64,000 nucleotides of DNA, taken from assembly GCA_041690395.1 (NCBI GenBank), contig JAWLHJ010000002.1, positions 596,751-660,750 on the forward strand, given 5' to 3'. This DNA is from Longimicrobiales bacterium. GTDB lineage: Bacteria > Gemmatimonadota > Gemmatimonadetes > Longimicrobiales > Gaopeijiaceae. The translations under genes and the position numbers were made by a program. Positions within the stretch are counted from its first letter, which is position 1. Each line of letters starts with the position of its first letter. The notes under the pieces are model-generated. The model was not told where the DNA came from and made no database searches. It was given only the letters and a program-made list of their open reading frames with translations. Positions 1 through 64,000 of this stretch are shown one piece after another.

Positions 1-75
1 ATGATCGGCCGGGAGCAACAACGCTCCCAGGGCGATCACCGCGGCGGTGAACACTCCGAACGGGTGTGGAGACAT
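1..75 (-). CDS. 5' end of a secreted protein, continuing beyond the left window edge
   Basis: ATG at 75 preceded by a GAGGAG RBS; reads MSPHPFGVFTAAVIALGALLLPADH, which resembles a signal peptide. Confidence 0.65.
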   Translation of the reverse strand, partial: MSPHPFGVFTAAVIALGALLLPADH

Positions 76-132
76 AACACGACTCCTCGTGGTTCGTGAC
101 AGGACCCCGCGCTTGCCACGTAGGGTGGAACT

Positions 133-151
133 AAGGATCAGCCTAATCTAA
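133..151. promoter_or_regulatory. Putative DtxR/IdeR-like metal-repressor operator
   Basis: Minus strand TTAGATTAGGCTGATCCTT matches about 14/19 positions of consensus TWAGGTWAGSCTWACCTWA; AT-rich patch in GC-rich DNA. Confidence 0.45.
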
Positions 152-225
152 TGAGGCCATACCCCACGGCCCGATCTCCGCGCGCCGACGGGGCGACACG
201 GTGGGGGTTTCTAGGGTACTGGCCG

Positions 226-255
226 AATGTAGGGGCCTTCCCGCCAGGTTGTCAA
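226..255 (-). promoter_or_regulatory. Sigma70-type promoter for the leftward gene
   Basis: TTGACA-N18-TACATT on the minus strand, with a T-rich tract upstream. Confidence 0.6.
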
Positions 256-282
256 AGAAAAAAAGCGCCCCGACCCCATGCC

Positions 283-2802
283 TCAGACCCCTTCCGCCCA
301 TCGGGTCCACGACCCGGCCGGACGTAGCAGCGTGGCCCGCACGCAGTCGGCCAGAACCCCCGCGGCCGTGACGTCGTATCCGGCGCCCGCGCCCCGCACG
401 ACGAGCGGATCGTCGTATCTGCGCGTCCGGAAAGCCACCAGGTTATGCGCGCCCCGGAGTCCGTGGCAGGGGTGCTCCGCCCCCACCTCCGCGACCCGCA
501 CGTGCGCGTCGTCCTGGGTCACGGTCGCCAGATGGCACAGCCTGGCCCCCTCGGCGACGGCGGCCTCCCGCATCGCCTCGAAGTGGTCGTCGACCTCCGG
601 CAGGCGCTCGAAGAACGTCTCGACCGTGCCTTCGTCCCAGCCGTCTCCGGGCAGGACCGGATCCAACCGCACCTGGGCCGGATCCAGCGGCCATCCCGAC
701 TCTCGAGCGAGGATCACGAGCTTGCGCAGCACGTCCTGGCCCGACAGGTCCTCACGCGGATCGGGCTCCGTGTACCCTCGCGCCCGTGCTTCCGCGACGA
801 CCTCGCTGAAGCGGCGGCCCTCCATGACCTCGTTGAAGAGGAAGGACAGGGTGCCCGACACGACGCCCTCGATCGAGACGATGTGGTCGCCGGTGGCGCG
901 CAGGTCTTCGAGCGTGGACAGAATCGGAAGCCCCGCGCCGACGGTGGTCTCGAGGAACGCCCGCGCCTGACCCGGCCTCGGCTCGCGCACCCGTCGGTAC
1001 AGGTCGTAGGAGCCGGAGAAGCCGCGCTTGTTGGCCGCCACGACCGAGACACCGGCGTCCAGCAGCTCACGATATCGCTCGGGAAGGGCCCCGTCCGCCG
1101 TCACGTCCACGAAGATCCGGAGCGCCGCCCGGTCGTCGCGTGCGGCGTCGATCAGCGCTCGGCTCGGTGCCTCCGACGCATCGAGCCGCTCGAGCACGTC
1201 TTCGACCGCAATCCCGTCGGCCGAAGTCACGCTGTGACGCGAGTTCGCCGCGCCCGCGAGGCAGAGCGCCACGCCACGCTCGGCTTCGAGGTCCGTCGAG
1301 GCCTCGCGGATCTGCGACAGGAGCGCCCGGCCGACCCCACCCACACCCGCCAGGTAGATGCGGGCCTCGGTCTTCGGGCTCGGGAAGAACGTCGTATGGA
1401 GCCCCCGGAGCGCCCGGCCCACGTCCGCCTGGTCCACGACCAGGGAGATGTTCAGCTCCGAGGAGCCCTGCGCGATGGCGTGGACGTTGATCCCGAGGTC
1501 CCCGAGGATCGAGAAGAGCCTGCCGGCGATCCCCGGAGTGCTACGCATCCCTTCCCCGACGGCCGCGATGACGGCCCGGTCCTCGTCCACGAAGAGGTCC
1601 TCGACGAGGCCGACGCGCCGCTCGAGCGCGAACTCCTCCTGGACCGCCCTCCGGACGAGGGGGAGCGCCGAGGGCTCGACGGCGAAGCAGATGGAGTGCT
1701 CGCTCGACGCCTGACTGATCAGGATGAGGTTCACGCGCCGCGCCGCGAGCGCCTCGAAGAGCCGCGCCGCGATCCCCGGGACCCCGACCATGCCGTCGCC
1801 CTCGAACCGGACGAGCGCGACGCTTGAGATCGAGGAGATCCCCCGCACCGGCCGGTCGTCGACCGGCACGCCTTCGAATCCGACCCAGGTGCCGCCGAAG
1901 TCCGGGGCGAGCGCGTTGCGAATGAGGAGCGGGATCCTCCCTTCGCGAGCCGGATGGACCGACGGCGCGTGCACGACCTTCGCGCCGAAGTGGGAGAGCT
2001 CGAGCAGCTCCTTGTACGTGAGGGACTGCAGGGAGAAGGCGTCCGGCACGAGGCGGGGGTCGGCGCTCATGACGCCGTCCACGTCCGTCCAGAGATCGAT
2101 GCGGTCGGCGTCGACCATCGAGCCGATGAGCGAAGCCGTGTAGTCGGAGCCGCCGCGGCCGAGCGTCGTCGTCTCGCCTCGCGGGGTCGCGGCCACGAAG
2201 CCCGGCACGACCGGCAGCCCCTCGACCCGCGCCAGCCGCTCGACGACCCGGGGGGTGGAGCGCGCCAGGTCCACGCGGGCGCAGCCGAACGTGTCGTCGG
2301 TGACCAGAAGGTCCTCTGCGGGCACCGCCTCGGCGGGCATTCCGGCCGCGCGGAGGGCCGCGGCGACCACCAGGCTCGACACCCGCTCCCCGAGCGCGAG
2401 AATCCGGTCCAGCATGCGGGGCGTGCACTCCCGAACCAGCTCGATCCCGCCGAGAACGTCCCGGACCTCGTTCGTCCACCGGGTCATCGTGGCGGCGAGC
2501 GCGCCCCGCTCGGCGTCGGGCGCGCAGGCGCCCAGGATCTCGCGATGCTTCGCGGCGACCCGGTCGAGCACCGCGCGACCGCCCGAGCCCCTTTCCGCGG
2601 CGCGGGCCGCCTCGTCGAGCAGCTCGGTGACGCCGGCGAACGCGGACACCACGACGACGAAGCGCAGGTCGGGCGCGGAGGCTCGTTCCTCGCGGACGAT
2701 CTCCACGGCTCTCCGGACACGCGCCGCGTCGGCGATGGCCCCGCCGCCGAACTTGAGGACTCTGTGGGATCCGGCTTTATCGGATGGGTCTGCTGTGGTC
2801 AT
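283..2802 (-). CDS. thrA: Bifunctional aspartokinase/homoserine dehydrogenase
   Basis: VLKFGG, TTLGRGGSDYTAS, WTDVDGV, ACT domains (LISQASSEHSI, IAQGSSELNIS), GVGGVG Rossmann motif, ETTVGAGLP, GYTEPDPREDLSG; start placed at MTTADP. Confidence 0.93.
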   Translation of the reverse strand: MTTADPSDKAGSHRVLKFGGGAIADAARVRRAVEIVREERASAPDLRFVVVVSAFAGVTELLDEAARAAERGSGGRAVLDRVAAKHREILGACAPDAERGALAATMTRWTNEVRDVLGGIELVRECTPRMLDRILALGERVSSLVVAAALRAAGMPAEAVPAEDLLVTDDTFGCARVDLARSTPRVVERLARVEGLPVVPGFVAATPRGETTTLGRGGSDYTASLIGSMVDADRIDLWTDVDGVMSADPRLVPDAFSLQSLTYKELLELSHFGAKVVHAPSVHPAREGRIPLLIRNALAPDFGGTWVGFEGVPVDDRPVRGISSISSVALVRFEGDGMVGVPGIAARLFEALAARRVNLILISQASSEHSICFAVEPSALPLVRRAVQEEFALERRVGLVEDLFVDEDRAVIAAVGEGMRSTPGIAGRLFSILGDLGINVHAIAQGSSELNISLVVDQADVGRALRGLHTTFFPSPKTEARIYLAGVGGVGRALLSQIREASTDLEAERGVALCLAGAANSRHSVTSADGIAVEDVLERLDASEAPSRALIDAARDDRAALRIFVDVTADGALPERYRELLDAGVSVVAANKRGFSGSYDLYRRVREPRPGQARAFLETTVGAGLPILSTLEDLRATGDHIVSIEGVVSGTLSFLFNEVMEGRRFSEVVAEARARGYTEPDPREDLSGQDVLRKLVILARESGWPLDPAQVRLDPVLPGDGWDEGTVETFFERLPEVDDHFEAMREAAVAEGARLCHLATVTQDDAHVRVAEVGAEHPCHGLRGAHNLVAFRTRRYDDPLVVRGAGAGYDVTAAGVLADCVRATLLRPAGSWTRWAEGV

Positions 2803-2994
2803 GATCCATGGTGCCCGCGGTGCGGGAGCGCGCGCGAGTGCTGCGGTACGGGATGAGCGGAAAGCTCGAAAGCTAGTCCCTCTGCCGGTGTGGCAAAGCG
2901 CCCCTCGCGGGTGGCCGTGGCCGGTCGGGGGTGGCGCGTGGCTTCCGTGCTGACATTCTTTCTGGGCGAACAACCCCCAACAAGGACGAGCACG

Positions 2995-3513
2995 ATGGCA
3001 GGCGCGGCGTTCCCCAACCTCCACGGCGATGCGGACCCCAGGGTCGGCGTCGTGTTCGGCAGCGCGTCGGACTGGCCCACCATGCGGATCGCCACCGAAG
3101 TGCTCGACTCGTTCGGCATCCCGACCGAGTACGGCGTCGTCTCGGCGCATCGCACGCCCGACCGTCTGCGCGACTACGCCAAAGGCGCGGCCGGGCGCGG
3201 CCTCCGCGTGATCATTGCCGGCGCGGGCGGGGCGGCCCACCTGCCCGGCATGCTGGCCGCCTGGACCATCCTTCCGGTGCTGGGCGTCCCGGTCGAGAGT
3301 CGGAAGATGAAGGGCATCGACTCGCTCTATTCCATCGTGCAGATGCCGGGAGGGGTGCCCGTCGGCACGCTCGCGATCGGGGAGTCGGGCGCCAAGAACG
3401 CCGCGCTGCTCGCGGCCAGGATCCTGGCGCTGACGGACCCAGAGCTGGCCGAGCGACTGACCCGCTTCCATGCCGAGCAGGCGGAATCGTCCGTCACCGC
3501 GGAGCTGAAGTGA
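2995..3513 (+). CDS. purE: N5-carboxyaminoimidazole ribonucleotide mutase
   Basis: [37 protein letters not shown]. Confidence 0.97.
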
Positions 3514-4667
3514 CCGAGCCCATCCTGCCGGGTGCGACGCTCGGCGTGCTCGGCGGCGGACAGCTCGGGCGCATGTTCGCCGCCGCGGCGAAGCGCATGG
3601 GGTACCGGGTGGCCGTGCTGGCCCCCGGTGAGGACGGCCCCACGGCGCAGCTCGCCGACCTGGTCTTCTCCGCGGCCTACGATGATCTGGACGCCGTCGA
3701 GCGGTTCGCGCGGGCCTCGGACGCCGTCACGCTAGAGTTCGAGAACGTCCCCACCGCGGCGGCCGAGATGGCCGCGCGCCACGCTCCGGTCCGGCCGTCG
3801 GGCCAGGTCCTCCACGCGACCCAGAACCGGCTCCGGGAGCGGGAGCTGCTCGACCGGCTCGCCCTCCCGTCCGCCCGCCACGCGCCCGTGCGGACCGAGG
3901 CCGATCTCGAAGAGGCGGTGCGGCGAGTAGGTGTCCCGGCCGTCCTGAAGTCGGCCTCCACGGGATACGACGGGAAGGGTCAGCGGAAGGTGGATCGTGC
4001 GGAGGACGCCCTCGCGCTCTGGGACGAGCTGGGGCGCCAGCCGTGCCTCTACGAGGCGTTCGTGCCGTTCGAGGTCGAGCTCTCGGTGGTCGGCGCCCGG
4101 GGCCACGACGGAGCCCTCGCGCTCTACGAGCCGTCGCGCAACGACCACGTCGACCACATTCTGGATGTCAGCGTCGTGCCCGGCGGCTTCACCGACGGGG
4201 TCGTCACCCGCGCCCGCGAGCTGGCCGCCGCGGTGTTCGAGGGACTCGAGCTCGTCGGGGTCGCGTGCGTCGAGATGTTCCTGCTCGAGGACGGCTCGCT
4301 CCTGGTGAACGAGATCGCGCCCCGCCCGCACAACTCCGGCCACCTCACCATCGAGGCGGCGGCGACCAGCCAGTTCGAGGCTCAGGTCCGCGCGCTCGCC
4401 GGCCTTCCGCTGGGCGCCACGGAGCGGCTCGCGGGAGGCGCGGCGATGGTGAACCTGCTCGGAGACCTCTGGCTGGACGGCGCGCCCGACTGGGCGGCCG
4501 CGCTCGCCCACCCGGCCGTCCGGCTCCACCTGTACGGGAAGGACGACGCGCGGCCGGGCCGGAAGATGGGGCACCTCACCGCCACGGCCGACACCGCCGA
4601 GGAGGCCGAGCGTCGCGTGCGGGCCGCTCGGGCCGCGCTCACCGGGTCGGCGATCCGGTCCGGCTGA
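3510..4667 (+). CDS. purK: N5-carboxyaminoimidazole ribonucleotide synthase
   Basis: [44 protein letters not shown] start overlaps the purE stop (GTGA). Confidence 0.96.
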
Positions 4668-4668
4668 A

Positions 4669-4711
4669 AGCGAAGAGGGCCCCGGGGCGTGACGCCCCGG
4701 GGCCCTTCGCT
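4669..4711. terminator. GC-rich hairpin between convergent genes
   Basis: AGCGAAG(A)GGGCCCCGGGGCGT ... ACGCCCCGGGGCCCTTCGCT inverted repeat directly after the purK stop. Confidence 0.7.
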
Positions 4712-4771
4712 CTGTCCTTGTCCGACCTTTCCGGAAGCGCGGCGCTCGAGCCGCGGCGCTCCGGCCCACGG

Positions 4772-5257
4772 TCAGCGATCCCAGACGATCCAGTACTGGT
4801 CGATGTCGTCGTCCGTCGTTCCGAGCTCTTCGTCGCCGGCCGGCAGATCGTTCAGCTGGAAGATGTAGGTCATCACGTCGGTGACCTGCTGGCGCGAGAG
4901 GCTCCACGGATTGTCGTAGGGCATCCGGTCGTTGATGTAGTACCAGAGCTGGAACGTCGACTGGTCGGTCCAGCGCCCCTGGAACGCAGGCTCCGTCCAG
5001 TCCTCGGTGTCGTGGCACTCGGCGCACAGCTCCTGGAACACCTCTTCGCCCCGCTGGGCCTGGGCGACCGTGTAGATGGCGTCCATGGTCGAGGGCTCCT
5101 CGGTCGAGGTCTCGGCGGCGGCGGGCTCCGGCTGAGCCGTCTCGGCCGGTGCCGGGGCGGGCGCGGGCGCTTCCACGGCAGGCTGCGATCCGGAGGAGCA
5201 CGCCGCGAGAAGAGCCAGGGCGAGGAATCCACCCGTCGCGAAAGAGGTCCTGAGCAT
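4772..5257 (-). CDS. Monoheme cytochrome c lipoprotein
   Basis: Lipobox LAAC, Pro/Ala/Glu linker, CAECH heme motif, distal Met in DRMP. Confidence 0.85.
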   Translation of the reverse strand: MLRTSFATGGFLALALLAACSSGSQPAVEAPAPAPAPAETAQPEPAAAETSTEEPSTMDAIYTVAQAQRGEEVFQELCAECHDTEDWTEPAFQGRWTDQSTFQLWYYINDRMPYDNPWSLSRQQVTDVMTYIFQLNDLPAGDEELGTTDDDIDQYWIVWDR

Positions 5258-5531
5258 TGATCGATCGTCCTGAGTTTTGGGTCCGCTGGGCGCCGACACT
5301 CTCGGCACGCTCCTGAGCCCGCGGGGGCGCGGAAAGCTCGGGAATATGCCTACTCCCGGCCGGATCGGGGGTTCCAGGGCCACCGTCCGACCCCGCCCGG
5401 GCGCTCCAGTCGCGGGGCGCAGCGTGGACGCCCGGCGCTCGGCCCGTGAGATTCCACGCTTCGAACGGCACCGAACAACCGCCGAGTCCCTCCCGGCTCG
5501 CCGCGGCGTTCCCCGAGCGAGGGATGCAGCG

Positions 5532-6245
5532 ATGGCGACATCCGAGACGATCCTGGAGGCCAGGGACCTCTCCAAGATCTACGACATGGGCTCCGTGCAG
5601 GTACACGCCCTCCGCTCGGTCGACTTCGAGCTGAAGAGCGGAGAGCTCCTGGTCCTGCTCGGGGCGTCGGGAAGTGGGAAGTCCACGCTCCTGAACATCA
5701 TCGGCGGGCTCGACCGCCCCTCATCCGGAACGCTGCGGTATCGTGACCATGACCTCTCCGTCGCGGACGACGAGGACCTCACGCTCTATCGGCGGCGCTA
5801 CGTCGGCTTCGTCTTCCAGCTCTACAACCTGATCCCCAGCCTGACCGCCCGGGAGAACGTCGCCCTGGTCAGCGAGATCGCCGAGCGTCCCATGAACCCG
5901 GCCGACGCGCTCGCTCTCGTCGGCCTCGAGGAGCGGCTCGATCACTTCCCCGCGCAGCTGTCGGGTGGCGAGCAGCAGCGCGTGGCGATCGCCCGCGCCG
6001 TGGCCAAGCAGCCGGAGCTGCTGCTCTGCGACGAGCCGACGGGAGCCCTCGACGCGGAGACCGGGAAGCTCGTCCTGAGAGTCCTCGACCAGGTGAACCG
6101 CGAGACCCGGACGACCACCGCGATCATCACCCACAACGTGGCCATCGCGGCCATGGGAGACCGCGTCGTCCACATGAGCAGCGGTGAGATCACGGAGACG
6201 ACCGAGAACGCGGAGCGGGCGTCCCTGGAGGAGATCAGCTGGTGA
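5532..6245 (+). CDS. ABC transporter ATP-binding protein (LolD/MacB-like)
   Basis: GASGSGKST Walker [10 protein letters not shown] signature, LLLCDEPT Walker B. Confidence 0.95.
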
Positions 6246-8614
6246 GGTTCGGACGCACCCTCGACGTCAAGATGATGCGCGAGATCTGGCGCCTCCGCGC
6301 GCAGCTCGTGTCCATCGGGCTGGTCGTCGCGACCGGGGTCGTCACCGTCGTCTCCATGCGCGGGACGTACGAGTCGCTGGTGGTGGCCCGGGACGGCTAC
6401 TACCGGAGCGCCCGCCTGGCCGACGTCTGGTCGAGCCTGGAGCGGGCTCCGGTGTCCGCCCGCGACCGGATTCTCGAGATCCCCGGCGTGAGCGCCGTTT
6501 CGACGAGGGTGTCGGCCTACGCGACCCTCGACCTTCCCTGGCTCGACGCCCCGGGGATGGGGCTGTTCGTATCCCTGCCCGACGACGGGCCGCCGGCTCT
6601 CAACCGGATCCACCTGACCCGCGGACGCGAGCTCGCTCCCGGGCGGTCGACCGAAGCCATCGTGGGCGAGGCGTTCTTCCTGGCGAACGACCTTTCCCTG
6701 GGGGATACCATCTCCGCCGTCCTGAACGGGCAGGCGACGGACCTCGTCATCGTGGGTGCCGCCATCTCCCCCGAGCATTCGTACTCGGTACCCCCGGGGG
6801 CCCTCTACCCCGACGACGAGCGCTATGCGGTCTTCTGGATGAGCGAATCGGCGCTGGCGCCCACGCTCGATGCCGAGGAGGCGTTCACCGAGGTCGCGCT
6901 GACGCTGTCTCCGGGAGCTGGGGAGGCGCAGGTCATCCGCAGTCTGAATCGCGTGCTGGAGCCGTACGGCGGGCTCGGCGCGTACGGGCGGGACCGGCAG
7001 ATGTCGGTTCAGATCGTGGCCGACGAGATCGCCCAGAACCGCACGACCGGCACCGTCGTGCCGGCGGTCTTCCTCGGTGTCGCCGCCTTCCTTCTGAACC
7101 TGGTGCTCGGTCGGCTCATCTCGACGCAGCGCACGGAGATCGGGACGCTCAAGGCGTTCGGGTACACGCAGCGCGAGGTCGGGTGGCACTACCTCAGCTA
7201 CGCCCTGGTCGCCGTCGGAATCGGGACCGTGCTCGGGGCGGTGGGCGGTGCCTGGACCGGCGCCGCGATGGTCGAGCTCTACGCCGACTTCTTCCGGTTC
7301 CCAGACCTCGAGTACCGGCTCTCCCCGACCCTGATCCTGATCGGGGGGATGGTGAGCCTGGCGGCCGCGCTGGGTGGCGGTTGGACCGCGGTCCGGCGCG
7401 CAACCCGCCTGACACCGGCCGAGGCGATGCGTCCGGAGCCGCCGGCGCGCTTCGAGCCCGGGTGGCTGGAGCGTGCGGGGCTCGGGAACGCGCTTCCCAC
7501 CGGAGGGCGACTCGTGCTGCGCAACCTGGAACGCCGTCCCCTGAGGAACGCGGTCTCCATGCTGGGGATCGCGTTCTCGGTCGCGATCCTCGTCGTGGGC
7601 GCGTTCATGTTCGACGGCGTCAACCGGCTCATGGAGCTCCAGTTCTCGGTCGCGCAGCGCGAGGACCTCTCGGTGTCCTTCAACCAGCCCCGGAGCCGCG
7701 CGGCGATCCTCGAGCTGGCCGGCCTGGAGGGTGTCGGCCGGGTCGAGCCGTACCACGCCGTGCCGGTCCGTCTCCGGGTGGGCCACCGTCAACGCGAGAC
7801 CTCCCTCACCGGCCTCGTCCCCGGCGCCGAGCTGCGCCGGATCGTGGGCGAGGACGGCAGGTCCCGACCGCTTCCGCTCGAAGGCGTGGTGCTGAGCTCC
7901 TTCGTCGCCGAGGCGCTGGCCGTCCGTCCGGGCGACGACGTGTCGGTCGAAGTGCTGACGGGGCGGCGGGCGACGGGCGTGCTGCGGGTGGCGAGCGTGG
8001 TGGACGACTTCCTGGGCGCGTCCGCGTGGGTGACGCTCGACGTGCTCGACGCCCTCACTGGAGAGGGGGCGCTCCGATCGGGTGCGTATCTGCTGGTGGA
8101 CGAGGCGCGGGAGGACGAGATCAACCGTACGCTCAAGCGCACCCCGGCGGTCGCGAGCGTGATCTCTCCGGGCACCATGCTCGACTCCTTCCGTGAGCAG
8201 CTGGAAGGGTCGCTCCTGGTGAGCGTGGCGTTCATGCTCGGCTTCGCGGGGATCATCTCGGTGGCGGTCGTCTACAACGGGACGCGCATCGCGCTCTCGG
8301 AGCGGGGGCGTGAGCTCGCGTCGCTACGCGTGCTCGGCTTCACCCGCAAGGAAGTCGCGAGGCTGCTGCTCGGCGAGCAGGGGACGCTGACCGTCATCGC
8401 CATCCCGGTGGGGTGCGCCATCGGGTACGCCCTCGCCGCGCTGGTCCTCGCCGGACTCGAGTCGGAGACGTACCGGGTGCCTCTGGTGGTGAGCGCTCGC
8501 ACCTATCTGCTCGCCGGAGGCGCCACCCTTCTGTTCGCCGGCGTGAGCGGCTGGCTCGTTCGTCGGCGACTCGACCGCATCGACCTGATCTCCGTCCTGA
8601 AGACGAGGGAATGA
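6242..8614 (+). CDS. ABC transporter permease with duplicated FtsX/MacB domains
   Basis: [12 protein letters not shown] and [12 protein letters not shown] motifs, two TM clusters, translationally coupled to the ATPase. Confidence 0.92.
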
Positions 8615-8618
8615 CGAC

Positions 8619-9800
8619 ATGACGCTCAAAAAGCGATCCATCTTCATCGCGGGGGCGGCGCTGGCGGTGATCGCCGTGGGTTACGCGCTGCTCGGGAACG
8701 GCGGCGTCGAGGTCTCCGTGGAGGCCGTGACGCGCGATACCCTGAGCGTCTCCCTAGGGGTCGAAGGGCGGACGCGGGCCCGCGAGCTGTTCACCGTCGC
8801 GGCGCCCGTCCACGGGCAGCTGGCCCGCCTCGAGTTCGAGGAGGGCGACCCGGTCGAGGCCGGCGACGTCGTAGCGCGTATCCTCCCTTCCCTCGAGAAT
8901 CCGCGCACGCTGGCCACGCTCAGGGCGGACGTGGAGGCAGCCCGGGCGGCACAGCTCGAGGCCGGCGCCGCGGTCGCCCAGGCCGAGACCAGAGCGGAGC
9001 AGGCCGCCCGGGAAGCCGATCGCCGGACGGCGCTGGCCGAGGCCGAGCCCGGGTCGCTCAGCCGCGAGGCCGTCGAGCAGGCGGTCACCGCCGCGGACGT
9101 GGCGGCTCGCGAGCTCGAAGCCGCGCGGGCCATGCTCGACGCGTCGGAGGCGAGGCTCGCCGCGGCGCGTGCCCGGGTGTTGGGCGCGTCCGGCACATCG
9201 GATTCGGCCCCCGCGCTCGACGTCGTCGCGCCCGTGAGTGGACGGGTCCTCCGCATCCCGGACCGGAGCGAGCGGGCGGTCACCGCGGGTACGCCGCTCG
9301 TCGAGCTCGCGGACGTGCGTGGTCTCGAGCTCGTCTTCGACGTCCTCTCCGAGGATGCCGTGCGGATCGAGCCGGGCCAGGAGATCCTGGTGTCCGACTG
9401 GGGTGGCGACGAGGTGCTGGAGGGCCGCGTGCGGGCCGTCACCATGGCCGGGTACACCAAGGTCTCGGCGCTGGGCGTCGAGGAACAGCGAGTGGACGTG
9501 ATCGGGGACCTCGACGCCACGCCCGCCTCGCTCGGCGCCGAGTACCGGGTGGGCGGATCGATCGTCGTCTGGCGGGGAAGCGACGTGCTCACGGTGCCGA
9601 CCTCGGCGATCTTCCGGGACGCCGACGGGTGGGCGGTCTTCGCCGTGGAAAACGGACGCGCCCGCCTCCGCCCGGTCACGCTCGGGCGCCGCAACCCGGA
9701 GCGCGCGGAGTTGCTCGATGGGCTCGACCCCGGCAGCCTCGTGGTCGTTTTTCCGCCGTCCGATCTGACCGACGGAGCGAGCGTGCGGACGTCCGGCTGA
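8619..9800 (+). CDS. Periplasmic adaptor / membrane fusion protein (MacA/HlyD-like)
   Basis: N-terminal anchor, APVHG...APVSG lipoyl halves, Ala-rich coiled coil, VSALGVEEQRV, VPTSAIF. Confidence 0.9.
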   Translation: MTLKKRSIFIAGAALAVIAVGYALLGNGGVEVSVEAVTRDTLSVSLGVEGRTRARELFTVAAPVHGQLARLEFEEGDPVEAGDVVARILPSLENPRTLATLRADVEAARAAQLEAGAAVAQAETRAEQAAREADRRTALAEAEPGSLSREAVEQAVTAADVAARELEAARAMLDASEARLAAARARVLGASGTSDSAPALDVVAPVSGRVLRIPDRSERAVTAGTPLVELADVRGLELVFDVLSEDAVRIEPGQEILVSDWGGDEVLEGRVRAVTMAGYTKVSALGVEEQRVDVIGDLDATPASLGAEYRVGGSIVVWRGSDVLTVPTSAIFRDADGWAVFAVENGRARLRPVTLGRRNPERAELLDGLDPGSLVVVFPPSDLTDGASVRTSG

Positions 9801-9842
9801 ACCCGCGCACCGCCCACCCGACCCCCACGCATCGACGCATCC

Positions 9843-10880
9843 ATGGACATCGGCATCTACAGCTTCGGCGAGACCTCCTTCGACCCCGAGACCGGGCGCC
9901 AACTCGACCCGGGCGAGCGGCTCCGCAACCTGGTCGAGGAGATCGAGCTGGCGGACCAGGTCGGCCTGGACGTCTTCGGCGTGGGCGAGCATCACCGGGC
10001 GGACTACGCCGTTTCCGCGCCGGCGATCGTCCTCGCGGCCGCCGCGGCCCGGACCGAGTCGATCCGCCTCACGAGCGCGGTCTCCGTGTTGAGCTCGGAC
10101 GATCCGGTGCGCGTCTTCCAGCAGTTCGCGACACTCGACCACCTCTCGGCCGGCCGGGCCGAGATCATGGTCGGCCGCGGCTCGTTCACCGAGTCGTTCC
10201 CGCTCTTCGGATACGATCTCGGCCAGTACGACGCGCTCTTCAGCGAGAAGCTAGAACTCCTGCTCCGTCTCCGGGACGAGGAGCGGATCCGGTGGGAAGG
10301 GCGGCTCCGCCCGTCCATCCCCGACCGGCCTGTCTACCCGCGGCCAGCCCAGGACCCGCTCCCGATCTGGATCGCGGTGGGCGGGAACCCCCAGTCGGTG
10401 ATCCGGGCCGGCACGCTGGGGCTTCCGATGGCGCTCGCGATCATCGGAGGTCCACCCGAGCGGTTCCGCCCCATGGTGGAGCTCTACCGCGAGGCCGCGG
10501 ACCGGGCGGGTCACGACGCCCAGGCGCTTCCCGTGAGCATCAACGCGCACGGGTTCATCGCGGACTCCGACGACCACGCGGCGGATCTCTCCTTCCCGGC
10601 ATTCCACGACACGATGGGCCGGATCGGTCGCGAGCGGGGCTGGCCGCCGCCGACACGGGCGCAGTTCGACGCGGAGGCCGAGCTGAGGGGGGCCCACTTC
10701 GTCGGCGCGCCCGAGCGCATCGTGGAGAAGATGCTGTTCCAGCACCGTTTGTTCGGTCACCAGCGGTGTCTGATTCAACTCACCGTAGGGGTCTTGCCGC
10801 ACCGCGAGGTGCTGCGCGCCATCGAGCTGTTCGGCACGGAGGTGGCGCCCGTGGTTCGGAAGGAGCTCGGGGGCGGCTGA
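9843..10880 (+). CDS. LLM-class (luciferase-like) flavin-dependent oxidoreductase
   Basis: [45 protein letters not shown]. Confidence 0.92.
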
Positions 10881-11058
10881 GCGGAGGGCGGGGCCGAAGC
10901 ACACGCGGGGCGGGGCGAGCGCCGGGGTCGCGGGTCAGTGTCACCATGTGCACGGCCGCGGCCGCCGCGGGTATCAGGAAGGCACGCGGGCAGCGGAACA
11001 TGCCGGCCGTCCCGCCGTTTCATAGGTTCCGGTTCGTCACTCGAGCACGGAGGCACGC

Positions 11059-11598
11059 ATGACCGAGGTCGCCACAGGTTCCCAGGAAGGATCGCCCGGC
11101 CAGGGACGGCAAGGTTCGTCATCGACCGTGGCCGACATCCTCTACGAGACGTTCTACGGTGGCGCCATCGGCGGCAGCATCCTCGCGCTCTTCTTCGCCG
11201 TGATGGACGTCGTTCAGGGGCGAGCGCTCTTCACCCCGTCCGCGCTCGGCACCGCGTTTTTCACGGACGCGGCCGCCTCCGCCGACGTCGAGATCCGGCT
11301 GGACATGGTCGCCTACTTCAGCGTGGTGCACCTCGCCGTGTTTCTGCTCATCGGCTTCGGCCTCGCGATCGCGTACCGCCGACTCGGAGCGTACGCACGC
11401 CGCCCCACGCTCATGGCTGCGCTGACCTTCGCGGTCCTCACCGGAGGGTTCGCGGCGGCCGGCGCCGTTCTCGCTCCCGGGGTCGTCGCCGTCATCGGCC
11501 TCCCGTGGATCGCCGCGGGTAATCTCCTGACCGCGATCGGCATGATCGCGTTCATGGAGTGGGCGCATCGGGAGGGCGGCGGGTCGAGCTACTCCTGA
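11059..11598 (+). CDS. Hypothetical membrane protein (about 4 TM)
   Basis: GGAGG RBS, four hydrophobic segments, TPSALG motif. Confidence 0.75.
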   Translation: MTEVATGSQEGSPGQGRQGSSSTVADILYETFYGGAIGGSILALFFAVMDVVQGRALFTPSALGTAFFTDAAASADVEIRLDMVAYFSVVHLAVFLLIGFGLAIAYRRLGAYARRPTLMAALTFAVLTGGFAAAGAVLAPGVVAVIGLPWIAAGNLLTAIGMIAFMEWAHREGGGSSYS

Positions 11599-11822
11599 CG
11601 ACACGGAGCGGCCGGCCCGCCGCCATGGAGGCACCAGCCCGCCGTCACGGAGGGGCCACCCCGTCGTCACGGACACGCCGGACCGCCGTCGGCCAGCGCC
11701 GCCGACCGCGGCCGGAGCGAGGGGGTTCCGAGACGAGGGGGGCGCGATCGGGCGCGGAAGCCTATCTTCGCCTCATCGGAGTGGTTCCTGGTCCAGCCGG
11801 ATGCAACGATGGAGGGTCTTAG

Positions 11823-12257
11823 ATGAATACCGACGAAGCCGCAGCCCCGGACCACGCTCGCAGAAGCAGCCCCGAGACGCTGCGACTCCGCCGTGTCACC
11901 CCTTCCTTGACGGTCGACGACGTCGGCCGGAGCCTCGACTTCTATCGAGATGTCATGGGCTTCGTGGTCGACGAGATCTGGGAGCACGAAGGCCGCAGGG
12001 TCGGCGCCGCGCTGGTCGCGGGATCCGTCACCCTCCTCCTCAGCGCCGACGACGGCAAGGCCGGGACCGACCGAGTGAAGGGCCAGGGCTTCCGTCTCCA
12101 TCTCAGCACCGCGCAGGACGTCGACCGCCTCGCCTCGAACGTCGAGTCGCGCGGCGGCACGATCGACGAGGGCCCGACGGACATGCCGTGGGGCGCGCGC
12201 GCCTTCACCATCGTCGACCCGGACGGCTTCAAGCTCACGGTGGCGGCGGACAGCTGA
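11823..12257 (+). CDS. VOC/glyoxalase family protein
   Basis: LTVDDVGRSLDFYRDVMGF and PWGARAFTIVDPDG. Confidence 0.9.
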   Translation: MNTDEAAAPDHARRSSPETLRLRRVTPSLTVDDVGRSLDFYRDVMGFVVDEIWEHEGRRVGAALVAGSVTLLLSADDGKAGTDRVKGQGFRLHLSTAQDVDRLASNVESRGGTIDEGPTDMPWGARAFTIVDPDGFKLTVAADS

Positions 12258-12302
12258 CGCGATGGGGTGGGCCCGTGGCTAGCCGTCGTGGGCGTGGGCC
12301 GC

Positions 12303-12379
12303 GGTGGGCCGGTGGGCCGGTGGGCCGGTGGGCCGGTGGGCCGGTGGGCCGGTGGGCCGGTGGGCCGGTGGGCCGGTGG
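12303..12379. repeat. Tandem 8-bp repeat (GGTGGGCC)x9 plus a partial copy
   Basis: Nine perfect consecutive units read directly from the intergenic sequence. Confidence 0.95.
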
Positions 12380-12597
12380 CAGAGAAATACACAGTCGCGA
12401 AGCGTCCGCCAACGCTTGTGAGGTTTCCGCCGCTGAGCGGCAGAAAAATGCCACGCCTCGCCTCCGCGCCTCCGCCCTTGTGCGATTGTCATCCATAAAT
12501 GGCGGAAAGCCCACATCGCTCCCGTCCGCCCGCACGAGTGTGTGACTTCCCGCCGGTCGTTGCCGCCCCTTCGTTCCCGCCCGTCAGCTCCCGCCAG

Positions 12598-13896
12598 TCA
12601 GCTCTCGGCGTACCGGTCGATCGCTTCCCGCAACGACCGGAACACCCATGCGCGCTTCTCGTCGTCGGTCTCGAGCAGCGTCGCCCGGAAGCCGTGATGC
12701 GTGCTCTGGAAGCCGGTGAGCGGGACGACCACGATGCCCGTCGCTCCCATGAGGTAGTAGACGAACCGCTTGTCCGGCTCGACGCCCGCGACCAGGCGCT
12801 CGACCGTCTCGCGGATCCGGCGATCCTCGATGTGGAGCGTCTGTGAGCCGTTGAGGAGCCCGTCGTCGAACTGGACGGTGAAGTAGAACGCGCCCCCCGG
12901 CCGATTCACGGTGACGTGCCGGCATCCCTCGAAGGCCGCCATCATCTCGTCGGCCCGCGCGGCGAACATCCGCCGTCGACGCTCGAGGTGCTCGGGGTAC
13001 CGGGGGTCCCCCATCACCCTGGGGATCGAGAGCTGCGGCAGCGTCGTCGACGACACCTCGAGGCGCTTCGCGGCGAGCAGGCTGTCGACGTACTGCGCGA
13101 AGATCGGGTCACGCCCCTTGTTCAGGATCTCGAGCCAGCCGCATCGCGCACCGGGCCACGGGTATTCCTTGCTGATCCCTCGCATGGCGATGCCCGGCAC
13201 GTCGCCGATCCACTCGCTCAAATGCAGGGGCGGCTGCCCGTTGTAGACGATGTTGGCGTAGATCTCGTCGGCGATGATGAAGATGTCGTTCGCACGCGCG
13301 ATGGCCGCGATCTCCTCGAGGACCTCCCGCGGATACACCGCGCCGGTCGGGTTGTCCGGCGACAGGAGGAGGATCCCCGCGATGGAATCATTGTAGCGCA
13401 CTTTGTTGCGGATATCGTCCAGATCCGGCATCCAGCCGGTGGCCGGATCGAGCGCGTACGTCACGTGGCTGTATCCGGAGTGCGCGGCCTCCGCCGAGGA
13501 GTGCGTGCTGTAGGCGGGCGACGGTCCGAGAATCCGGGCCTCACGGCGCATGAACCCATAGACCTTGGCGATCGCGTCGCCGAGGCCGTTGAAGAACATG
13601 ATGTCCTGGGCGGTGATCTGGACGCCGCCGCGACGGTTCACCTCGTCCGCGAGGAAGGCGCGCACCGCGGGGACGCCCTGCGTATCGCAGTAGCCCCACG
13701 ACTCGTTCTCGTGCACGAGCCCGGAGACGATGTCGCGGATCCACTCCGGAGGGACCTCCCCCTTGTGCACCGGATCACCGATGTTCTCCCAGGTCACTTC
13801 GCGACCCAGGGACTCGATCTCCTGAGCCGCCGTGACGATCTCGCGAATCTCGTATTTCAGGCTGGCTGCACCGACGTGCAGGATATTGCGACGCAT
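12598..13896 (-). CDS. PLP-dependent aminotransferase class I/II (AlaA-like)
   Basis: ENIGDP, PDNPTGAVY, ADEIY, GISKEYPWPGARCGW (PLP Lys), GAFY. Confidence 0.9.
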   Translation of the reverse strand: MRRNILHVGAASLKYEIREIVTAAQEIESLGREVTWENIGDPVHKGEVPPEWIRDIVSGLVHENESWGYCDTQGVPAVRAFLADEVNRRGGVQITAQDIMFFNGLGDAIAKVYGFMRREARILGPSPAYSTHSSAEAAHSGYSHVTYALDPATGWMPDLDDIRNKVRYNDSIAGILLLSPDNPTGAVYPREVLEEIAAIARANDIFIIADEIYANIVYNGQPPLHLSEWIGDVPGIAMRGISKEYPWPGARCGWLEILNKGRDPIFAQYVDSLLAAKRLEVSSTTLPQLSIPRVMGDPRYPEHLERRRRMFAARADEMMAAFEGCRHVTVNRPGGAFYFTVQFDDGLLNGSQTLHIEDRRIRETVERLVAGVEPDKRFVYYLMGATGIVVVPLTGFQSTHHGFRATLLETDDEKRAWVFRSLREAIDRYAES

Positions 13897-13983
13897 GCTC
13901 TGGCTCTCGTGGGTCCCCGGGTGGGTGCTCGGAGGGTCGATGAAGCTCACCCGGCGCCCCGGCGAATTCAACGGGTGGGGCGC

Positions 13984-16167
13984 ATGCTGCGGTCGGCCCG
14001 AGTGGCGTCCGTGCCCCGCGGAACACGGCGGCCGACCCACCGGCTGGCCCGCGCACGCTCCGCCTTCGTCGCGGTCACCGTGGTCTCATTCGTCCAGTGG
14101 CTCGCCCCCACGGAAGCCGCGGCCCAGGACCGGCGGGACGCGTCGAGCCCGGGGACCTCGGCCGAGCGGACGGCCGAGTCGGAGTGGCAGCTCGGCGTCG
14201 AGATCGGAGACGACCCGGCGGGACTGCTCCGGTGGGAGACGCACCGAGACGGCTGGACCTTCGGCGCGGGGGCCACGGCCGGACCCGGCGCCGGGGACAT
14301 CCAGCTCCGGATCGCTCCGCACGTGCGCCTGCAACGCACCCTGGTGCCACGCGTTCTGGTCGGCGCCGGGCTCGGGTTGGAGTGGACACGCCTCGACCGC
14401 GAGGGGAACGACGAAGAGTCCGAGCTCCAGTGGGACGTGGGCGTCGGCTGGCGGCCGGTGGAGCGGCTCCTCACCGAGGCGGGAGTGCGTTGGACGGACT
14501 ACCGGAACCGGCGGACCCGTGCCTACGTCCGGATCGCCGTGCCGCTGAGGATGAGGGGCGCGGGCGCCCGGCCGGAGCCGCCGGGGCCCGCCCGGTCGCC
14601 AGAGTCTGCCGTGACCCCCGACACCGCCCCGGGCCGTACACCGGGCGCCGCTACCGACCCCACGCCCGCCCCGGACCCCACGCCCGCCCCGGCCTCCCCC
14701 CTCCGAGCGGCCGCCGCCGTCCACGCGGCCCTCCGGCACCTTGGCGTTCCCCCCTCCGCCACGCGGGACGGGCGCCTGGACCTGTCGGTGGACGCGGTCG
14801 AGCGGAGCGGCTCGGGAATCGTCATGATCGCAGCCAATCCGCGCGGCGACCCCGATCCGCGCACCGGCATCGCACCCGGCACTGGCTCCGGCACCGGCGC
14901 CGCCCCCGGCGCAACGAACGTCGACCGCCTCGGCCTGGGCAGCGAGGCGTGGACGTCCGCGGACGCGTGGAACGGCTGGGCCCGTTGGCGGTCCGACCTC
15001 CACACCGACCCCTCGATCGCGGAACGGACCCGGGCGGCGACCGAGGGCCTCTTCTTCCCCGTCTCGATCTCGTTCTCCGGCGGCGCTCGGTGGAGCCCGG
15101 GCGACGGACGCGCCCTCGACGTCGTGGCGCGACACGATCCGCAGGCTCTCATCTGGCTCCCGCACCTGGGCCGGGAGCGGACGGCAGAGGTCGGGTTCGC
15201 CCGGGCAGGAGGGGCGTTCGGCCGCACCTCGGTCGCGGTGACCGGAACCCGCCTCGAGCCGATCGAGGGTCGAGCCGTCGACGACCTCGACCACCTACAG
15301 GTCGGAGTGGCTGTCGCTGCGGGCCCCACGCTGAGCGTCGGGGTCGAGCACGAGCGGTTGGACACGCGCGGCGGGGAGTGGCGGCGGAGCCGTGCCGTCG
15401 TCGAGCGGGCGGGCCGGCTCTCCGCCCGACTCCTGGCCGGGGACGACCTCGCCGTGCGGGTGGGCGCCTCGACCGAGCACGGCGCATGGCGAGCGGAGGC
15501 GTGGGGATCCTACCGCTCCGAGCCGGAGCTGCTCCATTACGACCGACTGGTGGCCAGCGGCTGGGCACGACCGGGCCCAGCGGACCCCACAAACCCCGCA
15601 GACCCGCCCGACCCGTCGGGCCCCACCACCCCCGACGGCGACGTATGGGCGTACGGCCTGACCGCCACCCGCGGCCCCATCCAGCTCGCCCTGGACGGCA
15701 CGGTCGGCGACCCGGTCTGGACGCCCGACTCCATCGAGCGAGGCGCCGGTGGAAGGGTGGGCCTGGTCTGGACGGACCGGCTCGCAGGCGACAGGATCGA
15801 AGGAAGGCTGGCGGTACGCGTCGCCGAGTGGGGGCCGGACCGCGCCTGGTGGCTGGAGCACCCGACCGCCGAGGCTTGGATCGAAACCAACACGCCGCTC
15901 GGCCCTGCTCTGCTGAGCGCCCGTGTTGCGGCCCGCACCGAGCTGAAGAGCGTACGCGCCGGGCTGGAGCACCCGGCGGGCGCCGAGCTCGGGCTGGGCC
16001 TCCTGGGTCCACTTCCCGACATCGGATCCCTGAAGGGTATGACGGTGAGCATGCGCCTGGACGACCTGCTCGACTCGGGCCTCCCGGTGCGTGTGGGCGC
16101 GCCCGAGCGGGGCCGGCGCCTGACGCTCGCCCTGGCATGGATGTCGAGATCCGGAGTCGACCGATGA
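13984..16167 (+). CDS. Putative outer-membrane beta-barrel protein, possibly a degenerate TonB-dependent receptor
   Basis: Signal-like segment ending AAAQ, amphipathic Trp/Gly-rich strands, Pro-rich linkers, C-terminus DDLLD...RGRRLTLALAW; start uncertain. Confidence 0.55.
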   Translation: MLRSARVASVPRGTRRPTHRLARARSAFVAVTVVSFVQWLAPTEAAAQDRRDASSPGTSAERTAESEWQLGVEIGDDPAGLLRWETHRDGWTFGAGATAGPGAGDIQLRIAPHVRLQRTLVPRVLVGAGLGLEWTRLDREGNDEESELQWDVGVGWRPVERLLTEAGVRWTDYRNRRTRAYVRIAVPLRMRGAGARPEPPGPARSPESAVTPDTAPGRTPGAATDPTPAPDPTPAPASPLRAAAAVHAALRHLGVPPSATRDGRLDLSVDAVERSGSGIVMIAANPRGDPDPRTGIAPGTGSGTGAAPGATNVDRLGLGSEAWTSADAWNGWARWRSDLHTDPSIAERTRAATEGLFFPVSISFSGGARWSPGDGRALDVVARHDPQALIWLPHLGRERTAEVGFARAGGAFGRTSVAVTGTRLEPIEGRAVDDLDHLQVGVAVAAGPTLSVGVEHERLDTRGGEWRRSRAVVERAGRLSARLLAGDDLAVRVGASTEHGAWRAEAWGSYRSEPELLHYDRLVASGWARPGPADPTNPADPPDPSGPTTPDGDVWAYGLTATRGPIQLALDGTVGDPVWTPDSIERGAGGRVGLVWTDRLAGDRIEGRLAVRVAEWGPDRAWWLEHPTAEAWIETNTPLGPALLSARVAARTELKSVRAGLEHPAGAELGLGLLGPLPDIGSLKGMTVSMRLDDLLDSGLPVRVGAPERGRRLTLALAWMSRSGVDR

Positions 16168-17003
16168 TCACCGAGACGGACCCGTCGCTGGACACGCTCG
16201 TGGAGCTGCTGCGGCGACACTCATGCGTGGTACTCTCCGGCGCCGGGTGCAGCACGGAATCCGGCATCCCCGACTACCGGGGCCCCGACGGCTCGCTCAA
16301 GGGCCGGCAGCCGATCCGGTTCCAGGAGTTCATGAGGAATCCGGCCTCCCGCACGCGCTACTGGGCGCGCAGCATGGTCGGCTGGCCACGCTTCTCGAAG
16401 TCGCGGCCGAACGAGGCGCATCGAGCCCTGGCGGCGCTGGAGAACGCGGGCTTCGTCGAGGGCATCATCACGCAGAACGTGGACGAGCTGCACCAGGCCG
16501 CGGGCAGCGAGTCCGTGGTGGATCTGCATGGACGGCTGTCGGAGGTCGTCTGCATGGCGTGCGGAGCGGTGGAGTCCCGGGATTCCGTGCAGGAGCGACT
16601 GCGGGCACTGAACCCGGACTTCGCGGCCACGGCCGACCACTACATCGCCGACGGCGACGCCCAACTCCCGGAAGGATCGGAGGCCGGCTTCCGCGTGGCG
16701 TCCTGCCGCTCCTGCGGGGGCCTGCTGAAGCCGCACGTGGTATTCTTCGGGGAGAACGTCCCCGGAGAGCGGCTCGAGCGCACCTGGACCCTCTTCCGTC
16801 GGGCGAGCGCGCTCCTCGTCGTCGGCTCCTCACTGACCGTATTCTCCGGGAGACGCTTCGTGTTGCGCGCCGAGCAGGAAGGCAAGCCCGTCGCCATCGT
16901 GAACGTCGGCCCGACCCGCGGCGACGAAACCGCCCTGTGCAAGGTGGAAGACCGTGCCGGCACCGTCCTCCCGCAGATCGCCGAGGCGTTGGGCGCCGCT
17001 TGA
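16164..17003 (+). CDS. NAD-dependent protein deacylase, Sir2 family (class II / SIRT4-like)
   Basis: GAGCSTESGIPDYRG, ITQNVDELH, DLHG, CxxC...CxxC, LKPHVVFFGE, VGSSL. Confidence 0.93.
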   Translation: MITETDPSLDTLVELLRRHSCVVLSGAGCSTESGIPDYRGPDGSLKGRQPIRFQEFMRNPASRTRYWARSMVGWPRFSKSRPNEAHRALAALENAGFVEGIITQNVDELHQAAGSESVVDLHGRLSEVVCMACGAVESRDSVQERLRALNPDFAATADHYIADGDAQLPEGSEAGFRVASCRSCGGLLKPHVVFFGENVPGERLERTWTLFRRASALLVVGSSLTVFSGRRFVLRAEQEGKPVAIVNVGPTRGDETALCKVEDRAGTVLPQIAEALGAA

Positions 17004-17020
17004 CCCCCAATGAGAAGACC

Positions 17021-17908
17021 ATGACCCGCAAGCTCGACAAGATCCTCATCGGCATCGACCTCACACCTGCGTCCCTGGACGGCGCGGCCTGGACCGCCCG
17101 GACGTTCGTCCCGAACTCGCGCCTGACCCTGGCGCACGTGCTCGAGACCCGGCCGATCCTGAGCTTCTTCTCCCCGTCCGAGGCGGAGCGCAAGACGGAG
17201 CAGATCCGGGCCGACGTGGACGAGCGCCTCGGGAAGCTCCGGTCCGACTTCGGGGCCGCCCGGGTCGCGGTACGCTTCTCCGACGGATCGCCCGGGATCG
17301 AGCTGGCGAAGCTCGCCGAAGAGCTGGATGTCGACGCGATCTCCATCGGCGCGGAGCGGGAGGGCATGGCGGGCGGCCTGTTGGGCAGCATCGTGTCGAC
17401 GCTGCTCGGGCATGCGACGGTCCCGGTGCTCATCGCCCACGACGTTCCCGACCACGCGCCCCGCAGGATCCTCGTCGCCGTGGGCGACCCCGAGGGCGCA
17501 CGATCGGTCCTGGCGTGGGCGGACGCCCTCGCCGAACGCTTCGACGCGAGCGGCGTGGTCGCCACCGCGGTCGAGCCACCTGGGATTCCCGTGGACCAGA
17601 CGCTCTTCGCGTCCGAGGAGGAATACCGGAGTGCCCGGAGTGATGTCATGGAGCGCGCGCGGAAGCGCGTCGCACAGGAGATGGAAGCGGCAGGCGTCGA
17701 CCTCGACCGCTTCACCGCGGAAGCCAGGTACGGGCGCCCGGAGGAGGAGATCGTGTCGGTCGCCCGCGAGATGGGCGCGGACCTGATCGTCCTCGGAACA
17801 CGGGGCTTCACCCACGGGCATGCCCTGATGGTCGGAAGCGTCTCGCGGAGGGTCATCGAGGCGTCGCAATGTCCGGTGTTCGTCGTCCCGCCGGACTCAC
17901 GTCCGTGA
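17021..17908 (+). CDS. Universal stress protein with tandem Usp domains
   Basis: KILIGID...GSIVSTLL...PVL and RILVAV...DLIVLGTRG...GSVSRRV...CPVFVV. Confidence 0.9.
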   Translation: MTRKLDKILIGIDLTPASLDGAAWTARTFVPNSRLTLAHVLETRPILSFFSPSEAERKTEQIRADVDERLGKLRSDFGAARVAVRFSDGSPGIELAKLAEELDVDAISIGAEREGMAGGLLGSIVSTLLGHATVPVLIAHDVPDHAPRRILVAVGDPEGARSVLAWADALAERFDASGVVATAVEPPGIPVDQTLFASEEEYRSARSDVMERARKRVAQEMEAAGVDLDRFTAEARYGRPEEEIVSVAREMGADLIVLGTRGFTHGHALMVGSVSRRVIEASQCPVFVVPPDSRP

Positions 17909-18813
17909 CCCGGGCCGCGGGAGGGACGCGGCACGTGCTCGTGGCGGGCTGCGGGTACGTGGGGGGCGCTCTCGCGAGCATGCTCGTCGACGACGGGGAC
18001 CGGGTCACGGGGCTGAAGCGGAGCCCCGGCGGGCTGGAGCCGGGCGTCGAGCGGCTCGCCGCGGACGTGCTCGAGCCGGCCAGCCTCGCCGGCGTCCCGA
18101 AGCACCCCGATGCCGTCGTGTACGCCGTCTCCCCTGCCGGGCGTGGCGGACCCGCGTACCGGAACGCCTACGTGCACGGGCTCGAGAACGTCCTGCGCGC
18201 ATGCTCCACCCCGGACGAGCCCTTCCGGGGCCGCCTCGTTCTCGTCTCCAGCACCGGCGTCTACGGAGAGTCGGAGGGAGCATGGGTCGACGAGGAGACG
18301 GCGCCCGACCCCGCCGACGAGACCGGCGTGGCCCTGCTCGAGGGGGAGACGCTCGCCCGGACGTTCGGAGGAACCGGCATCGTGCTGAGGCTCGGGGGGA
18401 TCTACGGGCCGGGGCGCGACCGCACGGTCCGGACCGTCGCGAACGGCGAAGCCCGCTGCCCGGAGCCCGGCCGCTTCGGGAACCGCATCCACCGGGACGA
18501 CGCCGCGGCCGCCGCACGGCATCTCCTGTCGCTCGACCATCCGGACGAAGTCTACGTCGGTGTGGACCGGGACCCCGCCCCGCTCAGGGACGTCTACCGC
18601 TGGATCGCAGGACGGCTGCGCGTGCCCGATCCGTGCGCGCCCGCCGGGGCCGAGGCCGCGGCACCCGACGGCGGCTCCTCGGGAAGCACCCGGCGGCGGT
18701 CCAACAAGCGGTGCTCGAGCGACCGCCTCGTGGCCTCGGGCTTCGCCTTCCGGTACCCGACCTTCCGCGAAGGCTATACGCCGTTCATCGAGGCGATCCT
18801 CGAGAGTCGCTGA
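17905..18813 (+). CDS. NAD-dependent epimerase / atypical SDR (YeeZ-like)
   Basis: VAGCGYVG, VSSTGVYG, LRLGGIYGPGR, NRIHRDD, YPTFREG. Confidence 0.88.
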   Translation: MTRAAGGTRHVLVAGCGYVGGALASMLVDDGDRVTGLKRSPGGLEPGVERLAADVLEPASLAGVPKHPDAVVYAVSPAGRGGPAYRNAYVHGLENVLRACSTPDEPFRGRLVLVSSTGVYGESEGAWVDEETAPDPADETGVALLEGETLARTFGGTGIVLRLGGIYGPGRDRTVRTVANGEARCPEPGRFGNRIHRDDAAAAARHLLSLDHPDEVYVGVDRDPAPLRDVYRWIAGRLRVPDPCAPAGAEAAAPDGGSSGSTRRRSNKRCSSDRLVASGFAFRYPTFREGYTPFIEAILESR

Positions 18814-18822
18814 CGCGCCTCC

Positions 18823-20019
18823 TCAGAACCGCCCGCTGAACAAGGTGAAGCGCAGGCCTGGTCTGAGTCGCTCACGCCCGGTCGCGTCCGGCACGCGGAC
18901 CACGGTCGGCTGGGGCGTGGGGATCCCGGCGGACCAGTCGTCCCCGTCGAACCGGAGGAGCGCCTCCGCCCCGGCCTCGCCTCCAGGCACCCCCGCCCCG
19001 GACGCTCGGTCGTAGTCGCGGGTCAGGTGCGCGGCCGTTCCGAGACCACCCAGGCTGAGCAAGAACGGAATCCCCACCGCGACCTTATCGTCGTCCGGTT
19101 GGATCATCAGGTCGAGCCCAACGCCGGCCAGCCCCCCGAGCAGGGCGCCCAGGCCGATGAGCCTCACTCGATTGCGGCTCAGGCCGAAGCGATCGGCCGC
19201 CCACGCACCTCCGACGAGGCCCGCGTTTCCCGCGAGGAGGGTGAGGGCCCATACGTTGTCGTCCTCCTCCACCCCCGACAGCGTGGAGCCGGCCAGCCCC
19301 ACCCAGCTGCCCCAGATCGACCCGTAGTGGGCGGCTTGGGCTACGCCCGCGTCGATCTCCCGGCGCGACAGGATTCCGCCCACGACGACGCCGACCAGCC
19401 CGCCCGCGATCATCGACGCGAACTGTTCCTCGGTCCGGTCGCCGCCGTCGAAACAGACATCTCCCGAGCAGAACTCCTCCGTCCCCACGTCGAACACCTC
19501 CCCCCACCCGAGCCCCTGGTAGGTCCCCCAGGTGCCGCCCCACGTGATCGCCCGGGTCTGACCTTCGGTGAGCGAGCGCGAGCGGGTGACCGCCCGCGCC
19601 GCCAGGAACCCGGCCGGTGCGCCGAGCAGGATGCCCGCGCCGTAGGCTTCCGTGTCGTCCGCGCTCAGGGCGGTGGGCACCGCAACGCCAAGCCACAGGC
19701 CGTACAACGTCCCCCAGACCTGGAGTTCCACACGCCCGCTCCGGTCGGGCTCGGCGGCACGCCATCTCACGAGGGCGGCCCGGGCGTCGGCCGCCGCGGG
19801 CGTCACTCCGAACTGCTCCACGATGTAGGCGTAGAGCGCCTCCGCGACGTCACCCTGCCCCCTCGCCTCGAAGTCGCGCGCCGTCTCGAGAAGCACGGCC
19901 GCGGAGTCGGCCGCGGCGGGCACCTGAGCGGACAGCCCGCACGGCGCGAGCAGGAGGAGCGCGGCGACCAACGCGGCGGCCAGGGGCTGGCAGGGGCGTC
20001 GACCATGAAGCGATGGCAT
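18823..20019 (-). CDS. Secreted/membrane protein with a TPR-like N-terminus and Gly-rich helical repeats
   Basis: Signal peptide ending SAQ, helical hairpin (AEALYAYIVEQFG), repeated GxxxG hydrophobic helices, C-terminal Phe. Confidence 0.7.
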   Translation of the reverse strand: MPSLHGRRPCQPLAAALVAALLLLAPCGLSAQVPAAADSAAVLLETARDFEARGQGDVAEALYAYIVEQFGVTPAAADARAALVRWRAAEPDRSGRVELQVWGTLYGLWLGVAVPTALSADDTEAYGAGILLGAPAGFLAARAVTRSRSLTEGQTRAITWGGTWGTYQGLGWGEVFDVGTEEFCSGDVCFDGGDRTEEQFASMIAGGLVGVVVGGILSRREIDAGVAQAAHYGSIWGSWVGLAGSTLSGVEEDDNVWALTLLAGNAGLVGGAWAADRFGLSRNRVRLIGLGALLGGLAGVGLDLMIQPDDDKVAVGIPFLLSLGGLGTAAHLTRDYDRASGAGVPGGEAGAEALLRFDGDDWSAGIPTPQPTVVRVPDATGRERLRPGLRFTLFSGRF

Positions 20020-20225
20020 GGAAGGTCTCTGTGGTGGGGGCGCGCGAGGGCCGTGGCGGATTCGCCGCAGCGGGTTGGTACCCGGCGGCTCCGCTCCGGT
20101 TGCCGGAAGTCCCGCCTGCCGGGATGTCCGTGGCCGTTCCGGCTCTGGACGAACGACCCGCAAGCGGTGATCGTGACGGCTCGCGCGGCGTCGGCCGCGG
20201 GATCCACAGCGAAGGAGAGGGGACG

Positions 20226-22454
20226 ATGGGGAACGGGGACAGGGTGGAAGCGCCGCGGACGGGCACCACGAGGTTCGGGAAGCACCCGGAGGTCGCGCGC
20301 CTCGCATGCGCCCTGGCCGTGGTCGCGCTGGTGACGGCTCCGGCCGCCACGCTGGCCCAGGAGGCGACCGACCCCGCCCGGACGGCGACGGCAGTCCGGG
20401 TTCCGACCCCACCCGTCATCGACGGTGTCCTCGACGACGACGCCTGGGCCCTCATCGAGCCCATCACCGACTTCCGGCAGCGGGAGCCGGTCGACGGGGG
20501 CGATCCCACGGAGCGCACCGAGGTCCGGATCGGATACGACGAGACCCACCTGTACTTCGGGCTGATGCTGCACGACTCCGACCCGGAAGCCATCCGGCGG
20601 AGCATCCTCCACCGGGAGGGCCGCATCGACCAGGACGACCACTTCTGGATCGTGCTCGACACGTACCACGACCGGCGCAACGGCTACATCTTCGAGATCA
20701 ACCCGTTCGGCACGCAGGGCGACGCGCTCTTCAGCGACGAGAGCATGGCTCTCGACGACTGGAACTGGGAAGGCGTCTACGAGAGCGAGGCCCGGATCAC
20801 CGACGAGGGCTGGGTGGCCGAGGTCGCCATCCCGTTCACGACCATCCGGTTCTCCGAGGCCGAGGCGCCGACGATGGGGATCGCCATCCGGCGCGCCATC
20901 AGGCGCAAGAACGAGGAAGTGTTCTGGCCGCACATCCCGCAGCGGTACCGGAGCGGCATCACCCAGGTGTCGCAGTTCGCGACCCTGGACGGCCTCCAGG
21001 ACCTCCGGCGGGGCCGGCACATGGAGCTCAAGCCGTTCGTGATCGGTGGCGTGCAGAAGCACGCGCCCTCCACGGAGACGGACGTGCTCCGGGACGTCGG
21101 GCTCGACTTCAAGTACGGCATCACGTCCAATCTCACCATGGACCTGACCTGGAACACCGACTTCGCTCAGGTGGAATCCGACAACGTCCAGATCAACCTC
21201 ACCCGCTTCAACCTCTTCTTCCCCGAGAAGCGGGAGTTCTTCCTGGAGCGCGCGGGGCTGTTCGCGTTCGGCAACGCGCGCGACACCGAGCTCTTCTTCA
21301 GCCGCCGCATCGGGCTCACGAGCGAGATCGTCGGCGGCGGCCGCGTGACCGGGCAGATGGGCAAGCTCTCCATCGGCGCCCTCAGCCTCCAGACCGAGGA
21401 AACTACCCTCGGCGAGGTGACGGCGGCCGGCGCCAACCACTCGGTGGTGCGGCTCAAGGCCGACGTCCTTCCGCGGAGCACCATCGGAGGGATCTTCACG
21501 AACCTGCAGGGCGGCGGGGGCTACAACCGCTCGGCCGGCGCGGACGCCCAGCTCCGCTTCTGGGGGAGCAGCTCGCTGGACGCGTGGGCGGCCGGCGTGT
21601 GGGACGACGAGCGCGACGTGGCGGGCGCCGGGAGCGTGGCGCTCCAGATCCGTCCGAGCCGCTCGTGGTCGGCGGGGGCGGATTTCCTGAGCGTGGGCGC
21701 CGCCTTCCAGCCGGACCTCGGCTTCGTCCGGCGTCGCGACATGGTCCAGCTCGGCGGCAACGTCGCCTGGACCCCGCGGTTCGAGCAGAGCACCTGGGCG
21801 CGCTCGCTCGTGATGTCGCTCGGCGGCGACGTCACCGACGGGCAGGACGGGGCGCGCCAGTCGTCGAGCCAGCTCCTGCACAACATGCTGAGCTTCCAGG
21901 CGGGAGGCTTCGCGTCGCTCAACGTGCGGCGCCAGTTCGAGCGGCTCGAGGACGCGGCGAGCATCCAGGGCCGCACGCTGGCCGCCGGGGACTACACCTT
22001 CACCTCGGTCGACGCGTCGTTCCGCACCGATCAGAGCCGCACGCTGTCGGGCAACGCCTCCCTCCGGCTCGGCGACTTCTGGAACGGCACGCGCACGGAG
22101 TACGGCGGCGGCCTGATGTGGAAGACCGGGCCCTACCTCACGCTCACCGGCTCGGCCACCCGCAATGATATCGACCTGCCGGTGCCCGACGGGACCTTCA
22201 GCACGAATCTGCTGAGTCTCGACGTGCTCGGCGCCGTGTCCCGCTCGCTGTTCGCCAACGCCCTGGTCCAATGGGACGACGTGTCGCGAGCGCTGCAGGC
22301 CAGCATCCGCATCAACTGGATCCACACGCCGGGCTCGGACCTCTTCCTGGTGCTGGACACCGGCTATCTGACCGGAGATCTGCTCGACCCGCGGGATTCC
22401 CGCTGGCTCCGCAGGACCGGCGTCGTGAAGGTGACCTTCATGCGGGCGTTCTGA
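20226..22454 (+). CDS. CBM9-like plus DUF5916 outer-membrane protein
   Basis: PPVIDGVLDDDAW, GWVAEVAIPFTTIRF, NTDFAQVESD, RFNLFFPEKREFFLE, LFFSRRIG, C-terminal Phe. Confidence 0.88.
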   Translation: MGNGDRVEAPRTGTTRFGKHPEVARLACALAVVALVTAPAATLAQEATDPARTATAVRVPTPPVIDGVLDDDAWALIEPITDFRQREPVDGGDPTERTEVRIGYDETHLYFGLMLHDSDPEAIRRSILHREGRIDQDDHFWIVLDTYHDRRNGYIFEINPFGTQGDALFSDESMALDDWNWEGVYESEARITDEGWVAEVAIPFTTIRFSEAEAPTMGIAIRRAIRRKNEEVFWPHIPQRYRSGITQVSQFATLDGLQDLRRGRHMELKPFVIGGVQKHAPSTETDVLRDVGLDFKYGITSNLTMDLTWNTDFAQVESDNVQINLTRFNLFFPEKREFFLERAGLFAFGNARDTELFFSRRIGLTSEIVGGGRVTGQMGKLSIGALSLQTEETTLGEVTAAGANHSVVRLKADVLPRSTIGGIFTNLQGGGGYNRSAGADAQLRFWGSSSLDAWAAGVWDDERDVAGAGSVALQIRPSRSWSAGADFLSVGAAFQPDLGFVRRRDMVQLGGNVAWTPRFEQSTWARSLVMSLGGDVTDGQDGARQSSSQLLHNMLSFQAGGFASLNVRRQFERLEDAASIQGRTLAAGDYTFTSVDASFRTDQSRTLSGNASLRLGDFWNGTRTEYGGGLMWKTGPYLTLTGSATRNDIDLPVPDGTFSTNLLSLDVLGAVSRSLFANALVQWDDVSRALQASIRINWIHTPGSDLFLVLDTGYLTGDLLDPRDSRWLRRTGVVKVTFMRAF

Positions 22455-22611
22455 CGGGACGGGGGTGGCTGCGCCGGCCCGACCACCCCCTGCCCTGGCG
22501 GTCCGCGCTTCGCACCGCCATTCTGCCCACGACAGGGGTGGGCCGGAACGGGTCCGCCCGACCGGACACCCGGGCGGCTTCCGAACGCGTAGCGCCCATC
22601 AGGAGAACCCC

Positions 22612-24372
22612 ATGCGTACGATCCGAATCTCCGGCGCCCTGCTGATCGCGGGTAGCCTGCTCGCCCACGCTCCTCTCGCCGCGCAGTCCCAACAGGCGTC
22701 ACGCTCCATGGGCGGCGGCGACTGCGAGGAGAACGTCTACAACTGCGCGGACACCCCGAACCCGCTACCGGCGGCCAATACCGTCTGGGTCGAGGAGATG
22801 ACCTGGATGGACGTCCGTGACGCGCTGGCGTCGGGCACGGAGACCGTCATCATCCCGACGGGCGGCGTGGAGCCGAACGGCCCGTGGCTCGTGACCGGCA
22901 AGCACAACTACGTGCTGCGCGCCAACTGCGACGCCATCGCCCGCGAGCTCGGCGACGCGCTGTGCGCCCCGATCGTGAAGCTGGTCCCCGAGGGATCGAT
23001 CGACCCGCCGTCCAGCCACATGACGAGCCCCGGCACCCTGTCCGCCACGCAGGAGACGTACGAGGCGCTCCTCACCGACATCGCGCACAGCTTCAAGATG
23101 CACGGCTTCCGCAACATCGTCTTCATCGGCGACAGCGGCGGGAACCAGGCCGGCCAGCGCAACGTCGCCGAGCGGCTGAACGCCATGTGGGACGGCACCG
23201 TGGTGGCGCACGTCCAGGAGTACTACGACTACGCCAGCGTCGACCGGTACATGACCTTCCGCGGCTTCGAGCAGGGTGAGAGCGACGGGCTTCACGACGA
23301 CCCGATCATCACCCTCAACATGCTCGTGGACGACCCCGCTTCGGTGCGCTGGGACGAGCGGGTCGCCGCCGGTCACGCGAGCATCAACGGCGTCTCCATC
23401 GCCGACCGGGTCCAGGCGCTCGAATGGGGCCGGGAGATCGTCGACTTCCGCGCCAGGGAGACGTCACGCCACATCCGGAACGCCATCGCGTACCGCGGCA
23501 CGATTCCTCCGGCCCCGCGTGAGCGGCCGGCCGGGGGTGGCGGCTTCCAGCGCACCGAGCCGCACCCGAACTCCATGGGGGGCGGAGACTGCAACGCGAA
23601 CGAGTACAACTGCGCGGACACCCCGAACCCGCTCCCGCCCGCGAGCACCGTCTGGATCGAGGAGATGACCTGGATGGACGTCCGCGACGCGCTGGCGGAC
23701 GGGAAGACCACGGCCATCATCGCCACCGGCGGCGTGGAGCCGAACGGCCCGTGGCTCGCGACCGGAAAGCATCAGTACGTGCTGCACGCCAACTGTGAGG
23801 CGATCGCCCGTGAGCTGGGCAATGCACTCTGCGCGCCGCTGGTTCCGTTCGTGCCCGAAGGCGGTATCGAGCCGCCCACCGGCCACATGACCAGCCCCGG
23901 CACCATCAGCCTCCGGCAGGAGACGTTCGAGGCGATGCTCACCGACATGGCGAGGAGCCTGCAGGTACACGGCTTCGAAAACGTCGTCTTCATCGGCGAC
24001 AGCGGCGGCAACCAGAGCGGCATGCGGAACGTCGCGGAGCGGCTCGACGCGGCCTGGGGCGGAGCAGCCTCGGCGCACTTCATCCCCGAGTACTACGACT
24101 ACGCGACGGTCGCCGAGCACATGCGCGGCCAGGGGCTCGTGCCGGGCGAGAGCGACAACATGCACGACGATCCGGTGATCACGCTCAACATGTTCATCAC
24201 GGATCCCTACTCGGTGCGCTACGAGGAGCGGCTGAAGACGCGCCAGGCGCATATCAACGGCTTCTCGATCGCGGACCGGGAGGAAGCGCTCCGCCTCGCC
24301 CGCGAGATCGTCGACTTCCGCGCGGGAGTCACGTCCGACGCCATCCGCCGGAGCATCGGCGCCACCAACTGA
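22612..24372 (+). CDS. Secreted creatininase-family protein with two tandem domains
   Basis: AGGAG RBS, signal peptide; two copies of EEMTWMDVRDAL, TGGVEPNGPWL, FIGDSGGNQ and HDDP. Confidence 0.85.
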   Translation: MRTIRISGALLIAGSLLAHAPLAAQSQQASRSMGGGDCEENVYNCADTPNPLPAANTVWVEEMTWMDVRDALASGTETVIIPTGGVEPNGPWLVTGKHNYVLRANCDAIARELGDALCAPIVKLVPEGSIDPPSSHMTSPGTLSATQETYEALLTDIAHSFKMHGFRNIVFIGDSGGNQAGQRNVAERLNAMWDGTVVAHVQEYYDYASVDRYMTFRGFEQGESDGLHDDPIITLNMLVDDPASVRWDERVAAGHASINGVSIADRVQALEWGREIVDFRARETSRHIRNAIAYRGTIPPAPRERPAGGGGFQRTEPHPNSMGGGDCNANEYNCADTPNPLPPASTVWIEEMTWMDVRDALADGKTTAIIATGGVEPNGPWLATGKHQYVLHANCEAIARELGNALCAPLVPFVPEGGIEPPTGHMTSPGTISLRQETFEAMLTDMARSLQVHGFENVVFIGDSGGNQSGMRNVAERLDAAWGGAASAHFIPEYYDYATVAEHMRGQGLVPGESDNMHDDPVITLNMFITDPYSVRYEERLKTRQAHINGFSIADREEALRLAREIVDFRAGVTSDAIRRSIGATN

Positions 24373-24491
24373 GCGGTGCGGCGGCGGGGCGAGGTCGTCC
24401 CGCCGCCGCGTCCGGGGTTGGACCGGAGCGCCCGGGACGAAGACCGGAGCGCGGTACAGGCGCCCCGGGGCGCCCGGCCGGCGACCACTCC

Positions 24492-25109
24492 TCAGGGTGC
24501 CGGCCGCACCCCCATGACCCGGATCGTGGCCCCGTCCACGCAAGCGCTCTCGTCCACGTACTCGGCCTCCAGGACGACCTGCTGGCCCGCGCGGAGCCGG
24601 GAGATCGACCCCACCAGCTCGTAGGCGTAGCCGTCCACGTCCTCGAACGTCGCACACGCCCCGGAGTTGGACAGCACCTGGCCCGTCCGCTCGATCCGCC
24701 CGCGCTCGTCGGTGACGTGGAACGGCCTCGACATCGCGATCGGGCTGAAGATCGCGTTGAAGGCGACGAAGACGATGGGACGCTGCCAGCTGACCGCTTC
24801 CGGCACCGGAAGCGTCACCGCGATCTCCCCGAGCCCGAGCTGCGTCGCCTCGAAGAGGGCCTCGAAGCCGGAGCGCGTCGCGCCCACGCCGACATGGAAC
24901 TTCGCCTCGAGCGGCATGTTGTCCGAGTAGACCTCGACCGGCGTCCCGACCGGACCGCTCCTGGGCGTGATCGACTGGATCTGGAGGAGCGAGTCGACCG
25001 GCTCGATGCGCTGCTGCGCCTCGACCGCGGCGGGGGAAAGCGCGGCCATCACGACCCCGATCAAGGTGGTCCCCAGCGCCCACCGGCGCACCGCTTCGAG
25101 CTGGCCCAT
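24492..25109 (-). CDS. Hypothetical secreted protein (Ig-like beta domain plus small Cys-paired domain)
   Basis: Signal peptide ending VEAQ, ITPRSGPVGT Ig/IPT-like start, two Cys in the C-terminal part. Confidence 0.7.
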   Translation of the reverse strand: MGQLEAVRRWALGTTLIGVVMAALSPAAVEAQQRIEPVDSLLQIQSITPRSGPVGTPVEVYSDNMPLEAKFHVGVGATRSGFEALFEATQLGLGEIAVTLPVPEAVSWQRPIVFVAFNAIFSPIAMSRPFHVTDERGRIERTGQVLSNSGACATFEDVDGYAYELVGSISRLRAGQQVVLEAEYVDESACVDGATIRVMGVRPAP

Positions 25110-25303
25110 CGTCTCGCGCTCCCTCGGCCGTGCACGCTGCCCGTCCCGTCGAGCGGCCGGAGATCCGACGGGGGCACCCCGGAATCTTCCATGAAGACCG
25201 GGCCCCGCACCAGGGGTGCTGGCGGCCGGAGGGCGGGTCGGTCCGTCACCTGCCCCCGCGGCCGTGCCCTCACCCCTCCGGCCGCCCGCACCGGACGGTC
25301 ACG

Positions 25304-26152
25304 TCATCCCACCGGGTGCTGCTTCGCGAACTCGAAGTAGAGCTCCTTGGCCCGGTCCCCGACTGGCCCCCGACCGATCTCGCGGTCCTCGAGCTTCACG
25401 CAGGGCACGACCTTACCGTAGTTCCCCGTGCTGAAGATCTCGTCGGCCGCCATGAGCTCCGGCCAGGTGATGCGCGTCTCCACGACCTCCACGCCGTCTT
25501 CCCTGAGCAGACCCTGCACGCGCTGCTTGGTGATCCCGTTCAGGAACGTTCCGTTCGGCGACGGCGTGTAGGCCACGCCGTCCTTCACCATGAACAGATT
25601 CGACGTCGCGAACTCGGCCACGTTGCCGTTCAGATCCAGCTTCACGGCGTTGTCGAAGCCACGGTCCCGCGCCTCGGCGAGCGCACGAGCCACGTTCGGA
25701 TAAAGCGCGGAGGCCTTCGCGTCGGTGACCGCCGTCTCGGGGGATGGCCGGCGGAACGTCGACCGGCACGCGCTGAAGCCGCTGTCGTCGGGCATCGGGA
25801 GCTCGTGGACGACCAGCGCGAACCGTGCGCTGTCCGGCTCCGGAATGATGAAGCCGCCCTCCCCGAAGAACATCGGCCGGATGTAGAGCGCCGTGCCGGC
25901 TGGAAACTTCTTCACGCCCTCCCGGGCCAGCGCCACGATCTCCTCCACCCGCTCCTTCGGCTCGAGCCCCATCTTCCGCGCCGAGTCGATGGCGCGCGCG
26001 GCGTGCAGGTCGAGGTCCGGCGCGAGGCCGTCGAAGGCGCGCGCTCCGTCGAAGACGATCGAGGCGAGCCATACGGCCTGGGTCGTGGATCCGATGAGGG
26101 GAACGTTGCCGGATTGCCACTCGCCGTCGAAGAAGGTCCAGGCAGCACTCAT
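25304..26152 (-). CDS. ilvE: Branched-chain amino acid aminotransferase (class IV PLP)
   Basis: VFDGARAF, LYIRP, AKASALYPN, VAEFATSNLF, FLNGITKQR, ADEIFSTGN; upstream BCAA-rich leader supports the function. Confidence 0.85.
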   Translation of the reverse strand: MSAAWTFFDGEWQSGNVPLIGSTTQAVWLASIVFDGARAFDGLAPDLDLHAARAIDSARKMGLEPKERVEEIVALAREGVKKFPAGTALYIRPMFFGEGGFIIPEPDSARFALVVHELPMPDDSGFSACRSTFRRPSPETAVTDAKASALYPNVARALAEARDRGFDNAVKLDLNGNVAEFATSNLFMVKDGVAYTPSPNGTFLNGITKQRVQGLLREDGVEVVETRITWPELMAADEIFSTGNYGKVVPCVKLEDREIGRGPVGDRAKELYFEFAKQHPVG

Positions 26153-26173
26153 GATGTTGGTCTCCCGTGGGTG

Positions 26174-26209
26174 AAAAAAAACGGGACCCCTCGAGGAAGA
26201 GGGGTCCCG
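26174..26209 (-). terminator. Attenuator terminator upstream of ilvE
   Basis: CGGGACCCCTC-ttcctc-GAGGGGTCCCG (11-bp stem) followed by T8, ending 21 nt before the ilvE ATG. Confidence 0.9.
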
Positions 26210-26236
26210 GTGTCGCGAGCTGTGTGGAGGCGACGT

Positions 26237-26365
26237 CTACGCGCGCGCTCCCCTGCCGCGACCCCTCCCCTCACGGGTGAGCTCTACTACCGGGAGCTCC
26301 GTCCGTACGAGATCGAGGTCGCTGATAAGGCCCAAGAGCACGATGTCCATGGCGTGGTGCGTCAT
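26237..26365 (-). CDS. Ile/Leu/Val-rich attenuation leader peptide, 42 aa
   Basis: MTHHAMDIVLLGLISDLDLVRTELPVVELTREGRGRGRGARA*; 13 BCAA codons in residues 8-29; its 3' part is complementary to the terminator 5' arm. Confidence 0.8.
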   Translation of the reverse strand: MTHHAMDIVLLGLISDLDLVRTELPVVELTREGRGRGRGARA

Positions 26366-26412
26366 GCCGGAGATAAGACACCGCCCCACCCCGGATGTCA
26401 AGCCGGAGTGAT

Positions 26413-26829
26413 CTACGGCAGCACCTGCACCTCGAACTCATGGTCCCGAGTCACTCCGTCCTCTCCCTCGCCGCGCACCACGACCGTACCCGTCCCCGCC
26501 GAGTAGAACGTGATCGGAGCTTCCACGACGACGCTCCCCCCCGCATGGCACACCGAGTTGACGCCCCGCTGCACGTGCCAGACGGTGATCAGCCGAGTCC
26601 TGACACCCAACTCGTCGATGGTGGGCGCATCTACTGCGTGACACGAGTCGATCAACAGACCCACTTCCACCACTTCCGCCTGCCCGACCACGAAGCTCTC
26701 GGGCAAGACCACCTGAGGCTCCGGGGCAACGGCCAGCGGAGCGATCGTTGGCGGCGCAACGGGTGAGCCGTCAGAGCACGCCGTGAGCAGAAGAGCCACC
26801 AGGGCGGCACCTGCGAGTCCGCGCTGCAT
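26413..26829 (-). CDS. Hypothetical lipoprotein
   Basis: GGAGG RBS, MQRGLAGAALVALLLTAC lipobox, beta-rich domain with two Cys. Confidence 0.7.
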   Translation of the reverse strand: MQRGLAGAALVALLLTACSDGSPVAPPTIAPLAVAPEPQVVLPESFVVGQAEVVEVGLLIDSCHAVDAPTIDELGVRTRLITVWHVQRGVNSVCHAGGSVVVEAPITFYSAGTGTVVVRGEGEDGVTRDHEFEVQVLP

Positions 26830-26987
26830 GCCCCTCCGGTGGTGAGTGCTCCGTAGGGGGCGATCGGAGAGGTCATGCCACACAGCGAGGCGCTCCGTCG
26901 TAGACGTAGACGTTGAAGGACGCATTTGCGACCTGGCTATCCGCCGAGGTCACAATCACATAGAGCACACCGTGACCGCCACGCAAG

Positions 26988-27023
26988 AAAAACGGCCGAC
27001 CCCCTGGGATGGGGCCGGCCGTT
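26988..27023 (-). terminator. Intrinsic terminator after the helicase gene
   Basis: AACGGCCGGCCCC...GGGGTCGGCCGTT followed by a T tract on the minus strand. Confidence 0.8.
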
Positions 27024-27072
27024 CGACCTGAGAAGCGAGGTCGCGCGGTGCGCGCCCCCGTCCAGCGAGCTC

Positions 27073-28404
27073 CTACCGCCGCCCGCGACCACCCCCGCCC
27101 CGCCGACGGCCACGCCCGTTCGACGATCCACCACCACCCGAGCGCTGACCGGACGAAGGCTGCCCGCCGCCGCCGTTGTTCTTCTGTTTCGCGGCCGCAC
27201 GCTTACGATCGTCGGCCTTGCGGGCCCGGATCGCCGCGATCCGCTCGCCGCGCGGCACCTCGAGGGGCTCGTCGGCGCTGGCGCCGTAGGCGAAGCCGTC
27301 GAGCTTCACCTTGGGGATCTTCTGGCCCACCTGGCGCTCGATGCGGCCCAGATCGCCCTCTTCGGCGGGACACACGAAGCTGAACGCCGCACCCGTCGCC
27401 GATGCGCGGCCCGTCCGGCCCACCCGGTGGATGTAGTCCTCCGGGACCTCGGGCAGGTCGAAGTTGACCACGTGCCCGAGCTCCTCCACGTCGATGCCGC
27501 GGGCGGCGACGTCGGTGGCGACCAGCACGCGGAAGTCGCCGGCCTTGAAGCCGTCGAGCGCCTTGGTGCGCTGCGCCTGCGACCGGTTCCCGTGGATCCG
27601 CTCGGCGGGGATGCCGTTCCGCTCGAGCACCTTGGTCAGCCGGTTGGCGCGGTGCTTGGTGCGGGTGAAGACGAGGGCGTCGTCGATGACCCGCTGCTGA
27701 AGGAGCGCGACCAGCAGGTCGCTCTTCAGGTCCGCCGGCACCGGGTAGACCGACTGCTGCACGCCCTCGGCCGGCTTGGCCGTGCGCTGCAGCGCGATGG
27801 TCGCCGGCTGCCGCAGGATCTCACGCGTGAGCGCTTCGATCGGCGGTGGCATCGTGGCGCTGAAGAAGAACGTCTGTTTGGGCTTGGGCACATGCTTCAG
27901 CACCCTCCGGATATCCGGCAGGAAACCCATGTCGAGCATGCGGTCCGCCTCGTCCAGGACGAGGAACTCGAGGCCCGAGAGCTTCGCGTACCCGTACTGG
28001 AAGTGGTCGAGCAGACGGCCGGGGGTGGCGGCGATCAGGTCGACGCCGTTGCGGAAGGCGCGCTCCTGGGGCTTCATACCGACGCCGCCGTAGACGGCCG
28101 CGGCGGTGAGCTTCGTGTGCCGTGCCAGGTCCTCGAAGTCGGCGACGATCTGGAGCGCGAGCTCACGGGTCGGCGCCATGACGAGGGCCCGGGTCGTACC
28201 GCGCGGCGCCTCGAGCAGATGGTTCAGGATCGGAAGCAGGAACGCGGCTGTCTTGCCGCTCCCCGTGGCCGCGCAGGCCAGGAGGTCACGCCCGCCGAGG
28301 GCGTGGGGGATCGCTTCGGACTGGATGGGGGTCGGGCTGGTGAAGCCCATGTCCTCGACGCCTCGGAGGAGGGTCGGGTGCAATTCTAGTGCTGAAAAAG
28401 CCAA
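27073..28404 (-). CDS. rhlE: DEAD-box RNA helicase (RhlE-like)
   Basis: Q motif PTPIQ, ATGSGKT, PTRELA, TPGRL, DEAD, SAT, ARGID, HRVGRTGR, basic Gly-rich tail; probable TTG start (MAFSALEL). Confidence 0.9.
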   Translation of the reverse strand: MAFSALELHPTLLRGVEDMGFTSPTPIQSEAIPHALGGRDLLACAATGSGKTAAFLLPILNHLLEAPRGTTRALVMAPTRELALQIVADFEDLARHTKLTAAAVYGGVGMKPQERAFRNGVDLIAATPGRLLDHFQYGYAKLSGLEFLVLDEADRMLDMGFLPDIRRVLKHVPKPKQTFFFSATMPPPIEALTREILRQPATIALQRTAKPAEGVQQSVYPVPADLKSDLLVALLQQRVIDDALVFTRTKHRANRLTKVLERNGIPAERIHGNRSQAQRTKALDGFKAGDFRVLVATDVAARGIDVEELGHVVNFDLPEVPEDYIHRVGRTGRASATGAAFSFVCPAEEGDLGRIERQVGQKIPKVKLDGFAYGASADEPLEVPRGERIAAIRARKADDRKRAAAKQKNNGGGGQPSSGQRSGGGGSSNGRGRRRGGGGRGRR

Positions 28405-28636
28405 GGAAATTCCGGTGGATGAGCGCACGGCGGCCGGCCGGAACATCCGGCACAGGTAAGCTGGCGCGAGATCGGGTGGCGGAGCGCCGCCCGGGTGGGG
28501 GAGAGGCTCCAGAAGGTCGCAGGAAGCGACCCTCTCGGCGCCGGTCGTCGTTCGTTCTGTCGACGCCCCGGACGCAGGTGGGTTTCCCACAAGCTGTAAG
28601 TATAGCGGAAAAGGCCGTGTCCAGTGAGTGTTGGGG

Positions 28637-29113
28637 ATGAGTGAGACCAAGCCGACCCTCTGGATCGACGCCGACGCGGCGCCGGTCGACGTGAAGGACA
28701 TCGTCGCCCGCGCGGCCCTCCGGCTCGAGCTGCCTGCCGTCCTGGTGGCCAACCAGCGCCTCCAGACCCCCGCGAACAACCCGTTCGTCAGCGCCGTGCG
28801 CGTGGCGGGCGGGCCCGACGTGGCCGACGACCACATCGCCGACGAGGCGTCGCCGGGCGACCTGGCCGTCACGGCCGATATCCCGTTGGCCGCGCGTCTG
28901 GTCGAGAAGGGCGTGGTCACGCTCGACCCCCGGGGCGAGGAATACACCCGGGAGAACATCGGCGAGCGGCTCTCCATCCGGGACTTCATGGACGGGCTCC
29001 GCTCCACGGGCGTCGAGACCGGCGGCCCGAACGCCTGGGGCAGGAAGGAGAAGCAGGCGTTCGCGGCGGCGTTCGACCGCGCACTGACACGGTTGCTGCG
29101 GGCCGGGGGCTGA
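28637..29113 (+). CDS. YaiI/YqxD (UPF0178) family protein
   Basis: LWIDADAAP, VANQ, DVADDHI, VTADIPLA, RDFMDGLR. Confidence 0.92.
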   Translation: MSETKPTLWIDADAAPVDVKDIVARAALRLELPAVLVANQRLQTPANNPFVSAVRVAGGPDVADDHIADEASPGDLAVTADIPLAARLVEKGVVTLDPRGEEYTRENIGERLSIRDFMDGLRSTGVETGGPNAWGRKEKQAFAAAFDRALTRLLRAGG

Positions 29114-29332
29114 CGCCCGTCGCGCGGGCCCGGCCCGTGGAGGGAGGAGACGGACACGGGCGTCCGCCCGAGCGGGCCCGCTCCGCCCCCATGTGCAAGC
29201 ACGGGCGGCGCGCTCGTCCAATGGACAGACGCGTTGACAGACGCGCGCCGGACGGAGCACCATGAGCGACCTCGTGGGAGCCTCACGCTCCCGCGGCCAC
29301 GATCCCACAGCAAGCCCCTGAACGAGGCCCCG

Positions 29333-30163
29333 ATGAAGAAGCTCCTCTGGCTCCTGGCCCTCGCGGCCCTCTCGCTCCCGGCGCCGGCGTCCGCCACGTG
29401 GTCCATCATCGCGATGGACCGGAACACGGGTCGTGTCGTGATCTCCTCGGCCACGTGCGCCGCGCAGGGTCCGAACCAGCTCAAGCTGCTCCAGGCGATC
29501 GTCATTCCGGGTATCGGCGTGGCGGCCGCCCAGGCGGGCGTCGACCGGACGCAGGCCAACCACCGGCTCATCTTCGACGAGATGAACCGCAGGACCCACC
29601 CGGAGCAGATCATCCGCATGCTCGAGTCGGACCCCTCCGTCGAGAACCGGCAGTTCGGTATCGTGGACATCCTGGGCCGGAGTGCCGGACGGACGGGCGC
29701 CGAGAACCGCGACGTGGCGCTCCACATGTCGGGCGAGACCGACGACGGGATCATCTGGTCCGTGCAGGGCAACATCATCGCCACGACCGAGGCCCTGACG
29801 GAGGCCGCCGAGATCATGCAGAACAGCGACCTCGATATGATCGAGCGGGTCATGGTCGCCATGGAGAAGGCCGACGAGCTGGGCGGCGATGCACGCTGCA
29901 CCTGCCAGACGGAGCCGCTCCCGGGCGCCCAGTGCACCGGCAAGACCTCGCACGTCGCCTACATCGTCGCGGCCGACCCGGAGGACCCGATGGGCACCTT
30001 CCACGTGAACCATCCCGAAGACCTGAGGGCGCCGTACAACAACGGGGACTACTACCTGCAGATCGCGGTCTGGCCGGCCAACACCGAGCCGCACGAGGAC
30101 GCGAACCCCGTGAGAACGCTCCGCATGCGATACGACGCCTGGAAAGCCAGGCAGGGAAGCTGA
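29333..30163 (+). CDS. DUF1028 family (Ntn-hydrolase-like) secreted protein
   Basis: Signal peptide then mature TWSII, GVAAAQA, RQFGIVD, VQGNI, GGDARC. Confidence 0.85.
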   Translation: MKKLLWLLALAALSLPAPASATWSIIAMDRNTGRVVISSATCAAQGPNQLKLLQAIVIPGIGVAAAQAGVDRTQANHRLIFDEMNRRTHPEQIIRMLESDPSVENRQFGIVDILGRSAGRTGAENRDVALHMSGETDDGIIWSVQGNIIATTEALTEAAEIMQNSDLDMIERVMVAMEKADELGGDARCTCQTEPLPGAQCTGKTSHVAYIVAADPEDPMGTFHVNHPEDLRAPYNNGDYYLQIAVWPANTEPHEDANPVRTLRMRYDAWKARQGS

Positions 30164-30164
30164 T

Positions 30165-30407
30165 ATGAGACCCGTCGGAAGATCATTCGGACGCACCCTC
30201 GCGGTCGCCATTCTGGCGGTGGCGCTCCACGCCTGCGGCGGCTCGGAGGGCGACGCGGTCAGCGCGGCGGACACCCTCACGCGCGCCCAGAAGGACAGCA
30301 TCGCGGCCAGCCTGCCGATTCCCGGAGCGGGAGCGGTGGGCGCGGCGATGCGCGCCCGGGACGCGACCCAGGCCCGTGCGGCGGCACACGACAGCATGGG
30401 CGGCTGA
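30165..30407 (+). CDS. Small lipoprotein
   Basis: LHAC lipobox; starts 1 nt after the upstream stop. Confidence 0.75.
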   Translation: MRPVGRSFGRTLAVAILAVALHACGGSEGDAVSAADTLTRAQKDSIAASLPIPGAGAVGAAMRARDATQARAAAHDSMGG

Positions 30408-30411
30408 GACC

Positions 30412-31338
30412 ATGCTTCGGCGGATCGCCTGGACCGCGCTGGTCTTCGTCGTCGGCACGATCGGCGCCGTCTACCCACGTCCTGATGCGTTCGGCCCCCT
30501 CCCCTTCTCCTACGACCTCTACACCTTCCGCGGTGAAGGCGGAATGACTACGGTCGTGGCTTCGTTCGCCGTGCCGGTGCGGGAACTCCACCGCGAGTCC
30601 GTCGACGGCGAGGCCCGCTACCGCTTCGACGTGACCTTCATGCTCACCGATACGGTGCTGCACACGGTGAACCGAAGCGACGATTCGGTCTTCGTCGGCT
30701 CGCCGAGCTCACTCGACGGCGACCATCTGCTCCACACGTGGGTCGAGCTCGACGCCGACCCGTCGCGCAGCACGCATCAGCGCGTGATCATGACCGACGC
30801 CTCGACGCCGGGCGTGGGCCAGATGTACCAGTCCCCGTATCCGATTCCGGACTACGGCGGGACCGAGCTCATGTTGAGCGACGTCGCGCTCGGTCTCCCG
30901 GACCGCGCGCACGGGTGGAAGCGCGGTGGCGCGGCGCTGGCCTTGCTGCCGACCAGTCAGTTCCCGGAGAGCGCGTTCGACCTCTACTACGAGATCTACA
31001 ACCTACCCGCCGATCACGAGTACTCGACCGAGATCTCCGTCGCGTCGCTCGACGGACCCGACGACGGACCGGAGCTCCAGACGCCGGTCGTCCGCACGAT
31101 CTTCTCGGGTCGCTCCGGGGCCGGGCCCGACGGGACGGTCTCGGAGCTCCGGCGCGTGACCTCTGCCCTGGAGGCCGGCGCCTACAGGCTCACCGTCACG
31201 GTTCGTGACGACGAGTCCGGGGCGGTCGCCACCACGGTCCGACGCTTCCAGGTCCGGGGATGGCGGGCAGGAACGACGCTCGTGCCGGCGCTGCCACGGC
31301 GCACTCCGACCCGCGTCGACGGGCGGGTCGTTCCGTAG
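30412..31338 (+). CDS. Hypothetical secreted beta-sandwich protein
   Basis: Signal-like N-terminus; LMLSDVAL, LYYEIYNL, GAYRLTVTVRD, resembling the Ig-like C-terminal regions of GWxTD-domain proteins. Confidence 0.7.
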   Translation: MLRRIAWTALVFVVGTIGAVYPRPDAFGPLPFSYDLYTFRGEGGMTTVVASFAVPVRELHRESVDGEARYRFDVTFMLTDTVLHTVNRSDDSVFVGSPSSLDGDHLLHTWVELDADPSRSTHQRVIMTDASTPGVGQMYQSPYPIPDYGGTELMLSDVALGLPDRAHGWKRGGAALALLPTSQFPESAFDLYYEIYNLPADHEYSTEISVASLDGPDDGPELQTPVVRTIFSGRSGAGPDGTVSELRRVTSALEAGAYRLTVTVRDDESGAVATTVRRFQVRGWRAGTTLVPALPRRTPTRVDGRVVP

Positions 31339-31435
31339 GAGGCTCCTCGCCCCCATGCGAAGAGGCCGGCGCGGGATCGCTCCCGCGCCGGCCTCTCTTA
31401 CCCGCCGGTCGACCGGCAATCGTTACCGCGGACTG

Positions 31436-31795
31436 CTACTCGTTGCCGACCACATTGCCGTGGCAGTCGATCGTGACGTACTGGCCGTCGGGCGTGAAGG
31501 TGTTGGTCGTCGGGCAGTCCTCTTCAGGCGCCGGCTCCGGCGCGGGGGCCGGCTCGGGCTGGAGTACGGGCTCCGGCTGCTCAGGCTGGGGCGCCAGGTC
31601 GGGGAAGCGACGCTGGAGCGCGGCAGGGGGCGTACGTCCCTCCATCGCCTTGCGAAGCCCTTCCGGAGCCTCGGACGGACGATTCTCCTGGGCGGCGGCC
31701 GCACGGTCGGAGCCGCGCTGCTGCGCGTCGACGTGGGCGGGGGCGAGCATCAACGGGGCGGCGACGAGCGCAGCCATCAGGATCTTCTGAAACAC
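31436..31795 (-). CDS. Small secreted Pro/Glu-rich protein
   Basis: Strong AAGGAGGAGG RBS, GTG start, signal peptide ending VDAQ, PEPAP linker, C-terminal Cys-paired hairpin. Confidence 0.75.
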   Translation of the reverse strand: MFQKILMAALVAAPLMLAPAHVDAQQRGSDRAAAAQENRPSEAPEGLRKAMEGRTPPAALQRRFPDLAPQPEQPEPVLQPEPAPAPEPAPEEDCPTTNTFTPDGQYVTIDCHGNVVGNE

Positions 31796-32192
31796 GGTCC
31801 TCCTCCTTGACTTCGGTCATGCCATCGAGCTCTGGCCCGAGGGCAGAGCACGTGCGTTTTCGTACGCCTCGAATCGCAGGATGCGTGCCCCGGCCGAGCT
31901 CCACCGGCTGACAAGAAATGAGACACACATCACTCAAATCATTGTGAAGCAAGGATATACGACACAGTGCCCCGCTTCGGAGGGGACCACCCCGTCCGGA
32001 TCGGCGCTGCTTTCGGCCGGCCCGAGCGGCGCGCGCTCCCGTGAATTGAACGGCGGCGTTGCGATCTGCCATGAAGCCGGGAGCCCGACGACCCGCGCAA
32101 CCGGCAACACGCTTCCGGCACCGGCAAACAATGCGCGATTTCAGGGCCTTGACGAAGCGCCGTGGAGAACCCGGGCTTCGTACTCTTATCGG

Positions 32193-33392
32193 TCAGCGGC
32201 CCGGCGTGACCCCGGACGGCACAGCACAGTTCGAGACGGCCGCGATCTCGGCCTCGGTGCCGGGGAAGTACTTCCGCCGCCACCAGAGCGCGACGTTCAC
32301 GAGCCCGATGAGCACGGGCACCTCCACGAGCGGGCCGATCACGGCCGCGAACGCCGCCCCGTGCGCGATCCCGAACGTGCCCACGGCCACCGCGATGGCG
32401 AGCTCGAAGTTGTTCGACGCGGCCGTGAAGGACAGCGTGGCCGTCTTCGGGTAGTCGGCGCCCGCCCAGCGGCTCATGAAGAACGTGATCGCGAACATCG
32501 CCAGGAAGTAGATCAGGAGCGGGACGGCGACACGGACCACGTCCAGCGGTCGGGCGACGATCGCCTCGCCCTGGATGGAGAACATGACGACGATCGTGAA
32601 CAGGAGCGCCACGAGCGTCAGCGGGCTGATCCTCGGAATGAAGCGCTCGTGGTACCAGGCCTTCCCTTTCGCCTTCACGAGGACGAACCGCGTGAGCATC
32701 CCGGCCAGGAACGGGATCCCGAGGTAGATGAACACGCTCTCGGCGATCTGGCCCATGGTGATGGCGACCACCGTCCCCTCGAGCCCCAGCCACCCCGGCA
32801 CGACCGTGATGAAGAGCCAGGCGTACACGGAGTAGAAGAACACCTGGAAGATCGAGTTGAAGGCCACGAGCCCCGCAGCGTACTCGTTGTCCCCGTCCGC
32901 GAGCTCGTTCCAGACGATGACCATCGCGATGCAGCGGGCGAGTCCGATCAGGATGAGTCCCACCATGAGCTCGGGATGGTCCCGCAGGAACGCGACCGCG
33001 AGACCGAACATGAGCAGCGGCCCGATGATCCAGTTCTGGACGAGCGACAGGCCCAGGATCTTCCAGTCGCGGAAGACGTCGCCCAACTCCTCGTACCGCA
33101 CCTTGGCGAGCGGCGGGTACATCATGAGGATGAGCCCGATGGCGATGGGGATCGACGTGGTCCCGACGTGCGTCGCCTCGTTCAGCGCCGTGATCGGCTC
33201 GGGCCACACGAAGCCGAGCGCGACACCGAACACCATGGCAGCGCCGATCCAGAGCGTCAGGTAGCGGTCGAGGAGGGACATCCGGCGGGCCACACCCTGG
33301 CTCCCCGCCGCGCGCTGGCTCCCGCCTACGCCCCGGCCCTCCGCCACACTCCGGTCTTCCGCCGCGCCTCGCTCCCTGTTCCGACTCATCAT
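32193..33392 (-). CDS. acr3: Arsenite efflux transporter, Acr3 family
   Basis: [33 protein letters not shown] (conserved Cys), [18 protein letters not shown]. Confidence 0.96.
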
Positions 33393-35164
33393 GTCCTCGC
33401 CGCGTCCGGTTCTCGCATCATGCGCTCCAGACCCTCACGCCCGACGGGCTCTCGTTCCAGGCGTGGCACCAGGTAGACGCGGTCCGACAGCTGCACTACG
33501 ACCTTTTCGATCTGTTCCACTTCCGCCTCGGCCCGGCGGACCAACAGCGGATCGGTGGGGTGAGCCGCCGCCAGGCTGTTGTTGACGACCCACGCGTAGG
33601 GCTCGATCCCGGCGCGGCGCAGGTCCTCGGCGAGGGCGGACGCTTCGAGCACCGGGGTGGTCTCCGGAAGCGTCACGATGATGATCCGCGTGTAGTCCGG
33701 GTCCCGGAGCCGCATGAGCGGAGTGGTCACCGCCCCGCCCAGGCCTTCGGTGTTGCGGAGGACTTCGCGGTGGTACGAGCCCGCCGAGTCGAGGAGCAGG
33801 AGCGTGTGGCCCGTCGGCGCCGTGTCCATGATGACCAACTCCCGGCGCGCGCCCGCCACGATCCGCGAGAAGGCGTGGAAGACCGCCACTTCCTCGGTGC
33901 AGGGCGACCGGAGATCCTCCTCCAGGAGCGCCCGACCTTCCTCGTCCAGCTTACGTCCGGAGCGCTCGAGGATCTTCTTCCGATAGGCCGCTACCTCGGC
34001 CTCTGGATCGATGCGGCTGATCCGCAGACGCCCCGCGTCCTCGCCGACGACGTCCGCGACGTGCGCGGCCGGATCCGTGGTGGTGAGGTGCACGTCGGAC
34101 CCGCGGGCGGCGATCTCCATGGCGAGGGCGGCGGCGACCGAGGTCTTCCCGACGCCTCCCTTCCCCATGACCATGACCAGGCCATGCGCCTGGCCCGCCA
34201 GCTCGTCCGCCAACCGTTCCAGGCGCTGCACATCGTCCGGGATCTCCACGGCCCCGGCCCCGGATGCCCCGACGGAATCCGGCTCGTCGGACAGGAGGGC
34301 CCGCGCCGCCTCCAGTCCCACGATATTCCGGCTCTTCAGCGGAACGAGTGTCCTCGGGAGATCGCGGAGGGGCTCCGGAAGCGTGGACAGGATCTCGCGC
34401 GCGCCGCCCTCGAGGGCGACCGCCAGGGCGTCCCTGTGGTCCGTGGCCTCGAACACGCCGTTCACCAGCAGATGCTGATTCCCGAGACCGACCCCGCGGA
34501 GCTCTCCGCTGGACCGCGCCGCTTCCGCCACCGCTCCCCGCTCCGGCCGCGTGACGAGTAGCAGCAGCGTACACGCCGGATCGGACAGGGCGCGCACCGT
34601 GGCCGCATACCGCTCGTGCTGCATCTTGAGCCCCGACGAGGGTCCGAGGCACGACGCGCCGCGCTCGTTCGCATCCAGGAAGTCGTTCCAGGCGGCCGGA
34701 AGGCGCAGCAGGCGAATGGTGTGGCCGGTGGGCGCGGTATCGAAGACGACGTGATCGTATTCCGCGGCCGGCCCGTCGTCGCCGAGAAGCATGGTGAACT
34801 CGTCGAACGCGGCGACTTCCACGGTGCAGGCGCCCGACAGCTGCTCTTCGATGCCGTCGACCGCGTCGTCGGGGAGCACGCCTCGGTACGGCTCGAGCAC
34901 GCGCTCCCGGTAGGCCTCCGCCGCGGCCTCGGGATCGATGTTCAGCGCCGCCAATCGCTCCACCCCCGGTACGGGGGTCGGCGTGCGGCCGAGGGTCACC
35001 CCGAGGACCGCGTCCAGATTCGAGGCGGGGTCGGTGCTCACCAACAGCACGCGGCTACCGCCATCGGCCAGCGTTACCGCGGCCGCGGTGGCCAGCGACG
35101 TCTTGCCGACGCCGCCCTTGCCGGTGAAGAAGAGGTGGCGAGGCGCTTCGCTCAGCCAGCTCAC
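33389..35164 (-). CDS. arsA: Arsenical pump-driving ATPase
   Basis: Two GKGGVGKT P-loops, two DTAPTGHT motifs, metalloid-site Cys in SGACT, ASCLG and SPCTEE. Confidence 0.96.
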
Positions 35165-35934
35165 TTCGACGCCTCCTTCGCGCTCACCGGCGTACCGCCC
35201 GTCTCGAGGTACTCCGCGAAGTCGTCCGGGAGGTCGCTGCCACGGATGGCGGCGGCGGCCCGGGCGACGTCGTACTCGACACGAGGGAAGCCGACGTCCA
35301 CCTCGTCCCCGCTCATGTCGACGACGGCATAGCCCGCCCGCCAGTCCCCGTCCTTCGGACGCCCGACGGACCCGGTGTTCACGAAGTGGATTCCACCCAC
35401 GTCGCGGTGCCAGGGCTTGTGCGTATGCCCGAACGCGATCACGTCACCCGCCCTGGCGCCCATCTGCGCGGCCATCCTGGAGCAGAAGTCATCGGACCGG
35501 TCCTCCGTCCAGTAGACGGTGTTCAGCACGGGATTGCCGTGCACGAGCATGAGCCGGGGACCGGACGCGTGCCCACCCCGCGGCCGGATGTCGATGCGGA
35601 ACGGGAGGGCGCCGAGCCACCGCTTCGTCTCCCGGGAGACGTTCGCGCGCGTCCACTCGTAGCTAAGGTGGCTGAGGGCCTCCTGCCGCGGGTCCTCGTA
35701 CTTGCACCCGCAGTGCCTGTAGTCCGTCGCCGTCGTGGAGTCGTAGTTCCCGGCCACCCCGGGGATCGCTCGCTCGCGAAGGACGGCGACTACCTCGTTC
35801 GGCCACGGCGCGTACCCGACGAGGTCTCCGAGATGATAGACGGCGTCGAGGTCCGACCGGTCGTCGATGACGGAGAGCACGGCCTCGAGCGCCGGCAGGT
35901 TTCCGTGGATGTCGCTGATGAGGGCGTAGCGCAT
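35161..35934 (-). CDS. Calcineurin-like metallophosphoesterase within the ars operon
   Basis: SDIHGN, LGDLVGY, GNYD, VHG, FGHTH, NTGSVGRPKDGD; extra HCGC motif. Confidence 0.92.
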   Translation of the reverse strand: MRYALISDIHGNLPALEAVLSVIDDRSDLDAVYHLGDLVGYAPWPNEVVAVLRERAIPGVAGNYDSTTATDYRHCGCKYEDPRQEALSHLSYEWTRANVSRETKRWLGALPFRIDIRPRGGHASGPRLMLVHGNPVLNTVYWTEDRSDDFCSRMAAQMGARAGDVIAFGHTHKPWHRDVGGIHFVNTGSVGRPKDGDWRAGYAVVDMSGDEVDVGFPRVEYDVARAAAAIRGSDLPDDFAEYLETGGTPVSAKEASK

Positions 35935-36269
35935 CAGTCGCAGCAGACCCCGTCGCGGCGCGCGTGCGGCTCCCAGGCCCCACTCGACTCCACATCGGCC
36001 AGGACCATCCGCATCTCCTCGAGCGCCTCGGGCACGAGCCGGTAGTAGACCCAGCGTCCCTCGCGGCGGTCCGCGACCACGCCGGCATCCTTCAGCTTGC
36101 GGAGGTGGAACGAGAGGCGGGACTGCGCGGCGCCGAGCTCGTCCTGCAGCTCACACACGCACATCTCACCCGGGGATAGCAGGCGGACGATACGGAGCCG
36201 GGTCTCCTCGGCGACCGCCTGGAAGCGTTGGAGGGCGACCGCGTCGGGTAGGGGCGTTTCAGTAGCCAT
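35934..36269 (-). CDS. arsR: ArsR family As(III)-responsive repressor
   Basis: EMCVCEL, QSRLSFHL, REGRWVYY, C-terminal VCCD. Confidence 0.95.
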   Translation of the reverse strand: MATETPLPDAVALQRFQAVAEETRLRIVRLLSPGEMCVCELQDELGAAQSRLSFHLRKLKDAGVVADRREGRWVYYRLVPEALEEMRMVLADVESSGAWEPHARRDGVCCD

Positions 36270-36274
36270 GCCGG

Positions 36275-36304
36275 ACGATACATCAACGAGTGTTGATACG
36301 TCAA
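36275..36304 (-). promoter_or_regulatory. ars promoter with ArsR operator
   Basis: TTGACG-N18-TATCGT; the spacer holds the inverted repeat ATCAAC-N4-GTTGAT (36282-36297). Confidence 0.7.
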
Positions 36305-36368
36305 TCGGCGACCTCCGCCGGGCGGGCGGGCTTCCTGCGCGGCGAGGTCCCGGACATCTTCCACGTCC

Positions 36369-37385
36369 ATGACTCGCCTATCCGTTCTCGACGTGCTTCC
36401 CGTTCCCTCCGGCTTCGAGGCCGGCGCGGTCCTGGCGCGCGCGCCGGAGCTGGCCCGCCTGGCGGACCGGCTCGGCTACCACAGGATCTGGTACGCCGAG
36501 CACCACGGCATGGGCGGGATCGCGGCGACCTCGCCCGAGCTCATGATCGCCCACATCGCGCCACTCACGGAGCGGGTGCGCATCGGGGCCGGCGGCGTCA
36601 TGCTGCCGAACCACGTGCCCCTCCAGGTGGTGGAGCGGTTCCGTACCCTCGAGTCGCTGCACCCCGGCCGCATCGACCTCGGGATCGGGCGCGCGCCCGG
36701 AACCGACCCCCTCACGGCTCGTGCGCTGCGCTCCGCGTCGGGGGCCCAGGTCGGCAATCTCATGGCCGAGCTCCTCGCGTTCGCGCACGGCGATTTCCCC
36801 GGGGACCACCCGTTCGGTCGGATCCACGTCACGCCCGGCGACGTGCGGCTTCCACCGGTCTGGATGCTCGGGTCGAGCGGCGGAAGCGCGCGGCTCGCCG
36901 GGGAGATCGGGGCCGGATACGCCTTCGCGGCCCACTTCAGCCAGGTGCCGGCGGGTCCCGCGGTCGAGGCCTACCGGAGCTCGTTCAGGCCTTCGGCCGA
37001 CTTCCCCGAGCCGCGCGTGATGCTCGCGCTCTCCGTCGTGTGCGCGGCGACCCGCGAGGAGGCCCGTGCGCTCTCGTCGTCCATCGAAGTCCAGTTCGAG
37101 CGGATGGGACGCGGCGAGGCCGGCCCCCTGCCGAGCCCCGACGAGGCGCGCGCCTCCGGATGGCGGGCCGACGCCCCCATGCGGGGGCCCATGGCCGAGC
37201 TTCTCGTGCACGGCACGCCGGACGATGTCCGGGCCGGTATCGAACGGCGGGCGGCCGAGGTCGAAGCGGACGAGGTCATGATCATGACGATCGTGCACGA
37301 CCCGGAGGCGCGGCTGCGGTCGTACGAGCTCGTCGCCGGGGCGTTCGCCGACACGACCGGCTCGGCCCGCGCTACCGGATCGTGA
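36369..37385 (+). CDS. LLM-class flavin-dependent oxidoreductase (YhbW-like)
   Basis: LSVLD, WYAEHH, GAGGVMLPNH, RIDLGIGRAPG, WMLGSS, FAAHF. Confidence 0.92.
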   Translation: MTRLSVLDVLPVPSGFEAGAVLARAPELARLADRLGYHRIWYAEHHGMGGIAATSPELMIAHIAPLTERVRIGAGGVMLPNHVPLQVVERFRTLESLHPGRIDLGIGRAPGTDPLTARALRSASGAQVGNLMAELLAFAHGDFPGDHPFGRIHVTPGDVRLPPVWMLGSSGGSARLAGEIGAGYAFAAHFSQVPAGPAVEAYRSSFRPSADFPEPRVMLALSVVCAATREEARALSSSIEVQFERMGRGEAGPLPSPDEARASGWRADAPMRGPMAELLVHGTPDDVRAGIERRAAEVEADEVMIMTIVHDPEARLRSYELVAGAFADTTGSARATGS

Positions 37386-38040
37386 TCACGCTCGAGGGGG
37401 TGCTGATCTCTGCCTCCAGGCGCGGCTCGGGCGCCTGCTCGAACACGATCGGAAGGCCGAGCGCGTCCGCGACCGCCCGGGCTTCGTCGGCGCGAGGGTG
37501 GTAGCCGCGTAGCGCGACCAGGCTGCATCCGGCCTCGAGTGATTCCGAGGGGTGCGGGCTCTCCCCCCAGTCCATGAGGAACGGCAGGACGCCATCCATC
37601 CGGTCCGCCCGCGGGTCGGTGACGTGCCAGTCCAGCCGCACGCCGTCGGGGCGGACCCGGCCACCCCGCGAGACGGGCCCGAGCTCCACGCCGAGGGTGC
37701 GGGCACGCTCGGCCGCCGCGCCCAGGTCGGGGGTGCGGGCCGACCAGGTCGCGAGCCTGGGCCCGGCCATGACGTCGATACCGAACCATCGCGGCAGATC
37801 GGGCTCGGACTGCTCGGGATCCGGCCCGATGATCTCGATGTAGGCGCCAGGGTCGAGCCGCACGAGCGCGTTGCGCGTGCCGACGCCGGGGTGGCTCCCC
37901 CCGACGACGGCCCTCACGCCGAGGAGCGCCTCGACGTAGTCGACCGCCTCGGCGAGGTCGGGTCCGGCGACGATGAGGTGGTCCAGGTGGGTGCCGGCGT
38001 GGCTCATGGGTTGGTGCCCGTTCGTGGTCGGTGCGGTCAT
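37372..38040 (-). CDS. VOC / Glyoxalase_3 family protein
   Basis: LDHLIV, GGSHPGVGTRNAL, YIEIIGPDP, LPFLMDW, HPS. Confidence 0.9.
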   Translation of the reverse strand: MTAPTTNGHQPMSHAGTHLDHLIVAGPDLAEAVDYVEALLGVRAVVGGSHPGVGTRNALVRLDPGAYIEIIGPDPEQSEPDLPRWFGIDVMAGPRLATWSARTPDLGAAAERARTLGVELGPVSRGGRVRPDGVRLDWHVTDPRADRMDGVLPFLMDWGESPHPSESLEAGCSLVALRGYHPRADEARAVADALGLPIVFEQAPEPRLEAEISTPSSVITIR

Positions 38041-38103
38041 AGGTCCCCGCTTCATTCTAATGAACGTGCGCGCACACGCACGGCGAAACGCGCCGTCTTC
38101 TCC

Positions 38104-38856
38104 ATGCGCTGGGACGTTGCGGGAGGGCTCGCGACCCTCCACTTCACGAACGCGCTGGTCGACGCCGACGGCACGGAGTCACCCGTCATGTCGGCGGCCG
38201 CCGTGTACCGGATCGATGGCGCCGCGGACGGCGTCTGGCTGGATTCACGCGGTGAGCGTATCGAGCTGACCTGGACCGTCGCCGACGGGGCCCTGGTCGT
38301 CGATTGGCGGGCCAGCGCGGAGTCCGGCCGCACGACCTATCGTCCTGTCGACCGGAACCGCGTCGAGGTCGTGGACGAGGTCGCGGCCGCCGACGGCTGG
38401 CGCGTCTTCGGAACATCCTCGTACGCTCGCATCGGTGCGGCGCCGGGGATGCCCGCCACCCCGGCCGGCCCGCTCGACGCCGTGGCCTTCTTGGCCGGCA
38501 CCTGGTGCTCCAGCCCCCCACCCGCGGGCACGATGATCGAGGAGCACTACACGACGCCGAGCGCCAACCTCGTCCTCGGCACGACCCGGTATCTCAGGGA
38601 GGGCGCCACGGTCGGGCACGAGATCACGCGAATCGAGGCCGACTCGACGGGCATCGTCCTCACCCCCACCCCCTCCGGTCAAGCGGCCGTCCCGTTCCGC
38701 CTGACCGAGTCCGCGCACGGGCGAGCCGCGTTCGAGAATCCGGAGCACGACTTCCCGGCCCGGATCGAGTACGAGCGGGTCGGCGACGAGCTCGTGGCCC
38801 GCGCGCTCGGTGCCGATGGCGCAGGACCCGAGTGGCGCATGTCGCCGTGCGCCTAG
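38104..38856 (+). CDS. Two-domain beta-barrel protein with a DUF6265-like C-terminal domain; N-terminus possibly truncated
   Basis: FLAGTW, IEEHY, FENPEHDFPARIEY in the second domain; first domain begins abruptly with no signal peptide. Confidence 0.65.
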   Translation: MRWDVAGGLATLHFTNALVDADGTESPVMSAAAVYRIDGAADGVWLDSRGERIELTWTVADGALVVDWRASAESGRTTYRPVDRNRVEVVDEVAAADGWRVFGTSSYARIGAAPGMPATPAGPLDAVAFLAGTWCSSPPPAGTMIEEHYTTPSANLVLGTTRYLREGATVGHEITRIEADSTGIVLTPTPSGQAAVPFRLTESAHGRAAFENPEHDFPARIEYERVGDELVARALGADGAGPEWRMSPCA

Positions 38857-38866
38857 CAGGCCGGGT

Positions 38867-39319
38867 TCACACGCCGAACTGGGTCAGGTGATGGTCGAGG
38901 TGCTTGTAGAAGAGGTTGTTCCACTCGGTCCGCGTGAGGGGGCCGAACGAGAGCGACTCCTTCCCGTCGAAGTGCGCACCACCGAGCTCCGCGGTGCGCT
39001 CGAGGTACGCGATCAGGCGATCGCGCTCCCGCTCGAAGTCCCGTTCGTCGGTGATCCTGAACGCGGGAGCGGTCGGGGTGTTCTTCCGGTAGGGCTTCTC
39101 GCCGACCACGCCTCGCTTCACGAACGTGCGGAGCAGGAAGCGCGCGACCGGCCCCGGGCGCGGGTGCTTGTCCTCGTACACCATCTCATACGGGACACAG
39201 CAGTGGGCGAGCATCTGGCCGACGCTCATCTTGCCCCATTCGGGCTGGGTGGTGGGCTCGAGCGAGCGCAGGCGTCCGACGAGCTCTTGCGTCACCGCCG
39301 GATCGAAGACGTCCTTCAT
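38867..39319 (-). CDS. DUF1569 (DinB-like) protein
   Basis: GGAGG RBS; WGKMSVGQMLAHC, FGPLT, KHLDHHLTQFGV. Confidence 0.9.
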   Translation of the reverse strand: MKDVFDPAVTQELVGRLRSLEPTTQPEWGKMSVGQMLAHCCVPYEMVYEDKHPRPGPVARFLLRTFVKRGVVGEKPYRKNTPTAPAFRITDERDFERERDRLIAYLERTAELGGAHFDGKESLSFGPLTRTEWNNLFYKHLDHHLTQFGV

Positions 39320-39413
39320 GGTGCCTCCAGATAGGGGTCCGACGGACCATCCCGTTCCTTCGCGGGAATGTCAAGCGCGAAGGTCGCTCGCTGTTCCGAC
39401 CCGCCCGCCCGCC

Positions 39414-42113
39414 CTACTCCGCGTTGAGCGTCTCGAGCGGATCCGTTCGGCCCGCCCGATACGCCGGGAACCAGGACGCGGCGACCGCGGTGACGAAAAG
39501 CACGACCCCGGCCGACGCGAGGGCCAGCGGATCCGTGGCGGACACGCCGTAGAGCCAGCTCTCGAGCAGGCTACCCGCCGAGTAGGCCGCTACGCCCCCG
39601 ACGATCACGCCGAGGGCGGCATGGGTGACTCCATTCCGCAGGACCTCGCCCTGGATGCGTGCCCGCCCGGCCCCGAGCGCGATGCGGATGCCGAGCTCCT
39701 GCCGCCTCTGCCCCACCGCGTAGAGCAGCGTGCCGTACAGCCCCGCGGCCGCGAGCAGGAGGGCCACGATGCCGAACGCACCGAAGAGGACGGACCCGAA
39801 GCGGCGCGCCGCGGACGAGCTCGACACCCAGTCCTCGAGCGGGTCGACGGCGGGGACGGGCAGCGTGGGCTCCGCGGACCAGACCGCCTCGCGCACCGTC
39901 CGCGCGAGCCCCTCTCCCGGACCCTGGACGCGCAGCGCGAACGTGGCCCGGTCGATCGGGAACGGGACGGCCTCGACGGGCAGGTACACGGCGTAGTCGT
40001 GGGGTTGGTCGAGGCCGTAGTGCCGCGTGTCCTCGGCGACGCCCACCACCACGGACCCACCCCGCAGCTCGGTCAGCTCCCGCCCCACCGCGGCTTCGGC
40101 CGCCCCCCACAGCCGGACGGCGAACGCCTCGGACACGACGATAGGTACCGGCGAAGCGCCCGCGTCGAGCGCGTCCCAGGCACGCCCGGCCACCAGCTCC
40201 GTGCCGAGCGTCTCGAAGAAGCCTGCGCTCACGCCATGGAGGTCGATGCGGAACGGAGTCGCGTCCGGCTCATCCGGAGGCGTGAAGCGGTTGCCCCAAC
40301 AGCACCGGTCGCCGTTGACGTGCTCGAAGGGCATCTCGAGCCCGTACGTCGCCGAAGCCACCCCGGGGATCCCCTGGAGAGCCGCCAGCACGGCATCCAT
40401 GCGGGCACGATAACCGTCCGCCGTCTCGACGTTGGTGGGCGTCAGCGGAAGCACCCATACGTCTTCGGCCTCGACACCCGGATCGATGGAGGTCACGGAG
40501 AAGAAGCTCCTCATGAGGAGCCCGGCCGAGGCCACGAGCACCAGGGAGACCGCCACCTCGAAGACGACGAGCCCGCTCCGGAACGCCCGCAGCTTCCGTC
40601 CTCCGCTCACGCCCCGTCCGGCGCTCCTCAGGTCGTCGTGCACGTCCCGGCCCGCCGTGCGGAACGCCGGCACCAGGCCGAACAGCATGGCCGCCAGCAC
40701 CGCGAGCGCGAAGCAGACGAGGAAGACCCGAACGTCCAGGGTGGCATCGGCCCCGCGCGGGAGCTCGAGGGTCCAGCGGCGGAAGAACGCCAGGGCGCCC
40801 TGCGCCAGCATCAGTCCACCGGCCCCACCGGCGATCCCGACGACGAGGCTCTCCAGGGAGAGCTGTCCGAGCAGATTCCATGTCCCCGCGCCCATCGCCC
40901 GCCGCACTGCCATCTCCCGCGTGCGCGCGAGCCCTCGTGCCATGAAAAGGTGCGCCACGTTCACGCAGGCGACGAGCAGCAGAAGCCCCACGGCCCCGAG
41001 CAGAAGGAGCAGGCCTCCCCGTACGTCCGCGACCGTCGTCGCGTGCAGGTTGGCGAGCGGCCAGTCCTGTGGGCCTTCCGCGTAGTACTCGGGATAGGCG
41101 GCGGCGACGTCGACTTCGAGCTGGTCGATCCGCTGGTCGGCCTGCTCCAGCGACACCCCCGGGGCCAGCCGCGCGGAGATGCCGTGCGCATGATAGCCCG
41201 GGTTCTCGAAGCCCGGGTTCGCCCAATCGATGGGCCGGTAGAAGTCGGGCGCGTCACCCACTCGCGTGGGGTGGACGAAGTCTTCGCCCAGCACGCCGAC
41301 GACCTCGATGGGCTCCGCGTCGATGAGCATCGTCGAACCCACTACGTCCGGGTCCGAGCCGAACACGTCGCGCCACAGGGCGTGGCTCAAGACCGCGATC
41401 CCCACCTGGTCGCGGTCGGAGTCCACGATCAGCCGGCCGAGGAGCGGACGCGCAGCGAAGAGGGTGAAGAATTCGGGGGTCGTCTCCATGCGGCGCAGCC
41501 GGAGGGGATCGCCGTCCGGGCGCACGAGGTTCACGTCCGCCGTCGAGGTCGCCGTCCACAGCTCGAATGCCTCGATGCCGTCCAGACGCTCCAGAACGGG
41601 GCCGTTGTGCGACCCGTTGGTCAGGTACACCAGGCGCTCCGCCGCCGGATAGGGAAGCGGCCGCAGCAGCACGTGATCGACGACGGTGAAGACCGTCGTG
41701 ACCACACCGACGCCGAGGGCGATCAGCAGGACCGCCGCCGTCGTGAAGGTCCGCGCCTTGCCGAGCGAGCGCACCGTGAACCCCAGACTCCTCACCGCGT
41801 CTCCCATCATCCCCTCCCTGATCCCCCGTCGACCCGGCGCCCCCATGGCGCCGGTGATGCCCAGCCAGTCCAGCCATTCCGCCGCGACTACGCCGGGCAG
41901 TCGCCACAGCGCACGCGTCGTCACCCTCACCCGGGCCCACGCCGTCGGCGCTGCCGCGACCAGGTCCGCGAACGTCCGCTCCATCTCTCCACGATCGTGG
42001 TCCCGGAGCGGGCCCGGCGGCAGCGCGGCGAGCAGGAGGGCGTAGACGCGCTCCAGCGGACGCCTCCGGCGGCGGTCGCCGCGCCGCCCGGTGTGCCTGT
42101 CCCGCTCACCCAT
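39414..42113 (-). CDS. ADOP-type duplicated orphan permease (MacB/FtsX)
   Basis: ALGVGVVTTVFTVVDHVLLRPLPY, ACVNVAHL, REMAVRRAMGA, RQELGIRIALGA, DPLETLNAE. Confidence 0.92.
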   Translation of the reverse strand: MGERDRHTGRRGDRRRRRPLERVYALLLAALPPGPLRDHDRGEMERTFADLVAAAPTAWARVRVTTRALWRLPGVVAAEWLDWLGITGAMGAPGRRGIREGMMGDAVRSLGFTVRSLGKARTFTTAAVLLIALGVGVVTTVFTVVDHVLLRPLPYPAAERLVYLTNGSHNGPVLERLDGIEAFELWTATSTADVNLVRPDGDPLRLRRMETTPEFFTLFAARPLLGRLIVDSDRDQVGIAVLSHALWRDVFGSDPDVVGSTMLIDAEPIEVVGVLGEDFVHPTRVGDAPDFYRPIDWANPGFENPGYHAHGISARLAPGVSLEQADQRIDQLEVDVAAAYPEYYAEGPQDWPLANLHATTVADVRGGLLLLLGAVGLLLLVACVNVAHLFMARGLARTREMAVRRAMGAGTWNLLGQLSLESLVVGIAGGAGGLMLAQGALAFFRRWTLELPRGADATLDVRVFLVCFALAVLAAMLFGLVPAFRTAGRDVHDDLRSAGRGVSGGRKLRAFRSGLVVFEVAVSLVLVASAGLLMRSFFSVTSIDPGVEAEDVWVLPLTPTNVETADGYRARMDAVLAALQGIPGVASATYGLEMPFEHVNGDRCCWGNRFTPPDEPDATPFRIDLHGVSAGFFETLGTELVAGRAWDALDAGASPVPIVVSEAFAVRLWGAAEAAVGRELTELRGGSVVVGVAEDTRHYGLDQPHDYAVYLPVEAVPFPIDRATFALRVQGPGEGLARTVREAVWSAEPTLPVPAVDPLEDWVSSSSAARRFGSVLFGAFGIVALLLAAAGLYGTLLYAVGQRRQELGIRIALGAGRARIQGEVLRNGVTHAALGVIVGGVAAYSAGSLLESWLYGVSATDPLALASAGVVLFVTAVAASWFPAYRAGRTDPLETLNAE

Positions 42114-42116
42114 GCC

Positions 42117-42446
42117 TCAGCCCGACCGCCCCCGGGCCAGCGCCGGCCGCGCCTGGACCAGGAGCCGCTCCAGCCGGCCGACCTCCGCGGTCACGATGGC
42201 CCGCCCTCGCTCGGTGATCCGGTGCACCCGCCGTCGGTCGTCCTCGCCGTCCGCCTCCGCGATCCATCCGAGGTTCCGCATGCGCCGAAGCACCCGGTAC
42301 AGGTTGGCCGGGTCGAGGAGCACGCCCGACTCCGAGCGCTCCTCGACCGACTTGATGAGGCCGTAACCGTGTGACGGCCCCTCGGCCAGCACCGCGAGGA
42401 TCAGCAGGTCACGGGGCGCGAGGGGAAGGTGCTCCTGGATGTCCAT
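42117..42446 (-). CDS. PadR family transcriptional regulator
   Basis: LILAVL, HGYGL, LYRVLRRM, RRVHRITERGR; directly upstream of the ADOP. Confidence 0.92.
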   Translation of the reverse strand: MDIQEHLPLAPRDLLILAVLAEGPSHGYGLIKSVEERSESGVLLDPANLYRVLRRMRNLGWIAEADGEDDRRRVHRITERGRAIVTAEVGRLERLLVQARPALARGRSG

Positions 42447-42599
42447 GGCCTCTTATCGGTCGAGTGACTGACTGTCATTCTACAGATATTCAGACGGAGA
42501 CGCGCGCACAAGGGTTGCCTCCGTGCTGGTCAAGCGGCGCGACGCCCGCTACCGTGTGCCCGCCCGGATCCCACGACTCCCTATCCACGACACGCTTCG

Positions 42600-44213
42600 G
42601 TGAGCTCGAGCTCGTCCACATACGCCGCCGACCGGCGCGGACCTCCCGAGCCCGGCCGGCGGCCCGGCGGCGCGGCGCTACGCCCGCTCGCGCTCCCCGT
42701 CGCCTGCGGCACGCTGCTGTTGGCCGCGGCCTTCGTGTTCTACCGTGGCCACCCCGGTCTCTTCCCAGCGTTCGCGGGCGCGGGCGGCTTCCTTCTCGCC
42801 TGGGCGGCGCTGCTGGCCTGGCACCCCGAGCGGCGCGGGCTCGCCCTCGAAGTCGCCGTGCGGAAGCACCACTGGGTGCAGGCGCTGGCCCAGATCACCG
42901 TCCTCTTCTACTGGGGATGGCACGTCCGGTTCGTCTACGCGTTCCTGCCCCTCATCGTCGCGCAGATCGTCTTCGCCTACGGAGTGGACAGCCTTCTCGC
43001 GTGGACGCGGCGCGGGAAATATGCGCTCGGATTCGGACCGTTCCCGGTCATCATGAGCATCAACCTCTTCCTGTGGGTTCGGCCCGAGTGGTTCTACTGG
43101 CAGTTCGCGATGATCCTCGTGGGCTACCTGGGCAAGGACCTGATCCGCTGGCAGCGCGACGGACGATCGGCCCACATCTTCAACCCGTCGTCCTTCCCGC
43201 TCGCCGTCTTCTCCGTGGCGCTGATCCTGACGGGAACGACGGACATCACGCTCGGCCAGGCCATCGCGAGCTCGCAGTATTACCCGCCGAACATGTACCT
43301 GGTGATCTTCCTGGCGGCGCTGCCGGGACAGCTACTGTTCGGCGTGGCCCGGATGACGATGCCCGCGGTGATCACCGCTTACCTCATCAGCGTCGTCCAC
43401 TTCCAGATCGACGGCACGTATCTCTTCTTCGACTCGCACATCCCCGTGCCCGTGTTCCTGGGGATGCACCTCCTGTTCACGGACCCCTCCACTTCTCCCC
43501 GGAGCGATGCCGGTAGGATTCTGTTCGGGGTGATCTACGGGACCCTGGTCGCGATCCTCTACGTGGCTCTCGGGGCGGCCGGCATCTCGACGTTCTACGA
43601 CAAGCTCCTGCCGGTGCCGTTCATGAACCTCATGGTGCGACGGATCGACCGGCTCGTGAGCGGCCCGGCGGCGGCACCACCCCCCGCGGCCCGTCAGCCC
43701 CCCGCCCCGGCGACCGCCCGCCGCCGGAATCTGGCCTACACGTCGGCCTGGGCGCTCGCCTTCGCCGGGCTAAGCGTGGTCCAGGGGGTCGGCGACCGGC
43801 ACCCGGGCCAGGCGCTTCCCTTCTGGCAGGAGGTCTGCCGCGAGGGCAACAACGCCCGTGCGTGTGACTACGCCGAAGCCATGACCCGGTTCTACTGCGA
43901 GGACGGCTCGGGTTGGGCCTGCAACGAGGTCGGGATGATGGCGGCCGAGGCGGGGAGAGACCCAACGGCGGCGCTCCGCCGATCCTGCGACCTGGGCTTT
44001 CCCGCCGGCTGCGAGAACGCCCGCCTGGCGGCGGAGGGCCCGTCCGCGCTGGAGCGCATGCGGCGGGCCCCGCCCGAGCTGGAGGATCTGCCGATCGTGC
44101 TCCGGGGCACCAAGCGGCCGCTCGCGGGCTGGTCCGCCGAGGCCCTCCATGCCCGGGCATGCGACCAGGGATGGACCGCCGTCTGCGACGGGGGCATCGC
44201 CGGGACGAGCTAG
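42600..44213 (+). CDS. RnfD/NqrB-like membrane protein with a Cys-rich Sel1-like C-terminus
   Basis: Many TM helices, HIFNPSS, FTDPSTSP; tail with ACNEVG, SCDLGFPAGC and ACDQGW; start uncertain. Confidence 0.72.
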   Translation: MSSSSSTYAADRRGPPEPGRRPGGAALRPLALPVACGTLLLAAAFVFYRGHPGLFPAFAGAGGFLLAWAALLAWHPERRGLALEVAVRKHHWVQALAQITVLFYWGWHVRFVYAFLPLIVAQIVFAYGVDSLLAWTRRGKYALGFGPFPVIMSINLFLWVRPEWFYWQFAMILVGYLGKDLIRWQRDGRSAHIFNPSSFPLAVFSVALILTGTTDITLGQAIASSQYYPPNMYLVIFLAALPGQLLFGVARMTMPAVITAYLISVVHFQIDGTYLFFDSHIPVPVFLGMHLLFTDPSTSPRSDAGRILFGVIYGTLVAILYVALGAAGISTFYDKLLPVPFMNLMVRRIDRLVSGPAAAPPPAARQPPAPATARRRNLAYTSAWALAFAGLSVVQGVGDRHPGQALPFWQEVCREGNNARACDYAEAMTRFYCEDGSGWACNEVGMMAAEAGRDPTAALRRSCDLGFPAGCENARLAAEGPSALERMRRAPPELEDLPIVLRGTKRPLAGWSAEALHARACDQGWTAVCDGGIAGTS

Positions 44214-44254
44214 ACCGCAACGGTCGGGCGCGGCCCGCGGTGGCCCTTTTCGGG

Positions 44255-44283
44255 TTGCGGCTCGCCGGTCGAAATCATAGTCT
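44255..44283 (+). promoter_or_regulatory. Putative sigma70 promoter of susC/susD
   Basis: TTGCGG-N17-TAGTCT about 55 nt upstream of the ATG. Confidence 0.45.
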
Positions 44284-44337
44284 GCGGCAAGGAACCCCTC
44301 CTTTCCATTTTGTTCCACCAACCCGAGGAGAGCGATC

Positions 44338-47300
44338 ATGATCCCTCCAAAGTTGGTACGTAACGGTCTCACCGTTGCGCTGACTCTCTGTGCCCTGGCC
44401 TGGTCGGACACACTGGCCGCCCAGGACACGGGCCGCATCACGGGCGTCGTAACCGCGGCCGGTACGATGCGGCCTCTGGACGGCGCTCAGGTGACGATCC
44501 AGGGCACCGGCATGGGCGCCCTGACCAACGCCCAGGGCCGATACCTCATTCTGAACGTGCCTGCGGGCCAGCACACCGTTCAGGTCACGACGCTGGGGTA
44601 CAGCACCATTTCGCAGACCACCACGGTGCAGGCCGGCGGCACGGCCGAGGTCAGCTTCCAGGTCGAAGAAACCGCGCTCGCGCTCGACGAGATCGTCGTG
44701 ACGGGCACGGCCGCCGAGGTGCGCGCCAAAGAGGTGGGCAACTCCCTCGACGCCGTGACATCGCGAGACATCGAGAACCTCCCGGTGAGCAACACCCAGG
44801 ATATTCTCTCCGGACGCGCGCCCGGCGTGACCATCATGGCGAACAGCGGACAGGCCGGCGCCGGCGGCAGCATCAAGATCCGCGGCGTCAACACGGTCTC
44901 GCAGACGGCGTCCCCGCTCATCTACGTGGACGGGGTCCGCATCTACAACGAGCCCACGCGCGCGGGATGGGGTGGTCGTCAGTCCACCAACCCGCTGCAG
45001 GACATCGCCGCCGAGGACATCGAGCGGGTCGAGGTCGTGAAGGGCGCGGCCGCCACCACGCTCTACGGAACGGAGGCGTCCGCGGGCGTCATCCAGATCT
45101 TCACCAAGCAGGGCGTCAGCGGCGCTCCCATCTGGACCGGTGAGATCGGGTTGGGCGCCAGCCACATGCCCCAGTTCCTGGCCGACACCAGCGGGGACCC
45201 CACCGACCTCTACACGAAGTGCGGCGACCTGGACAACCTGTACTCGCTCAACGTCCAGGCGAGTCCTTCGGACCCCGATTTCGGTGACCGGGTCTACATG
45301 CAGGACCCGACCTGTCCGTCCGACGGCAACTGGCAGGAGCTCGGACCCATCCAGCAGTACTCGGTGTCGGTTCGTGGCGGCGCGGGTGACGTGACGTACT
45401 ACCTGTCGGGGAACTTCAACGACCAGCAGGGCATCCTCCCGACGCAGGGCTCCAAGGACGGCGGCTTCCGCGGCAACTTCGGCTTCGCGCCGACCGACGA
45501 GCTCAGCTTCTCGCTCAACAGCTCCTACACCCGCCGTGACACCCGCTGGGTCGCGGACGGGAACAACGCCGTCGGCTTCCTGCTCAACGTGGGCCGGGGC
45601 GCGCAGAACTACTTGAAGGGCGGCAAGGGCGACGACTGCGCCGATGTGCCCGCCGACCGGACCTGCATCACGAACGGGTATCTGTTCGAGCAGGACCTGC
45701 TCACGCAGGGCGACCACTTCATCACGGGCTTCACGGCCGAGTGGAACCCGATGGAAGGGCTGTCCAACCGGTTCACCGTCGGCTGGGACTATCTCGACCT
45801 CAAGAACGAGACGACGCGGCCGTTCGGAAATCTGTTCACGCCCGACGGCTATTTCTGGGACGAGAACACGACGAACACCAAGCTGTCGCTGGACTATGCC
45901 GGCTCGTTCCAGAACAGCTTCGGTGACGACGTGGCCTCCACCTTCTCCTGGGGTGGTCAGATCTTCCGCGACTACCACCGGTGGACGGAGCTGGACGTCG
46001 GCAACTTCGCCGGCCCCGGACGTCCGACCATCGACTCCGGCGCGGAAGTGACGTACCGGAACGAAAACCAGGTCAGTCAGACCAGCGCCGGCTTCTTCCT
46101 CCAGGAGATGCTCGGTTGGAAGGACCTCCTCTTCGTCACCGCCGGGATGCGCGTGGACGGCAACAGCGCGTTCGGTGAGAACTTCGGGCTTCAGGTCTAT
46201 CCGAAGCTGAGCGTGTCGTACATTCTGTCCGACTACGACTTCTGGCCTTCCGAGACGTTCGAGACCTTCAAGCTCCGTGCGGCGATCGGAGAGTCCGGCA
46301 AGGCGCCGCCACCGTTCGCCCGCGTGCGCACCTGGGGCGCGGCGAACATCGAGGGTCAGGCGGGCTTCACGCCCGACGACCCCGGCAACCCCGATGTCGG
46401 TCCGGAGCGCACACGTGAGCTCGAGGTCGGCTTCGACGCCTCGGCGATCCAGGGCCGTCTCGGTGTGGAGGCCACGTACTTCTCGGCCCGCACCACCGAC
46501 GCGCTGATCAACGTCGACCTTCCGGCCTCCGAGGGCTTCCTCGTCAACCGCACGACGAACGTCGGCGAGCTGCAGAACTCGGGCTTCGAGTTCCAGATCA
46601 CGACGGGGCTGCTGCGGACCGAGACCTTCGACTGGCGCGTCCGCACGAACATGTCGTTCCTCAGGTCCGAGGCCATCGACCTCGATGGTGACCCGGACTT
46701 CGACACCTGCATCTACGTCGGTCTTCTGTCCGAGATCTGCGAGGGTGCGCGGTTCCCGGTGCTGGTCGGAGACATGATCACGAATCCGGACGCGTTCGCC
46801 GACCCGGTGATCGTGGAGGACACGACCATCGGACCCACCTACCCGACGCGCATGATCGGCATCGGGACGACGCTGAGCATCGGCAACAACCTGACCGTCG
46901 ACGCGCTGCTCGAGCACCAGGGTGGACACTACCTGACCAACTACACCGGATACCAGAACGGCCGCCGGGGCGCCTGGTTCCCCTGCTTCGAGATCCAGGG
47001 GCAGATGATCGAGGCCTATGAGGGCAACGCGTCGGCGCTCGACGGCGTCACGGCACAGGAGCGCGCCCGCTGCGCCATCAGCAGCACCGTCAACCCGGGA
47101 TACGGCTACAGCTCCGACTACTGGATGGAGAAGGCCGACTTCTGGAAGCTCCGCCAGATCACCTTGAGCTACCGGCTGCCCGAAGGACTCCTGGCCTTCG
47201 CCCGGAGCGCCACGGTGAACCTCTCGGCCCGCAACCTGTTCATGTGGACCGACTACTCCGGCACGGACCCGGAGGTGCAGGACTTCGCGGACCAGACCGG

Positions 47301-47394
47301 TACCACGGTCGGAGGCGGCGAGTTCGGCCGGCGCGACTACTACCAGATCCCCAACCCGCGGACGTATATGCTCAGCGTCCGCCTCAGCTGGTGA
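44338..47394 (+). CDS. SusC/RagA-like TonB-dependent outer-membrane receptor
   Basis: Signal peptide, N-terminal extension, LDEIVVTG, IRG, PLIYVDGV, IERVEVVKGAAATTLYG, GVIQIFTK, C-terminal Trp. Confidence 0.95.
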   Translation: MIPPKLVRNGLTVALTLCALAWSDTLAAQDTGRITGVVTAAGTMRPLDGAQVTIQGTGMGALTNAQGRYLILNVPAGQHTVQVTTLGYSTISQTTTVQAGGTAEVSFQVEETALALDEIVVTGTAAEVRAKEVGNSLDAVTSRDIENLPVSNTQDILSGRAPGVTIMANSGQAGAGGSIKIRGVNTVSQTASPLIYVDGVRIYNEPTRAGWGGRQSTNPLQDIAAEDIERVEVVKGAAATTLYGTEASAGVIQIFTKQGVSGAPIWTGEIGLGASHMPQFLADTSGDPTDLYTKCGDLDNLYSLNVQASPSDPDFGDRVYMQDPTCPSDGNWQELGPIQQYSVSVRGGAGDVTYYLSGNFNDQQGILPTQGSKDGGFRGNFGFAPTDELSFSLNSSYTRRDTRWVADGNNAVGFLLNVGRGAQNYLKGGKGDDCADVPADRTCITNGYLFEQDLLTQGDHFITGFTAEWNPMEGLSNRFTVGWDYLDLKNETTRPFGNLFTPDGYFWDENTTNTKLSLDYAGSFQNSFGDDVASTFSWGGQIFRDYHRWTELDVGNFAGPGRPTIDSGAEVTYRNENQVSQTSAGFFLQEMLGWKDLLFVTAGMRVDGNSAFGENFGLQVYPKLSVSYILSDYDFWPSETFETFKLRAAIGESGKAPPPFARVRTWGAANIEGQAGFTPDDPGNPDVGPERTRELEVGFDASAIQGRLGVEATYFSARTTDALINVDLPASEGFLVNRTTNVGELQNSGFEFQITTGLLRTETFDWRVRTNMSFLRSEAIDLDGDPDFDTCIYVGLLSEICEGARFPVLVGDMITNPDAFADPVIVEDTTIGPTYPTRMIGIGTTLSIGNNLTVDALLEHQGGHYLTNYTGYQNGRRGAWFPCFEIQGQMIEAYEGNASALDGVTAQERARCAISSTVNPGYGYSSDYWMEKADFWKLRQITLSYRLPEGLLAFARSATVNLSARNLFMWTDYSGTDPEVQDFADQTGTTVGGGEFGRRDYYQIPNPRTYMLSVRLSW

Positions 47395-47405
47395 GGAGGC
47401 GAACC

Positions 47406-48626
47406 ATGACGCATTGGACCAAGACGACGAGACTCGCGACGCTGGCGGCCGCCGTGATGGCGGTCACCGCTTGCGACGGGCTCCTGGACGTGGACAGCCC
47501 CGGACGGATCGGGGACGACGACCTGGGCTCCGCCGACGCCATTCCCGGCATGGTGGTGGGGATGCAGTACGACATGAGCCAGGCCGTCGACGGTGGGCTC
47601 GAGCTCATCTCCATGGCCAGCATGGAGCTCTACCACGGCGGCAGCTACGGCTGGTCCGAGATCCCGAGAGGGACGATCGAGGACGACGATTCCAGCCCGT
47701 GGAACAGCGCCCAGCAGGCGCGTTGGGTCGCGGAGCAGGGTATCCTCCGCATGGGGGAGATCCTGGAGCCGGACCAGTTCGCCGAGAGCCCGTACGCAGC
47801 GGAGGCCAACGTCTGGGCCGGGTTCGCCAACCGGTACCTGGGCGAGGTCTTCTGCTCGAGCGTCATCGACGGCGGGCCTGAGATCGACCATGCCGAGCAC
47901 TTCACCCGAGCGGAGGGTTACTTCAGCGACGCGATCACCCTCGCGCAGGCCGCGGGCCGCACCGATCTCGAGCACGCGGCTTATGCCGGACGTGCCACGG
48001 TGCGCGCCTGGCAGGGCAACTGGAGCGGTGCCGCGACCGACGCCGCGGAGGTGCCGGTCGGCTTCACGTGGTGGGCGCAGCTCGACACGGAGATGCGCAA
48101 CGAGATCACCTACGAGACCCACACCCGCTTCGAGTACTCGGTGTGGGGCACGATCTTCGAGGATCACCCCGACGACCCGAGGGCTCCGTGGGAGATCGAG
48201 TTGAACAACGACATGACGGTGGCGAACGGCGCCAACGGCACTACACCCCACTACAAGCAGCTGAAGTACACGGATCGGGCGGATGACATCCCGCTCGCCA
48301 AGGGTACGGAGATGCTGGTGCTTCGCGCCGAAGCTGCGTTGCGTGAGGGTGCGTCGGGAATCCCGGCCGCGTACGACCTCATGAACGAGGCGCGCGACTA
48401 CTACGAGATGGACCCGCTGACCCCGACGGCGACCCTCGAGGAGGCGTGGGCCGACCTGCACTTCGAGCGGTTGGCTACGAACTGGATCGAGGGCCGAGGA
48501 CTGTGGGACTACCGCCGCTGGTCGCAGGAAACGGGCCCGGCGCAGAACAACGAGCTGGACGGACGCGACCTCTGCTGGCCCATTCCGGAGTCGGAGAAGG
48601 ACGCGAACGTGAACTTCAGAGGCTGA
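47406..48626 (+). CDS. SusD/RagB-like nutrient-binding lipoprotein
   Basis: GAGGAGG RBS, VTAC lipobox, EMLVLRAEA, EGRGLWDYRR, WPIPESE. Confidence 0.92.
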   Translation: MTHWTKTTRLATLAAAVMAVTACDGLLDVDSPGRIGDDDLGSADAIPGMVVGMQYDMSQAVDGGLELISMASMELYHGGSYGWSEIPRGTIEDDDSSPWNSAQQARWVAEQGILRMGEILEPDQFAESPYAAEANVWAGFANRYLGEVFCSSVIDGGPEIDHAEHFTRAEGYFSDAITLAQAAGRTDLEHAAYAGRATVRAWQGNWSGAATDAAEVPVGFTWWAQLDTEMRNEITYETHTRFEYSVWGTIFEDHPDDPRAPWEIELNNDMTVANGANGTTPHYKQLKYTDRADDIPLAKGTEMLVLRAEAALREGASGIPAAYDLMNEARDYYEMDPLTPTATLEEAWADLHFERLATNWIEGRGLWDYRRWSQETGPAQNNELDGRDLCWPIPESEKDANVNFRG

Positions 48627-48658
48627 CGCACACCACCGTCACATCTGAGAGAAACACG

Positions 48659-48689
48659 GCAGGGGCGGCTTCGGCCGCCCCTGCTTTTT
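48659..48689 (+). terminator. Intrinsic terminator after susD
   Basis: GCAGGGGCGGC-TTCG-GCCGCCCCTGC-TTTTT. Confidence 0.92.
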
Positions 48690-48739
48690 CTTAGATTTGG
48701 AACCGGTTGAACGCTCGACCGCAGACGAAAGGAGGGCCG

Positions 48740-49234
48740 ATGAGACACAGACCCATCCGCACCATGGCGGCCGTCAGCGTGGCCGCGTCGCTCCTCTCCG
48801 GCTGTTACACGTACCGGGCTGCGGAGCTTTCCGAAGTGGTTCCTCAGAGCCGCGTGAGGCTGACCGTGTCGGCACGCCAGGCCGTGGAGCTCGAGGAAGC
48901 GCTACGCGACACGCGGCGTACCTTCAACGCCACGTACATGGGCGAGAGCAACGGCGAGCTGCTCTTCGAGGTGCCTATCCTGAACCCCACGCCGGGGATG
49001 TCCTCCAGGGCCGTCAACAACCGGGTGTCGGTACCGCGGAGCGAGGTCACCGGCCTGGAGCGCCGGGAACTGTCGAAGTGGCGCACGGCTTCGGTGATCG
49101 CGGCCGGTGTCCTTGCCGTCGGCGTCGGCGCCTGGGAGGTGTTCGGCACGAACAACGACGGTCCCGACGAGGACAAGCCGCCGGATGTGAACAACGTCCG
49201 GATCCCGCTGTTCTCGTTCCCGATCGGTAGGTAG
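48740..49234 (+). CDS. Hypothetical lipoprotein with a C-terminal TM helix
   Basis: AGGAGG RBS, LSGC lipobox, hydrophobic segment near the C-terminus. Confidence 0.8.
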   Translation: MRHRPIRTMAAVSVAASLLSGCYTYRAAELSEVVPQSRVRLTVSARQAVELEEALRDTRRTFNATYMGESNGELLFEVPILNPTPGMSSRAVNNRVSVPRSEVTGLERRELSKWRTASVIAAGVLAVGVGAWEVFGTNNDGPDEDKPPDVNNVRIPLFSFPIGR

Positions 49235-49246
49235 CCGGGCTACGGC

Positions 49247-50257
49247 CTACCGCTGCCTCGCCAGCCACACGAGGATTTCGTCCAACGCCGCGGGCGAGAA
49301 CGTGTGGCGGGTCCTGCCGGGCACCACGCGGACGGTGGCGTCCGCCGTGGGCGCCGCGGCTATGCCGCGCTCCAGCGCCGCCACGTAGTCGTCCATGGGA
49401 GTGTTGGGGTCCTCCGTCCCGATGAGCACCAGCACGGGCCCCGTCAGCGCCGCGAGCGCCGCCTCTGGCACGAACGCCAGCCGGTCGTGCCAGAGGCGAC
49501 TCGCGAAGAAGCGCATCTGCCGCTCGTCGGCGGGGAAGGCCGCATTCCTCGGCAACTCCGCGCGAGAGCGTGCCCGCAGCGCCTCGAGCCGGTACAGCCG
49601 GTCGCCCGGTGTCCGGGTGCCGAGCACCGTCTCGGCGATTTCCCGGGTGTAGGCGTCTAGCGCCTCGAGCTCGTCCGGGCCGGCGCCCTGGTTATCCGCG
49701 ATCCACCGCTGCTCCATGCGGAACGCCTCGACGCCCGGGAACGCCGGCGGAGCAATGAGGACGAGCGGGACGGCGGGATCGCTCCCCGCGGCGAACAGCA
49801 TGGCCTGCGGCGTGTTGTCGCCCTGCGCCACCAGCGCGACCGCGTCGCCGTCGACGGACGCGAGGCTCCGCAGGTAAGCCATGGCCGCCGCGACATCTCC
49901 AGCGAGATCCTCGAAGGTGGCGCGCAGGAGCGGCTCGACCGTCACGAAGCCGCGCAGCTCCGGCGCCAGCACCGCGTAGCCCTCGCCCACGAGGCGCTCC
50001 ACGGCCGGGTCCGTGCCCGCCACGGACAGCAACACGACGCCGGCGTGCGGGCCCGCTCCAGCCGGTAGGGCGAGCGTCGCGGAGAGCTCCGTACCGTCGC
50101 GCGGGTTGAGGTAGCGAACCTGCTCGGTCGGGGGCGCGGTCTGGGCCGCTGACGGAGCCGCGACCAGTGAGCCGGCGACGACGGCGAACCAGACGGCGAC
50201 CCGCATCACGGCAAGGATTCCGGACGAAACGGAGTGTGCGTGGACGCTTGGAGACAT
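49247..50257 (-). CDS. Secreted alpha/beta-hydrolase-fold protein, probably lacking the nucleophile
   Basis: LSATLALP..GPHAGVVLL, PVLVLIGTEDP, RHTF; nucleophile elbow reads ALVAQGD instead of GxSxG. Confidence 0.7.
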   Translation of the reverse strand: MSPSVHAHSVSSGILAVMRVAVWFAVVAGSLVAAPSAAQTAPPTEQVRYLNPRDGTELSATLALPAGAGPHAGVVLLSVAGTDPAVERLVGEGYAVLAPELRGFVTVEPLLRATFEDLAGDVAAAMAYLRSLASVDGDAVALVAQGDNTPQAMLFAAGSDPAVPLVLIAPPAFPGVEAFRMEQRWIADNQGAGPDELEALDAYTREIAETVLGTRTPGDRLYRLEALRARSRAELPRNAAFPADERQMRFFASRLWHDRLAFVPEAALAALTGPVLVLIGTEDPNTPMDDYVAALERGIAAAPTADATVRVVPGRTRHTFSPAALDEILVWLARQR

Positions 50258-50591
50258 GACGGCTCTACGATGCGAAAGTGGGGACGGTCCATCCTCCCAC
50301 CCGTCGGGCGACCGCTGGTTCCCTTCCAACATCCTATCCCGCAGGAAGATACGCTGCCGTGCGGTCACCAGGAAGGACGGGATCTCGACGTCCCCGGTGC
50401 CGATGGAGCAACCTCCCTCGCACGGGCGGGCGATGCTCGGGGACGGTCGATCGGGAGACAAGGACCACGCCTGGCCAGCCTCACCGCCACCGCCGCAATA
50501 TGACGTAGATCCTTGCCAGCCTGCCTCTCGGTACGTAGTTGGATACATTGATATTCGGCTATGTGACCCATCACCGTAGGGAGGTTCAGGT

Positions 50592-50885
50592 ATGACCAAG
50601 GACGAATTTTCGGCGAAGCTCGCGAAGCAGGCGGATCTGAGCAAAGCCAAGGCGCGCGAAGTGATCGACTGCATCTTCTCGACGGAACCGAGAGAAGGGA
50701 TCATCGCCGTCGAGCTCGACGCTGGGCGTGACTTCACCGTGTCCGGCTTCGGCACCTTCGGCACGCGGCGCCGCAAGGCACGCGAGGGCCGCAACCCCCG
50801 CACCGGCGAGACCATCCAGATTCCGGCGATGACCGTTCCGACCTTCAAGGCCGGCAAGGGGCTCAAGGATCGCGTTCGCACCTGA
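50592..50885 (+). CDS. hup: DNA-binding protein HU
   Basis: MTKDEF, GFGTF, REGRNPRTGETIQIPA, PTFKAGKGLKD. Confidence 0.95.
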   Translation: MTKDEFSAKLAKQADLSKAKAREVIDCIFSTEPREGIIAVELDAGRDFTVSGFGTFGTRRRKAREGRNPRTGETIQIPAMTVPTFKAGKGLKDRVRT

Positions 50886-50949
50886 GCCGCCTTCGACCCG
50901 ACGGCCCGAGTGAGCGACCTCGGCAGCCCCACCGGGTAACGAGTGCCGG

Positions 50950-50991
50950 AAGCCCCGCCCGAGGTAGTTGTCTCGGGCGGGGCTTTTCTTT
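50950..50991 (+). terminator. Intrinsic terminator after HU
   Basis: AAGCCCCGCCCGAG...CTCGGGCGGGGCTT followed by TTCTTT. Confidence 0.85.
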
Positions 50992-51083
50992 CATGCCTGA
51001 TACTTCGTCGCGCCCGCGAACCGTGGGCATGTGACGGCCCACGTGGGCCGTCACTTCTTCGGGCGTCCGATCGTTGACGGGGC

Positions 51084-51764
51084 ATGACTCCACATCGCCG
51101 TCGTCTCGCCGCTCGGGCCACCCTGGCCCTTCTCGCTATGGCCGCGGTGGCCGCCCATCCTCTGTCGGCGCAGGCCTCCGGCACCACGTTCGGCATCGGC
51201 TTCGGGCCGTTCAAGGCGTATCCGGACGAGTTCGAGGGCGGGGGCTGCGAGGGCAGCTACGTCGGATTCAACCTCGGGGCGCGCCGGGCGCTGTCGAGCG
51301 TCGTGGCGATCGAGGGCAGCGTGGCATGGACCGGCTCGCTCGCGACGTCCTGCGTACTGGCGAACGACGCGCTCAGTCGCCCCGCTCCCATGGACGGCGA
51401 TACGTACAGTCGTACATCCCTGGCGCCGGAAATCCCCGGCGAGACCTTCTGGGCGACGAGGCTGGGAGCGGTCGTGTCGCCGTGGACGACCGGCCCCGTC
51501 ACTCCGCTCCTGCGGGTGACCGGCGGCCGTCTCTGGAGCAAGAGGCTCTGGACGTGGACCGCCGGGGCCGGGCTTCGCTACGGCTTCGGGCGCCAGGCCG
51601 TGGTCCTCGATGTGGAGCGGTGGAACCTGGCATACGACGTCACCCGGGAGACGTGGATCTACCGTGAGAGCGCGGCCGACGAGCTGCAGAGCAGCGAAGT
51701 CGTGGAGCGTCGTCCGAGGCCCTGGTTCCTTCGGCTGGGCTGGGAGATGACGGTGGGGCGGTGA
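51084..51764 (+). CDS. Small outer-membrane beta-barrel protein
   Basis: Signal peptide ending LSAQ, about 8 amphipathic strands, C-terminal FLRLGWE. Confidence 0.7.
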   Translation: MTPHRRRLAARATLALLAMAAVAAHPLSAQASGTTFGIGFGPFKAYPDEFEGGGCEGSYVGFNLGARRALSSVVAIEGSVAWTGSLATSCVLANDALSRPAPMDGDTYSRTSLAPEIPGETFWATRLGAVVSPWTTGPVTPLLRVTGGRLWSKRLWTWTAGAGLRYGFGRQAVVLDVERWNLAYDVTRETWIYRESAADELQSSEVVERRPRPWFLRLGWEMTVGR

Positions 51765-51768
51765 GGAG

Positions 51769-52306
51769 TCAGCGATCCCCTGTCCTGACCCAGCGGGCCC
51801 CTCGTCCTCGTCCTTCCACCCTGAGCCCTCCCTCGTCGCGGAGGTTACGCAGAACGTGCCGGATCATGTCTCGGCTGACACCGGGACAATCCTCCTCGAT
51901 CTCGGAGATCGCGAATGGAGCCGAGCGCCGAGCCACAGCGGCTTCGACCAGGGCGGTCTTTGCTCCGCGGCCTCCGAGCACCCGTCCCGCGCGATCGCGA
52001 AACTCGTCGTACCCCCTGAGCAGCGTGCCCCAGAAGTACGATCTCCTGTTCCGATCGGTCGGTGGGTTGCGCGTCACGGAGGATCACCGCCCGCAAGCGA
52101 TCCGGAGGGGCCACGACACCCTCCAAGCGGCTCGAGGATTCCGACGACTCGACGATCGCGATGGTTCGCAGAGCGTCCAGTGCCTCAGGCACCTGCTGCC
52201 GGTACAGCTCCTCCTCGCCTCGATGCTCGCCCAACGACCGTAGGGTCGATCCATGCTCGGACGTGAGCCTCAGTCCATCGAGGAAGGACGCGGTGAGGGA
52301 ATGCAT
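51769..52306 (-). pseudogene. Fic-family gene remnant with internal deletion and frameshift
   Basis: N-terminus MHSL...ESSESSSRLEG...RSEQEI joins out of frame near 52040 to a C-terminal wHTH (YFWG...PGVSRDMIRHVL...GRGRGARW); no HPFxxGNGR motif. Confidence 0.8.
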
Positions 52307-52411
52307 GGCGAGAGGATGAAAGAGGGTAACAAACCTCCACATGGAGGTACTGGGCACCCCATTATTACCCCTATTGGGTCCACGGAGCCAGGATTCCGTC
52401 GGCTGCGGGTG

Positions 52412-52610
52412 TTCCGTAACGATCTGAGTGGCCGTCGTGAATCCGTCCGGTCGCGAGAACCGAAGGGGCTCCAGTGGGCCTGGGAAGATTTGAGCTGCGG
52501 GCTCACCTGGGTGCTGGTTCGTCGCTGCGCGACGCCGACTGGCCCTCGCTCCCCTACGCCGCTGAACGCGGCTCCGGGTGAACTTCCGTAACGAGCTGAG
52601 TGCCTGTCGT
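52412..52610 (-). repeat. Degenerate tandem repeats containing the tRNA-Ile 3' end
   Basis: AGTGGGCCTGGGAAGATTTGA at 52473-52493 is identical to 52668-52688; TTCCGTAACGAxCTGAGTGxCxGTCGTGA occurs at 52412 and 52584. Confidence 0.85.
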
Positions 52611-52630
52611 GAGGTCGGAAGCCTTCGGAT

Positions 52631-52666
52631 AAAAAAACCCGTCCGGTTGTCATAACCGGACGGGTT
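52631..52666 (-). terminator. Intrinsic terminator after tRNA-Ile
   Basis: AACCCGTCCGGTT-atgac-AACCGGACGGG followed by T7 on the minus strand. Confidence 0.9.
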
Positions 52667-52669
52667 GAG

Positions 52670-52743
<74 letters not shown>

Positions 52744-52879
52744 AGCACGATCCTGCCCACGACGGGTCGCGGGACAGGCCGGTTAAGGTATTCAGGGCGA
52801 CCCCAACGTTCAACCGCCCACCGCACTTTCATCGGTGTCCCCGAGAACCCGAGCCCACGCCACGGGTAGGGAACGCTCC

Positions 52880-53482
52880 ATGTCATCGATCGCACGTACC
52901 ATCACCCGAGCCTCCCTGCTGGCGTTCGCCCTGGCCGTGTCCGTCGCGCCGCTCTCGCTCGCGACCGCGCAGCGCGCGTCGGCCCAGACGCTTCCGGAGC
53001 TCACCGCCTCGCCCGATTCGGCGGCGGCGCTCTTCATCCGGTCCGTCCGCTCCATGCGGTGGAGCGCGGCGGCCCAGTTCATGGATCCGGAGCCCCTCGC
53101 CCTCTTCCACGACGTCGTGACGATGATCACGGAGCCCGACGCGTCCGGCGATCTGCTCGACTACCTGACCGGCACGGATCGAGCGGAGTACGGCGCCCTC
53201 GACGCGCCCGAGGTGTTCGACCGCGCCCTCACGACCCTTACGGGCGACATGCCGGGCCTCACCTACTCGCTCCAGGACCGGGACGACGAGTTCATCGGAC
53301 ACGTGATGGAAGCGCCCGACTCCGCGCACGTGGTCTACCGCACGCAATCGCGCCTCAGCGGCGCGCTCCCTGAGGTGAAGGTGATGCAGATGCGCCGGGG
53401 GCCAGCAGGTTGGCGGGTCCTCTGGAGCGACGAGCTGGACGTGCTGGAAACCGCGCTGCGCGGGTCGGGCCGGTTGCGCTGA
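52880..53482 (+). CDS. Hypothetical secreted protein
   Basis: Signal peptide ending ASAQ, GC3-rich codons, NTF2-like ending (GWRV). Confidence 0.75.
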   Translation: MSSIARTITRASLLAFALAVSVAPLSLATAQRASAQTLPELTASPDSAAALFIRSVRSMRWSAAAQFMDPEPLALFHDVVTMITEPDASGDLLDYLTGTDRAEYGALDAPEVFDRALTTLTGDMPGLTYSLQDRDDEFIGHVMEAPDSAHVVYRTQSRLSGALPEVKVMQMRRGPAGWRVLWSDELDVLETALRGSGRLR

Positions 53483-53509
53483 GCGGTGCCGCCGGCGGCG
53501 ACCCGTCAC

Positions 53510-54127
53510 CTACGCCTCCTCGACCCTACCACTCCCACGCGTGAGGTCGGCGACCGCACGCCGGAACGCGTCCGCCCGGGGCGCCGGGACCCCGCACACG
53601 TAGCGCACGTCCGCACCGTACGTCTCGTCCTCGACCACCACGTCCATCTCGGTGACGAGTCGCTGGAGCGCGTCGACCTCCGCGTACCCGACGCGCACTT
53701 CGAGTGCCACCCGATCCACGCGATCCTCGGTCGGAAGCGTGTCGAGCGCGGCCTTCACGCCCCCGGAATACGCCCGCCCGAGCCCGCCGGTCCCGAGCTT
53801 GACCCCGCCGTAGTACCGGGCGCATACCGCCACGACCTCCCCCACCCCGCCGTGCAGGAGCGCGGTCAGCATGGGGCGCCCCGCAGTGCCGTGCGGCTCG
53901 CCGTCGTCGCTCATGCCGATGTGGGTCGTGCTCCCCGGCGGTCCCGCCACGAACGCCCAGCAGTGGTGCGTGGCATCCGGGAACTCCTCCCGCACCCGCT
54001 CCACGAACGCATGCGCCGCCTCGGCGTCGGGTGCGTGCGCCAACGTCGTTATGAACCGGCTCCGCTGGATGGTCTCCTCGACGCGGTGCACGCGTGCCGG
54101 GATGGGGTAGCGGGCCGGATCGCTCAC
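53510..54127 (-). CDS. yigZ: YigZ/IMPACT family protein
   Basis: RSRFI, DATHHCWAF, SDDGEPHGTAGRPML, RYYGGVKLGTGGLGRAY. Confidence 0.93.
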   Translation of the reverse strand: MSDPARYPIPARVHRVEETIQRSRFITTLAHAPDAEAAHAFVERVREEFPDATHHCWAFVAGPPGSTTHIGMSDDGEPHGTAGRPMLTALLHGGVGEVVAVCARYYGGVKLGTGGLGRAYSGGVKAALDTLPTEDRVDRVALEVRVGYAEVDALQRLVTEMDVVVEDETYGADVRYVCGVPAPRADAFRRAVADLTRGSGRVEEA

Positions 54128-54149
54128 GGGCGGGTGGCTGCGGGCACGC

Positions 54150-55658
54150 TCACCCGGCGGCGTCCGGCAACCGTGACCTCAGAGCCCGGTCCGCCTCCCG
54201 CCCCAGCTCCACCGAGAGGTCGGCGAGGGCCCGGATATCCTCCGGACCGGTACGGAAGTTGACGATGCACATGCGCAGCGCGTGGACGCCGTCGATGACC
54301 GCGTGGGAGACGAACGCGCGACCCGATCGCTCCATGCGCTCCTGGACCTCCTGGTTGAGGGCGTTCAGGTAGTCGCGGACCTCCGGCTCGGCCCGGCGCT
54401 CCCGCAGGTCGACGGGGACGTAGCGGTACGTCGTGATGCTGAGCTGCTGGGTGAGCGCCTCGAGCTCCTCGTGCCGGTCGGCGAGGCCGTGGAACGCGCG
54501 GGCGAGGTCGATGTCCTCCGCGATCATCTCGCGATACGCCGCGGCCCCCGCCTGTCGCAGCTGAACCCACACCTTCAGCGCCCGGAACCCGCGCGAGTTC
54601 TGGATGCCGCGCTCGAAGTAGTTGTGCGCCCCGGCGTCGTCGAAGTGGTAGTACTCGGGACGGTACGAGAACGCCCGGAGCAGCGCCTGGGGATCGCGAA
54701 CCAGCGTGCATCCGGCCTCGGCGGGCGTGTACATCCACTTGTGCGGATCGAGCGCCACCGAGTCGGCCAGCGCGAGGCCGCGCAGGTCGTCCGGCGCGTT
54801 GGGTGCCGCGGCCGCGAACGCGCCGTATGCGCCGTCCACGTGGAACCAGAGCCCGTACCGGTCGGCGATCTCGCGCAGGCGCGGGAGTGGATCGACCACC
54901 CCGGTCGACACGGAGCCGCCCGTCCCCACCACGAGGAAGGGCCGGTCACCGGCGAGCCGGTCGGCCTCGATGCGCTCCACGAGGGCGTCCAGGTCGATCC
55001 GCCCATGGGCGTCCGTCTCCACCCATCGCACGCCGTCGGTCCCGATGCCGGACAGGTCGGCGGCCTTCTCGATCCAGGTGTGCGTGCCGTGCGGCACGTA
55101 CGCCCGGAGCGGACCGCCCCGCTCGGCGCGCATCCCGTCCCGCCGCACGTCCCATCCGGCCTTCGCCGCCCGGGCCGCCCAGAACCCGAGCATGTTGGCC
55201 ACGTTGCCGCCGCTCACGAAGATCCCGTCACCCCCGGAGGGGAAGCCGACCAGCTCGGCCACCCAGCGGACGGCCTGCGCCTCGATCTCGCTCGCCATGG
55301 GCGAGAGGGCCCAGGCGCCCATGTTGGGGTTGAGCGCCGAGGCCAGAAAGTCGGCGAGCATACCGGACGGCGCGGGGGCACCGGTGATGTATCCGAAGAA
55401 ACGCGGGTGGCCGTTGAATGTGGAGTGCGGCACGAGCGTGCGAAGCGCCTCGCCCATCAACTCCGCGGTGTCCGTTCCTTGCTCGGGCAACGGCCGGCCC
55501 GCGTCGAGCGCGCTCCTGACGGCTTCCGGGGTGACATCAGGCGCGACCGGCCGTGTCCTCATCGACGCGAGGAGGCCGGCGATGTCGTCCACCAGACGGT
55601 GGCCCGCCTCGGCGAACACCTCGGGATCGAGGTCCAGCGGTGTCTTGCGCTCGGTCAT
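54150..55658 (-). CDS. Group II PLP-dependent decarboxylase (aromatic/glutamate decarboxylase family)
   Basis: HPRFFGY, GIFVSGGNVAN, WFHVDGAYG, ADSVALDPHKW, SRGFRALK, LRMCIVNFRT; alternative start at 55691. Confidence 0.9.
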   Translation of the reverse strand: MTERKTPLDLDPEVFAEAGHRLVDDIAGLLASMRTRPVAPDVTPEAVRSALDAGRPLPEQGTDTAELMGEALRTLVPHSTFNGHPRFFGYITGAPAPSGMLADFLASALNPNMGAWALSPMASEIEAQAVRWVAELVGFPSGGDGIFVSGGNVANMLGFWAARAAKAGWDVRRDGMRAERGGPLRAYVPHGTHTWIEKAADLSGIGTDGVRWVETDAHGRIDLDALVERIEADRLAGDRPFLVVGTGGSVSTGVVDPLPRLREIADRYGLWFHVDGAYGAFAAAAPNAPDDLRGLALADSVALDPHKWMYTPAEAGCTLVRDPQALLRAFSYRPEYYHFDDAGAHNYFERGIQNSRGFRALKVWVQLRQAGAAAYREMIAEDIDLARAFHGLADRHEELEALTQQLSITTYRYVPVDLRERRAEPEVRDYLNALNQEVQERMERSGRAFVSHAVIDGVHALRMCIVNFRTGPEDIRALADLSVELGREADRALRSRLPDAAG

Positions 55659-55752
55659 GGTCTGTCGTTCCTGAAGAGCCTGCACGCTCATGTTCGCCTC
55701 GTGGGTGGAGTGGATCCGTCACGAGGAGTACAGCATCGGAACCGTCCCGGGA

Positions 55753-56538
55753 TCAGCTCCTCGCCATCCGGTCCAGAAACTCCCGCTCCGCGGTCGTCAA
55801 ACTCGAGGCGCCGGACGCCCGCACCTTCTCGAGCAGCCGCTCCACTTCCTCACGGTTCAGCTCGTGCATGGTCTCCACGCGGATCCCCTTCCAGCGAGAC
55901 ACCGCCATGCGGTCACCGACCAGCCCGGAGGACGCGACCGGCGGAGACATCTTCCTCTGGAAGTCGCGCTTCCCCTTCCCCTTCTTCCAGTCCCACCACT
56001 TCAGGAAGACGAAGCCGAACGCGAGGCCGCCGAGGTGCGCGAAGTGGGCCGTGCGCGACTGGCTGCTGGGGTTGATCCCGGCGTAGAGCGAGCCGAAGAC
56101 GAGCAGGCCGGCCAGGAGCCAGGCCGGCACCGGCAGGATGCCCCAGATGTAGATGCGCTCGTGCGGCCAGAGCATCGCAAAGCCGAGAAGCACGCCGTAC
56201 ACGGCCGCCGATGCACCGACCACGGGAAACTCGCGCGCGAACATGAAGCTGAACGCGGCGCCTCCGAGCCCGGACAGGAAGTAGAGACCCAGGAAGCCCT
56301 TGGGTCCGAGTCGATCCTCGAGCCTGGGCCCGAAGAAGAAGAGCCCGATCATGTTGAAGATCAGGTGACCGATGCCCGCGTGCAGGAACATGTACGTGAA
56401 GACCGTCCACGGCTGCACGAGCACGGCCGGCGGATAGAGCCACAACAGCCGATAGACCGGGCTTCCCGGCTGCGCGATGAAGAACATCACCACGTTGGCG
56501 AGAAGGAGCCTGCGGACCCACATGGTCATCGGAAACAT
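55753..56538 (-). CDS. Rhomboid intramembrane serine protease with a C-terminal helical domain
   Basis: YMFLHAG..HLIFNM, VGASAA (Ser), AHFAHLGG (His), tail VERLLEKV..SG..SLT..EREFL. Confidence 0.93.
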   Translation of the reverse strand: MFPMTMWVRRLLLANVVMFFIAQPGSPVYRLLWLYPPAVLVQPWTVFTYMFLHAGIGHLIFNMIGLFFFGPRLEDRLGPKGFLGLYFLSGLGGAAFSFMFAREFPVVGASAAVYGVLLGFAMLWPHERIYIWGILPVPAWLLAGLLVFGSLYAGINPSSQSRTAHFAHLGGLAFGFVFLKWWDWKKGKGKRDFQRKMSPPVASSGLVGDRMAVSRWKGIRVETMHELNREEVERLLEKVRASGASSLTTAEREFLDRMARS

Positions 56539-56820
56539 GGTGGCGCTGCCTGCTGTCGTCGGTCGGTTCCTGGGATGGTTCGAGCCCCACGGATCGCTCG
56601 GGCGTCGGGCCCCGCGTCAGGGCCCGGAAACTCGCCCGATGCGTGCGGCGTTGCCAGGGGGCGGGGTCGCGGGTCGCACCGGGGCGCTGCACCGGAGGCC
56701 GCACGGTTTCCCGGCGCGGGCCTCCCTTGTGCCGCCCTTCGGCGCCGGGCGATCGTACCCGCATGATGCGCGCCGCCGCCGGACCCGACCCGATCACCTC
56801 CCTGCCCCGTCCTGCCCACC

Positions 56821-58131
56821 ATGTCCGCTGAACGCCCGCCCGTCGTCATCGTGGGCGCCGGTGCCGCGGGGCTCATGGCGGCGCTGTTCGCCGCCCGGGC
56901 CGGAGCCCCGGTGGTCCTGGTGGAAGGCACGAAGGACGGCGGGCGGAAGATCCTCATCAGCGGCGGCGGTCGCTGCAACATCCTGCCGTCCGTGCCCACG
57001 CCCCGGCGCTACGTGACCGACTCGTCACCGAATACGCTGCGCAACCTGCTGATGCGGTGGCCGCTCCGGGAGCAGCGGGCATTCTTCGAGCGGGAGCTCG
57101 CGATGCCGCTCGAGCTCGAGCCGGAGACGGGGAAGCTCTTCCCGTCGAGCCACAAGGCCCGCGACGTGCGGGACGGGCTGGTGCGGCGGGTGCGCGAGGC
57201 AGGCGCCAGGACGTGGTTCGGGACGCGCGTGCTCGACGTGACGCCCGCGGCCGAGGCCCCCGTGGGTGAGGGGTCCTCAGGTGACGGCGACCGCGCCGCC
57301 AGGGATTCCGGCGGGAGCGGTGGGGTCCGCTGGCGCGTCGCGCTGGCCGGCGCTCCGCCGATCGAGGCCGCGGCGGTCGTGATCGCGACCGGGGGACTCT
57401 CCGTGCCGGCCACCGGCAGCGACGGGTTCGGGCTGGACCTCGCCCGGCGACTCGGGCTGACGGTCCACGACACCTACCCGGCGCTCACCCCCCTGACCGC
57501 CGATCCGCACCCGCACGCCGCGCTCTCGGGCGTCTCGCTCGAGGTGACCATCCGGGCACCGGACGCGGAGCCGCCGTTCGAGACAACGGGCGGTTTCCTG
57601 TTCACGCACCGCGGGTGGAGCGGACCGACCGTGCTCGACGCATCGCACCTGGCCATCCGCGGTCGCGCGGACGGGTCGCGGCAGGAGCTCCTGGTCGCGT
57701 GGGACGGCGCCACGGCCGGGGCCTGGGACGAGCGGCTCGGGCCCGGGAGCGGCACGGTCCGCACGGCGCTCTCGGACCACCTGCCGCGGAGGCTCGGCGA
57801 CCTGCTGCTGGCAGAGACAGGTGTGCCCGAGGACACCCCGCTCGCCCAGCTCCGCCGCGAGCAGCGGCTCGCCCTGGTCGAAGCCGTCACGGCATACCGG
57901 CTCCCGTGGACGGGCGACGAGGGATACAAGAAGGCCGAGGTCACGGGGGGCGGCGTGTCGCTCGCCGAGGTCGTGCCGCTCACCATGGAGACGAAGAAGC
58001 ATCCGGGGCTCTTCCTGTGCGGCGAAGTGCTCGACGCGTTCGGCCCCATCGGTGGGCACAACTTCATGTGGGCCTGGAGCACCGGACGCACCGCGGGCGA
58101 GGCGGCGGCGGAGCGGGCGCTGGCGGGCTGA
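56821..58131 (+). CDS. HI0933/BaiN/YhiN family flavoprotein
   Basis: GAGAAG, GRKILISGGGRCN, ATGGLS, LFTHRGWSGP, AEVTGGGV, GEVLD..GPIGGHN. Confidence 0.93.
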   Translation: MSAERPPVVIVGAGAAGLMAALFAARAGAPVVLVEGTKDGGRKILISGGGRCNILPSVPTPRRYVTDSSPNTLRNLLMRWPLREQRAFFERELAMPLELEPETGKLFPSSHKARDVRDGLVRRVREAGARTWFGTRVLDVTPAAEAPVGEGSSGDGDRAARDSGGSGGVRWRVALAGAPPIEAAAVVIATGGLSVPATGSDGFGLDLARRLGLTVHDTYPALTPLTADPHPHAALSGVSLEVTIRAPDAEPPFETTGGFLFTHRGWSGPTVLDASHLAIRGRADGSRQELLVAWDGATAGAWDERLGPGSGTVRTALSDHLPRRLGDLLLAETGVPEDTPLAQLRREQRLALVEAVTAYRLPWTGDEGYKKAEVTGGGVSLAEVVPLTMETKKHPGLFLCGEVLDAFGPIGGHNFMWAWSTGRTAGEAAAERALAG

Positions 58132-58223
58132 CCGGACGAGCGTCACGGCGGACTGGCTCCTGCGGGGGACCCTATGTAGATTCGCACCCATGTAGATCAT
58201 CGCAGTCACGAACCCGACATCCC

Positions 58224-58556
58224 ATGACGAAGACCCTGAGCTACAACGCAGCCCTGGTGCTCCAGACCATCGCGAACGGGCACGGCTACGGCTTCGAGAT
58301 CATGCGCGCCACCGACCTGCCGAGCGGCACCGTGTATCCGATCCTGCGCCGCCTCGAGGCCGGCGGGCTGGTGGAGTCGAGCTGGGAGGACCCGGGCCGC
58401 GCGCATGAGAAGGGGCGCCCGCCGCGCTGCTACTACCGCCCGACCCCGGAAGGCGCCTCCGAGCTCGCCGAGGCGCGAGAGCGGTTGGCCCGCCAGCAGA
58501 CGCACTTCGGCCTGTCCGCCCGACCGGCCGCGGAAGGCGGAGGAGGCGACCGCTGA
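58224..58556 (+). CDS. PadR family transcriptional regulator
   Basis: YGFEI, SGTVYPILRRLE, RPPRCYY. Confidence 0.9.
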   Translation: MTKTLSYNAALVLQTIANGHGYGFEIMRATDLPSGTVYPILRRLEAGGLVESSWEDPGRAHEKGRPPRCYYRPTPEGASELAEARERLARQQTHFGLSARPAAEGGGGDR

Positions 58557-58576
58557 GCGGCGGAGCGGGTCGGAGC

Positions 58577-61303
58577 ATGGCGCGGGCGGTCGCGGAGCTG
58601 GTGGTCCGCGTCGCCGCCCTTCTGGCACCGGCGCCGGACCGCGACCGGATGCGGCGGGAGTGGCAGGCGGAGCTGGCGGAGGCGTTCGCGGACGCCGGTG
58701 GCTGGCGGGTGGTGGTGGCGTCGTTGGGTGCGTTCGCGGACGCGGGCGCGCTGAGGACCATACGGGAACGGGAGGGGGGGGCGATGGGAGATTGGATGAG
58801 GGCGTGGCTGACGGACACGCGGTTGGCGGCCCGGCGCTTCAGACGGGCGCCGGGGTTCACGGTGGTGGCGGTGGCGACCCTCGCCATCGGGCTGGGCGGG
58901 TCGGCGGCGATCTGGGCGCTCGTCGATCACGCGGTCCTCGACCCGCTCCCCTACCCCGAGTCCGAACGGCTCGTGCACCTGGAGAACCGGGTCCCGGGGG
59001 TCGGTCCCGACGAGCGCTGGAGCCTGTCCACGGCGCAGTGGCTCTTCTTCTCCGAGCGGTCCCGGACCCTGGAGGACGTGGGACTCTACCGCGAGACGGG
59101 CACCAACGTGATGGCGGCCACCGGGCCGGTCCGGGCGCGCATGGTCATGGTGACGCACAGCATGGTCGACCTCCTCGGGGCCCGGGCGCTGCACGGGCGG
59201 GTGCTCCAGCCGGCGGACGATGCGCCGGGAGCGCCGGCCCGGGTCATGGTGTCGCACGAGTTCTGGACACGGGCGCTCGGGAGCGACCCGGGGGTCGTGA
59301 GCACGTCGCTCTCCCTCAACGGCGAGACGGCGGAGGTCATCGGCGTGCTCGAGCCCGGCCTCACGCTCCCGGGGCAGCCCGTATCCCTCTCACCCGAGGT
59401 GTGGCTCCCCCTCCGGATCGATCCCGGCGGATACTTCGGCAACAACCACGTCTTCCCCGGCCTCGGGCGTATGGCCCCGGGCGCCGAGCCCGACGCCGTC
59501 GACGCCGAGCTCGCGCGTCTGACGCCCGAGCTCCCGACCCGGTTTCCGGACGCCTACTCGGCTGCGTTCTTCGAGCGGTACGGCTTCGCCACCTCCGCGG
59601 TCCCGCTCAAGGAGCAGGTCCTGGGCGACCTGGACCGGAACCTCTGGATGCTCTTCGGCGGCGTGGTGATCGTCCTGCTGATCGCGGTGGCGAACGTGGC
59701 GAATCTGTTCGCCGTGCGCATCGAAGGCCGACGTACCGACGTCGCGATCCGCACCGCCCTCGGGGCGGGCCGGGGCGCCGTGGCCCGGTCGATGTTCGCC
59801 GAGGGCATGCTGCTCGCTCTGCTCAGCGGGGCCCTGGCCGTCGTGGTGGCGCGTTGGCTCGTGCCGGCCCTGGTGTCGGTCGTTCCCGAGGGGCTCCCCC
59901 GGTTGGACACCGTGGCGCTCGACGCCTCGAGCGTGCTCGTCACCTGCGCGCTCGCAGTGGTCGTGGGGCTCGCGCTCGCCTCGTTCCCCGCACTGAGCCA
60001 CCTCCGCACGCGCAACGTGCTCGGGCTGAGCGAGGCCGGGCGGCGGGGGTCCCGCGGCCTCGAGGGACGGCACTTCCGCTCGGCCATGGTCGCCGGACAG
60101 ATGACGCTGGCCTTCGCGCTCCTGGTCGGCGCCGGGCTCCTGGTCCGGAGCGTCCGGGCCCTGCACGCCACCGACGTGGGCATGGATCCCGCCGGCACCC
60201 TGGCCGTCGACGTGCATCTGCCGAGCGACCGATATCCGGACGACGTCGACCTGTGGGCGTTCCACCGGGCGGTGCTCGAGCGGGTGGCGGCGCTCCCCGG
60301 CGTGACGGCGGCGGGTATGGGCGAGGAAGTGCCCGTCTCGGGCGGCTACGGCTGCACGGTCCAGGGCTTCGAGGACACCTCGGTCTACGATCGCATGACG
60401 GAGGCCGGCATGACGACGTGCGCCGGACAGGTGCGGGTCACGCCGGGGTACTTCGAGGCGCTCGGTATCCCCATCGAGGAGGGCCGGGGGCTCGAGCCCG
60501 GCGACTTCGAAGACCCGGCCCGGGCCGCGGTGGTGGTCAGCCGCGCGTTCGCGGACCGCTTCTGGCCCGGAGAGACCGCGGTCGGCAAGGGGGTCGGGCC
60601 CTCGGGGCGCACGCGCGGGCCGTTCTTCCGCGTCGTGGGTGTCGCGGGCGACGTCCCGGCACGGGCCCGGGGTGGCGCGCCGCTCTCCGAGACGGCCATC
60701 GCGGTCTACTACCCGGTGGTCGACAACCCGGAGGTGGAGGGCAACTGGTACTGGTGGCCGGGGTCGATGACGCTCGTCGTCCACGCCGGCACGGACGACC
60801 CGACGTCGCTTCTCCCTGCGGTGCGCGACATCGTAGCCGAAGTCGATCCCGAGGTGCCGATCGCGAACGCACGGACGATGGAGGCGGTGGTGGCGGAAGC
60901 GGCGGCGACGGTCTCGTTCCTGTCGCTGCTCCTCGCGATCGCGGCCGCCGTGGCGGTGCTCCTGGCCGCCGTGGGTCTGTTCGGCGTCGTCTCCTACCTG
61001 GTCACCCAGAGGACACGGGAGATCGGCATGCGCCTGGCCATCGGGGCGCGACCGGGCGAGGTCGTGTGGATGATCGTGCGCGGGACGCTCGCGCTGGCCG
61101 CGGCGGGGCTCCTGGTCGGCGCACCCCTCGCATGGGTGGGTTCCGGGCTGATGGGGAGCATCCTCTACGGCGTGACGCCCCTCGACCCTTGGGTGTACCT
61201 CGGCGCCGCGCTCACGCTCCTGGCGGTCGCCCTGGCGGCTGCGTGGCTGCCCGCCCGTCGCGCGTCGGCGGTCGACCCGGTGCTGGCGCTCCGGTCGGAC
61301 TGA
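58577..61303 (+). CDS. ADOP-type duplicated orphan permease
   Basis: RAPGFTVVAVATLAIGLG, LDPLPY, ANVANLF, AIRTALGA, REIGMRLAIGA, VDPVLALRSD. Confidence 0.92.
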   Translation: MARAVAELVVRVAALLAPAPDRDRMRREWQAELAEAFADAGGWRVVVASLGAFADAGALRTIREREGGAMGDWMRAWLTDTRLAARRFRRAPGFTVVAVATLAIGLGGSAAIWALVDHAVLDPLPYPESERLVHLENRVPGVGPDERWSLSTAQWLFFSERSRTLEDVGLYRETGTNVMAATGPVRARMVMVTHSMVDLLGARALHGRVLQPADDAPGAPARVMVSHEFWTRALGSDPGVVSTSLSLNGETAEVIGVLEPGLTLPGQPVSLSPEVWLPLRIDPGGYFGNNHVFPGLGRMAPGAEPDAVDAELARLTPELPTRFPDAYSAAFFERYGFATSAVPLKEQVLGDLDRNLWMLFGGVVIVLLIAVANVANLFAVRIEGRRTDVAIRTALGAGRGAVARSMFAEGMLLALLSGALAVVVARWLVPALVSVVPEGLPRLDTVALDASSVLVTCALAVVVGLALASFPALSHLRTRNVLGLSEAGRRGSRGLEGRHFRSAMVAGQMTLAFALLVGAGLLVRSVRALHATDVGMDPAGTLAVDVHLPSDRYPDDVDLWAFHRAVLERVAALPGVTAAGMGEEVPVSGGYGCTVQGFEDTSVYDRMTEAGMTTCAGQVRVTPGYFEALGIPIEEGRGLEPGDFEDPARAAVVVSRAFADRFWPGETAVGKGVGPSGRTRGPFFRVVGVAGDVPARARGGAPLSETAIAVYYPVVDNPEVEGNWYWWPGSMTLVVHAGTDDPTSLLPAVRDIVAEVDPEVPIANARTMEAVVAEAAATVSFLSLLLAIAAAVAVLLAAVGLFGVVSYLVTQRTREIGMRLAIGARPGEVVWMIVRGTLALAAAGLLVGAPLAWVGSGLMGSILYGVTPLDPWVYLGAALTLLAVALAAAWLPARRASAVDPVLALRSD

Positions 61304-61396
61304 CCCGAGGCCGGGGGCCGGCCGGCTCCCGAACGACGTCGCCCCGGACCGGCGCTCGGCCGATCCGGGGCGACAGTCACGACCTGGGAACGGAGG

Positions 61397-61603
61397 TCAG
61401 TCCCAGGACTCTTCGTCCTCTTCCTCTTCCTCCCAATCGTCGTCGTCTTCGAGGTCCTCGTCGTCGTCCCAGTCGTCGTCGTCGTCGTCCCAGTCGTCGT
61501 CTTCGAGATCCTCGTCGTCCCAATCCTCTTCATCACCGTCGTCCGCCAACGCGAACACCTCATCGGTAATGCCTTCACCTTCGAACCAGCCGGAACGGCT
61601 CAT
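61397..61603 (-). CDS. Small, highly acidic protein with periodic Trp (68 aa)
   Basis: GGAGG RBS 9 nt before the ATG; 43/68 residues are Asp/Glu; upstream promoter-like sequence. Confidence 0.65.
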   Translation of the reverse strand: MSRSGWFEGEGITDEVFALADDGDEEDWDDEDLEDDDWDDDDDDWDDDEDLEDDDDWEEEEEDEESWD

Positions 61604-61676
61604 CTTGCTCAACCTCCATGGCGGACGGCGCTATTCGGAGTCGACCCGTTTCGAACTCCGCCGGGCACATGGCGCG

Positions 61677-61704
61677 AAAGTACAAGAGGCCAGGTGGATG
61701 TCAA
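61677..61704 (-). promoter_or_regulatory. Putative sigma70 promoter for the acidic protein
   Basis: TTGACA-N16-TACTTT on the minus strand. Confidence 0.5.
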
Positions 61705-61754
61705 CGCGCAGGACGATACATTCCGGAACGCGCATCGTTCTTTCGTGAGGGGTC

Positions 61755-63875
61755 ATGGCCAGAGAAGAGAATCCGCTGCTGGAGGACAACGCCCGCATCC
61801 CGTTCGACAGGATCCGGGCGGAGCACGTCGAACCAGGCGTTCGGCGGGCCCTCGAGGAGGCTCGCACCGACGTCGAACGCGTGTCGACTTCGGACGATCC
61901 GCCGACCTGGGCGAACACGATGGCGCCGCTCGATCGCGCCCTGGAGCGTCTCTCGGAGCGTATCGCGCCGCCGTCGCATCTGATGTCGGTCGCGGAGACT
62001 CCAGAGCTGCGCGCAGCGTACAACGCGGTCCTCCCCGAGATCTCCGCCTTCTGGTCGAGCCTGCCGCTGGACCCCCGCCTCTGGGCGCGCATCGCCGCCT
62101 ACGCCGCCACGGACGAGGCGAAGGCGCTGACCGGCATCCGCCGCAGGCACCTCGACAAGACCGTGGCCGAGTTCAGGCGGGCCGGCGCCGACCTCGGCGA
62201 CGACGACAAGGCGAGGCTCCGGGAGCTCCGCGTGGAGATCGCCCAGCTCGAGCAGCGCTTCGGCGAGCACCTCCTCGACGCGACCGCGGCGTACGAGCTC
62301 CTCGTCGAGGACGAGTCGCGCCTGGACGGCGTGCCCGAGGCCCCCAAGCGCCGCTTCCGGGCCAAGGCGAAGGAGCGGGACCAGGAGGGATGGCTGCTGA
62401 CCCTCGACTACCCGTCGGTTGAGCCCATCCTCAAGCACTGCCGTGACCGCGCGCTCCGCCGGGAGATCCAGACGGCGTACGCGACCCGGTGCCGCGAGGG
62501 CGAGCACGACAACCGGCCGCTCATCGCGCGTATCCTCCGGATTCGGGACGAGATCGCGGACATCCTGGGGTACGGGAGCTTTCCGGATTACGTGCTGGAA
62601 GAGCGCATGGCCCGCACCGGGGCACGGGCGATCGAGTTCGAGCGCGACCTGGTGGAGCGGACCGGCCCCTACCACGAGCGCGACGTGCGGGAGCTCGAGG
62701 ACCACGCCCGCGAGCTGGGCATCGACGACCTCGAGCCCTGGGACGTCTCCTACGTGATGGAGCAACTCCGCAAGGCCCGCTACGACATCGACGACGAAGA
62801 CCTCCGCCCCTACTTCCCCCTGCCCCGCGTACTCGCCGGACTCTTCGAGATCGTCCGTCGCACCTTCGGATTCCGGATCGAAGAGCAGCCGAACGACAAG
62901 GTGTGGCACCCCGACGTCCGCTACTTCGAGATCATCGACGAATCCGACGACATGCGGGTGGGCGCCTTCTATACGGACTGGTTCCCGAGGAAGGAGAAGC
63001 GGCAGGGCGCCTGGATGAACAACTTCGTGACGGGTGGACCCGAGAACGGGTCGTTCCGCCCCCACGTCGGCGTCATCTGCGGCAACTTCACGCCTCCTGA
63101 CGACGACGCGCCGGCGCTCCTGACCCACCGCGAGGTCCAGACCACGTTCCACGAGTTCGGGCACCTCCTGCACCACTGCACGTCCCGCGTCGAGATCCCG
63201 TCCCGCGCCGGCATCCACGTGGCGTGGGACTTCGTCGAGCTCCCGAGCCAGCTCATGGAGAACTGGACGTGGGAGCGGGAAGCCCTCGACCTCTTCGCCA
63301 GGCACCACGAGACGGGCGAGCCGCTCCCGGACGAGCTCTACGACCGCATGATCGCCGCCCGGCGCTTCATGGGCGGATGGGGCCAGATGCGTCAGCTCTC
63401 CCTCGGCACGGTGGACCTGGCGCTGCACGCCGAGATGGCCCCCCGGCTGAGAGCGGAGGCGGGCGGCACCGCGTCGGCGCCCGAGGAGGTCGACGAGGCC
63501 CAGGCGGACGAGGTCATGGCCTTCGCCGAACGCCGCTTCCGCGACTTCGTGCCGTCCGAGGCGTTCGCCCGGCTCCATGGCCTGACGTCGTTCGGGCACC
63601 TGTTCTCCGGGGGATACGCGGCCGGGTACTACAGCTATCTCTGGTCGGAGGTGCTGGACGCCGACGTGTTCACACGGTTCAAGTCCGAAGGCATCTTCAA
63701 CGCCGAGACGGGCCGGAGCTACGTGACCTCGATCCTCTCGCGGGGCGATTCCGACGACCCCGAAGCGCTCTTCCGTGCGTTCATGGGCCGGGACCCGGAC
63801 CCGGAGGCGCTCCTCGCCCGGAATCTCGGCCCACGGAACGGTAACGACCCCGAAGCCCTATTAGAGACCGTATGA
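61755..63875 (+). CDS. prlC: M3 family metallopeptidase, oligopeptidase A
   Basis: ENPLL, KRQGAWM, FHEFGHLLH zinc motif, WDFVELPSQLMENW, GYAAGYYSYLW, FMGRDP. Confidence 0.93.
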   Translation: MAREENPLLEDNARIPFDRIRAEHVEPGVRRALEEARTDVERVSTSDDPPTWANTMAPLDRALERLSERIAPPSHLMSVAETPELRAAYNAVLPEISAFWSSLPLDPRLWARIAAYAATDEAKALTGIRRRHLDKTVAEFRRAGADLGDDDKARLRELRVEIAQLEQRFGEHLLDATAAYELLVEDESRLDGVPEAPKRRFRAKAKERDQEGWLLTLDYPSVEPILKHCRDRALRREIQTAYATRCREGEHDNRPLIARILRIRDEIADILGYGSFPDYVLEERMARTGARAIEFERDLVERTGPYHERDVRELEDHARELGIDDLEPWDVSYVMEQLRKARYDIDDEDLRPYFPLPRVLAGLFEIVRRTFGFRIEEQPNDKVWHPDVRYFEIIDESDDMRVGAFYTDWFPRKEKRQGAWMNNFVTGGPENGSFRPHVGVICGNFTPPDDDAPALLTHREVQTTFHEFGHLLHHCTSRVEIPSRAGIHVAWDFVELPSQLMENWTWEREALDLFARHHETGEPLPDELYDRMIAARRFMGGWGQMRQLSLGTVDLALHAEMAPRLRAEAGGTASAPEEVDEAQADEVMAFAERRFRDFVPSEAFARLHGLTSFGHLFSGGYAAGYYSYLWSEVLDADVFTRFKSEGIFNAETGRSYVTSILSRGDSDDPEALFRAFMGRDPDPEALLARNLGPRNGNDPEALLETV

Positions 63876-64000
63876 GCATCCAGCGGAGAAGGCACATGAT
63901 GAATGCATCGAAGGTCCGAGGGCTCCTCGCGCTCCTGCTCGCCACGGGACTCGCGGCGTGCGGCGAGAAGGGGATGACGTACGGCGACGCCAACTCCGTG
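63872..64000 (+). CDS. Lipoprotein, partial (possibly DUF4837-like)
   Basis: Overlaps the prlC stop (ATGA); LAAC lipobox; YGDANS; runs off the window; start may be 63896 or 63899. Confidence 0.65.
   Translation, partial: MSIQRRRHMMNASKVRGLLALLLATGLAACGEKGMTYGDANSV

Follow-up and report, generated by a model that had tools for sequence, protein, structure and literature searches.

Why should a short open reading frame with many codons for isoleucine, leucine and valine stand, together with a terminator-like hairpin behind it, before a solitary aminotransferase gene on the minus strand of the 64,000-nucleotide stretch of DNA analysed here (the window), which belongs to an uncultured member of the Gemmatimonadota? 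An earlier note on this DNA proposed an Ile/Leu/Val attenuator with the layout of ilvL and leuL before a stand-alone ilvE. Comparative evidence supports this layout, which recurs in five of the seven genomes of the genus together with the codon class and the alternative stems. From sequence comparison and predicted folding, the leader is probably a ribosome-mediated transcription attenuator sensing Ile/Leu/Val before a lone aminotransferase gene. The elements of the locus are listed in Table 1.

Table 1. Elements of the leader and aminotransferase gene (positions in the window).
Feature	Position	Strand	Basis or remark
Putative -35 hexamer TTGACA	26396..26401	-	Sequence; TTGAC(A/T) at the same place in 7/7 genus genomes
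Putative non-canonical -10 TCTTAT	26373..26378	-	17 nt after the -35; register uncertain
Leader ORF, 42 codons, likely leaderless	26237..26365	-	ATG 7 nt past the putative -10
Segment 1, predicted 5' arm of the protector hairpin, codons 15-21	26303..26322	-	Folding, pair counts
Tip of the protector hairpin, GAGCTC-N9-GAGCTC	26279..26299	-	Conserved Val26 codon in the loop; 96.7% of cells paired
Segment 2, G-rich, common to protector (1:2) and antiterminator (2:3)	26256..26277	-	Folding, pair counts
Segment 3, CGCGAC plus 5' arm of the terminator	26199..26218	-	Partner of segment 2 in the predicted antiterminator
Intrinsic terminator-like hairpin with T8	26174..26209	-	11 bp, -25 kcal/mol; stem kept, loop variable in relatives
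Terminator stem-loop; T8	26209-26182; 26181-26174	-	Sequence
Shine-Dalgarno-like GGGAG of the aminotransferase gene	26162..26166	-	Invariant in the five leader-bearing genomes
Class IV aminotransferase, 282 aa	25304..26152	-	NCBIfam PRK13356 'branched-chain amino acid aminotransferase', 410.6 bits, cut-off 262

The 42-codon reading frame, the 11-bp terminator with T8 and a G-rich stretch at 26272-26256 are present as the earlier note had described them. The TTGACA motif also exists, but lies one base from the position first given for it (26402-26397). A consensus promoter scan found no site at the leader, because the -10 lacks the A at -11, and the register of this element is therefore uncertain. 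A GACA-N15-TGTC dyad extends across the promoter (26377-26399, minus strand) in six of the seven genus genomes, possibly as an operator or as a consequence of the unusual -10. A promoter of the aminotransferase gene downstream of the terminator had been named as evidence against attenuation; the 21 nt between the U run and the ATG hold no promoter-like site. The surroundings of the locus vary. A 170-codon lipoprotein-like ORF with no family match (26413-26925, minus strand) separates rhlE from the leader, and in four relatives rhlE directly adjoins the promoter without this ORF. A protein with two tandem creatininase-like domains (22465-24372, plus strand) is encoded near the aminotransferase in most of the genus.

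Within the leader ORF, 13 of the 22 codons at residues 8-29 encode Ile, Leu or Val, as claimed, and the other two frames of the same stretch give 2 and 1. This share compares with 23% in the genes of this genome (binomial p 3e-4) and with 13.8% among triplets where no gene was called (p 1e-6). A fixed rule asks for a terminator at most 130 nt from the gene and for an ORF of 20-50 codons that stops 40-80 nt upstream of the U run and has a stretch of 12 codons of which 5 or more are for Ile/Leu/Val. By this rule, such leaders were found before 7 of 3255 crudely predicted genes of the genome, and the window leader has the top score. The uncommon codons (TTG, CTT, GTA) that the earlier note had counted as support carry no such weight. 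Rare Ile/Leu/Val codons make up 22 of 64 in the five leaders of the genus, a share that greatly exceeds the one in genes (8.1%) but matches that of non-coding DNA (35.5%), and they were rejected as independent evidence. Several CTC codons of the leader are also required by base pairing. No significant second copy of the leader was detected in this genome (next best E 0.065), nor were further copies in five genus genomes, and no match at the Rfam gathering score was obtained in the window stretch (8 weak chance hits) or in 10 loci.

The unconstrained fold of the leader RNA comprises a long protector hairpin over codons 15-37 and the terminator. The GAGCTC-N9-GAGCTC hairpin of the earlier note exists, but it forms the tip of this longer protector, which would sequester the antiterminator strand. 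Folding and pair counts give three mutually exclusive pairings, namely protector (1:2), antiterminator (2:3) and terminator (3:4), with predicted energies in this genome of -39.6, -41.2 (antiterminator region) and -25.0 kcal/mol. In the alignment of the five leaders, pairing in the protector reaches 94%, with 3 changes on both sides of a pair, and the antiterminator (GAGGGG..GG.GUCGCG x CGCGAC.CC..CCCCUC) has 93% of cells paired with 1 double-sided change; slid controls reach 38-62%. The pairing of 26272-26256 with the 5' arm of the terminator had thus been recognized, but in a register with 86% of cells paired and no double-sided changes, against 93% in the better-conserved one. Covariation had been proposed as a check and is not significant among these five sequences, since shuffles reach the observed values in 35-79 of 500 trials for the protector and in 309 of 500 for the antiterminator.

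The effect of translation was modelled by masking the 30 nt under a ribosome, on a transcript whose 3' end lay in the terminator loop, and varying the A-site codon. In the window leader, antiterminator pairing is at least 0.83 with the ribosome at codons 7-28 and at most 0.03 at codons 30-42; folding of the alternative structures, another of the proposed checks, thus favours read-through with a ribosome stalled at codons 7-28. A similar drop of the antiterminator occurs at codons 23-29 in three relatives (G006, G003, G004), and the weak ON state predicted for a fourth (G005) is partial and confined to codons 16-23. Six leaders of the family with unmistakable control codons behave much alike in the same model. 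At equilibrium, a ribosome at the stop codon likewise leaves the antiterminator formed in four of the five leaders, and without a ribosome this pairing reaches 1.0 in G004 and 0.42 here. Since the full-length RNA always favours the terminator (0.77-1.0) and antitermination is predicted at the stop codon, kinetic control must be assumed.

The leader ORF, protector, antiterminator and terminator precede the PRK13356-type gene in five of the seven genomes of the genus, at 84-100% protein identity. The ORF length of 41-42 codons, the position of the stop and its distance of 54-62 nt from the U run are constant across these five, and they have the same terminator stem with a variable loop. The promoter pattern TTGAC(A/T), 17 nt, T(C/T)T(A/T)(A/C)T is found in all seven. 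The suspicion that the first ATG, which has no Shine-Dalgarno sequence, may be leaderless has gained ground. In four of the five leader genomes the ATG follows the putative -10 by 6-7 nt, and genome-wide a TANNNT peak 6 nt before the ATG (34, vs 1-8 at gaps of 10-29, among 2150 starts) indicates that leaderless starts exist in this genome. The leader ORF would likely be translated from a leaderless start; its second ATG is not conserved, and the leader of G004 has a longer 5' UTR with a Shine-Dalgarno-like AGGAAG instead.

Substitution rates in the five leaders are flat over the three codon positions (0.32/0.34/0.34); what is conserved is thus the codon class and not the protein sequence of the peptide. 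In 10 of 22 columns, four or all five of the sequences have T at codon position 2, and no column shows this at position 1 or 3. Leu10, Leu/Val13, Leu17, Leu24 and Val26 are Ile, Leu or Val in all five, and columns 8, 10, 13, 14 and 26 lie outside the counted stems. The conservation of branched-chain codons upstream of orthologs, which the earlier note had asked for, is thus observed in frame in five genomes; the leader of G005 has just 7 of 22. The two remaining genomes, G002, which groups with this genome in the tree as its sister, and G001, which branches off first, have no ORF but retain the promoter and a terminator-like hairpin with a U run, and G002 has 15 nt where others have about 162 nt of leader. 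In both (L002:1402-1500 and L007:1354-1500) the promoter is almost immediately followed by the hairpin.

Environmental sequences added little to this set. A pattern scan of metagenomes gave two matches, neither before an aminotransferase, so that no extra leaders were gained. A soil metatranscriptome contig, about 97% identical, covers 26157-26492, i.e., to 90 nt upstream of the -35, with 8 listed differences (11 in all), two of them in the ORF (Leu10 synonymous, Leu11 to Val). As this contig extends upstream of the -35, it informs on neither start nor termination, and it may be DNA. Two RNA runs contain matching sequence, in small shares.

Leaders of the same kind occur elsewhere in Gemmatimonadota. 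Under the same rule, leuA has a terminator and an Ile/Leu/Val ORF at 23 of 29 loci of the order with enough upstream DNA (best 30 of 74 genomes with matches) and at 14 of 27 loci of the phylum (29 of the best 30 of 80). Leaders of ilvB were found at 7 of 14 loci with 54-62% identity to the ilvB of G007, and 15 paralogs that are more remote have none. In G007, where leuA and ilvB are divergent, each of the two has its own leader. Among the best 30 family loci, a stand-alone ilvE-I carries an Ile/Leu/Val leader and terminator at four (L013, L017, L020, L225), and no ilvC match was found in two of the genomes with such a leader, G035 and G248 (91-92% complete). The candidates for leuA and ilvB across the phylum comprise L103-L132, L167-L195, L133-L161 and L097. 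No leader of this kind was seen at 10 loci of one distant family (L168-L176 and L178), and none of the 23 PRK13356 homologs outside the genus has such a leader. About 420 nt upstream of ilvE-I, two genomes (L202 and L205) have conserved blocks in common (e.g. GAAAGGTGTTACTAGAACAA), with neither a terminator nor an Ile/Leu/Val ORF; these may be an operator or a regulatory RNA of another kind.

Other amino acids appear to be represented as well. A candidate His attenuator of this genome, outside the window (G000:C2:747196, plus strand), has six His codons, five of them in a row, a leaderless-looking start and a terminator before hisG. Three Cys- or Cys/Met-rich leader ORFs with terminators, also outside the window (G000:C6:8843, minus; C1:597358, minus; C1:871383, plus), are candidate sulfur-amino-acid attenuators. 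With labels guessed from sequence, the genes behind them are a likely TonB-dependent receptor, a gene pair that includes a likely oxidoreductase, and a likely symporter. With the leaders of leuA, ilvB and ilvE-I, the His and Cys/Met leaders make classical attenuation look phylum-wide in Gemmatimonadota. Terminator-like hairpins without an obvious leader ORF were also noticed before likely metH, thrS, purA and alanine racemase genes (G000:C2:176071, plus; C3:51886, plus; C5:315640, plus; C2:128037, minus).

The window leader resembles these leuA, ilvB and ilvE-I leaders in having an Ile/Leu/Val-rich ORF (30-40 codons in the latter) whose stop lies 48-72 nt before the U run and a GGGCCC(T/C)CTC-type terminator. 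Unlike it, they are mostly led by a Shine-Dalgarno sequence or have a 5' UTR of 50-70 nt, with denser runs of control codons and no extra GAGCTC hairpin. A profile of the five ilvE leaders searched over 515 kb gave the full-length ilvB leader of G007 as best hit (E 0.018), with 13 of 23 hits on known leaders. On the ilvE-I leaders the profile gave no significant hit. Profiles from 35 leuA and ilvB leaders did not detect the window leader in the reverse test, and in pairwise codon-shuffle tests several leaders shared the top with much the same score, so that no single ancestor was picked out. The Cys/Met leaders of the genome have the same terminator type. Given this and the failed reverse test, common descent with the ilvB leaders is at most likely, and the homology is borderline.

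The terminator could instead be coupled to translation and respond to general ribosome speed or some other signal, the Leu codons being in part by-products of the stems. The control codons are indeed dispersed, with no runs; CTC at codons 17, 19, 24 and 29 is paired; Ile/Leu/Val codons are few in G005; and the ancestral upstream gene is the RNA helicase gene rhlE. The ilvB leader of Streptomyces coelicolor moreover gave no response to codon substitutions, according to the available part of PMC1262725, and architecture alone therefore does not prove sensing. We nevertheless consider this alternative unlikely. The unpaired columns 8, 10, 13, 14 and 26 retain Ile, Leu or Val, the downstream gene is a member of the branched-chain aminotransferase family, and the amino acid of each leader matches its gene: His with hisG, Cys/Met with likely sulfur genes, and Leu/Ile/Val with leuA, ilvB and ilvE.

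The gene under the presumed Ile/Leu/Val control is a lone branched-chain aminotransferase family member, as the earlier note had it, but not a typical ilvE: its product scores below the ilvE-I and ilvE-II cut-offs and is of the PRK13356 type. Alignment with ilvE-I reveals that the catalytic Lys and the Arg/Tyr/Arg found there are retained. Active-site motifs differ, with Leu where the ilvE-I of G035 has Tyr in HYGSSVFEG and with GNYG for GTAA, so the motifs do not settle the branched-chain substrate, and by family name the enzyme is a putative branched-chain aminotransferase. The nearest structures are 4JXU and 4TVI, both given as putative aminotransferases in the available part of PMC5131300.

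The distribution of this enzyme is patchy, which suggests that the genus gained the gene laterally. It occurs in 7 of 7 genus genomes (79-100% identity) and was not found in 54 other family and order genomes searched, where the paralogs have only about 30% identity; the PRK13356 cut-off is passed in 3 of 251 genomes of a phylum sample. The named records closest to the organism belong to the Gemmatimonadota (84-93% identity). For the enzyme, the next relatives that were found comprise 21 loci with 52-57% identity, of which 19 are labelled Alphaproteobacteria or Pseudomonadota and 2 Acidobacteriaceae. In a tree of 33 rows, from which L053 and L054 were dropped as partial, the genus forms one clade (99/99), and no donor is singled out.

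What such an enzyme might do depends on the pathway around it. No ilvC was found in the seven genus genomes (75-98% complete), and the gene is present in 51 of 151 family genomes. Of the five genus genomes examined, none has acetohydroxyacid synthase (AHAS) over the cut-off and all lack the LeuA dimer domain; ilvD is over the cut-off in four and split over contig ends in the fifth. This genome has an orphan ilvD, over the cut-off (G000:C2:538025-539719, L061), with no ilvB or ilvC nearby, and a canonical ilvE-I in a separate operon, i.e., a second ilvE; neither is preceded by a leader. Its LeuA-, LeuB- and LeuC-like proteins are all below their family cut-offs, and a non-canonical leucine step may exist. 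The genus thus appears to lack de novo Ile/Leu/Val synthesis and is a likely auxotroph. Leucine auxotrophy is described as common in a related Gemmatimonadota order in the available part of PMC11651109. As ilvC, canonical leuA and AHAS are missing while ilvD and a second ilvE are present, a salvage role is most likely, with keto or dihydroxy acids as the likely sources whose use the switch would govern.

The loss of the pathway would also fit a decaying relic, in which an ancestral ilv attenuator acts mainly as a constitutive damper, with the terminator as the selected part. The columns of the peptide vary freely, and G002 and G001 hold promoter and terminator without the ORF. This reading is quite improbable in view of the five genomes that, at 84-100% protein identity, have retained the reading frame with its stop, the class of codon and both alternative stems, the latter with double-sided changes, and of G004, where the start is led by a Shine-Dalgarno sequence in place of the leaderless one. 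A functional small protein or arrest peptide with a conserved R-x-E-L-P-V motif, sensing a ligand in the ribosome tunnel, deserves very little credence: R21, E23, L24 and V26 are invariant in the five leaders, but R21, E23 and L24 sit in stems, substitutions have no codon-position bias, the ORF has no Pfam match, and the motif is absent from the leuA, ilvB and ilvE-I leaders. That the hairpin is a mere 3' terminator of the upstream rhlE/lipoprotein unit beside a chance ORF is hardly credible, even with the upstream genes on the same strand and the stop of the lipoprotein gene 12 nt before the -35, because promoter and hairpin stay with the aminotransferase while the upstream neighbour varies (rhlE, the lipoprotein gene, another gene in G003 and a divergently oriented one in G001) and the 21 nt from U run to ATG offer no promoter-like site.

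Attenuation by Ile/Leu/Val availability would then proceed as follows. Transcription would start at or beside the ATG. A ribosome running through the ORF would melt segment 2, after which 1:2 would re-form, 3:4 would fold and transcription would stop at the U run. A ribosome stalled on the Ile/Leu/Val codons at about positions 8-28 would cover segment 1, allowing segment 2 to pair with segment 3, and the aminotransferase would be transcribed. RNA polymerase would therefore read into the gene only when charged Ile/Leu/Val tRNAs are short. Once induced, the enzyme would most likely aminate branched-chain keto acids, whether these are taken up from outside or formed by IlvD out of dihydroxy acids. 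The leader itself probably descends from the ilv attenuators of the family and has ended up before a laterally gained gene. A wider account, which we hold with somewhat less than even confidence, is that the genus lost de novo synthesis and re-wired an inherited ilv attenuator, as a leaderless upstream ORF, onto a laterally acquired PRK13356 enzyme, giving a starvation-induced salvage switch. The leader would thereby assign a branched-chain substrate to PRK13356 and would belong to an undescribed set of attenuators for Leu/Ile/Val, His and Cys/Met that spans the phylum.

The earlier note knew of no described attenuators in this lineage; this agrees with our literature searches, which gave no leader-peptide attenuator for Gemmatimonadota and no attenuated lone ilvE; comparative studies (PubMed 20198868, 15135544) may bear on novelty. 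The available portions of PMC8632094, PMC2965389 and PMC10581226 contain no attenuator in Gemmatimonadota. The mechanism of attenuation itself is textbook knowledge. If the proposal is true, classical leader-peptide attenuation extends to Gemmatimonadota and is widespread there, and the locus is a clear case of a regulatory RNA moved onto a laterally gained gene and kept after the biosynthetic pathway was lost. It would also point to salvage of cross-fed precursors in a predicted auxotroph. The leader would then provide independent regulatory evidence on the substrate of PRK13356, whose solved members are listed only as putative.

In enterobacteria, the ilvL, ivbL and leuL attenuators sense Ile, Leu and Val jointly by ribosome stalling and have the 1:2, 2:3, 3:4 layout; their leaders are led by a Shine-Dalgarno sequence and stand before biosynthetic operons. 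The window leader has the same layout with no match to a sequence family. It resembles the leader of Streptomyces ilvB in combining a short Ile/Leu/Val ORF with a terminator, as far as that leader is described in the available part of PMC1262725. In mycobacteria, leaderless polycysteine short ORFs sense cysteine and free a ribosome-binding site, i.e., control translation, according to the accessible part of 10.1101/834739. The use of a leaderless short ORF as amino-acid sensor is similar here, whereas an intrinsic terminator and Ile/Leu/Val are involved. A title on leader peptide formation without a ribosome binding site is among those cited in the available part of PMC10272879.

A further close parallel may be drawn with Corynebacterium, where, in the available parts of PMC10272879 and PMC11857589, the ilvBNC attenuator (ilvB-II motif) is described with an upstream ORF rich in branched-chain codons and an intrinsic terminator. 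As in that system, the ORF overlaps the first hairpin, the logic is of anti-antiterminator, antiterminator and terminator, and the terminator ends in a U run. Compared with what these sources give, the window leader has a longer ORF (41-42 codons), dispersed codons and no Rfam match. The Corynebacterium system controls ilvBNC in a prototroph of another phylum, whereas here a lone PRK13356-type gene is preceded by the leader in a genus without ilvC, AHAS and leuA. The locus is therefore most likely an instance of a known mechanism in a phylum for which our searches gave no description of it, with an unusual target and in a likely auxotroph.

Follow-up and report, generated by a model that had tools for sequence, protein, structure and literature searches.

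A Car1-type metallophosphoesterase as the likely arsenate reductase of an arsD-less ars operon in a Longimicrobiales bacterium

The locus described here raises the question of how an arsenic-resistance operon lacking both arsC and arsD may deal with arsenate, and of what a metallophosphoesterase (MPE) contributes to it. The window, that is, the whole stretch of 64,000 nucleotides that was analysed, comes from a Longimicrobiales bacterium (Gemmatimonadota) and carries an MPE gene between arsR and arsA. An earlier note on this DNA had presented the product as a candidate new resistance component: a chaperone replacing ArsD, a non-canonical arsenate-processing enzyme or a hydrolase. Judging from its sequence and gene context, the MPE is very probably a Car1-type enzyme reducing arsenate to arsenite, which would be exported by Acr3, probably with the help of ArsA.

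Layout of the operon and its genomic background

The operon comprises four genes on the minus strand: arsR (35934-36269), the MPE gene (35161-35934), arsA (33389-35164) and acr3 (32193-33392). The ArsR repressor (111 aa) matches NF033788 (102.7 bits, cut-off 55) and contains a CxC in helix 3 together with a CC pair at its C-terminus. The 257-aa MPE, here predicted to be a Car1-type arsenate reductase, matches PF12850/PF00149, and these profiles and the coordinates of the open reading frame bear out its position between arsR and arsA. ArsA is a tandem two-domain arsenical pump ATPase of 591 aa (TIGR04291, 778 bits against a cut-off of 650), and Acr3 is an arsenite efflux permease of 399 aa (TIGR00832, 449 bits against a cut-off of 282.8). 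The translational coupling that had been described for the four genes can be read at their junctions: arsR and the MPE gene overlap by 1 nt (TGATG), the MPE gene and arsA by 4 nt (GTGA), and arsA and acr3 by 4 nt (ATGA), or by 1 nt with the second ATG.

The operon resembles arsRDABC of E. coli R773 in its control by ArsR and in a tandem ArsA that retains the cysteines and histidines of the R773 protein. An alignment to the R773 protein (1F48) shows that C113, C172, C422, H148, H453 and S420 are shared, and these residues, which we take to have a role in metalloid binding, are invariant across 57 aligned rows. The window operon differs from the R773 system in the absence of arsD, in the use of Acr3 for ArsB and in the likely use of a Car1-type enzyme for ArsC.

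The pairing of ArsA with Acr3, which had been called the less-studied pump type, is confirmed by the two profile matches; however, it is already catalogued. The portion of the survey of arsA-acr3 operons drawn on here gives 23 instances of ArsA with Acr3 and without ArsB in 20 bacteria, refers to a study in which the co-expression of ArsA and Acr3 increased resistance, and notes no sign of co-evolution between the ArsA and Acr3 trees (PMC2963123).

The genome (4.33 Mb, 98.3% complete) contains the operon acr3 as the sole acr3 detected, an arsM located outside the operon (309 bits, cut-off 263), and two trxA genes and one trxB gene, all above cut-off. Searches of this genome for ArsD (PF06953) and ArsB (PF02040) gave no match. 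Its three genes of the LMWP fold score as tyrosine phosphatases and not as ArsC, and a stand-alone glutaredoxin-type ArsC-like gene reaches 103.8-104.6 bits, just below the cut-off of 106.05. The description of the operon as lacking arsC and arsD therefore stands for the operon; for the genome, it extends to arsD but not to the stand-alone ArsC-like gene, which could also be a source of reductase activity.

The metallophosphoesterase and its match to Car1

All the metal motifs and cysteines attributed to the MPE are present in its translation: D8xH10, GD37LVG, GN63YD, H132 and GH170TH172, with the cysteines Cys75, Cys77 and Cys151. Its AlphaFold model (pLDDT 95) matches MPE structures, the best being 3RQZ, SapH and 1NNW. 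The calcineurin-like fold is shared with SapH/Spr1479 (3QFM), the Sphaerobacter MPE (3RQZ) and the Pyrococcus structures 1NNW/2GJU (TM 0.69-0.81). However, these proteins are only 23-31% identical to the MPE, and 3RQZ, 1NNW and 2GJU have no CxC in the alignment to it.

The most informative relative is Car1 of Rufibacter tibetensis, an arsenate-reducing enzyme of the MPE fold (Shen et al. 2024, Mol Microbiol 122:201, cited in PMC12124457), whose Cys74 and Cys76 are reported to be essential in the part of the citing article used here (PMC12124457). The Car1 sequence (P0517), which bears the NCBI name 'arsenate reductase Car1 [Rufibacter tibetensis]', came up in a search for homologues of an Adhaeribacter protein. 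Its alignment with the operon MPE extends over their full length, with 44% identity over 263 columns (E 1e-71), and when used as a query Car1 retrieves the operon MPE as its single match in the genome. The seven metal-site residues (D8, H10, D37, N63, H132, H170 and H172) are all identical in both proteins, as are N12, Y64, D65 and Y141, GNYD being common to both, and Cys75-Gly-Cys77 of the MPE falls on Cys74-Gly-Cys76 of Car1 in a gap-free alignment. To these likenesses in full-length homology, metal site, GNYD and CxC register is added the ars-operon context of the family. Among the differences, Cys151 of the MPE is Phe in Car1 and Arg192 is Lys; moreover, the operon MPE is coupled to arsA and has its nearest relatives mostly in Gemmatimonadota, whereas Car1 comes from R. 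tibetensis.

Given this close relationship to Car1, the MPE probably provides the arsenate reductase that the operon had seemed to lack. Contrary to the earlier note, which knew of no Ars protein of this fold that had been characterised, there is Car1, and the match to it, which includes the essential CxC pair, makes a non-canonical arsenate-processing enzyme the best supported of the three options. The MPE can be called a dedicated ars component with conserved cysteines, but as a relative of Car1 it is not a new kind of component.

Comparable operons are found in the literature. In the passages of PMC12124457 consulted, a Paraclostridium strain with the order arsR-orf1-acr3-arsM is described as methylating As(V), its orf1 product is homologous to Car1 (about 40% identity), and the authors take orf1 of Paraclostridium and Terrisporobacter to be the As(V) reductase. 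On a Paraclostridium plasmid with this gene order, the CGC lies at positions 74/76, aligned to 75/77 of the operon MPE. The window operon is like those of Paraclostridium and Terrisporobacter, as far as the same passages describe them, in having a CxC-bearing MPE beside arsR and acr3, and it differs from them in having arsA in the operon instead of arsM, which lies elsewhere (PMC12124457). An MPE gene is also part of an ars operon in Mucilaginibacter (PMC10652896).

The CxC is conserved in 119/119 close homologues and 120/120 Bacteroidota-type homologues of the MPE, and in all 26 loci from a whole-protein search of the phylum sample. It is also found in 80/80 GTDB loci (L001-L080, the best 80 of 491 MPE loci), a count that is biased because these loci were found partly with a CGC-bearing pattern. 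Among the 102 of 150 representatives that cover at least 200 positions, the frequency of CxC drops with identity, from 9/9 above 50% to 8/42 below 40%. Five homologues from the phylum had been flagged with in-match stops as possible cases of selenocysteine, which was rejected: all five read CGC, and the sole tblastn stop lies at about position 251.

The other two residues singled out in the earlier note are present, although with a different distribution. Tyr64, in GNYD, is not special to the CGC group, and its use as an arsenic-specific mark was ruled out by the 28/102 near-full-length representatives that have Tyr without CxC. The third cysteine (Cys151, in DFCS) is retained in 77/80 loci (best 80 of 491) and in 119/119 close homologues, but it is confined to its own clade; its absence from all 120 Bacteroidota-type homologues and the Phe of Car1 ruled it out as a family-wide ligand.

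Phylogenetic trees were built from 80 rows, after the removal of 10 fragmentary or long-branch rows from 90, with a bootstrap not fully settled. They contain a query MPE clade of 7 rows (support 99/99) and a Car1 clade of 11 rows (99/91). No supported branch unites the two clades in these 80-row trees, and their union is not rejected by the AU test (p 0.86). CxC requires 12 changes on the 80-row tree and does not form one clade. Similarity to Car1 alone is not diagnostic, because 3/59 CxC-less representatives score higher against Car1 than the operon MPE does. Car1 itself matches only generic phosphoesterase profiles, and none of the profiles searched with it is a curated one that flags it; arsC-counting surveys will therefore miss arsenate reducers.

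Neighbouring genes and the roles of ArsD and ArsC

The context of the MPE genes agrees with a function in arsenic resistance, as the earlier note had anticipated for CGC-bearing MPEs. An ars gene is present in 70/80 MPE loci (best 80 of 491), or in 65/80 if arsR is left out, and near 25/26 MPE loci of the phylum sample, with the CxC conserved. The genes found in the best 80 of 491 loci are acr3 (42), arsM (33), arsN2 (16), aquaporin (12), and arsA, arsD and thioredoxin-type arsC (11 each).

Its position next to arsA suggested that the MPE might replace ArsD, binding As(III) through Cys75, Cys77 and Cys151 and passing it, perhaps as the product of its own reaction, on to ArsA. This is highly improbable. 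The 4-nt overlap with arsA and the lack of a detected arsD in the genome are in its favour, together with a third cysteine kept in its own clade (77/80 of the best 80 of 491 loci; 119/119 close homologues) and absent from Car1. However, arsD is retained in 10 of the 11 MPE loci with arsA (best 80 of 491), the exception having a truncated arsA, and it lies directly between the MPE gene and arsA in L014, L023, L066 and L111; the gene order of L014 equals that of the window plus arsD. In addition, 69/80 MPE loci (best 80 of 491) show no arsA, Cys151 is retained in relatives without a nearby arsA, and the protein has an MPE fold in a genome with no PF06953 match. The 101 genomes of the phylum sample include four with arsA; the three other than the source genome all have arsD, and two of these have the MPE beside it.

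Metagenomic arsA loci give the same picture. There were 80, 63 of them with at least 700 bp upstream, and 30/63 had an ArsD match, as sought with five ArsD seeds, so that distant ArsD proteins may be missed. The 33 loci without an ArsD match are also without an MPE, and the MPE is found in 2/63 loci, both with arsD. The upstream ORFs of the metagenomic arsA loci looked unrelated by eye. An arsA gene without an adjoining arsD is common. As nearly all MPE loci with arsA (10 of 11 in the best 80 of 491) keep arsD and the 33 metagenomic arsA loci without an ArsD match have no MPE, the MPE does not look like a stand-in for ArsD, and the anticorrelation with arsD that had been expected from such a replacement is instead a co-occurrence.

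The window operon looks like arsR-MPE-arsD-arsA-acr3 minus arsD. The absence of arsD is not an assembly artefact, an explanation ruled out because contigs from two other soil studies span the arsD-less MPE-arsA junction (X1 record 7, about 93% identical, and X4 record 31). A combined role can also be envisaged, in which a three-Cys variant of Car1 would hold As(III) on Cys75, Cys77 and Cys151 and hand it to ArsA, acting as reductase and chaperone and permitting the deletion of arsD and the coupling to arsA; we consider it very unlikely. The complex prediction for ArsA and the MPE gave a score of 0.00 and a mark of 0.32, which we count neither for nor against an interaction.

If the MPE is an arsenate reductase, its relation to ArsC is of interest. 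The MPE and thioredoxin-type ArsC tend to exclude each other, incompletely. Among 101 phylum genomes, 26 have the MPE, 30 have thioredoxin-type ArsC, sought with one query that itself lies below the NCBIfam cut-off, and 4 have both (p 0.08). The 41 acr3-positive genomes divide into 2 with both, 12 with the MPE only, 14 with ArsC only and 13 with neither (Fisher p 0.04), and the 70 genomes of families f4 and f5 into 4, 21, 22 and 23, respectively (p 0.009); these p-values overstate the exclusion, since related genomes do not count as independent and the choice of subsets came after the data had been seen. The proposed anticorrelation with arsC is thus partly borne out, by the acr3-positive genomes, and is incomplete over the whole sample. 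ArsC and the MPE occur together in 11/80 loci (best 80 of 491), and in-frame ArsC-MPE fusions are found in two loci, L033 and L067, which hints that their roles are perhaps not identical. On a Rubrobacter plasmid, the MPE gene lies next to two arsC genes.

This coexistence with ArsC, fusions included, is one of the points in favour of an enzyme that works beside ArsC, either a hydrolase acting on arsenylated or stress nucleotides or on Ap4A-like substrates, or an enzyme for organoarsenicals such as MAs(V). In addition, the two-metal site is intact, the MPE often occurs with arsM (33/80) and arsN2 (16/80) in the best 80 of 491 loci, and phosphoesterases are its nearest matches among solved folds, the Ap4A hydrolase SapH among them (TM 0.77, 23% identity), a likeness of fold only. 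Likened by gene context alone, the ars cluster of Deinococcus indicus contains an MPase adjacent to two ArsC genes, its function being called unknown in the part of the article used here (PMC9807832). Against this, an invariant CxC would be superfluous in a hydrolase; Car1, the homologue that has been characterised and shares this CxC, is a reductase; and the presence of the MPE tends to go with the absence of ArsC. A hydrolase or organoarsenical enzyme is therefore unlikely, and a Car1-type arsenate reductase is the preferred reading.

Proposed pathway and control of the operon

The two-metal site of Car1 reportedly binds arsenate, with the first cysteine said to attack it and the second to release As(III), the disulfide being recycled by thioredoxin. 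In the operon MPE, arsenate would bind the two-metal site and be attacked by Cys75; As(III) would be released by Cys77, and the resulting disulfide between Cys75 and Cys77 would be recycled by thioredoxin. Acr3 would export the As(III), probably aided by an ArsA that takes it without a chaperone, arsD having probably been lost from an ancestral unit of the order arsR-MPE-arsD-arsA-acr3.

In most respects the operon is an ordinary one, and it fills an apparent gap without exposing a new one. Little in it is new: the clade-specific Cys151 and the coupling of the MPE gene to arsA with no arsD between them. In the phylum sample, the Car1 type and thioredoxin-type ArsC are similarly frequent (26 vs 30 of 101) and largely alternate, and the operon lends itself, as a small natural system, to testing how ArsA works with Acr3 in the absence of ArsD.

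Upstream of arsR, a site scan found a sigma70-like promoter on the minus strand (36275..36304; -35 TTGACG, 18-nt spacer, -10 TATCGT), the only such site in 31700-36600, with an average of 0.2 in shuffled sequences; no terminator-like site was found in the same scan. The arsR mRNA is probably leaderless, because the arsR ATG starts 5 nt past the -10 element. Between the -35 and -10 elements lies the palindrome ATCAA-N6-TTGAT (36282..36297), a likely ArsR operator, which presumably resembles known ArsR operators; ArsR would sit on it and be released upon As(III) binding. No second exact copy of the palindrome exists in the window, for which 100 shuffles gave none, or in the genome of 4.33 Mb. 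The palindrome is present in 63/208 loci and in 41/80 of L001-L080 (best 80 of 491), and 55 of the 62 sites in these 80 loci are located at the start of arsR or just past its end.

Layouts of the operon in relatives

In the related genome G001, from the same genus as the window, locus L100 comprises an arsR-arsM-metallophosphoesterase (MPE)-acr3 unit convergent with a distinct arsR-arsD-arsA unit, and a similar two-unit layout is found at locus L003. The Acr3 proteins of the window and G001 share 89% identity but the ArsA proteins only 55%, and therefore arsA seems to move independently. A second member of the genus, G004, carries a degenerating copy of the window's operon (L099). Its flanks are syntenic with those of the window (around 85% identity), arsA-acr3 is absent, and a deletion fuses the 5´ half of arsR to approximately codon 23 of the MPE gene.

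In relatives (L009, L011, L015, L023 and L026, among others), the palindrome ATCAA-N6-TTGAT, the putative ArsR operator, often occurs twice, before arsR and just behind it, which suggests a second, internal promoter. The window harbours only the first copy, the one before arsR.

Divergent and fused MPE homologues

A Bacteroidota ars operon contains a tandem MPE pair (L095:5001-6512), the second copy of which has GNHD and lacks the CGC loop. The cyanobacterial homologue at L097:4001-4810 has a CxC motif (GCWD...CDC) and lies among genes for GTP-binding proteins and hisI, with no ars genes among these neighbours; therefore, CxC-bearing MPEs are also found outside ars operons.

At two loci (L033:4375-6768 and L067:5332-6780), a thioredoxin-type ArsC is joined in frame to a Car1-type MPE, each chain presumably comprising two arsenate reductases. 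Separately, MPE and GNAT domains are both present in P0046 (416 aa).

Other arsenic-related genes in the window's genome

A stand-alone arsM (G000:C1:155335-156807, equivalent to L209:3336-4808 on the minus strand; above the NF008823 cut-off) is located behind a regulatory gene of the MarR type, the product of which contains a CC pair. The ArsR palindrome is absent at this locus. From their sequence, the two genes are predicted to form a second arsenic unit under separate regulation. The same genome also encodes a stand-alone, glutaredoxin-type ArsC/Spx-like protein with a CxxC motif (G000:C5:16830-17165), scoring 1.5-2 bits below the TIGR00014 cut-off.
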